Shown here: positions 1 to 64,000 of the stretch, in pieces
Numbering within the stretch: the stretch's first letter is position 1
Layout of the letters: each line of letters starts with the position of its first letter
Source of the DNA: Octopus vulgaris
Lineage: Eukaryota
Direction of reading: 5' to 3'
DNA: 64,000 nt
NCBI GenBank assembly: GCA_951406725.2
Contig: OX597840.1
Span: 6,572,001 to 6,636,000 of the forward strand
Notes under the pieces: generated by a model
Told to the model about the DNA's origin: nothing
Seen by the model: the letters and a program-made list of their open reading frames with translations, nothing else
Database searches by the model: none
Made by a program: the position numbers and the translations under genes

Positions 1-508
1 CTGTACTATATATTTTTTTAATTATTTTTATAATTTGTATATATTTATTTCATTATAAAAACAAAACAACACCACACACTCACCCCACGAGTTTTGTTTT
101 CCATACAGTATGTGCGATTCTTTATTTACTCATCAATGGTACACGACGTATTCTCTTTTAATATGTTTTAATTAATTTGTTATACAGTGCAGTATTAATC
201 TGTATTTTTATCTATTAATTTTTTTAATTTTTAGGTGTGAGAAATGCTTATTTTACCACGGAAATACTTAAAAGTCTAAAAAGTATATAAATACCTATCG
301 ACCGCAGGGACTCGCGATATACTGAGGAGACGGCGATCGGTGAACCGATCCAGGTATCAATGCATTGACACCTGATGCCCAGGCATCAATGCATTGACAC
401 CTGGGCATCCTTGTTACTTATTTGCTTTTTATTCACCTAACTTCGAGCTGCGCGGTCTATACCGAACTGGCTTTGTGCCTCAATTTAGGTACCTAATTCA
501 ACTGAATC

Positions 509-904
<396 letters not shown>

Positions 905-1074
905 TCCTCAGCTGATGATTCATTCCATCATTACTCTACGATTGTCACCAATTGTCTAATATTCAGGCGACAAAATGACGAATGTCTGAACTTGGAACTT
1001 GAATCAGATCATTCATGAATGCAGAATACAGAACACGGAACAAGCCAAAACAGTTTTCAAACGGAACCCAAAAC

Positions 1075-1400
1075 AGTCACCTCCCTATAACCATTAAGAA
1101 TAACTTAGTAACACGAGAAGAAATATATCCATAGGAATATATTGAAATGAGCCGTGCCTTGTTCCTATGACGCATTTATAATAGACTGTTTCGAATACCA
1201 AATACCTCAAAACAATGGAATTAGAAAGACATATCACATGGCTTTACCACTCCTACACTTCCTACAGTATGATCGTATCATTCATTGTATGTAATAGTTT
1301 AAATGTCCTTGAGAAGAATGTATTTCACCGCTTTCCTTAAATAGCATGAGTTATTTGATAAGGACACTATTAAAGTTAGCTACACTTGCTCAAAAAATAT
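1075..1400 (+). mobile_element. Degenerate Penelope-like element fragment
   Basis: Frameshifted remnants RHITWL...HELFDKDTIKVSYTC resemble the Penelope-like motif RxIxWFNPP...IFNRNTVKISYSC; homologous to 3821-4170. Confidence 0.6.
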
Positions 1401-2383
1401 AGTGCTTCCCGAGCGAAGTTCTGGAAGCAGACATGTATTGATTCAAACGCTTGGCGGTGATTTCAATACAGTCACGCCCGGCACATTTAATGAGTAACGT
1501 ATCACAAAGCAGCTTGTGCAAGGAGCAGAAGTCACATCTGTAGATACGACCAAAGAGAATTGCATACGTCTTACGAGAGAACACGCTGAAAATCCATGTA
1601 TATGCATAGTATAATTACACTATATGTGTAGATATGGCTGTGTGCTAAAGAAGATTTTTATTGCAACCACGTGGTTTCGGGTTCAGTTCGACAGCAACTT
1701 TCCATCACAAATACTCCTCGGGTACACCAAGAAAGCCTTGCACGAAGATACAGCATCCCCGAAAACACCTGAAGAAGAGGCGTTACCTGAAGAGCTTTCA
1801 ATCTTCTATGCTGTGCAGTCATTATATTCATTATTTTCACCATCATTGTTTTAAATCAATATCATTCCTTATTAGTGAGTAACCGTACATTTTACTTTAT
1901 TTTTTTATTAACGATTATATATATATAGAGAATTGCTACATAGATGAATTTTAGCTTGCGTGCGAGACGGTTTGCGTGAATATATGTACACGTGCTTTTA
2001 TGTGTATAACTTAGATTCATATTCATACGTCTGTATATGTATGTATGGCGTTTACGCGCATCCTTTTGTGTATGTTGATATATATATGTGGATTTTAATA
2101 TAAATATGTATTGCAGTATTTATAACAGGTTTAATTTCTATGCATTAATTTGTACTGTCTTCATTAACGGCAACAGGTTTTTTCCTCGATTTTTTCCTCG
2201 GATTTTATAATTTTTATAAGTTTTTTTATATATATATACATATATTTTTGACCTTTTTGTTTATCGCTCGAAGATTGACCGTTTTTTCTAAAGGGCCAAT
2301 CAAACAAGTCCATTTCTTTTTAAAGGTGTAGCGTTTGTAAGAGTATAGATTGAATTAATATATATGTTCCATTCTAGCAAAAA

Positions 2384-2421
2384 CTGTCTGATGAACGGCA
2401 ACGAGAAACTCAGAGTAACAG
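2384..2421 (+). ncRNA. Type I hammerhead ribozyme motif, Penelope-associated type
   Basis: CUGU-CUGAUGA-acggcaacga-GAAA-CUCaGAG-UA-ACAG: stem I CUGU/ACAG, both core motifs, short palindromic stem III, GUA site; stem II poor. Confidence 0.6.
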
Positions 2422-2453
2422 ATTTTGTTGAATTTTCTGCTGCTTAAAATAAA

Positions 2454-2500
<47 letters not shown>

Positions 2501-2505
2501 TATAT

Positions 2506-2896
2506 ACTCTTTTACTTGTTCCATCCAGTCATTTGACTGTGGCCATGCTGGAGCACCATCCTTAGTCGAGCAAATCGACCCCAGGATTTGTAAGCCCAGT
2601 ACTTATTCTATCGGTCTCTTTTTGCCGATCCGCTAAGTTACGGGGACGTAAACACACCAGCATCGGTTGTCAAGCGATTATGGGGGGACACACACAAACA
2701 CACACACACACACACACACATACATATATATACATATATACGACGGGCTTCTTTCAGTTTCCGTCTACCAAATTCACTCACAAGGCTTTAGTCGGCCCGA
2801 GGCTATAGTAGAAGACACTTGTCCAAGGTGCCACGTAGTGGGACTGAACCCTGAACCATGTGGTCGGTAAGCAAACTATTTACCACACAGCCACTC
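2506..2896 (-). mobile_element. SINE family A (tRNA-like head, internal TA/TG microsatellite, GTAAAAGA tail)
   Basis: Reverse complement of gagtggctgtgtggtaa...gtggcaccttgg...ggtgctccagcatggcc; about 20 copies or fragments in the window. Confidence 0.9.
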
Positions 2897-3113
2897 ATAT
2901 ATATACATAAAAAACACCGTCTTCGATCACGAATAACCATGGGATTGCGCCGATGCACAAGTCTGAGCAAAGGATGTTTATGGAAGACCAGCAGTCGCCC
3001 ATGCATACCAGCCTAAACTCTCCACGCCACTGATGTTCTCCAAGGGAAAGGCAAAGGCCGATACAGCTTGGCACCGAAAGGCAAAGGCCGATACAGCTTG
3101 GCACCGGTGACAT

Positions 3114-3801
3114 CTAACCACTGAGCAATGCGATACATACATACATACATTCTTAAAAACTGATGGCTCAAGAACATAGAACATGGATCAAGCCTTTCTT
3201 TTGTTTGTCTTTGGAAGTCAAAACAAGAACTCACTAATTCATGATGGTGAACCCGACGCTCTAACCACTGAGCAATGCGATACATACATACATACATTCT
3301 TAAAAACTGATGGCTCAAGAACATAGAACATGGATCAAGCCTTTCTTTTGTTTGTCTTTGGAAGTCAAAACAAGAACTCACTAATTCATGATGGTGAACC
3401 CGACGCTCTAACCACTGAGCAATGCGATACATACATACATACATTCTTAAAAACTGATGGCTCAAGAACATAGAACATGGATCAAGCCTTTCTTTTGTTT
3501 GTCTTTGGAAGTCAAAACAAGAACTCACTAATTCATGATGGTGAACCCGACGCTCTAACCACTGAGCAATGCGATACATACATACATACATTCTTAAAAA
3601 CTGATGGCTCAAGAACATAGAACATGGATCAAGCCTTTCTTTTGTTTGTCTTTGGAAGTCAAAACAAGAACTCACTAATTCATGATGGTGAACCCGACGC
3701 TCTAACCACTGAGCAATGCGATACATACATACATACATTCTTAAAAACTGATGGCTCAAGAACATAGAACATGGATCAAGCCTTTCTTTTGTTTGTCTTT
3801 G
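3114..3801. repeat. Tandem repeat, 147-bp unit x ~4.7
   Basis: ctaaccactgagcaatgcg recurs every 147 bp; 49-aa periodicity in ORF 3013-3825. Confidence 0.95.
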
Positions 3802-3820
3802 TAAACAAAATCTTCGACCG

Positions 3821-4170
3821 TTCACTTCCCCATAATCACTAAGAAAATCTTAGTAACACGAGTAGAAAGATATACATCTCCAACGTATTGAAGAGATCCG
3901 TACCTCGCTACAATGACGCATTTACAAGAAGCATATTCGAAAAAAACTGAGGAAGTGTAGAACAGTCACCTCAGAACAATGGAATTGGGAAGACATATCA
4001 TGTGGTTTCGCCACTCCCACATTCCTTATAGTATGTTAAATGCTCTCGAGAAGAATGTATATCACTGCCTTCCGTAAATATCATGAGTTATTTAATAAGG
4101 ATACTGTTAAAATTAGTTACACTTGCTAAAAAAGCATTGTATCTCCCTTGTTTCTAACCACAACTAATGT
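3821..4170 (+). mobile_element. Degenerate Penelope-like element fragment
   Basis: Remnants VPRYNDAF, GRHIMWF, KYHELFNKDTVKISYTC; diverged paralog of 1075-1400. Confidence 0.65.
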
Positions 4171-4228
4171 CATGGAAATAAAAACCTTCCTGATCCAAGG
4201 TCAAGAAAACAAATGTAACTGGATTATC

Positions 4229-4313
4229 GTCTTCCTCTTCTTCTTCTTCTTCTTCTTCTTCTTCTTCTTCTTCTTCCTTCTTCTTCTTCTTCTTCTTCTT
4301 CTTCTTCCTCTTC

Positions 4314-4344
<31 letters not shown>

Positions 4345-4372
4345 CTCTTCTTCTTCTTCTTCCTCTTCTTCT

Positions 4373-4404
<32 letters not shown>

Positions 4405-4435
4405 TTTTTCTTCTTCTTCTGTACGAAGGAATATA

Positions 4436-4521
<86 letters not shown>

Positions 4522-4654
4522 CGTATGTATTTATGTATATATGAGTGTATACGTATATGTGTGTGTATATATATCCGTGTTATATACATACATACATACA
4601 TACATACATACATACATACATACATACATACATACATACATACATACATACATA
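4229..4654. repeat. (CTT)n + (TA)n + (TACA)n microsatellites
   Basis: Read directly. Confidence 0.95.
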
Positions 4655-5115
4655 CGTATACATATGCCTTCCAACACTATTTCTCAAAGATAAGCAAAAA
4701 CTGATCGTTATAATTTACCAAAGTATGACAACAGACTGTTAAGTACTCTACCCTCTCAAACAACATTAATATACCCGTAAATACCCGATAATAGGCTACT
4801 CCCGCCGTTTCCTATCCACCACCACGACAAACAATATTTAGAGAGGTTTACCCAGTAATTACCAGTCAGAACTCTTAACGATATTTACATTAAAATAATC
4901 GTAAATACTCGCTTAATTTGACACTCGGGAATTAATTAGCCTAAAACAAACTTACGTTAATTAAATTTATTAGTTAATTAATTAATCACGGAAACGCCCG
5001 ATATGCCCTCCCTCCTCCCACAATCCCTGAAACTGTATGATCTTCTTCTTCCTCCTCTTCTTCTTCCTCCTCTTCTTCTTCTTCCTCTTCTTCCTCTTCT
5101 TCCTCTTCTTCCTCT

Positions 5116-5160
<45 letters not shown>

Positions 5161-5713
5161 CCTCCTTCTTCTTCTTTCTCTTCTTCTTCTTCCTCTTCTT
5201 CTTCTTCTTCTTATATTGATTCAGTGAAATCATAGAGGAAGCCGTGGGTGAGTGGTAATGAAGGTGGCTTTGTAACCACGTGATTTCAGGTTCGGTCACA
5301 TCGTGTGACACCTTGGAACAGTACGTATCTTCTGCTATAGCCTCTGTGTTGACGAATGCAATGTGCGTGAATTTGGTTGATGGAAACTGTTGAAAGCCCG
5401 TCGTGTATACATACACACAGACACGTACGTGTGTGTGTATGTATGTATGAATGCATGTATGTATATATGTGTGTGTACATATTTTTATATGTTCATGTAT
5501 ATATGTATATATATATATTTACATGTATATATATATGTATGTATATATATGTATATATATATGCGTGTGTGTATGTGTATATATATATATATAGGCTCAT
5601 GTGAGGCTATATTGTAAAAAGATTTCTTCCCACCCATAAGGGTCCGGGGCAAGAGACTTCTGAAGCCAACCCAGGAGTAGATTTGGCAGACAGAAACTAG
5701 AAGTCCGTATTGT

Positions 5714-5774
<61 letters not shown>

Positions 5775-5860
5775 TGTGTGTGTGTGTGTGTGTATTTGTG
5801 TGTGTGTGTTTCTCCCCCACCACCGCTTGATGTGTTTATATCGCCGTGTGTGTGTGTATA

Positions 5861-6390
5861 CAGGGTGCGTAACATATTTGAGAACAGATTTATGTTTATA
5901 AAAAATAGCTATACAATAACTGATGATAACTTTATTTTATCAAAAAAATGCTATGAGGACAAAAATAAATCTTCTTTCCTATAATGTTATTCAATAAAGT
6001 CACCTTCAGCTTCAACAACTGCTTCTATATGAGATCGAAATCATCTCCATGTTTGAATCAAGTGGTCTTCATTCTTTTTCGACATTACTCTGACTATGGT
6101 AGCTTTCAAAGAATCTTTGGTGTTATGGGTGTGTTCGTTGACCTTTCTCTCAACAATGCTCCACATCTAAAAGTCCAAAGGATTGAGATCTGGAGAATTA
6201 GGAGGCCAAATGTTAGGGGTTATGTGATCATGAAACTTTTCAGCCATCCATTCCTGTGTTACTAGAGCCATGTGTGATAATGCAGAATCTTACTGAAACA
6301 TATATGGCCTTCCATTGCATACACTGTCTATCATATCTTCTTCTGCTGGATTTTTCAGTTTGTTTAAGAGCCTTTTAGATCTGATGTAGG
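5861..6390 (-). mobile_element. Tc1/mariner (maT/rosa-like) transposase 3' fragment with one end
   Basis: Minus strand CNGRPYMFQ*DSA...HITPNIWPPNSPDLNPLDF*MWSIVERKVN...IEAVVEAEGDFIE; TA|CAGGGTG terminus at 5861; contains stops. Confidence 0.85.
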
Positions 6391-6404
6391 GATTTTCGTC
6401 TACA

Positions 6405-6675
6405 AAGAGAGAGGGGGAGAGGGGAGAGAGTGTGAGGGGAGAGGGAGATGGATGGGAGAGGGAGAGAGATGGGAGAGGGAGAGAGATGGGAGAGGGAGAG
6501 AGATGGGAGAGGGAGAGAGATGGGAGAGGGCGACAGAGGGGAGAAACAGAGAGCAAGGGGAGAAACAGTGAGAGAAGGGAGAAACAGAGAGAGAGAGGGG
6601 GAGAGGGAGATGGAGATGGAGATGGAGAGAGAAAGAGAGAAGGGGATAGAGGGAGAATGAAAGAGGGGGAGAAAT
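6405..6675. repeat. GA-rich purine tract with GGGAGAGGGAGAGAGAT units
   Basis: Read directly. Confidence 0.85.
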
Positions 6676-7160
6676 GTGCCGAATACAGTTGCCGAGACAG
6701 CAACAATAACGACCGAAAAACTTACGTGCAAAGCACGCATACACCTCACCCTCTACCGACGTAAAACATAAGTTATCAATCCAAATGCAATGGCAGAGGA
6801 TCAGCATATCCTATCCCATGTTTTTCCCATGCTGTAAACAGCAACACACCCATTCTATCCAGCTGACATCGTCTATTAATCTTTACCTAAGCCAACACCC
6901 AGCGCTTTCTCGAAGACGCAACTGGGATGACAGCAGGTAGCGTTTCGTGAGACATCAGACAAACAACAGTTCGTTGGTTTCTGTCGTCGTTTCATACACA
7001 CGACCCACACACGTAGGCACAGTTTAAACACATACACACAACCCACACACACATACACACAGTACGAACACATACATGCATATATGCACATAATTACCCA
7101 CTGAGAAAAGGATGAGCGTCGCATCTCGGATACGTTCGCCAGATAAAAATTCTGATACAC

Positions 7161-7235
<75 letters not shown>

Positions 7236-7249
7236 CGTCTGTCTATCTG

Positions 7250-7291
<42 letters not shown>

Positions 7292-7313
7292 CGTCCGTCT
7301 GTCTGTCTATTTC

Positions 7314-7361
<48 letters not shown>

Positions 7362-7367
7362 ATATAT

Positions 7368-7690
7368 TAATAAATAAAATAAAACATATGCATATATATA
7401 AACATATATGTACGTACCTACCTCTACATGTACATATACACGCATATATGAGTACAGGACACCAAAAAGGACGTCGAACACAATGAGAAACGAAAACATA
7501 GACACAAACCAAAGGAACTGGACATTTATTTAAAAACAGCAAAAAAATAGAATACAGGACAATTAACACAAAGAAAAAAACCCCTTCTTCAGTCGCTAAA
7601 GGTTTCATCTACTCTACGTTTCGAAGGATAAAAGCGAGACGTATCTTCGACAAGAAAACTTTCCTTCCTGCGAAAAGCAAATCAATTAAA
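7368..7690 (-). mobile_element. Interspersed repeat (Penelope/retrozyme-like end) carrying a permuted hammerhead
   Basis: Colinear homology with 22005-22290 (atatgtacgtaccta...caggacacca...ccccttc[t/a]tcag...tttcgaagg...tccttcctgcgaaa). Class assignment is inference. Confidence 0.6.
7581..7645 (-). ncRNA. Putative non-circularly permuted hammerhead ribozyme
   Basis: UACG-UC-UCGCU..CCUUC-GAAA-CGUA..AGCGA-CUGAAGA-AGGGG; stems I and III pair perfectly. Confidence 0.65.
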
Positions 7691-8097
7691 ATTCTGAGAT
7701 CTTTTCGCAGAGGGGTAAAAAATAGTAACAACAGGACAGTAACGACAGTGCAAATTGTAAACAGTATAAGACAGGAGAAGGAAAAACAAGATAAGAAGGG
7801 CTGTTGACGCCGAACGAAAAAAAGTATTGCAAACGCAGAATTTTTTATGGACGACGAGCGGAGGAAAAAGAGTGTCGTCCATTACCTTGAAAGAGCCAGG
7901 CTGTTTGTCTGTCTATTTATCTATCTATCTTTCTATCTATCTATGTTTGTCTATCTATCTACCTATCTATCAATCTATCAATCTTTCTGTCTGCGTGTCT
8001 GTCTGTCTATTTATCTACCTACCTATCTATCTACTTAACTATCTATCTATCTATCTGTCTATCTGTCTGTCTATCTAGCTAGCTATCTATCTATCTT

Positions 8098-8415
8098 GAT
8101 GGTTTGGATGGTCTGCCCTACGAGCTTTATTGTTATATACCAGACTTGTTTGGCGACCTTTTGGCAGATATCTACCGCAACTGGCAACAGAACGGGAGAA
8201 TTCCTAGTTCTTTGAGCCGAGGAGTGGTGGCACAGCTGAGGAAGGTCCCAAACAAGGAGGATAAAATAGAAATTTTTCGGTCCATAACGCTTCTGAACGC
8301 AAACTTCAACACCTTGGCCAAAATCTTATAATCTGTGTTCAGTAGAGTTATGGATCTAAAATTATGTATTTGGCCCTCCTTGTTCGGGTCCTTTCTCAGC
8401 AGCACCACCACGCCA
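8098..8415. mobile_element. Two L1/Tx1-clade RT fragments joined in inverted orientation
   Basis: Plus strand GLDGLPYELY...FRSITLLNANFNTLAKIL; minus strand RGVVVLLRKDPNK...NFRSITLLNTDYKILAK; both match the PGxDG and RPIxLLNxDYKILAK motifs. Confidence 0.85.
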
Positions 8416-8479
8416 CGGTTCACAGCACCACGCCACGGTTCACAGCACCACGCCACGGTTCACAACACTGGGTATTGTC

Positions 8480-8896
8480 TCGTTCTGCTGCCAGTTGTAG
8501 AAGACATCCGAATTGCTTACTAATCAACCCATCATGCCCGTTTGATTTCAGGATCGTAAAGAAAGAGGACGTAAAACAAAGCAAAACAAATACAATCCCT
8601 AAAAATTTGAAATAGGGAGAATTCGGAGCATGAGAACAGTAAAGATTGTGCCTATAATAATTGGTGCGTTGGGAACAGTGAACCAATATATAGACAAATG
8701 GCTGAAGAAGATTGGAGTAGAACGCTCGGTAGATCTCCAACAGAAAGTTTGTCTCCTAGGGACAGCAAGGATTATGAGGGAAGTTCTAAGCACTTGAAAG
8801 ACTGCTGAAAATTTGTGGATTCCTAAGGATACATGGAATATACCTGCTACCCACTTAAATCCTACCAGGAATAAGACCGAACCTGAGCCAAACCAA

Positions 8897-8897
<1 letters not shown>
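8480..8897 (+). mobile_element. Dong/R4-clade (restriction-like endonuclease) LINE 3' end
   Basis: SCPFD...PIIIGALGTV...LQQKVCLLGTARIMREVLST*, short 3' UTR, then (AAT)n. Confidence 0.8.
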
Positions 8898-8985
<88 letters not shown>

Positions 8986-9016
8986 CATCAACAACAACAA
9001 CAACAACAATAATAAT

Positions 9017-9503
9017 ATTGTTTTGTCTTGGTATAAAAGATGGGCTACAGCAAATATTCTGCTTAATACCACAGATTTGCTTGTCAGTTGTTTGACCTTA
9101 ACCAGTTGAGCATGTCCCTTAGTGGCTGACGATATGTGCATCTCTGATCAGGAGCAGAAGTAGTGGGGGAGCATCATAGCCATGTGTTGAGAGGGATTCT
9201 TTGGGGTTTGAATATTTCACCTCTGGAAACATGGGTGTTTTGTTCAACATCCTTAAACAACCCTTATTCAGGGACCTTTTGAGCGGAATGGGCTACGCAA
9301 CCTGAAGACAATTCTAACTGGGCCCCACCTGCAAGGTCTTGTGCTGTTTATCTTGATATAAGATCACCATGTCGTGCACCTATAGTTGTGATGCATGTGC
9401 CTGGTGTACCCTTATCAGACGGGTAGTCATGATGGGTATACTGGGCTTCGTATATTTTACCCCAGGGTCACTTTGATAGCATGAACTGCTCTCTCGCTCA
9501 ACA
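9017..9503. mobile_element. ~490-bp non-coding element embedded in (AAT)n
   Basis: Near-identical inverted copy at 12928-13415; both are flanked on each side by AAT/ATT repeats. Confidence 0.85.
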
Positions 9504-9505
9504 AC

Positions 9506-9600
<95 letters not shown>

Positions 9601-9611
9601 TAATAATAATG

Positions 9612-9663
<52 letters not shown>

Positions 9664-10208
9664 TAATAATAATAATAATAATTAAAGAGAGAGAAATGAC
9701 CACGTGTGGAACACCTTTGACCATAGCTCTACTCGATCTGGGCTGCTCTGGCTTAACAACAAAAGCAACAACAACAATAACTACAACTACAAACGTAGGG
9801 CGACAGTTGAGGGAAATTTTTGCTGCTATTTCTAGCAGACAAAGCAGCCATATATAGGCTTCTTCTCCCTGGTTTGTTCGTGTTTGTTCATATGTTTTTT
9901 TAATTCGTTTCTTTTTAGGGGTTTTTTTCTGATTCTTCTTTTTTTTTAACTGAAATCTAGTCCTTAACCTTCCTCCATCACATCTGGTAGGCATCTGCTG
10001 CTCTATAGTCACTGTTTACTCTCAAACACAGTTGGTTTCCATGTTAACACAACAAATCTCAGTTTAAAGCGATGTATAAGAAATATGGTCAAACAGACGA
10101 CTCCATGGAAACGAGCGACAGTCTGGGCGGGCGAAAATTAATGACGGCCTTTGTGTACGAAAACTAGTAGTTCTGGGAATAAGTTAAGTTGAAATTAAGT
10201 TAATTTTT

Positions 10209-10960
10209 TGGTTCAAAAAGCAAAAAGCAAGGCCGTATAGGGGGGCATGGAGTTATGTACAGGGAGGGTGTTCATGCAAAGAGTTCAGGCCATTTCTGGT
10301 CAAGAGAGACTTTGAACCGAGCAGTCATGGTTCAAAAAGCAAAAAGCAAGGCCATGTAGGTGGACATGGAGTTATGTACAGGGAGGGTGTTCATGTAAAG
10401 AGTTCAGGCTATTTCTGGTCAAGAGAGACTTTGAACCGAGCGGTCGTCGGCATCTTCACTATCTCGTCCGGCAGCTTATTCCACGGATCCGCAACCCGGA
10501 CGGAGAAAGCCCCTCTCCTTCGATTGAGATGAAATCGTTGCAGATAGAGCTTTTTGGAGTGACCCCGCAGCCGATGCTCTGGAGCAGGAGTGAAGAACAG
10601 CTCTTTCGAGAGGTTTCACTTTCCGCTTATGATGTTGTGAGGCCATGTAGGGGGACAGGGAGTTATGTACAGGGTGGTGTTCATGCAAAGAGTTCAGGCC
10701 ATTTCTGGTCAACAGAGACTTTGAACCGAGCGGTCGTCGGCTTCTTCACTATCTCGTCCGGCAGCTTATTCTACGGATCCGCAACCCGGACGGAGAAAGC
10801 CCCTCTCCTTCGATTGAGATGAAATCGTCGCAGATAGAGCTTTTCGGAATGACCCCGCAGCCGACACTCTGGAGCAGGAGTGAAGAACAGCTCTTTCGAG
10901 AGGTTACACTTTCCGCTTATGATGTTGTGAGCAAGAATGAGATCACCACGGCGGCGTCGT
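10209..10960 (-). mobile_element. CR1-clade LINE 3' end with tandem partial duplications
   Basis: Minus strand RGHSxKLYLxRFHLNRRRGAFSVRVADPWNKLPDEIV..FKVSLDQKW; (TTTTTGC) tail; 290-bp and 120-bp duplication periods. Confidence 0.85.
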
Positions 10961-10979
10961 TTTTCGAGAGAATAAAGGA

Positions 10980-11425
10980 ATAAAAACTAGTTTCAGAGAC
11001 CAAAGACTAATGGTGATCTGCACGGGCAAAATTAGTGGCGATCCTTGTGGGCAAAAAATTGATGCTGATTTCTGTAGGCAAAAACTAGTGATGGTTTGTG
11101 TGGGTAAAGCTAGTGATGGTTTTTGAGGGCAAAAACTAGTGCTGGCCTCTCTGGACAAAAACTAATGATGGTTTGTGTAGGTAAAAATCTATCACTGAAA
11201 CCAAAAGGTCGGGCATATCTGTGTGGGTAAAAAACTAGAGGTGATACCTGTGGACAAAAACTGGTGGTTATATGTGTGGACAATAGTAATAGTCGTGCCT
11301 GTGGACAAATACTAGCGCTGGTCTCTGTAGGCAAAAACTAGTCCTGATTTCTGAGAACAAAAATGAGTAACGGTTTCTATGAATAAAAATCTAATTCTTG
11401 TCTCTGTGAGCAAAAACTAGTGATA
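10980..11425. repeat. Degenerate ~26-bp minisatellite
   Basis: Recurring tgtgggcaaaaactagtgatggttt variants. Confidence 0.8.
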
Positions 11426-11454
11426 TTTAGTGTGGAGCAACCGTAAAGCAAATA

Positions 11455-12151
<697 letters not shown>

Positions 12152-12627
12152 GGTCATGTATGTACGTATGTTCGTATGCACGCACGCAGTGCAAACATTT
12201 AATACAAGGATAGATAAAACACCAGTTAAGAAATAAAGTCTGTCTTCATTCTCTACCAGTTCTCCAATATAATAAACATAAGCAATTCGAAAATAATTTA
12301 GATTTACTGGGAGAAACAGGAAAAACTAATATATTTCCTAACTGTTTATATTCCAGTAATTATGTATAGTCAAGCCCTTCTTTCAACGAATTCTACTGCT
12401 TGGTTTATCGGCTGTTCTGTTTGACATCTGTTCATTTGTTTCTCACTAGACACTTATGTATATATGTGTATGTATGTTTACATACATATGTAATTATGTG
12501 TAACGTGGTATGATTTTCGACCATTAGTATAGCACGAGATCGGTTGAGAGTGTAAAGATATTATTATTATTATTTTTATTATTATTATTACTATTATTAT
12601 TATTATCATCATCATCATTATTATTAT

Positions 12628-12910
12628 TCACGTGATCACGTGACCGACCAGGCTATCAGATGTTGCTACAAATCGCTGGCCACAATGACGCCATCCCGCT
12701 GGCTAAGCGAGCAGGTCAACAGAAGAAAGAGTGAGAGAAAGTTGTGGTGAAAGAGTACAGCAGGGATCGCCACCTCCCCCTGCTGGAGCCTCGTGGAACT
12801 TTAGCTGTTTTCGCTCAATAAACACTCACAATGCCCCGTCTGGGAATCGAAACCGCGATCCAACGACCGCGTGACCGCTGCCCTAACCACTAGGCCATTG
12901 CGCCTCCACA
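12628..12910 (-). mobile_element. SINE family B (tRNA head) with RTE-type tail
   Basis: Minus strand gtggaggcgcaatggcctagtggttagggcagcgg...gtttcgattccc (A and B boxes); tail ctggtcggtcacgtgatcacgtga. Confidence 0.85.
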
Positions 12911-12927
12911 TTATTATTATTATTACT

Positions 12928-13415
12928 ATTGAGTGAGAGAGCAGTGCATGCCATCAAAGTGACACTGGGGTAAATATACGAAGCCCAGTATACCCATCAT
13001 GACTACCCGTCTGATAAGGGTACACCAGGCACATGCATCACAACCATATGTGCGCGACATGGTGATCTCATATCAAGATAAACAGCACATGACCTTGCAG
13101 GTGGGGCCCAGTTAGAATTTTCTTCAGGTTGAGTAGCCCATCCCGCTCAAACGGTCCCTGAATAAGGGTTGTTTAAGGATGTTGAAAGAACCACCCATGT
13201 TTCCAGAGGTGAACTATTCAAACCCCAAAGAATCCCTCTCAACACATGTCTATGATGCTCCCCCACTACTTCTGCTCGTGATCAGAGATGCACATATTGT
13301 CAGCCACTTAGGGACATGCTCAACTGGTTAAGGTCAAACAACTGACAAGCAAATCTGTGGTATTGAGCTGAATATTTGCTGTAGCCCATCTTTTATACCA
13401 AGACAAAACAATGTA
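12928..13415. mobile_element. Second copy of the ~490-bp (AAT)n-embedded element
   Basis: Reverse complement of 9017-9503. Confidence 0.85.
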
Positions 13416-13430
13416 CTATTATTATTGTTA

Positions 13431-13486
<56 letters not shown>

Positions 13487-13558
13487 CATTATCATCCTCA
13501 TCCTCATCATCATTATTATTATTATTATTATTATTATCATTATTATTGTTATTATTAA

Positions 13559-13631
<73 letters not shown>

Positions 13632-13703
13632 CATTATCATCCTCATCCTCATCATCATTATTATTATTATTATTATTATTATCATTATTATTGTTATTAT
13701 TAA

Positions 13704-13755
<52 letters not shown>

Positions 13756-13827
13756 CATTATCATCCTCATCCTCATCATCATTATTATTATTATTATTAT
13801 TATTATCATTATTATTGTTATTATTAA

Positions 13828-13912
<85 letters not shown>

Positions 13913-14035
13913 CATTATCATCCTCATCCTCATCATCATTATTATTATTATTGTTATTATTATTAAGAATGTCGTATAATAAAGAGTGAACAAGGAGGAG
14001 CAGAGGAACAGAATTTATTATGATTATTATTATTA

Positions 14036-14083
<48 letters not shown>

Positions 14084-14086
14084 TTA

Positions 14087-14156
<70 letters not shown>
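13416..14156. repeat. (ATT)n array with higher-order units
   Basis: The interruption aattatcattatcatcctcatcctcatcatc occurs four times. Confidence 0.9.
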
Positions 14157-14157
<1 letters not shown>

Positions 14158-14381
14158 AAACCCACAAACGCCCCTGTGAAATACAGCTACTCAGGGTTTT
14201 TCTGGTCGAAACATTAATCTATTTCGACGTCTATCTTGTTGTTTTTACCAGCTTGATAAATGGCGAAATAAATTAATATTTCGGCTGGGAAACTCTGGGT
14301 AACTGCATTTCAAAAGTCTTTTTGTGGTTTTTATTTTTAAAAAAACAACAACACAACAGCAACAGCAACAACAGCAACAGC

Positions 14382-14450
<69 letters not shown>

Positions 14451-14494
14451 AATAATAATAATAATAATAATAGTAATAATAATGGCTTCAAATT

Positions 14495-14533
14495 TTTACT
14501 TGTTTCAGTCATTTGACAAACACAGACACACAA

Positions 14534-14610
<77 letters not shown>

Positions 14611-14775
14611 TACGACGGGCTTCTTTCAGTTTCCGTCTACCAAATCCACTCACAAGTCTTTGGTCGGCCCGAGGCTATAGGAGAAGACACTTGCCCAAGG
14701 TGCCGTATTTTGGGACTGAACCAAGAACCATGTGGTTGGTAAGCAAGTAACTTACCACACAGCCACCCCTGCTCC
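14495..14775 (-). mobile_element. SINE family A, internally deleted
   Basis: Head and last tail bases present; middle of the tail missing. Confidence 0.85.
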
Positions 14776-15288
14776 TATCTATATATCTATTTATATAAAA
14801 CAGAGTTTGTGTGTGTGTGTATGTGTGTGTGTGTGTATGTGTGCGTGCGCGTGCGTGTGTGTATGTGTGTGCGCGTTTCTTATGGATTCGAAAACTGAGT
14901 TGCCGATTTTGACGTATGAGGTATAAAAATTCAGCAATCTTTCGGCTACCAAATAAAGTATGTTTTTTGCACAACAACTCTTTTTTACGACAAAAATTCC
15001 CTCGAAAACGAGGTCGAGTTACACAATTTTGAGGTCTTTAGCGAAGGGAGACAATTCTGCCTGAACAATCTTAATATCTTAGATCATAATGAGAAAATGT
15101 TTAAAATACATTGTTTTACCTAGGAATGAAATTTCGGAAGGGGTGGTAAGTAGGCTGCTTATCCCATGGTCCCGGGTTCAGTGACACTGCGTGGCACTTT
15201 GGGCAAGTGTCTTCCACTATAGCCTCGGGATGACCAAAGCCTTGTGAGTCGATTTGGTAGACAAAATCTGAAAGAATCCTGGCGTGTA

Positions 15289-15322
<34 letters not shown>

Positions 15323-15345
15323 TGTGTGTGTGTGTGCGTGTATAC

Positions 15346-15442
<97 letters not shown>

Positions 15443-15711
15443 TGTGTGTGTGTGTGTGTGTCTGTGTTTTGTTTAGTCCAGACTTGCTTCTGATGTAGCC
15501 GACTCATTAGATACTCTTTTTACTCTTTTGCCCTTTTACTTTTTTCAGTCATTTTGGCTGCAGCCGTGGTCTAGCGTGTAGAAAAACTAGTCAACAGACT
15601 ATATATTATTCATTATATATACAGTGTACATTTAAACACCTAAGGGATGGCCATAATCGGACATCTAAACCGCTAAAAGGTGTAGTTAAAATCCAATACC
15701 ACAATTATATA

Positions 15712-15877
15712 AGGCGCAGGAGTGGCTGTGTGGTAAGTAGCTTGTTTACCAACCACATGGTTCCGGGTTCAGTCCCACTGCGTGGCACCTTGGGCAAGTG
15801 TCTTCTACTATAGCCTCGGGCCGACCAAAGCCTTGTGAGTGGATTTGGTAGACGGAAACTGAAAGAAGCCCGTCGTA

Positions 15878-15963
<86 letters not shown>

Positions 15964-16140
15964 CGCAGGAGTGGCTGTGTGGTAAGTAGCTTGTTTACCA
16001 ACCACATGGTTCCGGGTTCAGTCCCATTGCGTGGCACCTTGGGCAAGTGTCTTCTACTATAGCCTCGGGACGACCAAAGCCTTGTGAGTGGATTTGGTAG
16101 ACGGAAACTGAAAGAAGCCCGTCGTATATATGTATATATA

Positions 16141-16197
<57 letters not shown>

Positions 16198-16415
16198 CTG
16201 TGTTTGTCCCCCTAGCATTGCTTGACAACCGATGCTGGTGTGTTTATGTCTCCGTTACTTAGCGGTTCAGCAAAAGAGACCGATAGAATACGTACTGGGC
16301 TTACAAAAGAATAAGTCCTGGGGTCGAGTTGCTCGATTAAAGGTGGTGCTCCAGCATGGCCGCAGTCAAATGACTGAAACACGTAAAAGAGTAAAAGAGT
16401 AAAAGAGTAAAAGAG
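15712..16415 (+). mobile_element. SINE family A, two heads and one tail
   Basis: aggcgcaggagtggctgtgtggtaag at 15712 and 15961, separated by (TA)n; ends in (GTAAAAGA)n. Confidence 0.92.
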
Positions 16416-16703
16416 TATATATATATATAATGAAAGGAGAACTCAGGAATATAGGCGGGTACATCATTCATTTGATCATGAAGAAATGGTTATGGATTAT
16501 ATGTAATATGACTAAATGTTACTTATTGCTTACATTCATGTTTTCTACCTTGCTGAACGATTTAGCTGTTGAAACGGTCGTAACCAAAGAATAAACGTGA
16601 TACCAATATCTCCACCCTTTTACTTGTCATGAGTGAGTGTACATATGTATATATGCATGCATGTATGTATGTATGTATGTATGTAAGTATGTATGTATGT
16701 ATG

Positions 16704-16734
<31 letters not shown>

Positions 16735-17083
16735 GTATGTATGTATGTATGTATGCATGCATGTAAGTATGAATGCATGTATGTATGTATGTATGTATGT
16801 ATATAATATGTATGTATGTATGTATATAATATGTATGTATACATGTATTGTACAGTCCATTTTTCTCAAAATAGAGTCACTGCATCGGTAAATATTCCGT
16901 TGTTATTTTTCATATATAATAAAACATACGCACATGCATTTGCGTATATAAATAGGATTATTATTTTAAAGCTATTTCAAGAATAACAGTAACTCTATTT
17001 CGAGAAAATGGACTTTACAATACATGCACACATACATACATACATACATACATACATACATACATACATACATACATACATAC

Positions 17084-17122
<39 letters not shown>

Positions 17123-17228
17123 AGGAAAAGAAGAAGAAGATATCGTTTTTTATCTATCGTTAATCAATGAAGACAACGACTTCGACGACATGACAATACA
17201 TACATACAGGCATTCATACATGCATACC

Positions 17229-17282
<54 letters not shown>

Positions 17283-17286
<4 letters not shown>

Positions 17287-17663
17287 CTTTATTACCCATA
17301 AGGGGCTAAACATAGAGGGGACAGACAAGGACAGACAAAGGGATTAAGTCGATTACATCGATCCCAGTGCGTAACTGGTACTTAATTTATCGATCCCGAA
17401 AGGAATTTGAACTCAGAACGTAACGGCAGACGAAATACCTATTTCTTTACTACCCACAAGGGGCTAAACACAGAGAGGACAAACAAGGACAGACAAACGG
17501 ATTAAGTCTATTATATCGACCCCAGTGCGTAACTGGTACTTATTTAATCGACCCCGAATGGATGACAGGCAAAGTCGACCTCGGCGGAATTTGAACTCAG
17601 AACGTAACCGCAGACGAAATACCGCTAAGCATTTCGCACGGAGTGCTAACGTTTCTGCCAGCT
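17283..17663 (-). mobile_element. SINE family C, tandem dimer
   Basis: Minus strand gctggcagaaacgttagc...gagttcaaattccgccgaggtcgactttgcc...gtcccctct...aaagaaa. The central domain resembles the Meta/Sauria-type SINE domain (from memory, unverified). Confidence 0.85.
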
Positions 17664-17673
17664 ATATAGATAG

Positions 17674-17776
<103 letters not shown>

Positions 17777-17899
17777 CATGCATGCATACATACACACGCG
17801 CATACATACATATTGCCATGTATTGTCATACATACATATATACATGCGTGCGTACGTACGTACAGTTCAATTTCAAGTACCTACAACATAAAAGGCAGA

Positions 17900-18620
17900 A
17901 AACATTGACACACAACAAATATAGGCTGTGCAAGACCAAAACTGAAGACATTAACCACATTATTGCCAACTTCAAGATAATATTCTTCCAGATATTATCT
18001 TGCCATGGCGCATGATGCGTTGGCCAGAACCGTCTGGAACAGGATAACAAAACAGAAAGCACCTACAGATGATGTTGACTATGTTGAGACCGATGGGGAA
18101 AAAGAATACTGGAAGAACTTGAAATAGCCATTGAGTCAAAGCACAACCGACCATATATTGTTACTTGGGATCACAAGGAAAAGGTATGTTCTATTGTGGC
18201 AATAAGATGCCTTCTGGGACACTCGTGTTGTTAGACAAATGCAAGAGAAGGAGGACGTCTGTGGACCATTGGGAAGGTGTTTGCAAATCTAGTCCCCAAG
18301 ATGCACTTTCTTTATTACCCACAAGGGGCTAAACATAGACAGACAAGGACAGACAAAGGGATTAAGACGATTACCTCGACCCCAGTGCGTAACTAGTACT
18401 TAATTTATCGACCCCGAAAGGAATTTGAACTCAGAACGTAACAGCATACCTATTATCATTGGAACAACAAGATACATATGGACCCATCTGGAGCAAAGTA
18501 TGGCTGAACTCGGGATCTTGGGGAGGGAATGTGAATTCCTTGATTCCTATGCTACAAATGATCACAATATCTGGGGCTATAAAAGTCTGAAAGCCTTTCT
18601 TAAGATTTTGAGGAATCTGA
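17900..18620 (+). mobile_element. Degenerate Dong/R4-clade LINE C-terminus interrupted by SINE C (18308-18445)
   Basis: YRLCKTKTEDINHIIA (zinc knuckle remnant), HDALARTVW, KHNRPYIVTWDHKEKVCSIV (PD-D/E region), IPIIIG. Confidence 0.75.
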
Positions 18621-19023
18621 GTAAAACAAGGTGCTTTCCTTCACAACGTTGTTCCCAAATATGTGACCAGTCAAAATCTATTCGAAATTAAAAAAAGAAT
18701 AAGAACCTACATACATATATACATACATAAATATATACTTGCTGGCATACATACATACATACATGCATGCATACATACATATATATGCATGTATATATGA
18801 ATGCATATATACATACATATATACATATATGTATATATATACACTCATACACACACCTACATATATATATATATACACATCTACATATATTGTATATAAA
18901 TGCATGTACTCACAGTATATATATATATACATTTACAAATACTACAGACCTATATATAGTATATGTATATAAATGTGTGTGTATATATACATACATATAT
19001 GCATGCATACATACATGCATACA

Positions 19024-19057
<34 letters not shown>

Positions 19058-19359
19058 CACACATACATACATCCATACATACATACATACATACATATAC
19101 AGACACACACTCATACAAAAAACACACATATGAGCTTATGCGTATATATACATACACATACAAACCTTTATATACGAACACACACATACAAATGTGCACG
19201 TATATATGTATTTATGCATACACCTATATATACATATACTTATATATACATATATACATATATATGTGCGTATAGTATATATAAAATATGTATACATATA
19301 TATAGATATATATATATATATAAATATACGTGTGTGTTTGTGTATGTGTATAAATATAC

Positions 19360-19420
<61 letters not shown>

Positions 19421-19889
19421 TGTCTGTCTGTCTGTCTGTCTGTCTGCTGCGTGTATTTTCCAGATCATTTCTGATGTGAAACATGCCAGATGTTAGTATA
19501 TTTCCAAATATTAACAGCAGAAATAGCAGAAACGCTGCGGGGAATTCGGGGTTACCGAGGGGGTTGAGAAGCCATGGAGGGAAGTGGATGGCGGGCAGTG
19601 GGAAGGAATGATGAGTGGGCAACGGATTGCAAGGGTGGAATGTTGGGGTGGCGTCGGAAAAAAGGTGTGTGTGTGTGTTTAGGACTTCCAGTAGTGATGA
19701 CGCAATGGAGACAATTAACAACAACAACAATGATGATGATGACGACGACGACGAAGGTGGTAGTGGTGGTGGAGGGGGGGTGAGGGTGCTGAGGGTGTGT
19801 GGTGGTGGCGGTGATGATCACGTGAATAAGGATGATGAAAGATAATGTCGACTCCCTATTCACTTGCTATCTCCCTCACTCTCTAAACA

Positions 19890-19925
<36 letters not shown>

Positions 19926-20013
19926 TGTATGTATGTATGTATGTATATATGTATGTATGTATATATGTATGTATGTATGTATGTATGTGTGTGTGTGTAT
20001 GTATGTATGTATG

Positions 20014-20047
<34 letters not shown>

Positions 20048-20065
20048 TGTATGTATGTATGTATG

Positions 20066-20163
<98 letters not shown>

Positions 20164-20281
20164 AGGGAAGAAATGGAGCCGAACGAAGATTCTACAAAAT
20201 TCCTTTTTATTATTTTCTACACATGTTTTGAATAATCCGTAACAAGATAATTCATTTATCCATTTCATTAAATATATATAT

Positions 20282-20873
20282 GATTGATTGATTGATTGAT
20301 TCCAGTTCCAGCCTGTGAGCTGTGGCCATGCTGGGGCACCGCCATTTGGTGTTGCTACTTGGTTTTACTTCATGGGGGCTTTCTAGCAACTGCTATTTGG
20401 TGCATGAGAGAGTTCGATGCAGCTGCCCTCATCTGCCCCTCCTGCCGTGAAGTTGGTTCATCTGGGACACCAGACAGGAAGAGATCCAGCTTCATTTTAA
20501 AGACATCTGTATCCACCCCATGCAGGTCTCTCAGGTTCTTCGGGAGGATATTGAAGAGCTGTGGGCCTCGGAAGCCCAGGCTATCACAGAATCTTGTCCT
20601 ACATCTTGATGGCAGGTTTGGAGTCCTAGGCACCACGCAGTGGCGCCCAGTTCTGGCATTTGTGTAACTCTCGATGCCAAAGTTCAGGACACTTCCCTCC
20701 AGGATCTTCCAGATGTATATTATGGCATATCTTTCCCGCCTACGCTCCAGGGAGTATAATTTTAATCTCTTGAGTCTTTCCCAGTAGCTTACATTCTGCA
20801 TAGAGGCTATCTTCTTTGTGTAGCTTCGTTGGATCGCCTCAAGTTCTGTGATCAACTTGACACTGGATGGTGA

Positions 20874-20876
<3 letters not shown>
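20282..20876 (-). mobile_element. CR1/L2-group LINE 3' end, 5'-truncated
   Basis: WSPS...LEAIQRSYTKKI...SYWERLKRLKLYSLERRRERY...GPQLFNILPKNLR...FKMKLDLFLSGVPDEP, then 3' UTR and (ATCA)n tail. Confidence 0.9.
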
Positions 20877-20930
<54 letters not shown>

Positions 20931-20932
<2 letters not shown>

Positions 20933-20990
20933 TCTCAAGATTAATCAGCTGAAATTGCGAGGATGATCCGGTTCTTGACTGAAGATTGAA
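20931..20990 (+). ncRNA. Putative non-circularly permuted hammerhead, second family
   Basis: AA-UC-UCAAGA..GAAA-UU..UCUUGA-CUGAAGA; same order and spacing as the 7581 and 22186 loci. Confidence 0.5.
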
Positions 20991-21066
20991 GGCTTCGAAT
21001 GACCCATCCATGTTTTTTGTAACGTCTTCTAAATGTTTTGCGTTCTTGTACCAGTTTGTATTTTTT

Positions 21067-21119
<53 letters not shown>

Positions 21120-21644
21120 TTCGTTTTTGTATCTGGTCTGCAAGATTCCTTGTGAATTCGTGTGTTGAAGCAAATTCTTTTGTGTCTGGGGAGGGTCATA
21201 GTGCTTTAACATAACACACGCACTGGTTCAATTTCCACTCGATTATTTACTTATCTATTTATTCCAGAAAGCTTTACACACGCAAAAGAAAAGAAACGGC
21301 ATATTGAACCAAGCAAGTTTCCCCTCTCTCTCTCAAACTTGTTTCTTCTTTCTTTTCCCTTCCTCTGCAAACCACCAAGACTTTCCTACTACTTTCTTTT
21401 CTCTTCTCTATCTTCACTATTTCCCATTCTATCCTCCTATATCATCCCTATACCTTCCTTTCTAATTTGTTCCTCTCGTTCCCCCCCCCTCTCTCTCTCT
21501 CTCTTTCTAAAACATCATCACTCTCAGTTTTATATAAAAAAGCGAAACAAAATTTTTTGATAAATTCGATAACCGAAGAAAGCGCTAAAATGTAAATAAA
21601 AATATATAAGCATCCAACATTCCGACTACCTTTTTTATCCTCAA

Positions 21645-21815
21645 TATGTATAAACAACAACGCGTGGACGTGGTACATACAAAGTATTAATAAGACGCTC
21701 GGGGAAGGAAAGAAAGGGTATTTTATGTTTCGAGCAGAGCTCTTCTTCAGAAACATGAGACAGAGGAAAATACAAAAGGAAAGGAAGGCACAGGCAAAAG
21801 TTGCCGACAATCAAC
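21645..21815 (-). mobile_element. Penelope-like terminal fragment with a minimal hammerhead (21721-21754)
   Basis: Minus strand UUU-CUGAAGA-A-GAGCucuGCUC-GAAA-CAUA-AAA; homologous to 49790-49936. Confidence 0.6.
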
Positions 21816-21952
21816 ACAGAGATAAATCCACTTGTGTTTTCTGGTGAGGCTCGGTTTGTCTATTATCGTGTGGCCTCCGTAATCTGTCTAAATGCGCTGA
21901 TATTACCTTAATCTCTATGTTATTAACTGAAGGGTCTACTATCTCTAAATTA

Positions 21953-22002
<50 letters not shown>

Positions 22003-22004
22003 TG

Positions 22005-22290
22005 TAATAAATAAAATATATGCATACATACAAACATATATGTACGTACCTACATCTACGTGTATATATACATGCATATATAAATATATATACATGTACA
22101 GGACACCACAAATAGACGTAGAACTCAACGGACCATTTTTTAACAACGGAAAAACAGAGTACAAGACAACTACACAAGGAAAAATCCCCTTCATCAGCTG
22201 TCCCTAGTTCCACTCCAGTGTGTTTCGAAGGTGGGGACAGAACACGTCTCACCGAACTAATCCTTCCTGCGAAAGAATTAAATAAAATTC
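22005..22290 (-). mobile_element. Second copy of the permuted-hammerhead repeat family
   Basis: Colinear with 7368-7690. Confidence 0.6.
22186..22246 (-). ncRNA. Putative non-circularly permuted hammerhead ribozyme
   Basis: GUG-UU-CUGUCCC..CCUUC-GAAA-CAC..GGGACAG-CUGAUGA-AGGGG. Confidence 0.65.
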
Positions 22291-22346
22291 CTTTGCGTCG
22301 ATTCGATTCGATTCGTTTGGTTTCGTTTCTTCTTCTTCTCTAAGCT

Positions 22347-22424
<78 letters not shown>

Positions 22425-22673
22425 TTATTTGATGGATTAAAATCCAAACTTTCAAGGAAAAAGAATTCAATTTAGAAAAACTAAATCAAATTCCCCACAA
22501 TATAATATATATAAAATATTAGAAAAAAACACCTTTTATCAATTCAAAATGAATAATTAAATTACACCATCTAGAAAATTACATATAATTGAAAAGTTAA
22601 AATTAAAATTAAAATAACAATTAAAAAGTAAAGATTATGTAAATTACAAAAATAATATAATGTATATAATATA

Positions 22674-22731
<58 letters not shown>

Positions 22732-22894
22732 GGTATATATACACGACGGGTTCCATACAGTTACTTTCTCCCAAATCCACTCAGTAGGCTTTGGTCGACC
22801 CAAGGCAATAGTAGAGGAAAATTGCCCAACGTGCCACGTTGTGATGTTGAATCCGGGGAGAAGTGGCTGGGAATCAAACTTGTTACCATATCCA

Positions 22895-25228
22895 CACACA
22901 CATATACACACACACATATATATACATACATACATACATACATACATACATGCATACATACATACGTACATACATACGTACGTACATACATACATGCATA
23001 CATACATACATACATACATACATACATACATACATACATACATACATACATACATACATACGTACATACATACGTACATACATACATACATACATACATA
23101 CATACATACACCCATACGTAGATACATACATACATACATACATACATACGTACATACATACATACATACATACATACGTACATACATACATACATACATA
23201 CATACATACATACGTACGTACATACATACATACATACACCCATACGTACATACATACATACATACATACATACATACATACATACATACGCCCATACATA
23301 CATACATACATACATACATACATACATACATACATACATACATACATACATACATACATACATACATACATACATACGTACATACATACGTACGTACATA
23401 CATACATACATACATACATACATACATACATACATACATACATACATACATACATACATACATACATACATTCATATATACATACATACATACATACATA
23501 CATAAATACATACTTATATACATACATACATACATACATACATACACACATACATACATACATACATACATACATACATACATACCCATACATACATACA
23601 TACATACATACATACATACATACATACATACATACATACATACATACATACATACATACATACATACATACATACATACATACATACATACATACATACA
23701 TACATACATACATACATACATACATACATACATACATACATACATACATACATACATACATACATACATACATACATACATACATACATACATACATACA
23801 TACATACATACATACATACATACATACACACATACATACATACATACATACATACATACATACATGCATGCATGCATGCATGCATGCATACATACATACA
23901 TACATACATACATACATGCATGCATACATACATACATACATACATACATACATACATACATACATACATACATACATACATACACACATACATACATACA
24001 TACATACATACATACATGCATGCATGCATGCATGCATGCATACATACATACATACATACATACATACATACATACATACATTCATACACACATATATACA
24101 TACATACATACATACATACATACATACATACATACATACATACATACACACATACATACATACATACATACATACATACACACATACATACATACATACA
24201 TACATACATGCATGCATGCATGCATGCATGCATACATACATACATACATACATACATACATGCATGCATACATACATACATACATACATACATACATACA
24301 TGCATACTTACATACATACATACGTACATACGTACATACATACATACATACATACATACATACATACATTCATACACACATATATACATACATACATACA
24401 TACATACATACATACATACATACACACATACATACATACATACATACATACATTCATACACACATACATACATACATACATACATACATTCATACACACA
24501 TACATACATACATACATACATACATACATGCATGCATGCATGCATGCATGCATACATACATACATACATACATACATACATACATACATGCATACATACA
24601 TACATACATACATACATACATACATACATACATGCATACTTACATACATACATACGTACATACGTACATACATACATACATACATACATACATACATACA
24701 TACATACATGCATGCATGCATGCATGCATGCATGCATACATACATACATACATACATACATACATACATGCATACATACATACATACATACATACATACA
24801 TACATACATACATACATACATACATACTTACATACATACATACGTACATACATACATACATACATACATACATGTATGTATGTATGTATGTATGTACATG
24901 TATGTATGTATAGACCAAAAGTGCCGTATGTATGTATGTAAAATGTATGTATGTATGTATGTATGTATGTATGTATGTATGTATGTATGTATGTATGTAT
25001 TATGTATGTATGTATGTATGTATGTATGTATGTATGTATGTATGTATGTATGTATGTATGTATGTATGTATGTATGTATGTATGTATGTATGTATATAAA
25101 TATATGTGCAAGTGTCTATAAATCTATGTATGCATGTATGTATATATGTATAAATGTATGTATGTATGTATGTATGTATGTATGTATGTATGTATGTATG
25201 TATGTATGTATGTATGTATATATGTATG

Positions 25229-25261
<33 letters not shown>

Positions 25262-25372
25262 TTGTAAGTATGTATGTATGTATGTATGTATGTATGTATG
25301 TATGTATGTATGTATGTATGTATGTATGTATTTATGTATGTATGTATGTATGTATGTATGTATGTATGTATG

Positions 25373-25406
<34 letters not shown>

Positions 25407-25456
25407 TGTATGTATGTATGTATGTATGTATGTATGTATGTATGTATGTATGTATG

Positions 25457-25490
<34 letters not shown>

Positions 25491-25680
25491 TGCATGTATG
25501 TATGCATGCTTGCATGTATGTATGTATGTATATGTATGTATGTATGTATATATATATGAATGTATGTATGTGCCTATGTATGAGTGTATATATATGTATG
25601 TATATATGTATGAATGTATGTATGTATGTATGTATGTATGTATGCATGTATGTATGAATGTATGTATGTACGCATGTGTC
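22895..25680. repeat. ~2.8-kb (TACA)n then (TATG)n satellite-like array
   Basis: Strand switch at ~24872 (catacatgtatg). Confidence 0.97.
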
Positions 25681-25839
25681 TGTGTGTTTATATTTATATA
25701 AATAAATACATATATATCAACGTTAAAGGCGCGAAATTGTAATGATCTTTTGGACGTTGAGTGATGAGGAATTAGTAACGAAATTTCTGTTTGCTGTTTT
25801 TGTAAAACTTTCTGTTTGTGTGTTTGTTAAATTTTCGCA

Positions 25840-25921
<82 letters not shown>

Positions 25922-25966
25922 ATGTGTGTGTGCGTGTGTATGTAAATGCGTATATAAACTGATACA

Positions 25967-26002
<36 letters not shown>

Positions 26003-26283
26003 CACGCGCGAGCACATACACAGAGGGAAAGAGACTAAAATAGATAGATAGATAGATAGATAGATACGCATACACATGTATGTGTACATGTGTGTGTGTG
26101 TTTATATGTATATATATATATATATACACGTACACACAAAAGCTCATGCACACGTACGTATATATATTTACATATACATAAAGACGCATGTACACACATA
26201 TACACGCAATTATATATATATATATGTATATATATAAATCCGTATATCTATATAATCTCTCTATATCTATACATATATGTATA

Positions 26284-26376
<93 letters not shown>

Positions 26377-27011
26377 GCGCGATGTGACGGTGTCGATTCA
26401 GCTGTTTTCTCCACGACGAAATTTAAATGTAAACACATGTCAACATGTGACCTTTCAACTTCCTCCTCTCCCTCCCTCCCACCCCCATCATTTCCAGAAC
26501 TCTACACCGCCACCACCGCCACAATCATCACCACCACGAACAAGACCATCACCACCAACAACCATCTCACCACCTACCCCGATCATTACCGCCTCCACCA
26601 CCGCCATTGCCAACACCACCACCACCGTCAACGCCACTAGCACACCGATACCGCCGCTCCCACCCTTATCACCACCGCCACCGCCACCCCCATTGTCACT
26701 ACCAACAGCACCAAATGGCAATCGGTTGTTGAAAAGTTCGCAGCATGTTTATAAATTTCTGTTTTATGCAAAGTCTAAGAATTTGAATAACAATTCAAGG
26801 CTGTTGATCTCTTTTTCCCTTTCTTTATTATCATTTTTTTTTTTTTTTTTGTTATATCGTCACTAGAGCCAGAACAGTAAGTTTATTTCGTTTTTACTGG
26901 GGTGGAGAATCTCTGGGTGTTTAGGAACCAATCAGGAGCCTTTAGGTGACTAAATGATCTACTTAAAAAAATAATCTGTCAATTTTGTTCCTGACAAACC
27001 ACACCCTGACG

Positions 27012-27325
27012 GGATCTTTTCGGTTTGACCGGCAATTTTTCTAGCGGTGTCATATAAAATTGTCACCCATAATTATGACCCTAGTATCGATCTATTGCAT
27101 TTCAATCTATTTTAGGGTTAGGTAGGATTAGGGTTAGGGTTAGGGTTAGGAGTGGGGGTAAGGGTATCTTTTTTTCTTCACAAATGTAAATAAACCCAAT
27201 CTGTTTCTTAAACGAGGGACATATTCATACGGCACAGAAAGTTTTTTTTTACCTCAATAGACGTCATCGATTGGTTGAAATTGCAGAAATTGAAGAAAAA
27301 AAACAACAAATATCTTACAAACTAT
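27012..27325 (+). mobile_element. TTAGGG-containing MITE, truncated
   Basis: ggatcttttcggtttga end; homologous to the full copy at 63555-63979. Confidence 0.85.
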
Positions 27326-27649
27326 GGCGTCTTACAAAACAAAAAACTGTGAAATGAAGAGCAAGGTGTGGTTGAATGGAAGTGTTTCGAGTCCAGAACT
27401 TTCTGCTGGATTACATGGAGAAACGGTGGTAGTCATGGCTACTCCCAGTAGAGTTTAGCTGTACAGGAATCCCTGCGCAGTCAATATGGAGAATGTTTAC
27501 AGTCATTAAAATATGAGGAAAAGAGCGGAAGATAGGTGTGCACAGGATGAGAGAGGCAACAAAAAGTCTCTTGCCGGTTACTGAGCAAGAGAAAGGAGTT
27601 GAATTGAGAGCCAGGAGGTAAGGATAAGCAGTGAGTGATTTGATTACTA

Positions 27650-27995
27650 CTTATTTCTTTATTGCCCACAAGGGGATACACACAGAGGGGACAAACAAGG
27701 ACAGACAGTTACGCATTGGGGCCGATATAATCGACTTAATCCAGTCGATTATTTCGGCTCCAATGCGTAACTGGTACTTATTTAATCGACCCCGAAAAGA
27801 TGAAAGGCAATGTCAACCTCGGCAGAATTTGAACTCAGAACACAGCGGCAGACGATATACCTATTTCTTTACTACCCACAAGGGGCTAAACACAGAGAGG
27901 ACAAACAAGAACAGACAAACGGATTAAGTCGAGTATATCAACCCCAGTGCGTAACTGGTACTTAATTTATCGACACCGAAAGGATGAAAGGCAAG
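27650..27995 (-). mobile_element. SINE family C, tandem dimer
   Basis: tttctttactacccacaaggggctaaac...aatttgaactcagaac units. Confidence 0.85.
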
Positions 27996-28576
27996 TTGTA
28001 GCTTACTTCATATTTAGTATCAATTAATAATTAGTTAATTACGTAATTAATTTGTAAATTAATGGATTAATTGGTTTGTCGAGGGCCTTTCGACATTGGT
28101 TGTAACTTCATCACTGATTATGTACACTTCTGGCGTTTCACCGCTGCCGCACGCACCTTGGTCTGCGATCTTTGCTCTTTGACTCAAACCGAAGTGCGTA
28201 TAGTAGCGAAGAGGCTATGGTGAAGAATCGTCATCGACATGTTCATCGGCGGCACCTTGGGCAAGTGACTCTCATATAGCTCCGTGCCTACTAATGCCTC
28301 GTGAGTGAACTTGGCAAACGGAAAGAGCCTGGAAGCCCTTCGAATGTATGTGTGTATGTGTGTGGGTGTGTGTGTGTGTGTGTGTGTGTGCGTGTGTATG
28401 TGTGTGCGCGTGTGTGTGTGTACGCACGCGTTTTTTTGTTTATCCTTCACCACCTCTAAACAGCCGGTGTGGGTTTGTTTACGTCCTCGTGAATTAGCAC
28501 TTCGGCAAAAGAGAACGATAGGATAAGCACCAGAGTTATAAAACAAAACTAACTCTTCACGGTGGCGTTCCAGCAT

Positions 28577-29434
28577 CATCATCATCATTGTTCGACCGTG
28601 GTCGAGACAATGGAATTTACCATGCTATGCCAGACTTCACGGTCCATCATATCATTACGGAGGTCCTGTTGCTGGATGCTTGTATCCCAGAAGATTACAT
28701 CAGGGTAGGAGAGTGTGCGCCCTCTGGTATCGCGAGTAGATGGCTTCCAGAGGAGAAGAGTAGAAATTGTCTCATTTTCAGCTCTGCAACAATGTCCAGC
28801 AAACTGGACTCTCCTACCTTTCACAAGAGATGACACAGGTGGTAGTTTCCCATATATTTGTACTTTGGTTGGATGACGCTTTCCCGAAAGATTTTGAGCT
28901 CTCATAAGGAGGCGAGTGTAAGTTCCAACCAACCGCCTCTCGACCTTCTTTGATAACGTCCAGGTTTCTGAGCCATATAGTAGAATTGGTTCGACTGTGT
29001 GTGTATATATATATATACGATCATCATCATTGTTCGACCATGGTCGAGACAATGGAATTCACTATGTTACGCCAGACTTCACGGTCCATCATAGCATTAC
29101 GGAGGTCCTGTTGCTGAATGCCTGTATCCCTGGAGATTACATCAGGGTAGAAGAGTGTGCGCCCTCTGGTATAGCGAGCAGATGGCTTCCAGAGGAGAAG
29201 AGTAGAAATTGTCTTATTTTCAGCTCTACAACAATGTCCAGCAAACTGGACTCTTCTACCTTTCACAAGAGATAACACAGGTGGTAGTTTCCCATATATT
29301 TGTACTTTGGTTGGATGACGCTTCCACGAGAGATTTTGAGCTCTCATAAGGAGGCGAGTGTAAGTTCCATCTAACCGCCTCTCGACCTTCTTTGATAACG
29401 TCCAGGTTTCTGAGCCATATAGTAGAATTGGTTC
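28577..29434 (-). mobile_element. Two tandem 5'-truncated RTE LINE 3' ends nested in a SINE A tail
   Basis: EPILLYGSETWTLSKK...RRVQFAGHCCRA...MMDREVW twice; (GAT)n tails; flanking direct repeat gttccagcat. Confidence 0.9.
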
Positions 29435-29743
29435 CAGCATGGTCGCAATCCAATGATTGAAACAAGAAGTAAAAAAAAACAGATAAAAGTTAAACTAAAA
29501 TCCAAGAAGGTTTCTTAGTGTGAATCACTTTGTCTATGGCGAGAAATGTAGAATAATAATGTGTCATTCTGAATAGCATTCTTTTCCTAAAATGGATTGC
29601 TTAGTTCCAATATGAGAAACCAAACGAACGAAGTGCATGAACTCAGCTCAGAATGTGAAGTGGAGTTTTTGATTACGGATAGGGGCGGCATAGCTAGTTT
29701 CTTTTCACAGCAAGACTAAACATATGGTTATATGACTCAGTAC

Positions 29744-29774
<31 letters not shown>

Positions 29775-29835
29775 GAGAGAGAGAGAGAGAGCGAGAGAGA
29801 GAGAAAGAGACAGACAGAAAGAGAGGGAAGGAAAC

Positions 29836-29893
<58 letters not shown>

Positions 29894-29914
29894 GTAGGTA
29901 GGTAGGTAGGTAGG

Positions 29915-30004
<90 letters not shown>

Positions 30005-30237
30005 TGTTTCTTTATTAGCTGCACAGGGCTGAACACAGAGGGGACAAATTACAAAGTAGAGATTTTCTTGGGGAGAAAGAAAAATGGCGAAAAAATCCTT
30101 ATAGAATATGTGCCAGGCTGTTTAAAAAAGGAAAAAATGATAATAAGGATCGATTCGTTCGATCAAAATTCTCCAACGCCGTCAAAATCGCTTACTGTTA
30201 TGTCAACTATGTTATACCTGGCGTATAACAAAGAGGT

Positions 30238-30586
30238 GTGGAGGCACAATGGCCTAGTGGTTAGGACAGCGGACTCGCGGTCGCAGGATCGTAGTTTCGA
30301 TTCCCGGACCGGGCGTTGTGAGTGTTTATTGAGCAAAAACACGTAAAGCTCCACGAGGCTCCAGCAGGGGATGGTGACGAACCCTGCTGTACTCTTTCAC
30401 CACAACTTTCTCTCACTCTTTCTTCCTGTTTCTGCTGTATTTGTATTTCAAAGGGGCCAACCCAGTCACACTCTGCGTCACACTGAATCTCCCCGAGAAC
30501 CTCGGCGGAATTTGAACTCAGAACAGACAAAGTACCGATAAGCATTTCCCCGGCGTCCTAACGATTCTGCCAGCTCGCGCCGCCTT
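30238..30586. mobile_element. SINE B (+) fused to a SINE C head (-)
   Basis: gtggaggcacaatggcctagtgg... switches at ~30498 to cctcggcggaatttgaactcagaac...ctgccagctcgc. Confidence 0.8.
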
Positions 30587-30595
30587 GAAGAAGAA

Positions 30596-30596
<1 letters not shown>

Positions 30597-30676
<80 letters not shown>

Positions 30677-30768
30677 CAACAACAATGACAATGGTGATGG
30701 TTATGATGATGATGATGATGATGACGACGACGACGACGACGACAACAACAACAATAAAAACAACCATA

Positions 30769-30800
<32 letters not shown>

Positions 30801-30833
30801 GATGATGATTATGATGGTGGCGATGATAATGAC

Positions 30834-30865
<32 letters not shown>

Positions 30866-30944
30866 CGATGATGATGACGATGATGATGATGATGATGATG
30901 ATGATGACGATGACGATGACGACGACAACAACAACAACAAAAAC

Positions 30945-30994
<50 letters not shown>

Positions 30995-31223
30995 TGGTGA
31001 TGATGATGATGATGACAACGACGATGATGATTATGATGGTGGCGATGATAATGACGATGATGATGATGATGATGATAATGACGATGATGATGATGATGAT
31101 GATGACGATGATGACGATGATGATGATGATGATGATGATGACGATGATGATGATGATGATGATAATGACGATGATGATGATGATGATGATGACGATGGCG
31201 ACGACAACAACAACAACAAAAAC

Positions 31224-31267
<44 letters not shown>

Positions 31268-31280
31268 TGATGATGATAAT
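30597..31280. repeat. Compound (AAT)/(GAT)/(GAC)/(AAC) trinucleotide array
   Basis: Read directly; the poly-N/D/H/I ORFs are artefacts. Confidence 0.95.
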
Positions 31281-31685
31281 CACTTGAGTCGATTTGTTCG
31301 ACTAAAAAATTACTATTCGATGCGGTGGCCCAGGCTGGCTGCAATCCAATGACTGAAAGAAGTAAATGATAAAAAGATTAGAAATATCAAAAGATAAGAG
31401 ATATAAAGATAAAAAGATAAAAAGATATATATATTTATCGAGATTTTTCTAAGCTCGGAGAATGCCAGGATGATGAGTAAAAACAGACTCATCCTGGAAC
31501 CTTCAAAGAAGCTGGAAGACCTTCACTGAACAGATACATAGGCAGAATTCTTTGTTATCAGTAGAACAACGGGAGAAGAAGTTTTATTAATCATCTTCTC
31601 TATATTTAACTCTATTTTCAGCATGGGTTGCGGCCATGCTGGGGCACCACCTTGAATGGTTTTAGTGAAAAAGGAAAACAACAAT

Positions 31686-31855
31686 AGGCGCGGGAGTGGC
31701 TGTGTGGTAAGTAGCTTGCTTACCAACCACATGGTTCCGGGTTCAGTCCCACTGCGTGGCACCTTGGGAAAGTGTCTTCTGCTATAGCCCCGGGCCGACC
31801 AAAGCCTTGCGAGTGGTTTTGATAGGCGGAAACTGAAAGAAGCCCGTCGTATATA

Positions 31856-31907
<52 letters not shown>

Positions 31908-33352
31908 TGTGTGAGTGTGTGTGTGTGTTTGTGTGTGTGTTTGTCCCCTCCCAACATCACTTGACAACCGATGCTGGTGTGTTTACGTCCCCGTACATTA
32001 GCGGTTCGGCAAAAAGAGACCGATAGAAATTAATACTAGGCTTACAAAGAATAAGTCCTGGGATCGATTTGCTCGACTAAAACGGCGGTGCTCCAGCATG
32101 GCCACAGTCAAATGACTGAGACAAGCAAAAGAGTAAAAGAGTTTCAGCATAGGCTGCGGCCATGCTGGGGCACCACCTTGAATGGTTTTAGTGAAAAAGA
32201 AAAACAGTAATAGGCGCAGGAGTGGCTGTGTGGTAAGTAGCTTGCTTACCAACCACATGGTTTTGTAGAAACCGCTACGTCACGTTGACGTAAACAAACC
32301 AACATCGGTTGTCAAGCAGTGGGGTTGCAATGATCAAATACAAACACAAACATTGACACACACACACACACACACACACATGCATATAGGTATATATGTG
32401 TACGTACGGATGTGCAAATTCCGCCGAGGTCGACTTTGCCTTTCATCCTTTCGGGGTCGATAAATTAAGTACCAGTTACGCACTGGGATCGATATAATCG
32501 ACTTAATCCCTTTGTCTGTCCTTGTTTGTGTGTGTGTTTGTGTGTGAGTGTGTGTGTGTGTTTGTGTGTGTGTTTGTCCCCTCCCAACATCACTTGACAA
32601 CCGATGCTGGTGTGTTTACGTCCCCGTACATTAGCGGTTCGGCAAAAAGAAACCGATAGAATAAGTACTTGGGCTTACCAAAAGAATAAGTCCTGGGGTC
32701 GATTTGCTCGACTAAAACGGCGGTGCTCCAGCATGGCCACAGTCAAATGACTGAGACAAGCAAAAGAGTAAAAGAATTTCATCATGGGCTGCGGCCATGC
32801 TGGGGCACCACCTTGAATGGTTTTAGTGAAGAAAAAAAAACAACCTTGGTACTTATTCTATCAGGGTTTTCTTTTCTTTTTTGTAGAAACCGCTACGTCA
32901 CGTTGACGTAAACAAACCAACATCGGTTGTCAAGCAGTGGGGTTGCAATGATCAAATACAAACACAAACATTGACACACACACACACACACACACACATG
33001 CATATAGGTATATATGTGTACGTACGGATGTGCAAATTCCGCCGAGGTCGACTTTGCCTTTCATCCTTTCGGGGTCGATAAATTAAGTACCAGTTACGCA
33101 CTGGGATCGATATAATCGACTTAATCCCTTTGTCTGTCCTTGTTTGTCCCCTCTGTGTTTAGCCCCTTGTGGGTAGTAAAGAAACAGGTATTTCGTCTGC
33201 CGCTACGTTCTGAGTTCAAATTCCGCCGTGGTCGACTTTGCTTTTCATCCTTTCGGGGTCGATAAATTAAGTACCAGTTACGCACTGGGGTCGATATAAT
33301 CGACTGGCCCCCTCCCCAAAAATTTCGGGCCTTGTGCCTAGAGTACAAAAGA
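31686..33352 (+). mobile_element. Cluster of SINE A and SINE C copies within a local duplication
   Basis: SINE A 31686-32140; block 32261-32525 repeated at 32879-33143; SINE C dimer 33033-33352. Confidence 0.85.
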
Positions 33353-33514
33353 ATGATACGATGTTTTGGAAACTCATTGGCAACAATCACATGAGTCGTC
33401 TCCCTTAGTAAAAATTACTTCCCCTAAAATTTTTCATATCGCTAAAACGATTTTCTTTTAATCTGCACACACACACACACATGCGGTCTGACCAATGTAT
33501 ATACACACACACAT

Positions 33515-33830
33515 ACATGCATGGTTTGATCAATAACTGTCAGGATTGTTGCTATAGTAACGAAGCTAAAGTACGGAGAGTGAAACCGCTTGGCGTAGAT
33601 TAACCTTGGACTCAGTTGTGCATGCGCACTAAGTTTTAACGTTCTAGCTCACTTCCGCTGTTTACAGCAGTGCTGGGAAGGAAGGTGTGTAGCGTATGAT
33701 CATCACATTAACCATCACAGAGAAAGCTGAGCAGAGAATCTGCATCAAATTTTGCCAAAAGCTCGGGGATACAAGCTCAGAGGTCTACGCAAAGTTTTCA
33801 AAGAGGCTTCATCGTTCTCGACACAATCAA
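33515..33830 (+). mobile_element. Mariner-derived remnant (5' region)
   Basis: [22 protein letters not shown] matches the mariner transposase N-terminal EQRxxIKF motif. Confidence 0.65.
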
Positions 33831-34068
33831 GGCGATCTTGTGCAACTGAAGCCCAAGTGGGTTTTGTTTGTTTGTTTGTTGGTTGGTTGGTTTCTTTGTT
33901 TTGTTTTTCTGGATGTTGTGAGGAAATGATGTCAGGGAGGGTATACTTGTGTAGGTTTGGCAATCTATTTCTGTATCTGTGTCTTTCTATCGATCTATTC
34001 ACCCATCAGTCTATCCATCTGACGAACAATCGATATATGTCAGTCTATCTATGCCAATCTATATGTCT

Positions 34069-34135
<67 letters not shown>

Positions 34136-34164
34136 GTCTGTCTGTCTATCTGTCTGTCTGTCTC

Positions 34165-34227
<63 letters not shown>

Positions 34228-34282
34228 GTCTATCTATCTATCTGTCTGTCTATCTATATATCTATCTGTCTATCTATCTATA

Positions 34283-34322
<40 letters not shown>

Positions 34323-34428
34323 TCTATCCATTTCATGAATGTAAGTACTTATCTATCTATCAATCTATTTTTTAAATCAATCAATTTATTTATCTGTATG
34401 CCTCTTTCTACCCCTTTCTTTCACTCTC

Positions 34429-34463
<35 letters not shown>

Positions 34464-34868
34464 AACACACACACACACACACTAATACACACACATACAC
34501 TCACACACACGAACAAGTCTTCAAATAAGTATGGCCGACCATACGGCTATTGAATCTAAGGGCAGTAACTCCGATAAGAGTTATTTCCCTTATACTGGTT
34601 TTCTTATTTTGTCATTCATTCAATGTGTCTGCAAGTCAATATTTTCGATATCCTTTAAAACAATCTGTCGACGCAGCAGGAATGTCGTATTTAGTGAATT
34701 AACCATTATTATATTTACCTGCCTTGATAATACTTGTAACATTCTTTTTCAAGTTATATAAGTTTAGTAGCGAGCTTTAAGGAATCTAAAGAGACGATGC
34801 TTAGCACCGGTTTCTGTACCGCCGACAGAAGACAAACACTCAACATACACGACACACATATATATATG

Positions 34869-34934
<66 letters not shown>

Positions 34935-34976
34935 TATATACATATATATATATGTATTTATGTATGTATATTTATA

Positions 34977-35011
<35 letters not shown>

Positions 35012-35167
35012 TTAAATATACATACATACATATATATATGTGTATATATATATATATACACATATATATATGTATGTATGATTGATTGATTGATTGATTC
35101 TAGTTTCAGCTTATGAGCTGTGGCCATTTATATATATATATTTTTTATATATATTTATATATATGTG

Positions 35168-35217
<50 letters not shown>

Positions 35218-35286
35218 CATATATGTGTATATATACGTGTGTGTGTGAGTGTGTGTGTGTGTGTATGTATATGTATGTATGTATGC

Positions 35287-35351
<65 letters not shown>

Positions 35352-35737
35352 CACACACACATACATACACATATACATATACGCCTGTACACACATACAA
35401 CAGAATCAGTTCTTTTTTAGGTATAGTAGAACATTCCTATTATATATTGGGAGAAAGAAAGACGAGATTCCACACAGTCACGACACCCAAATTCCCTCGT
35501 AAAGCATTGATTGGGCGAAGGCTATAGAAGAAGTTGCCTAAGGTGTTGTACAATGAGACTAAACTCGAAATCATGTGCTTGCGAAGCAATTTATATGATG
35601 AACTCCACACGAAAAATCTCTGTTGTTATACATCCGTGTCTGTTTGATTTCCTGTCCATACAACTGTATTTGTCTGCAGATCTGTGTATATGGCCTAGCT
35701 TTATCTATATACTTTTCTGTCTCTATACATCCGTGTC

Positions 35738-35739
<2 letters not shown>

Positions 35740-35769
<30 letters not shown>

Positions 35770-36091
35770 CGTACATGCATGCATACGTACATATATACAT
35801 ACATACATACATACATGCATACATACATACATACATACATACATACATACATACATACAAACATACATACATACAAACATACATACATACATACATACAT
35901 ACACACATACATACATACATACATTCATACATACATATATGCATACATACAAACATACATACATACATACATACATACAAACATACATACATACAAACAT
36001 ACATACATACATACATATATACATACATGCATACATACATATATACATACATACATACATACATACATGCATACATACACACATACATACA

Positions 36092-36125
<34 letters not shown>

Positions 36126-36336
36126 CATACATACATACAAACATACATACATACATATATACATACATGCATACATACATATATACATACATGCATATAT
36201 TCATACATACATACATATATACATACATACATACATACATACATGGATACATAAATATATACAAGCATACATCATACATACATAGAAACATACATACATA
36301 CATATATACATACATACATACATGCATACATACATG

Positions 36337-36368
<32 letters not shown>

Positions 36369-36395
36369 CATACATACATACATACATGCATGCAT
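35740..36395. repeat. (TACA)n microsatellite
   Basis: Read directly. Confidence 0.95.
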
Positions 36396-36710
36396 ACTGT
36401 GATAGCCTGGGCTTCAGAGGCCCACATCTCTTCAATATCCTCCCAAAGAACCTAAGAGACCTGCATGGGGTGGATGCAGATGTCTTTAAAATGAAACTGG
36501 ATCTCTTCTTGTCAGGTGTCCCAGATGAACCAACTTCACGGCAGGAGGTGCAGATGAGGGCAGCTGCATCGAACTCTCTCATGCACCAAATGGCAATTGC
36601 TACAAAGCATTCGTGAAGTAAAATCATGTAGCAACACCAAATGGCGGTGCCCCAGCATGGCCACAGCTTGGTGAGCTGAAACTAGATAAAATAAAATAAA
36701 AATAAAATAA
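36396..36710 (+). mobile_element. CR1/L2-group LINE 3' end, same family as 20282-20876
   Basis: CDSLGFRGPHLFNILPKNLRDLHGVDADVFKMKLDLFLSGVPDEP; UTR ggcggtgccccagcatggccacagc; (ATAAA)n tail. Confidence 0.9.
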
Positions 36711-36878
36711 ATATACATACATACATACATACATACATTCACTCATATATATGTATACATATGTGTGTGTGTGAAGAGAGAGAGAGAGAGGTTCAAGGTT
36801 TTAGGGACCCCAGTGAACTGCAAGGTCCTACACTAAGGTGTATGTATGCTTGCATGTATGCATGTGTATGCATATGTG

Positions 36879-36930
<52 letters not shown>

Positions 36931-37246
36931 CAATTAGTTTGAAGTCAACCAAGAAGTACAATAATTAATATGACAATTAAGTTGTATATTAATCAAGGAT
37001 GGTGATCATCCCTCATAGTTAATTAAACAAATCCACAGTAAAAGAGGAAAGGCCATAATAGAAATTACAAAATTAATTAACAAATAAATAAATAAATAGA
37101 TACATAAATAAAAACAAACAAAAAAACAGACACCCATGGTCTGAGGATTCACCTGATAGAGTATTCTGTATAGCTGTTCCAAATTTTGGTAGAAGACCAG
37201 CAGTTTTATGGAGAAGTGGGGCCAGTCAATTACATAGGAAAACATT

Positions 37247-37376
37247 ACCAACCACATGGTTCCGGGTTCAGTCCCACTGCCTGGTACCTTGGGCAAGTGT
37301 CTTCTACTATAGCCTCGGGCCGACCAAAGCCTTGGGAGTGGATTTGGTAGACGGAAACTGAAAGAAACCCGTCGTA

Positions 37377-37410
<34 letters not shown>

Positions 37411-38105
37411 CGACGGGTTTCTTTCAGTTTCCGTCTACCAAATCCACTCCCAAGGCTTTGGTCGGCCGATGTGATGATGATGATATATATATATATAGGT
37501 GCAGGATTGGCTGTGTGGTAAGTAGCTTGCTTACCAACCACATGGTTCCAGGTTCAGTCCCACTGTGTGACACCTTGGGCAAGTGTCTTCTGCTATAGCC
37601 TCGGGCTGACCAAAGCCTTGTGAGTGAATTTGGTAGACGGAAACTGAAAGAAGCCCGTCGTATATATGTATATATATATATATAGGTGCAGGAGTGGCTG
37701 TGTGGTAAGTAGCTTGCTTACCAAACACATGGTTCTGGGTTCAGTCCCACTGTGTGACACCTTGGGCAAGTGTCTTCTACTATAGCCTCAGGCTCACCAA
37801 AGCCTTGTGAGTGGATTTGGTAGACGGAAACTGAAAGAAGCCTGTCGTATATATGTATATATATATATATATATGTGTGTGTGTATTTGTGCATCTGTGT
37901 TTGTCCCCCTAACATTGCTTGACAACCGATGCTGGTGTGTTTATGTCCCCCGTTACTTAGCGGTTCGGCAAAATAGACCGATAGAATAAATAGTGGGCTT
38001 ACAAAAGAATAAGTCCCGGGGTTGAGTTGCTCGATTAAAGGCGGTGCTCCAGCATGGCCGCAGTCAAATGACTGAAACAAGTAAAAGAGTAAAAGAGTAA
38101 AGAGT
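37247..38105 (+). mobile_element. SINE A array: three heads, an inverted arm and one tail
   Basis: Heads at ~37247, 37497 and 37684; inverted segment 37410-37467. Confidence 0.9.
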
Positions 38106-38109
38106 ATGA

Positions 38110-38340
38110 TAAGAGGAGTTCAACATAACGCCTGAAGTTGGCAATGCTTAGGCACTGACCAAGTGCATACAGGATGGTTTCATTGCCCTGAGCACATCTC
38201 AGACATGCTTGGTTGATGACACCTCCATGCCCGTAGAGTTTATCTTAGACTGGCAATGCTCCCACGTAGAACTGTGAGGCTAAGGATTTCTGGATGTTAT
38301 CTGTCAGTCTTGGGCGAAAAGTTCTCCAGAAGAGAGTAGC
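38110..38340 (-). mobile_element. L1/Tx1 ORF2 zinc-finger region remnant
   Basis: Minus strand GALPV*DKLYGHGGVINQACLRCAQGNETILYALGQC (CxxC..ETxxH..C motif). Confidence 0.7.
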
Positions 38341-38407
38341 TTGTCTTTGATGCACAGGGCCTCCCCAAGAATATTGTCTCTTTTACCAATGACTAATCTT
38401 AATAATG

Positions 38408-39330
38408 AGGAGGCACATGGCCTAGTGGTTAGAGCAGCGGACTCGTGGTCGAGGGATCACAGGTTCGAATCTCAGACCGGGCGATGAGCAAAACACCTAA
38501 GCTCCATATAGCTCCGGCAGAATATAATGGCGAACTTCTGCTGACTCTTTCGCCACAACTTTCTCTCACTCTTTCCTCCTGCATCTTGCAGCTCACCTGC
38601 GACGGACTGGCGTCCCGTCCAGGTAGGGAACCTATACGCCAAGGAAACCAGGAAACCGGCCCTTATGAGCCAAAATACGAAACCGTTATCATTATTATTG
38701 GTGGAGGCACATGGCCTAGTGGTTAGAGCAACAAACTCACGGTCAAGGGATCGCGGGTTCGAATCTCAGACCGGGTGATGTGTGTGTTTATGAGCAAAAC
38801 ACCTAAGCTCCATGCGGCTCCAGCAGAAGGTAATGGCAAACTTCTGCTGACATTTCGCCACAACTTTCTCTCACTCTTTCCTCCTGCATCTTGCAGCTCA
38901 CCTGCGACAGACCGGCGTCCCGTCCAGGTGGGGAACCTATACGCCAAGGAAACCGGGAAACCGGCCCTTATGAGCCAGGCATGGCTAGAGAAGGAACAAA
39001 CATATATATATATATATATATATATGTGGAGGCACATGGCCAAGTGGTTAGAGGGATCATGGGTTCGAATCTCAGACTGAGCGATGTGTGTGTTTATGAG
39101 CGATGTGTGTGTTTATGAGCGAAACACCTAAGCTCCACGAAGCTCCGGCAGAAGGTAATGGCAAACTTCTGCTGACTCTTTCGACACAACTTTCTCTCAA
39201 TCTTTCCTCCTGCATCTAGCAGTTCACTTGCAACAGACCAGCGTCCTGTCCAGGTGGGGAACCTATACGCCAAGGAAACCAGGAAACCGGCCCTTATGAG
39301 CCAGGCATGGCTCGAGAAGGAACAAACAAC
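38408..39330 (+). mobile_element. Three tandem SINE B copies with a V-domain-like tail
   Basis: ggaggcacatggcc heads at 38408, 38701 and 39026; tail cctgcgacggactggcgtcccgtccagg...gaaaccggcccttatgagcc. Confidence 0.88.
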
Positions 39331-40014
39331 AATCTTAATAATAATAATAATCCTTTCTACCTTAAGTACAAGGCCTGAATTTGTGGGGAGGGTAGGGTTA
39401 CTCAATTACATTGACCCCAGTGCGTAACTGGTATTTATTTAATCGACCCTCCAAAACGATGAAAGGCAAAGTCGACCTCGGTGGAATTTGAACTCAAAAC
39501 ATATAGATTGATGAAATGCCACAAAGCATTTTGTCTGATACAGTAGCTATTCCACCATCTCCCCACCTTAGTTTGTCGCATAATTAAGGAATAAATAGGA
39601 CAGATAATTAATTTAAACTCATGAAGATCTTTATCTTACATGACCTAATATTGTGATGGGGGTTAAATGCTTAACTAAGAGCTAAAGCACGAATGGACAA
39701 AACTAGATTAAGACCTGGATTAGAGGCCTGAAACACTTAAAAGGTTTTGGTGTCGACATATGTATTTGCAATTCAAAGTGTAAACAATGATAAATCATAC
39801 TCTTTTACTCTTTTACTTGTTTCAGTCATTTGACTGCGACCATGCTGGAGCACCGCCTTTAGTTGAGCAAGTCGACCCCGGGACTTATTCTTTGTAAGCC
39901 TAGTACTTAATTATTCTATCGGTCTCTTTTGCTGAACCGCTAAGTTACGGGGACGTAAACACACCAGCATCGGTTGTCAAGCGATGTTGGGGGGAGGACA
40001 AACACAAGCTCTTG

Positions 40015-40372
40015 GATTTATTGAGAAAATTCTATAGTTTGTAAGATATTTGTTGGGTTTTTTTCTTCAATTTCTGCAATTTCAACCAATCAATGACGTC
40101 CATTGAGGTAAAAAAATATTCTGTGCCATATGAATATGTCCCTCGTTTAAGAAACAGATTGGGTTTATTTACATTTGTGAAGAAAAAAAGATACCCTTCC
40201 CCCACCCCTAACCCTAACCATAACTAACCCTAACCATAACTAACCCTAACCATAACTAACCCTAACCCTAAAACAGATTGAAATGCAATAGATTGATTCT
40301 AGGGTCATAATTATGGGTGACAATTTCATATGACACTGCTAGAAAAAACTGCCTTTCAAAACGAAAAGATCC
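40015..40372 (-). mobile_element. TTAGGG-containing MITE, reverse orientation
   Basis: ccctaa/cataac/taac repeats; end aaaaactgcctttcaaaacgaaaagatcc. Confidence 0.85.
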
Positions 40373-40499
40373 GAAAACTGCTTTGTACTGTGTCTTATCT
40401 TTGAGTCAACCAAAGTTCTAAGCATGAAAAACTGGAGTCAGTAAAATCTATGGAAGCCTAGTAGAGCAACCGTTCTTGATGATAAGGATAGAGTTAATC

Positions 40500-40635
40500 C
40501 AGTGCTACACAAAGCTGTGGTCCATGGACCAGTGCCGGTCCACAAGCCATCAGCTGCTGGTACACAGCAAGTTTCCAGAAAAGAAAGAAACATTATAAAA
40601 TGCTTATGTAATATTGTATAATTTGTTTACAAAAT
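40500..40635 (+). mobile_element. hAT (Charlie/MER5-like) non-autonomous terminus
   Basis: cagtgctacacaaagctgtggtccatggaccagtgccggtcc resembles Charlie-type ends (from memory). Confidence 0.5.
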
Positions 40636-40638
40636 AAA

Positions 40639-41110
40639 TCATCATCATCATCATCGTTTAACATCCGTTTTCCCTGCTAGCATGGGTTGGACGGTTCGAC
40701 CGGGATCTGGGAAGCCAGGAGGCTGCACCAGGCTCCAGTTTGATCTGGCAGTGTTTCTACAGCTGGATGCCTTTCCTAACGCCAACCACTCCGTGAGTGT
40801 AGTGGGTGCTTTTTATGTGCCACCGGTACAGGTGCCAAGGGAGGCTGGCAACGGCCACGATCGGTTGGTGCTTTTTATGTGCCACTGGCACGGGAGCCAG
40901 TCAAGGCGGCGCTGGCATCGACCATGTACGGATGGTGCTTTTTACGTGCCACCGGCACAGGTGCCAGGTGAGGCTGGTAACAGCCACGATCGGTTGGTGC
41001 ATTTTATGTGCCACTGGCACGGAAGCCAGTCAAGGCGGCGCTGGCATCGACTACATACAGATGTTGCTGTTTACGTGCCGCCAGCACAGGTGCCAGTATA
41101 GGCTGGCAAC
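40639..41110 (-). mobile_element. SINE family D with internal repeated modules and (GAT)n tail
   Basis: Minus strand ggtggcacgtaaaaagcacc modules, gttggcgttaggaaaggcatccagc, aacgatgatg; other copies at 56303, 58850, 59372 and 60140. Confidence 0.85.
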
Positions 41111-41159
41111 GTCCAATAAGATAAAAAAAATTGTCAACTTTTATTATAATCATTATATA

Positions 41160-42107
41160 TCAGGTTATCCCATAAGTTCTGTCCAATTTTGCCTTTTTAA
41201 AAATTGAATGAAATTTAATAGTGTTTTAGAATGTCTAATGGAATTAAAAATTATTTTTACGCATTTGTGTATATTTAAACTAATTAAATATTATGTTACA
41301 GAATAATAGAATTAAAATTTCTTTGATTAAAACCCTTTCTAACATAGAAGTATCCAAAGAGCATTTGAGGCACATAATGCTTTATGAGTACAAAAAAGGA
41401 AACCCTGCAGCCAAAGAGACTCAAAACATACACTTAGTTTAGGGGAAAGAATGCTTGAATGAAAGAACTTGCAGAAGATGGTTTGCAAAATTCAGAAGCG
41501 GAGATTTCAGCCTTGGAGATAAAGATCGAATAGGACGTCCAGTTGAGTTTGATGATAAGCTCCTTGAGGCATTACTTGAAGAAAATCTTGCATTATCAGT
41601 TGAAGAATTGGCAATAAAGCTTAGTTCAAGCCATACAACTGTTCATTGTCATCTCAACAACTTGGAAAGGTTCCTAAACTTGGAAAATGAGTGCTTTATG
41701 AATTGTCCAAAAGCAACTGCAAATTCTGAGTTGACATCTGCTCTTCTCTACATTCTCATGAACTCATTTCACCCTTTTTGGATAGACTTGTGACTGGTGA
41801 CGAAAAATGGATCTTCTATCAAAATGTTAAACATCATAAACAGTAGTTTGATAAAAGGGAAAATGCTTAACCACAACTGAGAAGGGAACTTCATGGGAAA
41901 AAGGTTCTTCTCTATATCTGGTGGGATTGCAAAGGTGTAATTCACTTTGAATTGTTACCACCTAATGCAACAATCAATGCTCAAGTCTTCTGTCAGCAAT
42001 TAGAGCGTTTGAACCAAGCTTTGAAGAAAAAAAGACCCGCTTTAGTGAATCGAAAAGAAGTGATGTTTCATCAGGACAATGCGCGACCCCACACTGCAAA
42101 GATCACA
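41160..42107 (+). mobile_element. Mariner transposase pseudogene, 3'-truncated
   Basis: EHLRHIMLYEYKKG...RRWFAKFRSGDFSL...GRP...VTGDEKWIFY...WWDCKGVIHFELLP...FHQDNARPHTA; stops and a frameshift. Confidence 0.93.
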
Positions 42108-42514
42108 TGTACGTTGTGGCTTGCTGTCAATAAATCAGCCTATGATTTATTGCTGAGCCGGCTCTGTTTGCTTTCCACACCACCATCTGACAACCGGTGA
42201 TTGTTTGTTTACATCCTCATAAAGCAGCAGTTCGACAAAAAGAGACCCAAGAGAACAAGGGCCAAACTCTGAAAATAAAAAAAGTATTAGGATCAATTTG
42301 TTCAATTAAACTCTCCAAGGCAGTGCCCCAGCATGGCCACAGTCCAATGGCTGGAACAAGTAAAAGATGGTGTGCCTGTGTGGTAAGAAGTTCGCTTCCC
42401 AACTATATAGTTCGGGGTTCAGTCCCACTGCATGGCACCTTGGGCAAGTGTCTTCTCCTTGGTCTTACCAAAGCCTTGTGATTGGATTTGGTAGACGGAA
42501 ACTGAAAGAAGCCC

Positions 42515-42618
<104 letters not shown>

Positions 42619-42879
42619 TGTGTGAGTGTGTGTGTGAGTGAGTGTGTGTGTGTGTGTGAGTGTGTGTGTGTGTGTGTGTGTGTCACCACCGCTTAACAGC
42701 CGGTGTTGGTGTGTTTACGTTCTCGTAACTTACCGGTTAGGCAATATAAAGTACTAGGCTTTAAAATATATATCCTGGGGTCGATCTGTTCGACTAAAAA
42801 CCCGTCAAGGCAGTGCCCCAGCTTGGCCTCAGTCCAAAGGCTGAAACTAGTAAAAGCTAAACGAATACCATTTAAGCTT

Positions 42880-43690
42880 ACTGTAGAATTCCATGGACAG
42901 CGAGGCCAACCAATGGAGAAGTTCTTAAGCAGATCAGGCCAAAAATGTCGCTAGAAGCTAGGATCACCAAGCATAGATTGGCATATTTCGGTCATATTAT
43001 GTGGAGAAAATCCCTGGAGAAGGACATCATGCTCGGAATGGTCAGTGGCAAGAGAGGAAGAGGCCGACCAATGGAGAAGTTCTTAAGCAGATCAGGCCGA
43101 AAATGTTGCTAGAAGCTAGGATCACCAAGCATAGATTGGCATATTTCGGTCATATTATGTGGAGAAAATCCCTGGAGAAGGACATCATGCTCAGAATGGT
43201 CAGTGGCAAGAGAGGAAGAGGCCGACCAATGGAGAAGTTCTTAAGCAGATCAGGCCGAAAATGTTGCTAGAAGCTAGGATCACCAAGCATAGATTGGCAT
43301 ATTTCGTCTATATTATGCAAAGAAAATCCCTGTAGAAGGATATCATGCTCGGAATGGTCAGTGGCAAGAGAGGAAGAGGCCGACCAATGGAGAAGGTCTT
43401 AAGCAGATCAGGCCGAAAATGTTGCTAGAAGCTAGGATCACCAAGCATAGATTGGCATATTTTGGTCATATTATGTGGAGAAAATCCCTGGAGAAGGACA
43501 TCATGCTCAGAATCGTCAGTGGCAAGAGAGGAAGAGGCCGACCAAGAACCCACTGGCTTGACACCATCAAGAGTGATACCGGAATGGACATGGCCAGTCT
43601 GAAGGAAGTGGCACAGGATAGAACTGACTGGAGAACACTGATTCAACGAGTAACCGGGAATCGACTTCGACTGAGCGGATAGATAGATAG
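42880..43690 (+). mobile_element. RTE (BovB-like) 3' end with four tandem 158-bp internal units
   Basis: IPWTAR..TNGEVL..RLAYFGHIMWRKSLEKDIML..GKRGRGRPRTHWLD..DRTDWR; (GATA) tail. Confidence 0.92.
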
Positions 43691-44103
43691 TAGAATGATG
43701 TTATGGTAAATAATAATCCCCTGCGTCAAACCCAAACACGGAACCAAATTACTTAGGTCTGATATTAAGTGTAAGAGGGGTGGGAAACATTGGAAAAATT
43801 TTTGCAAAAGAGAGAAAAAGGAGTGACAGCTATAAAATGTTGGCAAGCTCTGGATTAAATCTTGGCCTTGTGTTTTACTTCCTAAACTATTATGAGATGA
43901 GAGATGAGGTCAACCCTGGCAGGATTAGAACGCAGAACTTAATAAGGACAAAACCATTAACAGGCTAATATGGGAGGCTATTACAGAGGCATTCGATCTG
44001 TTAGGAACGGCAGCCGAACGTCTCTGAAATCATACCCTACTGTCTTTAAAACTGAGCATCTTGAAGAATGTGGTTTTATACACGTTGTGTTTAAAGAGAA
44101 AGG

Positions 44104-44366
44104 GGATCTTTTCGGTTTGAACGGCAGTTTTTCTAGTGGTGTCATGAAATTGTCACCCATAATTATGACCCTAGTATCGATCTATTGCATTTCAATCTGT
44201 TTTAGGGTTAGGGGTGGGGGAAAGGGTATCTTTTTTTCTTCAGAAATGTAAATAAACCCAATCTGTTTCTTAAACGAGGGACATATTCATACGGCACAGA
44301 ATGTTTTTTTACCTCAATAGACGTCACTGATTGCTTGAAATTGCAGAAATTGAAGAAAAAAACAAC
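44104..44366 (+). mobile_element. TTAGGG-containing MITE truncated by SINE A (44367-44785)
   Basis: ggatcttttcggtttgaacggcagttttt TIR, then sequence matching the 63555 copy. Confidence 0.88.
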
Positions 44367-44984
44367 AGGAGTGTCTGTGTGGTAAATAGCTTGTTTACCA
44401 ACCACATGGTTCCGGGTTCAGTCCCACTGCGTGGCACCTTGGGCAAGTGTCTTCTACTACAGCCTCGGGCCGACCAAAGCCTTGTGAGTGGATTTGGTAG
44501 ACGGAAACTGAAAGAAACCCGTCGTATATATGTATATATATGTGTGTGTGTGTGTGTGCGTGTATGTTTGTGTGTCTGTGTTTGTCCCCCTAGCATTGCT
44601 TCACAACCGATGCTGGTGTGTTTATGTCCCCGTCACTTAGCGGTTCGAGCAAAAGAGATCGATAGAATAAGTACTCGGCTTACAAAGAATAAGTCCCGGG
44701 GTCGAGTTGCTCGATTAAAGGCGGTGCTCCAGCATGGCCGCAGTCACATGGCTGATACAAGTAAAAGAGTAAAAGAGAGTAAAGAGAAGAGATAAAACGG
44801 TTAATGTTGGAAGATGATCTGGTCGCTGAAGGTTGACTCAGGGCTTGATTATGAAATTATCGATGTAGGACAAGTTTATATTTCCTGTTGCTATTGTTTA
44901 CTGAAAAACATTTGAATCGTAGAACGTGCAGCTTTGGTTTTGTGGTTACGCGAGACAAAAAAGTGCCCCGAGAAAAGTAGATAA

Positions 44985-45016
44985 GGAGAAGGAAATTAGG
45001 GAAAGAAGAAATATAA

Positions 45017-45055
<39 letters not shown>

Positions 45056-46840
45056 AGGAAAAGAAGAAATATAAAGGAGAGAGAGAGAGAGTATAGGGAC
45101 AATGAGTGATGAAAAGGAAAAGGGAATACAAGCTGTGTATTTATAGTGAGGGGTGAGAAGGTAAGAGGGAGAGAGAAGAGCGGAGAGAGAGAGAGGGGCA
45201 AAGAGAAAGTATAACGGAGGGGTGTAGATAAAAGAGGAAGAGGGAGTGTATGGGATAATGAGTGAGGAGTAAAAGGAATGAGGAAAAGGAAATACAAGCT
45301 GTGCATTTATAGTGAGGGGTGAGAAGGTAAGGGAGAGAGAAGAGCAGAGAGAGAGAGAGGAGGAAAGAGAAAGTATAACGGAGGGGTGTAGATAAAAGAG
45401 GAAGAGAGAGAGTATAGGGAATATGAGTGAGGAGTAAGAGGAGTGAGGTGAAGGAAAAGGAAATATAAGCTGTGTATTTATAGTGAGGGGTGAGAAGGTA
45501 AGGGAGAGAGAACAATAGAGAGAGAGGGGGAAAGAGAACGTACAACGGAGGGGTGTAAATATAAGAGGAAGAGAGAGGGGGAAAGAAAGAGTGAGGGTGA
45601 AAGGTAGAAAGGAAAGGCGAAAGTCGGGGAGGGAAATGGGAAAGAGTGGAAGATGAAGGAAGGGAAGATGGGAAGGGGAAATGTGAGAGAGACGGTATGG
45701 TTTGAGAGACGGGGAAGTAATGAGAAAGAGAAAGGTAGTGAAGGAAATGTGAAAGAGGAGAGTGAGGAGGAGGGAGACAGAAAAAATAGTGAAGGAAAGG
45801 GGGAAAATACGAGAGAGGAAATAATTATTTAATAGCGAGAGAGAGGGGGAGGAGGAGGCAGAACAAAGAAAAAGAAGGGTGAGAATGCAGAGAAAGTATT
45901 TAGTAGACAGACGGAGGGGAGGTGAAAACAAATAGAGAAAGGGAAAGAGACAATAGAGAGTGAAAAAAGATAGACTAGAAAAGGAAAGGAGGGTGAGAAA
46001 GCAGAGAAAGAAAGTATTGAGTAGAGAGAGGAATGGGGGAGGTAAAAACAAATAGAGAAAGAGAAAGAGACAATAGAGAGTGAAAAAAGATAGACTAGAA
46101 AACGAAACGGGGGGCTGAGAAAACAGGAACGTGAAAATATAGGTTAGGAGAGGGGGAAGAGGAGAAGATGAAAACAGAGTAAGGAAAGAGAGGGAGGTAA
46201 GAGAAAAAGTAGAATAGATAAAACAGAGAGAGGGGGATGTGAGAGAAAGAGTAGAATAGATAAAACAGAGAGAGAAGGAGGTGAGAGAAAAAGTAGAATA
46301 GAGAATATGAAAGATAAAGTAGAGAGAAAGAGAGGGAAAGAGAGATAAGGAAAATAGATAGCGTAGAGGAAGACAGAGAGAGAGAAGCGAGGGGAAAAGG
46401 AGGTAGATACAACAGAGAAGTGAAGGAGGAGGATGGAGAATGTTAAAGAGAGAAAGAATGATGATGTAACTGAGAGAGAGGGAGGTGAGAGAAAAAGTAG
46501 AACAGAGAAAGAGAGGTATATGAAAGATAAGGGAGAGAGGGAAAGAGAGGTAGATACAACAGAGAAGTGAAGGAGGAGGATGGAGAATATTAAAGAGAGA
46601 AAGAATGATGATGTAACTGAGAGAGAGGGAGGTGAGAGAAAAAGTAGAATGCAGAGAGAGAGGTATATGAAAGATAAAGTAGAGAGGAAGAGAGGGGAAA
46701 GAGCGATATGAAAAATAGATAGTGTAGAGGAAGACAGAGGGGGAGAAGCGAGGGAAAAGGAGGTAGATACAACAGAGAAGTGAAGGAGGGGGATGGAGAA
46801 TGTTAAAGAGAGAAAGAATGATGATGTAACTGAAATAGAA
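44985..46840. repeat. ~1.85-kb purine-rich tract with nested degenerate duplications
   Basis: aagctgtgtatttatagtgaggggtgagaaggtaa x3; aggtagatacaacagagaagtgaagg x3. Confidence 0.9.
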
Positions 46841-47159
46841 AGTAGTGGTTAGAGGAAGGGGCGGAAAAGTTTGTTTGATATCACTCCGCTGTATTTTGTT
46901 ATTCTGGGGAAAGTTGAAAGTTTTGAGGTTTTTTGTGTTGAAAGCAATTAACTACCTGGTATAGTTTTTGCCTGTTTTGATTATTATATAATTAATCATT
47001 TACTGATATTTCAGTATATTTTGAAAATAGAGTGTTGTAGGTTTAAAACCAAACCAGACAAAACAATTTTAACTTATTTATTATTTCTTAATTAGGATAT
47101 TAACAAAGAAACGAATACCTCTTAGTTTTGGATTTAAAGAAAAAAGTAATTAAAAAGTT

Positions 47160-47340
47160 ATGGAAGTGAAGAAGAAAGTTCACGGGATCCCTCGATGGCG
47201 ATTCGACTTTATATTGTTAATTACTGTTGTTTGTTGTTGGTCTTTGATGTTGTTTACAACACCAACAACAGCAAAAGAAACGAAATCAACAACCCCAGCG
47301 GTAACGACCCCAAAACCAACGTCGGAGCCACCTTCGAAAT
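47160..47340 (+). CDS. Putative first coding exon of a secreted or membrane protein (signal peptide + Thr/Pro-rich segment)
   Basis: Unique sequence: MEVKKKVHGIPRWRFDFILLITVVCCWSLMLFTTPTTAKETKSTTPAVTTPKPTSEPPSK; phase-1 donor T|gtaggt; possible acceptor ttcttaattag at 47095. Confidence 0.55.
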
Positions 47341-47681
47341 GTAGGTATTAAACACTCTTTGAACACTTCACCCATATTCTACACACACACACACACACAC
47401 GTGTGTGTGTGTGTCATACTTTAGACCCCACTTATAATCTATATATTGTTTATCTATGTCATCGATCTATCTATCTATCTGTCTGTCTGTCTCTATATCT
47501 GTTTACCTATCAATCTGTTTATCTATCGATCGATCGATCTATCTATCTGTCTCTATATCTGTTTACCTATCAATCTGTCCGTCTATCAGTCTGTTTATCT
47601 ATTGATCTATATATCTATCCATCTATTTGTGTATCTATCTATCTATCTATTTGTCTGTCTATCTATCTATCTATTTGTCTG

Positions 47682-47728
<47 letters not shown>

Positions 47729-47731
47729 GTG

Positions 47732-47765
<34 letters not shown>

Positions 47766-47782
47766 AGAATCTATCTATCTAC

Positions 47783-47813
<31 letters not shown>

Positions 47814-47889
47814 AGAATCTATCTATCTATCTGTCTGTCTGTCTCTATATCTGTTTGCCTATCAGTCTGTTTATCTATCGATCTATCTA

Positions 47890-47937
<48 letters not shown>

Positions 47938-48596
47938 CATCTGTCTGTCTTTCTATGTCTTTCACAAATTTTTTGACACAGAACTGGCAGCGAATTGGCC
48001 GAGTCGTTAGGGGCGTCAGATACACACTGCCTCGCGGTCTTTGTACTAGCTCTCTACGCTCTGAGTTCAAATCCTTCCGAAGCCGATTTTTGCCTTTCAT
48101 CCTTTCGGAACTAATTAAAAAAAAAGAAGAAAAAAGTCCTAATCAAAAGCATTAGATTGGCAAAACAATAAAACCATCGGACTAGATACGTTGCGGTACT
48201 AGTTTATTTGGTTATTTTTATGTTCCAAATTCAAATCCTGTTTATAGCCCACTTGGATGGTTGACATCACCCATCACCCAGTTTAACCGTATTACCTAAC
48301 AACTTGGACGCTTTTATTGGACTTCCGCTGTATTGCAAGTATTCAGGACAAGCCCCCTTCATTCAGAGTACTTCCCACAAGTCTTGAAAACCCTGCAGCT
48401 GTCGGGGGCCCCTATCTTCCCTCCTGGCTAAAAGATTTTAAAATGTCTAACCTACCCAGAAGTCTGTCTTCCTAGTAATAGTTCGAGCTTAGCTGTTAAG
48501 TCTGTCTACTTGCATATCTATCTATAATTAGCCATTTGTCTTTATAATTATTTGTCTATATACTTATCTACTGTGTTTATGTATCAGTTCTACTTG

Positions 48597-48628
<32 letters not shown>

Positions 48629-48964
48629 GCGCGTGCGAGTGTATATATGTGTGTTTATAATCTAAGCTTAAAATGTTTATATCACCTTTTGCTAATGTGT
48701 CTAGCTTTTTCTCCTTCTTGTAAGGCCCCCTTCAACGTATCTATAACGATCGATCTTGCTCACTTTTTCTGTTTATATATGTGTATGCATATTTCTGTAT
48801 CTAAGAATGTATTTATGTCTGTATCTAAGAACGTATATATGTATGTGTATTTATATGTACGTCTTATCAGTTCCCCCGCTTCGATTTTATTTCCACCCCC
48901 CTACAGCTTCATAATTTATATTTATATCTGTACCCTCTCACACCCGTTTTATTTCTTCATTTGG

Positions 48965-49350
48965 ATGGAAGTACTCCGTCGGTTACGACGATGAGGGTTC
49001 CGGTTGATCCGAATCAACGGAACAGCCTGCTCGGGAAATTAACGTGCATGTGGCTGAGCACTCCACAGACACGTGCACCCTTAACGTAGTTCTCGGGGAT
49101 ATTCAGCGTGACACAGAGAGTGACAAGGCCGGCCCTTTGAAATACAGGTACAACAGAAACAGGAAGTAAGAGTGAGAGAAAGTTGTGGTGAAAGAGTACA
49201 GCAGGGATTACTACCATCCCTGTCGGAGCCTCATGGAGCTTTAGGTGTTTTCGCTCAATAAATACTCACAACGCCCGGTCTGGGAATCGAAACCGCGATC
49301 CTATGACCGCGAGTCCGCTGCCCTAACGACTGAGCCATTGCGCCTCCACA
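48965..49350 (-). mobile_element. SINE B, full length
   Basis: Reverse complement of 53408-53783. Confidence 0.9.
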
Positions 49351-49614
49351 TTTCTTCATTTAGCTCTTATCACACGGTCTTCTTCCTCCACCCCACCTAA
49401 ATGCCTATCTTTGACCGACGCCAGATCAATTACTTATGGTTTAAATTGTTGCCATGTTTATTGTTAAAAGCGTCTCACCTCTTTCTAATAATCTTCCCAA
49501 TAAAACCAATTAAGAAAGTGTCAATACAGCAGTTCGATCAGCTTAAATTGGCAACAAAATTTTACACAGATCTGGAAAAGGACAGCTACATTAGATTATA
49601 TAATCCCCACATAT

Positions 49615-50165
49615 AGGCGTAGGAGTGGCTGTGTGGTAAGTAGCTTGCTTACCAACCACATGGTTCCGGGTTCAGTCCTACTGCATGGCACCTTGAGCAA
49701 GTGACTTCTACTATAGCCTCGGGCCGGCCAAAGCCTTGTGAGTGGGTTCGGTAGACGGAAACTGAAAGAAGCCCGTCATATATATGTATGTATAATATAG
49801 TTAATCCAAACATGAAAACACAAAGAAAACACAACGCGAGGACATGGAACAAGTATAGTTTTATTCGATGCTCAGGAAAGGAAAGAAAGAAGGAGGATTT
49901 AACGTTTCGAGCGGAGCTCTTCATCAGAAACATAGGTGTATATATAAATGTGTGTGTTTGTGTCTGTGTTTGTCCCCCAACATCGCTTGACAACCGATGC
50001 TGGTGTGTTTACGTCGATGTAACTTAGCGGCTCAGCAAAAGAGACCGATAGAATAAGTACTAGGCTTACAAAGAATAAGTCCTGGGGGGTCGATTTGCTC
50101 GACTAAAGGCGGTGCTCCAGCATGGCCACAGTCAAATGACTGAAACAGGTAAAAGAATAAAAGAG
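49615..50165 (+). mobile_element. SINE A with a Penelope-like hammerhead fragment (49790-49936, minus) inside its microsatellite
   Basis: SINE head and tail intact around the insert. Confidence 0.85.
49898..49931 (-). ncRNA. Minimal type I hammerhead motif
   Basis: UUU-CUGAUGA-A-GAGCuccGCUC-GAAA-CG-UU-AAA, with a palindromic AACGUU stem III. Confidence 0.55.
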
Positions 50166-50434
50166 TAATATAGTGTCTGAGAAGAAAAAGAGAAGAAAAA
50201 TGATTGAAGGACAAGGAGTGGAGTGCCTTTTATTATTGCTTTGCTCAATCAAGTCTGCCCTGGGAAAAAACCACAAAATATTAGTCAACAAGGAAGTGTC
50301 TGTAATCATTCTGTATGTTAGAAAAAGTAGCTGAATTTTTCTAAAATTATACATCTGTCCTTATTTATCACTGAGGTTTGGTTCCGTAACAAAAGGTAGT
50401 GATAAATGAATCATCTCGATGCATTTTGTAATCT

Positions 50435-50737
50435 GTGAAGGCACATGGCCTAGTGGTTAGAGCAGCGGACTCGCGGTCGAGGGATCGTGGGTTCAAATCT
50501 CAGACCGGGCGATGTGTGTGTTTATGAGCGAAACACCTAAGCTCCACGTGGGTCCGGCAGAAGGTAATGGCGAAACTTCTGCTGACTCTTTCGCCACAAC
50601 TTTCTCTCACTCTTTCCTCCTGCATCTTGCAGCTCACCTGCGACGGACCAGCGTCCCATCCAGGTGGGGAACCTATACGTCAAGGAAACTGGGAAACCGG
50701 CCCTTATGAGCCAGGCATGGCTCGAGAAGGAACAAAC
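50435..50737 (+). mobile_element. SINE B with V-domain-like tail
   Basis: Same structure as 38701-39000. Confidence 0.88.
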
Positions 50738-51142
50738 ATGCATTTTGTAATTGGCATGAATGGGGGAGTCATTGACACCAAATTCTCTGCTCACGGGGCA
50801 AAGATTCCACCATCACATATTTTCTTGATCGTCTCTCAAATATGAAGAAGGCGTCTTCATATTTGAATGAATGGTAGATTCATTGACACCAAGTTCTTGG
50901 CCCACAGCGGTGCAGCTTCCTCTTTTACTTGCTTAAGTCATTTGACTGCAGCCATGCTGGAGCACCGCCTTTAGTTGAGCAATTCGACCCCAGGACTTAT
51001 TCTTTGCAAATCTATTACTTATTCTATCGTTCGCTTTTGCCGATATCTCTAGTAATCTAAAATTGTGTATAAACTCTGTATTTGGAATGAACAATTTTAA
51101 ATGCTGTTGGATTTTTCTCATAAGGTATTGGAATCTTACATA

Positions 51143-51565
51143 TAGGCGCAGGAGTGGCTGTGTGGTAAGTAGTTTGTTTACCAACCACATGGTTCTGGGT
51201 TCAGTCCCACTGCGTGGCACCTTGGGCAAGTGTCTTCTACTATAGCCTCGGGCCGACCAAAGCCTTGTGAGTGGATTTGGTAGACGGAAACTGAAAGAAG
51301 CCCGTCGTATATATGTATATATATATATATATATGTGTGGGTGCGTGTATGTTTGTGTGTCTGTCTTTGTCCCCCTAGTATTGCTTGACAACCGATGCTG
51401 GTGTGTTTATGTCCCTGTTACTTAGCAGTTCAGCAAAAGAGACCAATAGAATAAGTACTGGGCTTACAAAGGAATAAGTTCCCGGGGTCAAGTTGCTTGA
51501 CTAAAGACGGTGCTCCAGCATGGCCGCAGTCAAATGACTGAAACAAGTAAAAGAGTAAAGAGTAA
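51143..51565 (+). mobile_element. SINE A, full length, flanked by inverted SINE A pieces
   Basis: Minus-strand pieces at ~50920-51045 and 51725-51982. Confidence 0.9.
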
Positions 51566-52743
51566 AGAGAGATATACCATTCTGCCTAAAAAATGGATCT
51601 ACAACTTCAATATCCCTACATATCTCACATCTATTTTCTTTCTTCCACCTCACTCTCTATTTTGTATCCCATCTAAATTAATTATTACTTAACCATCCTC
51701 TCACACCGTCTCCAATGAAGGGCAACCGCTAAGTAACAGGGACGTAAACACACCACCACCGGTTGTCAAGCAATGTTGGGGGGGACAAACACAGACACAA
51801 ACATATATATATTTATACATATATACGACAGGCTTCTTTCAGTTTCCGTCTACCAAATCCACTCACAAGGCTTTGGTCGGCCCGAGGCTATAATAGAAGA
51901 CACTTGCCCAAGGTGCCACACAGTGGGATTGAACACGGAACCATGTGATTCATAAGCAAGCTTCTTACCACACAGCCACTCCTTTTCTTGATCATCACCT
52001 TTTCCTGTAGAGAATCTACTCATTTCTTAGGGTCAGAAGCCTTCATAATTTTTTCTGTGCACTGGTCCCATGTCAATGTGTAACAAATATGTAAATCTGT
52101 ACAAAATCAATACTCAGCGGTGGTGCCCCAGCATGGCCGCAGCCTTTGGGCTAAAACTTTTTTAAGGATTTAAGGATTTAAGCCACAGACTCCTGTAAAC
52201 ACAAGCGATAGTTAATGCATTCTGGGTAGCTGAGCATTGTGGGTAGTTGGTTGCTGGGGTACGTTTTTGTAGCAGAATCTTTGATTGATTGCCAATTTGT
52301 GTTATCATAGATAAATCCGTGATAAGCGTAACATGGTTCACAATTGAAGGTATCATGTTATCCAGATCAGTGATGAATGAATCAGTGATAAACAAGTCTA
52401 CATGTACCTCTTTGGTTTAATAAAAAATGAACACATTGGACAATGCAGCTGTAGATGTTTGAAGAAATTAGGACTGGATTGTCATGGTTGGAATCTTTAA
52501 TCAAAGCTCTGTTCTTTATTACAGAAGATTCTTAAGGCGGCAAGCTGGCAGAATTGTTAGCACACTGGGTGAAATGCTTAGCGGTATTACGTCTGTTTCT
52601 GTGTTCTGAGTTCAAATTTCACCGAGGTCGACTTTGCCTTTCATCCTTTTGGGTTTCATAAATTAAGTACCAGTTTCAATAAGGAGGTTTCGTAAAAGTA
52701 AATATCCCAAAAATATATTTGGAATTACAGTACACTCTTGTAA

Positions 52744-53348
52744 CTGGTGTCAAAAACAATGTGGTATCACATTGTCAAAACAATGTGGTACAGAGACAAT
52801 TGTATCTGGTGTCAAAAACAATGTGGTACAGAGACAATTGTATCTGGTGTCAAAAACAATGTGGTACAGAGACAATTGTATCTGGTGTCAAAAACAATGT
52901 GGTACAGAGACAATTGTATCTGGTGTCAAAAACAATGTGGTACAACATTGTCAAAACAATGTGGTACAGAGACAATTGCATCTGGTGTCAAAAACAATGT
53001 GGTACAACATTGTCAAAACAATGTGGTTCAGAGACAATTGCATCTGGTGTCAAAAACAATGTGGTATCACATTGTCAAAACAATGTGGTACAGAGACAAT
53101 TGTATCTGGTGTCAAAAACAATGTGGTACAGAGACAATTGTATCTGGTGTCAAAAACAATGTGGTACAGAGACAATTGTATCTGGTGTCAAAAACAATGT
53201 GGTACAGAGACAATTGTATCTGGTGTCAAAAACAATGTGGTACAACATTGTCAAAACAATGTGGTTCAGAGACAATTGTATCTGGTGTCAAAAACAATGT
53301 GGTACCACATTGTCAAAACAATGGGGTACAGAAACAATTGTAGCTGGT
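52744..53348. repeat. Minisatellite of 38-bp and 24-bp units with a 300-bp higher-order period
   Basis: ctggtgtcaaaaacaatgtggtacagagacaattgtat; 52801-52940 is repeated at 53101-53240. Confidence 0.95.
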
Positions 53349-53407
53349 CATGAAAGATGTGCTAAACTCTTTCTTTGTCATCTTATTTGGATTATATTTT
53401 ACTTTTC

Positions 53408-53783
53408 GGCGCAATGGCCCAGTGGTTAGGGCAGCGAACTCGCGGTCGTAGGATCGCAATTTCGATTCCCAGACAGGGCGTTGTGAGTATTTATTGAGCG
53501 AAAACACCTAAAGCTCCACGAGGCTCCGGCAGAGATGGTGGTGATCCCTGCTGTACTCTTTCACTGCAACTTTCTCTCACTCTTACTTCCTGTTTCTGTT
53601 GTACCTGTATTTCAAAGGGCCAGCCTTGTCACTCTCTGTGTCACGCTGAATATCCTCGAGAACTACGTTAAGGGTACATGTGTCTGTGGAGTGCTCAGCC
53701 ACATGCACGTTAATTTCACGAACAGGCTGTTCCGTTGATCGGATCAACCGGAACCCTCGTCGTCGTAACCGACGGAGTGCTTC
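53408..53783 (+). mobile_element. SINE B, near full length
   Basis: tRNA-like head; tail ...gtcgtaaccgacggagtgcttc. Confidence 0.9.
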
Positions 53784-53915
53784 AAAAAACTTTTCACAAG
53801 ATCCACACACTGAATATACTGGTGTGATACCCGGATTTTCTACACCTGCAGAATTTATCATCATCATCATCATTTAATGCCTGTTTTCCATGCTGACATG
53901 GGTTGGACGGTTTGA

Positions 53916-54485
53916 CAGAGCTATTTTCATCATACTTGTGGCTATGGCGAAAGAATGTATCTGGTGGACACATCTGAAAGGATTAGAGACAAACACTTTC
54001 TTCTCTGGTCAATCTCTCATCAACTTCTTCAAGTATCACTTGAAAAGGAAAGTGAGAGAAGAGAGGCAAGTGTTGTCTAGTGAATGTTTCAAAAAAAGAT
54101 GGGTGAATGTAGCAAGGATGGCATGTATGAATGACAAAGCCACCTTGAGCATAATCCTATGAACCTGGAAAAATTTAAAACAGAGAGTTATTTACTTGCA
54201 AATAAATGTGTTAACATGTGACATTATTGACTGAGGTTACCGTGGTCTTTTCCGTAGGCTTTTCTTTCCATGGATAAACCCTATCTGTTTCTCCCTCTAC
54301 ACTTTACATCATGACATTTCTGTGATACACGATCCCTATTGATCGTTTTTTTTCTTTTTTCTCTTTTCTTTTTTAGTTTTTACGATCCCTTTTGATCGAA
54401 AACCTACCCCACTTCTTAATTTCTTCCCAAAAAGATAAGCTCTACTTTGTAATTTGTCCCCTCTGTATGGCTAATAAAGAAACAT
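53916..54485 (+). mobile_element. L1/Tx1-clade LINE 3' end (ORF2 C-terminus + UTR)
   Basis: LVAMAKECIWWTHLK...FKKRW...*; UTR ends ttgtcccctctgtatggctaataaagaaac; the same UTR end occurs at 30004-30075 (minus). Confidence 0.65.
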
Positions 54486-55054
54486 ATCTATCTAAGATTG
54501 ATAGATAGATTGATTGATGATAGATGGATGGATGGATAGATAGATAGATAGATGGAGGGATAGATAGATAGATAGATAGATGGAGGGATAGATAGATAGA
54601 TAGATTGCTAGATAGATAGATAGATAGGTAGATAGATAGATAGATAGATATAAAATGGTCATTTAGATGTGTGTGCATGTTGTTTGTGCATGACTTGGTG
54701 GCTTGTAGCAGGCTTTCGTGAACCATTTTTACATTCCTGTATAGCTATCAGCACACATCATAAGGAAAACGTGTATGAGCAGAGAGAGAGGGGGATGGGG
54801 GGAGTAGTAGTGGATAGACATATATATAGAGAGAGAGAGACCAGGAAATAGATATGAACGCTAACAAGTGTTGACAGGAAAGTAGAAATGCGAGGAGCGG
54901 GAGGAGGGAACCAGGAAATAGAAAGAGATATGACAATATATATATATATATATATGTTATTATTAAAAGGAGAGGGAGAAGACGCAAAATGAGAGGAAAG
55001 AGAGAAAGAGAGAGACAGACAGACAGAGATTGAAAGGGTGATGAGAGAACTCTC

Positions 55055-55279
55055 TTTACTCTTTTACCCTTTTACTTGTTTCAGTCATTTGACTGCGGCC
55101 ATGCTGGAGCACCGCCTTTAATTGAGCAACTTGACCCCGGGACATATTCTTTTTGTAAGCCCAGTACTTATTCTATCGGTCTCTTTTGCCGAACTGCTAA
55201 GTAACGGGGACATAAACACACCAGCATCGGTTGTCAAGCAATGCTAGGGGGACAAACACACACACACAAATACAAACAG

Positions 55280-55316
<37 letters not shown>

Positions 55317-55486
55317 CATATATACGACAGGCTTCTTTCAGTTTCCGTCTACCAAATCCACTCACAAGGCTTTGGTCGGCTCGAGGCTATAGTAGAAGAC
55401 ACTTGCCCAAGGTGCCACGCAGTGGGACTGAACCCGGAACCATGTGGTTGGTTAGCAAGCTACTTACCACACAGCCACTCCTGCGC
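55055..55486 (-). mobile_element. SINE A, full length
   Basis: Complete head, microsatellite and tail. Confidence 0.92.
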
Positions 55487-56062
55487 TTAACTAGGAATTT
55501 TAAAAGTTGCACTTGTATACAGATATATTTTTCTCTGTACTTTCTTCTGTCGAAAATGGGACGATTCCTGAGTTTTTTCTAGCAAACAGGTCCAGACATT
55601 TTCTAGAGAATTTGGGTAGAATTGTGAAGCTGTGGCTCCATGCTTTCATCCATCAGGTGGTCTTGGGTTCAGTCCCACCATGCAGCACCTTGGGCAAGTG
55701 GTACATGTCTTCTACTATAGCCCTTGGCCAACCAAAGCCTTGTGAATGGATTTGATGGATGGGAACTGAAAGAAGCCCATCATATATATATATATATATA
55801 CAAATATGAGAGTGAATCCACTATGTCGACGCTCTTATGCTAGATATAGATCTGCAAAGGGACTCAGCCACTAAGAATTGTTCTCAAGAAAAATTTTAGC
55901 ACACTAAGAATGTAAGCAAGCAGGACAAATGAAAAATGACAAAAATATAGATTAACCCCATACAATTGTTTCACTGTTAATAAATTATGTAATTTTACTT
56001 ACATAAATATCTTCAGATCATCAGTGGAGTACGTCATAAAATATAATTTGTCGAACTGCACA

Positions 56063-56109
<47 letters not shown>

Positions 56110-56231
56110 CAACTTATAAACAAGAGCAAAAGTTTATAAGATGTTTATAAATTTAACCTTTAAAGGTATTTTTAATATGCTGGTCATTGATAAAATTTTA
56201 TTTCGAAAAATTTTATCCTATATTAGATGTA

Positions 56232-56277
<46 letters not shown>

Positions 56278-56302
56278 ACAAATGGAAATTGTAGTTAAGA
56301 TA

Positions 56303-56626
56303 CCCGTTCCGGTGACACGTAAAAAGCACTGTCCGAATGTGGCAGATGCCAGCACCGCCTGACTGGCATCCGTGTCGGTAACATGTAAAAGCACCAACCA
56401 ATCGTGACTGTTTGCCAGCTTCCTCTGGCCCCTGTGCCGGTGGCATGTAAAAAGCACCCACTACACTCTCTGAGCGGCTGGCGTTAGGAAGGGTATCCAG
56501 CCGTAGAAACACTGCCAGATCAGACTGGAGCCTGGTGCAGCCTCCTGGCTTCCCAGATCCTGGTCGAACCGTCCAACCCATGCTAGCATGGAAAGCGGAT
56601 GTTAAACGATGATGATGATGATGATG
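56303..56626 (+). mobile_element. SINE D
   Basis: gtaaaaagcac modules; ggcgttaggaagggtatccagccgtagaaac; (GAT)n tail. Confidence 0.85.
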
Positions 56627-57287
56627 AATGACCTTGAACCCACAAGAGTAAGCAAGAGAGACAGACAGGCAGAAACAAGGAAAATGCCACTTGTATTTGA
56701 ACACTATACAAATATTCTTTTAATTTTTCCAAAATTTAATTGTTTTCCTTACTTACAGTTGAATAAGTCTCAATGACTGAAAATGGTACTGAAATGTTTT
56801 TTATAAACATTGGCGTTAGGAAGGGCATCCAGCCGTAGAAACACTGCCAGATTTGACTGGGCCTGATGAAGCCTTCTGGCTTCACAGACCCCAGTAGAAC
56901 CGTCCAACCCATGCTAGCATGGAAAACGGACGCTAAATGATGATGATGATGATAATTTAGTATTTTCTATCTTGACTTTTTTTTCAAGCGATGGTGATGT
57001 TGGTGGGAGGGACAAACACAGACACACAAACATACACACACACATGCATATATAAATATATATATACATATATACAACGGGCTTCTTTCAGTTTCCGTCT
57101 AGCAAATCTACTCACAAGGCTTTGGTCGGCCAGAGGCTATAGTAGAAGACATTTGCCCAAGGTGCCACGCTGTGGGACTGAACCCGGAACCATGTGGTTG
57201 GTAAGCAAGGTACTTACCACACAGCCACTCCTACGCCTATGATTTTTTACCTTGATTTTTTTTTCTCTTTTTTTTTGGTTACTGTAG

Positions 57288-57481
57288 CACAGTCTGATGA
57301 CAAAACATGTCCCACGTCCCATAGATCCTGCTTTTTGGAAGAGGTCCCCCTATGCCAAACAGACTTAAAAGCTGCGTTATCAATTGCCGATGAGTGGGAA
57401 AATACCATTGTAGTTTCAACATCCTGTTTCTATGGAGCAGAGTCTGTCGTTGGCAAGACCTCTACTGATCCATCTTCTTGA
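57288..57481 (+). CDS. Possible downstream coding exon (phase 1), product unknown
   Basis: T-rich tract + actgtag acceptor; frame compatible with the 47340 donor (QSDDKTCPTSHRSCFLEEVPLC...); a minus-strand reading is equally possible. Confidence 0.22.
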
Positions 57482-58123
57482 TTTTATATCCTCGTCCCAG
57501 CCTACTTGATCTCAATAATCCTTGTTGTCATAGACGGACAAACAGACAGACAAGCAGGCAGGTTGTCGAGACAGTTTCTAACACTGCAAGCCTCAGCCTG
57601 CCGCAAACCTGTTTTTATTATTTGTTGCTGTTGTTACTTTTCCCGTTCTTCTCGACCAAGCGTAAATCTTGAAGGAGAGCTGGGTGGGGGTTTGAAGCAA
57701 AATCGAATGATAGCCTCGTTTACATCATCGTTGTCATCATCGTTGACCATCATCATCATTATCATCATGATTTAATGTTTGTTTTTTTTTATTGTTTACG
57801 GTATTTCCCATCACATCCACTCTCACACAATGACACACACATTCTCTCTCTGTCTCTCTCTCACACACACATACACATACACACACGCACTTATAAACAT
57901 CCACCTCAAGAGAAAAAAGAAAGAGCAGTAATGAGCAAATAAGACCCATGCAAAAGTATGTCCAAGAACCCACACTCATACACTCATACACATGCAAACA
58001 CACACACACACACACACACACTCACGCACACACATTACAACACAAAATAGCACACACACACACACACACACACAGGTCCTCAACAGACATAATCATAGGC
58101 ACACACAGGATGAAAGATATGCA

Positions 58124-58293
58124 TAGGTGCAGGAGTGGCTGGGTGGTAAGTAGCTTGTTTACCAACCACATGGTTCCGGGTTCAGTCCCACTGCGTGGCA
58201 CCTTGGCAAGTGTCTTCTATTATAGCCTCAGACCAACCAAAGCCTTGTGAGTGGATTTAGTAGATGGAAACTGAAAGAAGCCCGTCATATATA

Positions 58294-58356
<63 letters not shown>

Positions 58357-58568
58357 ATATGTTTGTGTGTCTGTGTTTGTCCCATCAACATTGCTTGACA
58401 GCCGATGCTGGTGTGTTTACATCCCCATAACATAGCGGTTCAGCAAAAGAGACCGTAGAATAAGTACTAGGCTTACAAAGATTACGTCCTGGGGACGATC
58501 TGATTTGACTAAAAGCAGTGCTCCAGCATGGCCGCAGTCAAATGACTGAAACAAGTAAAAGAGTAAAA
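58124..58568 (+). mobile_element. SINE A, full length
   Basis: Complete structure. Confidence 0.9.
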
Positions 58569-58571
58569 GTG

Positions 58572-58613
<42 letters not shown>

Positions 58614-59201
58614 ACTTATGAAATCATGATGTTCTATTTCCTTTTCTATACTGCAACTTTAGTGAAGTGATTCTCTCACAAAATCTATTCTTCCTCACCA
58701 TAAGCCACTCCAAAATAAACATTTCTGTAAAAAAATTTTTGCCACCCTTCCCATCACCCTCTGCTGGTTTTTATTCATGAGAAAAAAAAACAAGATTTAC
58801 TTGTATAAAAGTAATTCTTTTCTCTTTGCCTCAATGTTTGAGCGAGGTCGAGGTCGTTACCAGTGCTGCTGGACAGGCTCCTGTGCAGGTGGCACATAAA
58901 AAACACCATTTGAGCATGGCCATCGCCAGTACCGCCTGATTGGCCCTCGTGCCGGTGGCATGTAAAAGCACCCACTACACTCTCGGAGTGGTTTGCATTA
59001 GTAATGGCATCCAGCTGTAGAAACTCTGCCAGATCAGATTGGAGCCTGGTTTAGCCATCTCAAAGACTTTATCTATATCATACAGAAAAATTTAAATATA
59101 CTATGATAAATATTATTCAAAAAATCAATAAATTAAATTAACATTAAATTAAATAAGCATTAAATAAACATTAAATTAAGTTTGGAATTATATTCCCTAC
59201 T

Positions 59202-59254
<53 letters not shown>

Positions 59255-59276
59255 TATACATATATATATGTACATG

Positions 59277-59316
<40 letters not shown>

Positions 59317-59865
59317 TATATGTATGTATGTATATATATATGTATGTATGTATATATATATATTTATATATCATCATCATCATCATCATTTAACGTCCGT
59401 TTTCTATGCTAGCACGGGTTGGACGGTTTGACCGGGATCTGGGAAGCCAGGAGGCTGCACCAGGCTCCAGTCTGAAATGTCAGTGTTTCTACAGATGGAT
59501 ACCCATCCTAACGCCAACCACTCCATGAGTGTAGTGGGTGTTTTTTACGTGCCATCAGCACAGGTGCCATGGGAGGCCACGATCGGTTGGTGCTTTTTAC
59601 CTGCCACCGGCACGGAAGCCAGTCAAGGTGGCGCTGGCATCAGCCACGTTTGGATGTTGCTTTTTACGTGCCACCTGTACAGGCAACGGCCTGTATATAT
59701 AAATATATATGTATAACCTGTAGTGGAGAACAGTCAACACGTGCTGAGGCTGACCAAAGAATTTTATATTTAGATATATCTGGGGTACTTAAAAGTACTC
59801 ATGATTTTTGCTTCGGCTTTTTTCCATGGGCGCATGTAAGTATCTTATTTATATCCTTTTGTATG

Positions 59866-59924
59866 TTCTACTGAAGAGGAAAGAATCTTTTATGAGATAG
59901 TTCCGAAATTGATTCAATATAGAA
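59866..59924 (+). ncRNA. Type I hammerhead ribozyme
   Basis: UUCUA-CUGAAGA-GGAA(19 nt)UUCC-GAAA-UUGAuUCAA-UA-UAGAA; all three stems and the core intact. Confidence 0.8.
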
Positions 59925-60088
59925 ATAACAAACTTTTTTAAAAAATTCTCTCGGCCGGCTTCTCCGATTTCAGTTCTTAGTGTCTTTTTCTGTAGCGGGT
60001 AAATAATATGTAGAAATTGACGATTTAAAAGTCTGTTATCAGTATATTGGCATTGAAATAATTTTCTTTAGCCCTCATTTATAAGTTG

Positions 60089-60132
<44 letters not shown>

Positions 60133-60139
60133 ATGTGTT

Positions 60140-60495
60140 ACCAGTGCCGGTGGCATGTAAGAGAACCTTCCGTTTCGCGACCGTTGCCAGCACCGCCCCG
60201 TTTCGTGTTCGTTGCCAGCCTCGCCTGGCCCTCGTGCCGGTGGCACATAAAAAAACACCATCCGTTCGTGGCCGTTTGCCAGCTCTGGCTGGCACCAGTG
60301 CGGGTGGCACGTAAAAAGCACCCACTACACTCACGGAGTGGTTGGCGTTAGGAAGGGCATCCAGCCGTAGAAACACTGCCAGATTTGACTGGGCCTGATG
60401 AAGCCTTCTGGCTTCACAGACCCCAGCAGAACCGTCCAACCCATGCTAGCATGGAAAACGGACGCTAAATGATGATGATGATGATGATGATGATG

Positions 60496-60497
<2 letters not shown>
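60140..60497 (+). mobile_element. SINE D
   Basis: Same modules and tail as other D copies. Confidence 0.85.
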
Positions 60498-60521
<24 letters not shown>

Positions 60522-60526
<5 letters not shown>

Positions 60527-60768
60527 TTTGATCACTTTGACCGACCAGTCTGTCAGGCGTCCATTTGACACCGCTGGTCACAGCACGCTGTCCACTCCTC
60601 TCTGGATCGCGCCTTTCTCATCCACGTGATCCCAATCGTCCTCTTGAAATCATCACTCCTCCGTCGTGGAGGTCTTCCGGGTGGTCTTTTCCGCTCACGC
60701 GGGTACCACTCGACAACTGCGTGCGTCCACCGATTATCGGTGAGCCGGGCGACATGTCCAGCCCAAAT
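60522..60768 (-). mobile_element. RTE LINE 3' end
   Basis: WAGHVARLTDNRWTHAVVEWYPRERKRPPGRPPRR..DD..W; tail ggtcaaagtgatcaaagtgat. Confidence 0.9.
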
Positions 60769-60841
60769 ATATATATATACATACATACATACATACATAC
60801 ATACACACACACACATATGTAACTGTCCAAGAATCCACAAA

Positions 60842-61229
60842 TCTCTCTATATATAAACGGCAGTTTGTCTGTGCGTGTTTCTGTGTGTCTGTTTTCTCGT
60901 ACCCTCACCCTGACCACGGCTTTCAACCGATTCTGATGAAACTTGACACACACATAGCCCAATGTCATAATTCAAAACTAACGCAGCGAAAATTTTGAAA
61001 AGTTAACCCCAGTTCTGAAAAAAATCGATAAATTCGACATGGGGTCGAGAATCAAAACAAACAAACCACAGACTGTCTAGGGGACGCAACTCAACCTTTT
61101 TTTACTCTCAAAAAAAAATTTACCATAATTTTTTTTCCATTTTTTTGCTATTTTTTGGCTATAACTCTCTAAAAATGCTTTATAGTTATTTCCCTTACAA
61201 ACCTGAGCAACGCCGGGCGATACTGCTAG
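60842..61229 (+). mobile_element. Non-autonomous Helitron
   Basis: A|TC 5' end, subterminal hairpin cctgagcaacgccggg, CTAG|T 3' end, no TSD. Confidence 0.85.
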
Positions 61230-61697
61230 TCAGGAATAAAAATATGGCACAAATATTGGGCACATGCTGTTCACACACAAAATATATTAAAGCTTTTGTT
61301 GCTTTTACACGTATAATCCTATACACATGTCTGTATACATCTGTATGCGTGCACACATGTACATCCTTGTCTACATGCGTGCTTGTGTATGTGTGTGTGT
61401 GTGTGTGTGAGATATGCAAACCCACTAATACAAGACTAACCTTATCAGTAATGCTATTTATATTTGGCTTGGTAATTTTTCTGTTCCACCACCGCCATCG
61501 CCACCACCACCACATCACCACCACCTCACTGTCACATCTTAGCAACCACAACAACCACATCCTGTTCTCTCCTCTCTCAGCTCTATTGTATTAATGTGTT
61601 TTTTTTGGATGGGTTTTTCCCCCCCATCATTACTATAGTAGTGAGGAGAACACTAAGAACACAACCATGACCACCACCACCACCATCAGCAACAGCC

Positions 61698-62420
61698 AGT
61701 GGAGGCGCAATGGCCCAATGGTTAGGGCAGCGGACTCGTGGTCGGAGGATCGCGGTTTCGATTTCCAGACCGGGCGTTGTGTGTGTTTATTGAGCGGAAA
61801 CACCTAAAGCTCCACGAGGCTCCGGCAGGGGGTGGTGACGACCCCTGTTGTACTCTTTCGCTCCAACATCAAGTGGAGGCGCAATGGCCCAATGGTTAGA
61901 GCAGCGGACTTGCGGTCAGAGGATCACGGTTTCGATTCCCAGACCAGGCGTTGTGTGTGTTTATTGAGCGGAAACACCTAAAGCTCTACGAGGCTCCGGC
62001 AGGGGGTGGTGACGACCCCTGTTGTACTCTTTCGCTCCAACATCAAGTGGAGGCGCAATGGCCCAATGGTTAGAGCAGCGGACTTGTGGTCAGAGGATCA
62101 CGGTTTCGATTCCCAGACCAGGCGTTGTATGTATTTTTTGAGCGAAAACACCTAAAGCCCCACGAGGCTCCGGCAGAGGGTGGTGGCGACCCCTGTTGTA
62201 CTCTTTCGCTCCAACTTTCTCTCACTCTTTCTTCCTGTTTCTTGTCCCCGACTTCCTACGCAACCGCTGAGCCTGGATGCACATTCATCCATCCGTCGAT
62301 GCTCTCGGTGTCAGGGGGGGTCGACCTGCTTTCTCTTCTGTGGGTCTTACGAATAGCAAAGGACCACGTTTCGGACTTCTCCCACTACACTGGGACGAAG
62401 ACTGCTTCACTCAACAAACA
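61698..62420 (+). mobile_element. SINE B: three tandem heads plus a fourth tail type
   Basis: agtggaggcgcaatggccc at ~61698, 61872 and 62046 (174-bp period); tail cttgtccccgacttcctacgc...ttcactcaacaaac. Confidence 0.88.
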
Positions 62421-62691
62421 AACAAACATTAGCAACAACAGCCATCCAAGAATTTGGACCTGGAGATCTTCATTTCCAGCGACTTCGAGGGCCACCTCCC
62501 AGTGGTGTCAGGCGTCAACGAAGTGCCCTTGACTACAAGACAACCAAAGTTTTTTTTTTTTCCAAGGTCTGGGGTCTCCCACCCCTAAGCCCTAGACCAT
62601 CACCTAATCACCCTTACCTGTCTTGTTGCCTAACAACAACAGCAACAATCATCAACAACAACAACACCACTATGTGTGTGTATCTATATAT

Positions 62692-63072
62692 TTCTTTACT
62701 ACCCACAAGGGGCTAAACACAGAGGGGGCAAACAAGGACAGACAAACGGATTAAGTCGATTACATCGACCCCGAAAGGATGAAAGGCAAAGTCGACCTCG
62801 GCGGAATTTGAACTCAGAACGTAACGGCAGACGAAATACCTATTTCTTTACTACCCACAAGGGGCTAAACATAGAGGGGACAAACAAGGACACCAAACGA
62901 ATTAAGTTGATTACATCGACACCAGTGCGTAACTGGTACTTATTTAATCAACCCCGAAAGGATGAAAGGCAAAGTCGACCTCGGCGGAATTTGAGCCCAG
63001 AATGTAACATTTTAAACGAAGGTGAACGAAATGCCGCTTACATTTGGCTCGGCTTGCTAACGGTTCTGCCAA
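62692..63072 (-). mobile_element. SINE C, tandem dimer
   Basis: Same junction (gacgaaatacc|tatttctttac) as other dimers. Confidence 0.85.
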
Positions 63073-63554
63073 CATACAGCCTTGAGTGTGTGTGTGTATA
63101 TATATATATATGCTGAATGGTGTCATCTGCTAACGAACTTATTCAGGTAAATTGTCACCCCCCACCTCACCACCACCATACCTGCACTCACACCTGTTCC
63201 TTCCTGTGACAGGAAGTGTGCAGCAGCAGAAACAACAGATGTCAGGTGTTTGTGGTGGTGGTGGGGTGAAGGTGCCGAAGGTCAACTAATTATTTGTAGA
63301 CAGACAGGTGAACCTTTATCCCAGGTGGGCGCTTATCATTATCATTGAAACAAAAATATAATTATTCCATCAGAGTGTTTGTGTTTGTGATAGAGGCTAT
63401 GATATAAATAGTCTGGTTTGAGTTATTTTTGTAAAATATTTGGTGGATTTTTTTATTGTTATTATTCAGCCCTTATAATGAGATAAACTGACAGAATTGT
63501 TAGTGCGTCAGACAAAATGCCAAACAGTCTTTCTTACACCTATTTACCTTCTGG

Positions 63555-63979
63555 GGATCTTTTCAGTTTGAACGGCAGTTTTTTCTAGTGATGTCATATG
63601 AAATTATCACCCATAATTATATCCCTAGTATCGATCTATTGCATTTCAATCTGTTTTAGGGTTAGGGTTAGTTAGGGTTAGGGGTGGGGGAGGGTATCTT
63701 TTTTTCTTCACAAATGTAAATAAACGCAATCTGTTTCTTAAACAAGGGACATATTCATACGGCACAGAATGTTTTCACCTCAATAGACAGTCATTGATTG
63801 GTTGAAATTGCAGAAATTGAAGGAAAAAAACAACAAATATCTTACAAACTATAGAATTTTCTCAATAAAGCCAAGAGAAAAAGATGTTTTATAAACACAT
63901 TCTACCAGTATACGAAGTTTAAAATTTTTTAGTTACGTGGAAATTATTTTAAAAACTGCCGTTCAAACCGAAAAGATCC
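63555..63979 (+). mobile_element. Full-length ~425-bp MITE with ~29-bp TIRs and internal TTAGGG
   Basis: ggatcttttcagtttgaacggcagttttt ... aaaaactgccgttcaaaccgaaaagatcc. Confidence 0.9.
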
Positions 63980-64000
63980 TATTTGGTGGTTTTTATTGTT

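What the first reader, a model, noticed from the sequence alone, without database searches (positions are those of the whole stretch)
20931..20990. Same permuted hammerhead layout in an apparently unrelated sequence
Seen on the plus strand: AA-U-C|UCAAGA-uuaaucagcu-GAAA-UU-(16 nt)-UCUUGA-CUGAAGA. Stem I is a perfect 6 bp in the same register. The distance from cleavage site to CUGA is 44 nt, against 45 and 43 at the other two loci, with no evident flanking similarity. Stem III is only 2 bp plus the core pair, possibly clipped by the adjacent (TA)n, and stem II is poor. Inference: three hits in 64 kb from two families suggest a high-copy class of ribozyme-bearing retroelements that standard hammerhead searches would miss.
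Basis: partly seen in the sequence, partly recalled or inferred. Interest (0 to 1): 0.78.

Follow-up and report, generated by a model that had tools for sequence, protein, structure and literature searches.

The report
Core-opened permuted hammerhead in octopus retroelements
This is a clipped, probably inactive copy of a jumping repeat whose thousands of fuller copies carry the parts of a hammerhead self-cutting RNA in a rearranged order, with one core helix completed by an upstream strand; the RNA is predicted to cut itself and likely is the ribozyme that Naiad retrotransposons were reported to lack.

Summary
The layout is real and not chance. 20931-21069 is a 5'-truncated copy, inside (TA)n, of a ~740-nt non-coding Penelope-like repeat unit (family A; 5,051 pattern hits, control 0). 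Fuller copies restore stem III. They also show why stem II looked poor: its partner strand lies upstream of the cut site, not after CUGANGA. The fold is thus a type-SGC hammerhead (Eckert 2023) opened inside the core, between A9 and G10.1, with a kink-turn-like bend in the stem III extension. All four helices covary across subfamilies and families; shuffled DNA gave 0 hits in 26.6 Mb. The same wiring ends 4 of 18 published Naiad consensi read; 3 nematode Naiads carry type CSG; one family sits in the 3' UTR of a restriction-endonuclease LINE. Copy 5' ends pile up just 3' of the predicted cut in families A (19/80 vs 4/61) and B (14/63 vs 2/49), but not in N (2/30 vs 2/28): indirect evidence of cutting in vivo. 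Cleavage is untested, and family A's autonomous partner was not found. The scan found this wiring before on other DNA (e1-8666301, e1-8663162, e1-8807256 and others); I found no paper describing it.

The parts
20931..21069 (+). 5'-truncated family A copy (last 139 nt of a ~740-nt unit), ending at the family's fixed 3' end
20931..20934 (+). Remnant of block S: clipped stem III 3' arm (A, A, U16.1) and C17; predicted cut after 20934. The upstream stem II strand, extension strand and GA of the kink are missing here
20935..20940 (+). Stem I 3' arm (UCAAGA)
20946..20950 (+). Stem II 3' arm (CAGCU; family majority CAGCC, so C11.1 is changed to U)
20951..20958 (+). GAAA core and stem III 5' arm (UUGC)
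20959..20972 (+). Kink-turn-like bulged strand (variable 3-nt bulge, then invariant GAU) and 3' arm of the extension helix
   Evidence: k-turn consensus from established knowledge
20973..20985 (+). Stem I 5' arm (UCUUGA) and CUGAAGA core; A9 is the last nucleotide of the motif
20876..20929 (.). (TA)n target microsatellite, 5' side
21070..21114 (.). (TA)n target microsatellite, 3' side
22191..22266 (-). Family B copy with all four helices, including upstream stem II GAAGG/CCUUC
7586..7667 (-). Family C copy with all four helices (stem II GAAGGA/UCCUUC; loop-E-like GAA/AGUA in the stem III extension)

Best explanation
The stretch is a truncated, probably inactive genomic copy of a non-coding Penelope-like repeat whose intact copies carry the hammerhead core parts in a rearranged order, predicted to fold into a self-cleaving ribozyme whose stem II is completed by an upstream strand. 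Order shown by sequence and covariation: stem II 5' strand (starting at G10.1), extension 5' strand, GA, stem III 3' arm with UH, cut, stem I 3' arm, 1-5 nt linker, stem II 3' arm, GAAA, stem III 5' arm, bulge and GA, extension 3' strand, stem I 5' arm, CUGANGA. This is the cyclic order of types SGC/CSG/GCS, opened between A9 and G10.1. Inferred: the kink-turn (loop-E motif or A-bulge in other families) bends the stem III extension back so that its far end joins the far ends of stems I and II, doing the job of the usual loop I-loop II contact. Inferred: transcripts of tandem units are cut once per unit; a Penelope-like reverse transcriptase supplied in trans starts about 135 nt downstream of the cut; on a cut RNA it runs off at the cut, giving short copies, and on uncut multimers or circles it continues, giving tandem arrays. 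The partner is likely a Naiad; that link is shown for family N only.
For: Family A subfamilies, 26 distinct copies selected on the S side and CUGANGA only: 94.9% of 602 cells paired, 7 pairs changed on both sides, 0/500 shuffles as high for pairing and covariation score, slid registers 15-49%; an A-U pair is inserted on both arms of stem III in 4 copies. Upstream stem II is 98.5% paired; the downstream alternative is 83.7% and not above its shuffles (44/500), and is absent in subfamily A3 and families I and J. Thirteen family representatives: cognate arms average 5.0, 4.8 and 4.8 Watson-Crick pairs of 5 for stems II, III and I against 2.1, 2.0 and 1.5 for non-cognate arms; G10.1-C11.1 and U16.1-A15.1 in 13 of 13; H17 never G (these copies were chosen by the descriptor). 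Blind test: of 30 loci picked only by GAAA..CUGANGA, 15 have matching stems I and III upstream, 12 of them with upstream stem II and 6 with downstream; swapped halves 31 of 690. Null: 0 hits in 26.6 Mb shuffled, 0 in reversed loci. Element type: 24 of 30 loci have tandem or inverted extra pieces and 8 a repeated tail. Naiad ORF ends are followed on the sense strand by the N-type motif in 22 of 50 loci. Published Naiad consensi read by eye: same wiring in Obim, Ovul, Chem-3 and Bfor (Bfor stem I only 2 bp). 5' ends pile up in the 13 nt just 3' of the predicted cut: family A 19 of 80 against 4 of 61 in the next 13 nt (p 0.006, bin chosen after looking); family B, whose stretch is not TA-like, 14 of 63 against 2 of 49 (p 0.007, bin fixed beforehand).
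Against: No cleavage was observed; only assembled contigs were available. Family N shows no pile-up (2 of 30 against 2 of 28). No reverse-transcriptase ORF was found linked to family A. A weaker downstream complement of 4 or more pairs exists in 9 of 13 representatives and is unexplained. Covariation counts copies, not events; further pair types did not exceed shuffles (405/500), and pair 12-62 is unpaired in 13 of 26. Ten of 18 Naiad 3' ends read show no such motif, and Esco has a poor stem II. In a Poseidon element the canonical hammerhead cut only with protein, was not needed for insertion in vitro, and left no RNA-seq ends (PMC11167929, passages). The window copy begins 4 nt 5' of the cut, so it is not an exact run-off product.
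Confidence: 0.75

Rival explanations
1. A plain type-SGC hammerhead: stem II is formed by the strand after CUGANGA with 1-5 nt bulged out; the upstream strand is an on/off competitor.
For: A downstream complement of 4-5 pairs, G-U included, exists in 9 of 13 representatives. All 583 published type-SGC examples keep block C whole (PMC10085705, sections read). One-base insertions between A9 and G10.1 are tolerated (recalled; one search found no paper).
Against: The offset varies from 1 to 5 nt, A3, I and J have no such complement, pairing is 83.7% and not above shuffles, while the upstream strand is Watson-Crick perfect in unrelated sequences (GGCUG/CAGCC, GAAGG/CCUUC, GACACC/GGUGUC, GAGCA/UGCUC, GGCCCC/GGGGCC).
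Confidence: 0.12
2. A conserved but non-catalytic RNA structure, such as a reverse-transcriptase binding or packaging signal derived from a hammerhead; the 5'-end pile-up would come from polymerase stalling or microhomology.
For: No cleavage shown here; no pile-up in family N; family A's stretch is AT-rich and borders (TA)n; a Poseidon hammerhead was dispensable in vitro.
Against: Core bases stay fixed while every stem changes, and H17 is C, A or U but never G in 13 of 13. The pile-up lies at the 5' edge of the cut product, after reverse transcriptase would already have unwound the fold (inference), and repeats in family B.
Confidence: 0.08
3. Chance match or artefact of a repeat-rich sequence.
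For: The window copy alone has only 2 pairs plus the core pair in stem III and no stem II; pseudoknot-free folding gives z-scores of -0.85 to 0.88.
Against: 0 of 60 window shuffles reach 3 hits; 0 hits in 26.6 Mb; 5,051 against 0 and 29,338 against 2,246 genome-wide; compensatory changes.
Confidence: 0.02

Closest known systems
Type-SGC hammerhead (HRIMA-1 and SGC variant), Eckert et al. 2023, PMC10085705 (seen: abstract, parts 2-3 of 8, sections 14, 15, first part of 18, word searches of text and supplement)
   Same: S-G-C order, intact core, short linker from stem I to stem II, and a fourth helix joining the strand 5' of stem I to the strand 3' of the stem II 5' arm.
   Different: There block C is taken to be indivisible; here A9 ends the motif and G10.1 starts it, and the fourth helix continues into stem III through a kink. 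Described from metatranscriptome contigs; the supplement search found 0 occurrences of octopus, metazoa or nematod.
Type-CSG hammerhead (same paper; two natural sequences)
   Same: Same cyclic order. Naiad-1, -2 and -3 of Nippostrongylus each end in a fully paired CSG motif with different stem sequences (read by eye).
   Different: Opened after block G, core continuous; not the form at this locus.
Type I hammerheads in pLTRs of Penelope-like elements and non-LTR retrozymes (PMC4209133, search listing only; bioRxiv 10.64898/2026.07.22.740005, passages)
   Same: One ribozyme per tandem non-coding unit, near the 3' end of the element, sense strand.
   Different: Canonical C-G-S order without core pseudoknots; descriptors for it cannot match this motif.
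Naiad clade of Penelope-like elements, Craig et al. 2021, PMC8557442 (seen: passages; supplement parts 1, 8, 9, 14, 18, 24, 25, 27 of 59 and one search)
   Same: (TA)n target, tandem and inverted arrangement, tail; the paper reports no canonical hammerhead but 'HHR_core' and 'HHR_half_core' cases, including Naiad_Ovul, whose 3' end has this wiring.
   Different: Family A is non-autonomous, and no Naiad ORF was found attached to it; 10 of 18 Naiad ends read lack the motif.

Membership tests
Hammerhead ribozyme | Core CUGANGA, GAAA and UH (H not G) | tested here: met
   13 of 13 representatives (selected on these motifs); U16.1 and C17 in 48 of 48 long family A copies picked by their 3' part
Hammerhead ribozyme | Stems I, II and III in core register, with covariation | tested here: met
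   stem II covaries between families, not within family A; not met by the truncated window copy itself
Hammerhead ribozyme | A9 joined to G10.1 with at most 1-2 inserted bases | tested here: not met
   G10.1 lies about 66 nt upstream of CUGA
Hammerhead ribozyme | Site-specific self-cleavage after H17 | not testable with these tools
   indirect only: 5'-end pile-up in families A and B, not N
Type-SGC hammerhead | Blocks in the order S, G, C | tested here: met
Type-SGC hammerhead | Block C uninterrupted | tested here: not met
Type-SGC hammerhead | Fourth helix tying stems I and II | tested here: met
   extension helix 87.9% paired, 3 of 7 pairs changed on both sides
Penelope-like element | Tandem or inverted pLTR-type units, tail, fixed 3' end with 5' truncation | tested here: met
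   24 of 30 loci with extra tandem or inverted pieces, 8 with tail
Naiad clade | ORF with N-terminal GIY-YIG and reverse transcriptase attached to the element | tested here: inconclusive
   family N: ORF C-terminus followed by the motif in 22 of 50 loci; family A: none found
Naiad clade | (TA)n insertion preference | tested here: met
Kink-turn | 3-nt bulge followed by tandem G-A/A-G pairs between two helices | tested here: met
   invariant GGA and GAU with a variable 3-nt bulge in 26 of 26; same pattern in family N; consensus from established knowledge
Kink-turn | Kinked geometry and L7Ae-family binding | not testable with these tools
   needs structure or binding assay

The most novel reading that the evidence does not exclude
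A natural hammerhead permutation beyond the six proposed by Eckert et al.: the chain opens inside the catalytic core (A9/G10.1) and a kink-turn closes a cage of two junctions. It cuts in vivo, belongs to a reverse-order hammerhead lineage that Naiad retrotransposons carry from comb jellies to cephalopods (type CSG in nematodes), and has also been taken up by a restriction-endonuclease LINE.
Probability: 0.6. Interest if true: 0.85.

Novelty: new variant of a known kind. Interest (0 to 1): 0.76.

Why it matters
It would overturn the assumption that the CUGANGA block of the hammerhead cannot be interrupted, and move non-circular permutations from environmental RNAs of unknown host into tens of thousands of animal genomic copies. 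It makes an open point directly testable: Naiads were reported to thrive without canonical hammerheads, which was read as a sign that these ribozymes may merely parasitise Penelope-like elements (PMC8557442). The 5'-end pile-up is a rare genomic trace of ribozyme cutting in this class. A natural kink-turn inside a ribozyme also suggests protein control of cleavage.

Tried and rejected
Canonical type I reading at this locus: the hairpin after CUGAAGA is followed by GAAU, with no matching S block in register (sequence; the canonical descriptor does not list the locus). The GAAA..CUGAUGA hits at 56838 and 60370 are variants of a SINE tail and fail the descriptor. Rfam: whole window swamped by microsatellite-miRNA matches (150 of 503 rows shown, no hammerhead among them); no hammerhead on an intact copy. 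Pseudoknot-free folding was uninformative. Sequencing runs: no RNA holder listed on record; 4 of 21 runs laid, all contigs, which cannot show ends; they gave the lead to subfamily A3. Search for family A's autonomous partner failed. The pattern was miscounted and found nothing. The ungapped 5'-end measure was replaced by a gapped one. Of the 100 places listed I used 90, skipping an inverted pair at C1:111.92 Mb and the last 8; of the 100, the first 70. Paper searches found no description of this wiring; the library lacks most subscription journals, and bioRxiv supplements and Eckert's alignment files were not read row by row, so an earlier mention is not excluded.

Full report
Observation. The motif is in the sequence as written. 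A descriptor for the order cut-site block (S), GAAA block (G), CUGANGA block (C) finds three loci in the window, at distances 44, 43 and 45, against at most 0, 0 and 1 in 60 shuffles for three settings. The copy runs from 20931 to 21069 between two (TA)n tracts.

The element. The window lies in a 2.8-Gb genome; a motif from the published octopus Naiad consensus has 216 exact hits in it against 0 for the control, so it is octopus-like. The 140-nt stretch has 1,856 first-look candidates; the 39 best other copies are 94-97% identical. Copies share a fixed 3' end and vary at the 5' end. The full unit is about 740 nt; of 30 loci, 24 have extra tandem or inverted pieces (two loci overlap one array) and 8 repeat the unit's start as a tail. 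These are the hallmarks of Penelope-like elements described in PMC8557442 (passages). No reverse-transcriptase ORF was found attached, so family A is non-autonomous.

Stem III and its extension. GC(A/G)AUC is intact in 24 of 29 other copies, giving a 5-bp stem III. Beyond it lie an internal loop and a 7-bp extension that leads straight into stem I. The loop has invariant GGA on one strand and a variable 3-nt bulge plus invariant GAU on the other in 26 of 26 aligned copies, which is the kink-turn consensus (established knowledge). Families C, D and F have GAA/AGUA, a loop-E-like motif (recalled label), and family I a four-A bulge.

Stem II. After CUGAAGA the pairing is weak and needs a 5-nt insertion. 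Reading the Naiad_Obim and Naiad_Ovul 3' ends showed a perfect partner upstream of the cut, and the same holds in every family examined. In family A the upstream helix is 98.5% paired; the downstream one is 83.7%, no better than its shuffles, and absent in A3, I and J. The motif therefore starts at G10.1 and ends at A9. Eckert et al. (PMC10085705) defined six permutations on the assumption that block C cannot be interrupted, and validated SGC and CSG in vitro. The present form has the same cyclic order as SGC, with their fourth helix equal to this extension, but is opened inside the core. A weaker downstream complement persists in 9 of 13 representatives and is unexplained.

Covariation and controls. 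A pattern fixing only the S side and CUGANGA gives 5,051 hits against 0. In 26 distinct copies (26 of 30 loci after removing duplicates) 94.9% of cells pair, 7 pairs change on both sides (18/500 shuffles as high), cells with such changes and the covariation score exceed all 500 shuffles, and further pair types do not (405/500). The copies are related, so these numbers are not probabilities. A generic GAAA..CUGANGA pattern gives 29,338 hits against 2,246. Of its first 30 loci, 15 have matching stems I and III upstream, 12 with upstream and 6 with downstream stem II; many failures are 5'-truncated copies; swapped halves pass in 31 of 690. The four-helix descriptor finds 0 hits in 26.6 Mb of shuffled DNA and 0 in reversed loci, against 183 forward in 1.37 Mb of loci enriched by selection; in the 600-kb even sample it found one hit, a new family I.

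Links to autonomous elements. In this genome, the C-terminus of the Naiad ORF is followed on the same strand by the N-type motif in 13 of the 30 best and 9 of 20 hand-picked weaker loci, fixing the strand. Of 54 published Naiad consensi I read 18 3' ends by eye: this wiring in Obim, Ovul, Chem-3 and Bfor (stem I only 2 bp); stems I, III and extension but poor stem II in Esco; complete type CSG in Nbra-1, -2 and -3; nothing recognisable in Omin, Adux, Skow-1, Chem-1, Chem-2, Dst-2, Dst-3, Ebur, Tama and Mley, several of which lack a full 3' end. Craig et al. flagged 'HHR_core' and 'HHR_half_core' cases that fitted no descriptor. Family I lies in the 3' UTR of a non-LTR element whose ORF ends in a zinc knuckle and a PD..ExK-like endonuclease (3 of 15 loci reach the ORF); HERO-like is my recalled label, and Pfam gives only zf-RVT at E 0.03, below its cut-off.

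A genomic trace of cutting. If transcripts are cut, reverse transcription starting about 135 nt downstream would run off at the cut. In 90 family A copies picked by their 3' part only, 19 of 80 at risk end within the 13 nt 3' of the cut (1.8% per nt), 4 of 61 in the next 13 nt, and 13 over the following 117 nt (about 0.2% per nt). The bin was chosen after seeing the data and the stretch is AT-rich. In family B, with the bin fixed beforehand and a pyrimidine-rich stretch, the counts are 14 of 63 and 2 of 49 among 70 copies; Fisher p is 0.006 and 0.007. Family N, 30 older copies selected to include the GAAA block, shows none (2 of 30, 2 of 28). This supports but does not show cleavage in vivo. 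Internal initiation of reverse transcription is documented for a Poseidon element, where the hammerhead needed protein and was dispensable in vitro (PMC11167929, abstract and passages).

This copy. It starts 4 nt 5' of the cut, lacks the upstream stem II and extension strands, keeps two pairs plus the core pair of stem III, and has C11.1 changed to U. It is probably inactive (inference).

Novelty. Searches found no paper describing this wiring or permuted hammerheads in animal retroelements; coverage limits apply. The scan's earlier notes (seen after my reading was written in notes 45 and 55) report the same wiring on other DNA; they are AI notes and not independent support. Verdict: works like a hammerhead; not a member of type SGC as defined; a new variant of a known kind, interest 0.76.

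Noticed in passing
Craig et al. File S5: Naiad-1, -2, -3_Nbra 3' ends: All three nematode consensi end in a fully paired type-CSG hammerhead with a fourth helix and different stem sequences; Eckert et al. had two natural CSG sequences.
   Followed up: partly
L233:1400-1580 (-), L273, L278, L269: Family I (1,709 candidates, 97-98% identical) carries the core-opened motif about 100 nt before the 3' end of a restriction-endonuclease non-LTR element, outside the Penelope class; copies include the whole uncut motif.
   Followed up: partly
Craig et al. File S5: Naiad-1_Chem, -2_Chem, -1_Skow 3' ends: A different shared motif (GGGUG ... GCUYAC ... CACCUGA) sits near the 3' end in a cnidarian and a hemichordate; possibly another structured RNA.
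   Followed up: no
Craig et al. File S5: Naiad-2_Dst, -3_Dst: CUGACGA preceded by CAACCCC, with a complementary UC-GGGGUUG several hundred nt upstream; could be a long-range version.
   Followed up: no
window 21727-21750 (-): Canonical-order CUGAAGA, A, 4-bp hairpin, GAAAC end of another repeat; stems I and III not established.
   Followed up: no
window 59871-59925 (+): Canonical type I hammerhead candidate (stem I 5, II 4, III 3 pairs).
   Followed up: no
window 20300-20875 (-): The (TA)n tract and the family A copy border a LINE reverse-transcriptase C-terminal fragment on the opposite strand (translation; family label not tested).
   Followed up: no
window 20986-21001 (+): A hairpin directly after CUGAAGA, followed by GAAU, resembles a canonical stem II-GAAA relic; family B has a hairpin in the same place. 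Possibly a vestige or a switch.
   Followed up: partly
window 37348-37437: Near-perfect inverted repeat around (TA)n, formed by two repeat ends.
   Followed up: no

Follow-up and report, generated by a model that had tools for sequence, protein, structure and literature searches.

The closest described relatives of the ribozyme analyzed here are the type-SGC hammerheads, HRIMA-1 and its variants, which according to the main text of Eckert 2023 (PMC10085705) come from environmental sequence, none of them from the genome of a known organism. That text takes as a basic assumption that CUGAnGA and the adjacent paired bases are contiguous. Among retrotransposons, the Naiad group of Penelope-like elements is stated, in the sections of Craig 2021 (PMC8557442) that treat hammerheads, to lack canonical ones, with 8 half-core and 9 core cases flagged. 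We examined a stretch of 64,000 nt of Octopus vulgaris DNA (hereafter the window, whose numbering is used throughout), in which a sequence-only reading had described a permuted hammerhead at 22186..22246 on the minus strand. Our results indicate that the sequence at this place is probably a copy of a high-copy, ORF-less tandem retroelement whose RNA carries a core in SGC order, with one self-cleavage predicted per unit and a stem II likely supplied by a strand located 20-30 nt upstream. Its parts are the following, the copy being assigned to subfamily B.

22186..22266 (−): predicted ribozyme, whole; block order 5′ to 3′ X, P0a, S block, G block, P0b, C block
22262..22266 (−): X, GAAGG, upstream partner of CCUUC, predicted to form the 5′ side of stem II; first G = G10.1
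22254..22259 (−): P0a, 5′ side of leader helix P0, placed by covariation
22234..22245 (−): S block, with the stem III 3′ strand GUG (22245-22243), UU (22242-22241; U16.1 and H17, GUU triplet), the predicted cut and the stem I 3′ strand CUGUCCC (22240-22234)
between 22241 and 22240 (−): predicted cut
22220..22231 (−): G block, with CCUUC (22231-22227, C11.1 at 22227), GAAA (22226-22223) and the stem III 5′ strand CAC
22205..22210 (−): P0b, 3′ strand of P0, abutting the stem I strand on its 5′ side
22191..22204 (−): C block, with the stem I 5′ strand GGGACAG (22204-22198) and CUGAUGA (22197-22191)
22186..22190 (−): AGGGG behind the core, conserved in the family, with no covariation with CCUUC
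22001..22296 (−): direct body of the 5′-truncated element copy (blastn to a tandem unit, 86%)
21961-21999: (TA)n terminating the copy
22295..22360 (+): 5′ junction of the copy, where the 3′ tail of the element recurs in inverted orientation (94% over 68 nt)
22351-22420: (TA)n after the inverted tail

The permuted core and its copies

All segments named by the sequence-only reading were found at their places on the minus strand, where a CA dinucleotide separates CUGUCCC from CCUUC and 15 nt lie between CAC and GGGACAG. Two changes are private to the window copy, since nearly all compared contigs differ from it at these positions: one at 22219, by which the fourth stem III pair is lost, and one at 22211, by which P0 is shortened. 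The window holds a second copy of the same element and also a copy of a third family whose ribozyme is built in the same way.

7378..7866 (−): second copy, subfamily A; ribozyme 7581-7667, X 7663-7667
between 7638 and 7637 (−): predicted cut of the subfamily A copy
20932..21114 (+): 5′-truncated copy of the third family, its start about 4 nt ahead of the predicted cut

The 7 kb and 22 kb repeats had been described as colinear, and their homology is borne out by a mean column identity of 72% between them and by 71.8% identity over 362 nt between the 7 kb copy and a tandem unit of the 22 kb subfamily. Likewise, the core segment of subfamily A at 7581-7642 (−) carries UCGCU/AGCGA as stem I and UACG/CGUA as stem III, so that the proposed replacement by CUGUCCC/GGGACAG and GUG/CAC was confirmed in both copies. 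In each of them the core runs in the order cleavage site, GAAA, CUGAnGA, a non-circular permutation of type SGC, and a descriptor covering all six permutations called both copies SGC, not type I. The permuted core is not a product of chance, because no SGC match arose in 40 dinucleotide shuffles of the window and because, across the 2.8 Gb genome, the core pattern matches 6,416 times against 14 for a reversed control. The core pattern of the third family has 4,597 exact genome matches (control 0), and together with 411 exact matches of a sister motif of the same architecture, the families sum to more than 11,000 exact matches in one animal genome. Adjacent third-family matches are often spaced 755-810 bp apart (further loci L065, L359-L373). 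At the window locus, Rfam searches in evalue and gathering modes returned no hammerhead match and only microsatellite noise.

In the 52 diverse copies that we aligned, CUGAnGA, GAAA and H17 are present, with the U16.1-A15.1 pair in 51/52, the catalytic core having been part of the search pattern used to collect the copies. DNA search scored at least 40 copies of subfamily B at 95-96% identity and at least 40 of subfamily A, which is young, at 96-99%. The family is also contained in contigs of two other organisms.

Other repeats of the window deserve mention. At about 21721-21757 (−), 430 bp from the permuted ribozyme, another repeat contains a minimal hammerhead core of Penelope type whose elements follow the usual order (CUGAAGA, extra A, 4-bp stem II, GAAA), and a type I (CGS) descriptor match with a long stem II loop lies at 59866-59924 (+), for which 40 shuffles gave 0 strict matches. 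A 2.8 kb inverted (ACAT)n/(ATGT)n microsatellite array at 22896-25670 is the origin of spurious Rfam microRNA matches, and Pfam matches on seven window frames were discarded as repeat noise.

Covariation and the partner of CCUUC

The proposed pairs hold in 90.4% of the cells of the 52-copy alignment, with a double change at 18/23 pairs, compared to 39-47% pairing in slid controls. For the strand X, this alignment is a biased sample: most of its rows (49) were pre-filtered for X pairing and 3 were added by hand, which inflates the percentage for X. The covariation score of 0.432 against 0.231 in shuffled alignments (reached in 0/500) comes from cells that include related copies, and relatedness alone can beat shuffles. 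That the covariation reflects the shared ancestry of a few subfamilies, combined with chance complementarity in a repeat, is a reading to which this relatedness lends something, and which we nevertheless consider very improbable: counted on a tree, 20 independent compensatory events fall on separate branches compared to 1.3 with permuted partners (maximum 12 in 2000), X occurs in four unrelated sequence solutions, and the shuffled window contained no SGC match at all. The events are distributed as 7 in stem I, 7 in stem III, 4 in P0 and 2 in the pairing of X with its partner strand IIb. Pairing in stems I and III is thus kept under sequence change, as proposed from the two window copies, and this supports selection acting on the permuted hammerhead fold among the element's ancestors.

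The same reading had implied a stem II formed by CCUUC and AGGGG, and here the data point elsewhere. On the tree of the 52 copies, this helix has 0 compensatory events, while the partner that covaries with CCUUC is the upstream GAAGG, which lies beyond the segment first described. X and CCUUC are paired in 98.5% of cells with a double change at 3/5 pairs, in an alignment mostly pre-filtered for X. An unbiased test was obtained with 174 copies chosen on stems I and III alone, X not considered, in which 32 singletons were left unscored: all 14 clusters of at least two members have a partner with 5/5 Watson-Crick pairs 20-30 nt upstream of the cut, compared to 1-3/5 Watson-Crick pairs between the strand behind the core and the bases before GAAA. 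The four X/IIb solutions are GAAGG/CCUUC, GAGCA/UGCUC, GACAC/GUGUC and GGCUG/CAGCC. The first base of X is always G and faces the C before GAAA, which gives the canonical G10.1-C11.1 pair; in 14/14 clusters this pair closes the predicted stem II through the upstream strand, and not through a strand directly behind CUGAnGA as in type SGC. In five examples out of five, the duplex energy is better for X (−5.7 to −8.3 kcal/mol, versus 0 to −3.1 kcal/mol). We conclude that the conserved CCUUC and AGGGG are probably not partners of each other.

An ordinary type-SGC hammerhead would be recovered if stem II were formed with the strand behind CUGAnGA, after one extra nucleotide and then G10.1, X being an inhibitory strand that switches the precursor off. 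In the window's family, the core is followed by GG, from which one or two pairs could still arise, CCUUC can pair with the strand behind the core in 97.5% of cells, and an extra base at that position is common in the Penelope hammerheads of the published texts covered. We nonetheless regard this arrangement as unlikely, since its pairs are mostly G-U and show none of the compensatory events found for the other helices. In addition, G is absent from positions +1 and +2 behind the core in 16/16 copies of the third family, which makes a contiguous stem II impossible there and leaves X, which this family keeps, as the sole candidate. Read by eye in the published consensus ends, coral, jellyfish, ctenophore and squid Naiads also keep X where a contiguous stem II is impossible.

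The preferred arrangement, with stem II split between the leader and the bases before GAAA, includes the helix P0, which joins sequence about 15-20 nt before the cut to the linker directly before stem I and is paired in 83.5% of cells, with a double change at 5/6 pairs (52 copies). The leader preceding X may form a further helix with the tail that follows the core, which would be rich in G-U pairs. Two other structural ideas were abandoned: a kink-turn in the loop between P0 and stem III failed, by eye, to fit both subfamilies, and a canonical hammerhead built from neighbouring tandem units would still contain the break between A9 and G10.1. A hammerhead working with such a break was not found in the literature covered, which consisted mostly of open-access texts.

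Tandem units, 5′ ends and the search for a driver

Copies of the family are T-rich and 5′-truncated, with (TA)n on their flanks, and some consist of head-to-tail units of about 755, 785, 832, 848 or 925 bp (range 755-930 bp) without an ORF and with one hammerhead per unit (loci L008, L027, L060, L206, L227). Of the two outcomes proposed for an extended consensus, a junction with a Penelope RT/GIY-YIG ORF or retrozyme-like tandem units, the latter was observed. At one locus (L206, G000:C1:18815800-18820200), the 832-bp units are near-identical and all ribozymes have U, not C, before GAAA. The insertions display the traits of Naiads, namely a (TA)n target, 5′ truncation, partial tandems and an inverted 5′ piece; an inverted piece at the 5′ junction, as in the window copy, is a structure reported for Penelope-like insertions in the corresponding section of Craig 2021 (PMC8557442).

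We propose that read-through RNA of tandem units would be cut once per unit, yielding monomers. The upstream product would retain X, P0a and the stem III strand, such that three helices could clamp the ends of a monomer together, and this clamp would favour religation to a circle, as in non-LTR retrozymes. To be copied into (TA)n, the RNA would then depend on a Penelope-like RT/GIY-YIG enzyme supplied in trans.

A possible trace of the predicted cleavage is found in the distribution of 5′ ends. We used an anchor motif lying about 200 nt downstream, which has 6,454 matches, and considered the first 100 listed. The ribozyme is reached by 65 of these copies, and in 17 of the 65 the 5′ end falls within −2 to +13 relative to the predicted cut, an interval chosen after an earlier look at the data. 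This corresponds to 0.019 ends per nt compared to 0.0023 elsewhere (about eightfold, p 1.6e-9). Over the next 15 nt upstream, only 1/48 copies has its end. A scan statistic on 75 of these copies, with identical contexts collapsed, was reached in 0/5000 simulations, and in a partly overlapping, core-anchored sample, the corresponding count was 28/95. This excess fits reverse transcription of cut RNA, with a promoter or stalling of the reverse transcriptase (RT) as alternatives; if cleavage is its cause, the pile-up would be genomic evidence that a Penelope-associated ribozyme cuts RNA that gets reverse-transcribed. Contigs of presumed RNA runs include some that stop near the predicted cut and some that cross it, and so speak neither for nor against it.

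The fold could also be real and serve no useful cleavage, for instance as a structure bound by a protein or by RT, the 5′ ends then reflecting RT stalling or an internal promoter. Most of the ends indeed lie 5-12 nt behind the predicted cut, not on it, often at TA microhomology, and metazoan Penelope hammerheads cleave poorly in vitro as far as the accessible text of Cervera 2014 goes. Moreover, pseudoknot-free folding, by which the fold itself cannot be displayed, gave no special stability (z −0.9 to +0.7). We consider a non-cleaving structure improbable given that four families all conserve the catalytic core, the U-A pair preceding the cut and a base other than G at position 17, and that the sharp drop of 5′ ends on the upstream side is what is expected of a cut template.

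No ORF-bearing parent of the family was identified. A Penelope ORF joined to it was not found at the GIY-YIG and Naiad RT loci or by upstream extension, the element lacks the ORF with N-terminal GIY-YIG and RT that characterizes an autonomous Naiad, and the most diverged subfamily was still non-coding when extended upstream. The 30 GIY-YIG loci correspond to elements with a C-terminal endonuclease (EN), at none of which the family lies downstream in sense. A family copy located 2.2 kb behind a Naiad remnant (L333) was rejected as a linked unit, as it looks like a separate insertion. An ORF link was obtained only for the sister family, in which the C-terminal remnant of a Naiad RT precedes the motif. 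The Naiad RT frames seen in this genome are decayed, which, set against subfamily A copies that are 96-99% identical, counts against the explanation proposed here. Of 148 GIY-YIG matches, 16 fall within open frames of 781 aa that belong to a family with C-terminal EN, and this Neptune-like family with intact frames is a candidate for the present driver in trans. The 781-aa frames occur at L240 and L245 (G000:C16) and at 14 more places with many equal scores, and the family is apparently young.

Naiad 3′ ends and other known systems

The sister motif lies behind the C-terminus of a Naiad RT at 12/30 close loci and 4/20 distant loci, and the Naiad 3′ ends of this genome are almost identical in sequence to the consensus ends published for Octopus. 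We read by eye, without computation, the last ~300 bases of 44 Naiad consensus sequences in the supplement of Craig 2021. Within these ends, the architecture X, P0, S, G, P0, C was recognized in 9/44, from a ctenophore, cnidarians and cephalopods: Bfor (stem I of only 2 bp), Chem-3, Amil, Aacu, Anas, Movir-2, Obim, Ovul and Esco (X imperfect). Six nematode entries (Nbra-1, -2 and -3, Hcon, Hpol and Asuum) have the CSG order with contiguous stems, an order represented in the main text of Eckert 2023 (PMC10085705) by only two sequences, both metagenomic. These nematode ends have clean stems I-III, with an obvious bridging helix in 5/6. The spider entry Ptep is SGC with a stem II that is not clear, and the other 28/44 ends show no such motif in the displayed part or are ambiguous. 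Ends from bivalves, hemichordates and certain cnidarians share other, non-hammerhead motifs, which may be other self-cleaving RNAs. The 3′ end of Naiad_Parc presumably resembles HDV.

The window's family has no blastn similarity to Naiad 3′ UTR loci, and its motif likely descends from a Naiad 3′ ribozyme, a view drawn from ribozyme architecture and insertion pattern. The split-stem motif is likely the ribozyme that was thought to be missing from Naiad retrotransposons. More broadly, though with less assurance than for the window copy itself, we favour the idea that a hammerhead topology beyond the six permutations, with the break between A9 and G10.1 and an upstream stem II, is the hallmark 3′ ribozyme of many Naiads from ctenophores to cephalopods, and that it would drive circular retrozyme-like elements in the copy numbers given above, while nematode Naiads would use the rare CSG form.

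If correct, this would place non-circularly permuted hammerheads, so far known from environmental sequence with hosts not known, in a mobile element of animal chromosomes and with a role, and would offer a possible answer to the puzzle of Naiads that lack canonical hammerheads yet have unexplained core motifs. It would also challenge the assumed contiguity of CUGAnGA and stem II, in which case existing descriptors would miss a whole class. Neither non-circularly permuted hammerheads from animal genomes or retrotransposons nor a stem II detached from the core turned up in full-text searches of the mostly open literature.

Compared with the main text on HRIMA-1 and type SGC, the window's family shares the S-G-C order, a complete core, both stem I and stem III, 2-3 nt linking stem I to stem II and an extra helix tying the linker before stem I to a flank. 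It differs in that stem II comes from the 5′ leader, whereas in HRIMA-1 it stands directly behind CUGAnGA, and the resulting four-block order lies outside the six permutations considered by Eckert. The extra helix would have the same role with a different connection: in HRIMA-1 it is described as joining the free sides of stems I and II, while P0 uses the 5′ leader next to X.

Non-LTR retrozymes, in the portions of the two sources consulted (Cervera and de la Pena 2020, PMC7229834; Li 2026, 10.64898/2026.07.22.740005), are likewise ORF-less tandems that carry one hammerhead per unit, are low in GC, occur in thousands of copies and have a proposed Penelope-like origin. They have a canonical type I hammerhead and units of 200-400 nt, in contrast to a permuted ribozyme in units of 755-930 bp, and circular RNA is a feature of retrozymes that is only proposed for the window's family. 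Naiads, as far as described in the sections used (PMC8557442), have the same (TA)n targets, 5′ truncations, partial tandems and inverted 5′ pieces, along with 3′ ends of the same ribozyme architecture; in contrast to them, the window's family is without an ORF and without blastn similarity to Naiad 3′ UTR loci. Finally, the type I hammerheads of Penelope-like elements, in the published descriptions covered, also sit near the 3′ end and have a proposed function in processing tandem precursors, but they are circularly permuted, have little or no stem III and need dimers, whereas in the window ribozyme stem III is complete and the order is pseudoknotted.
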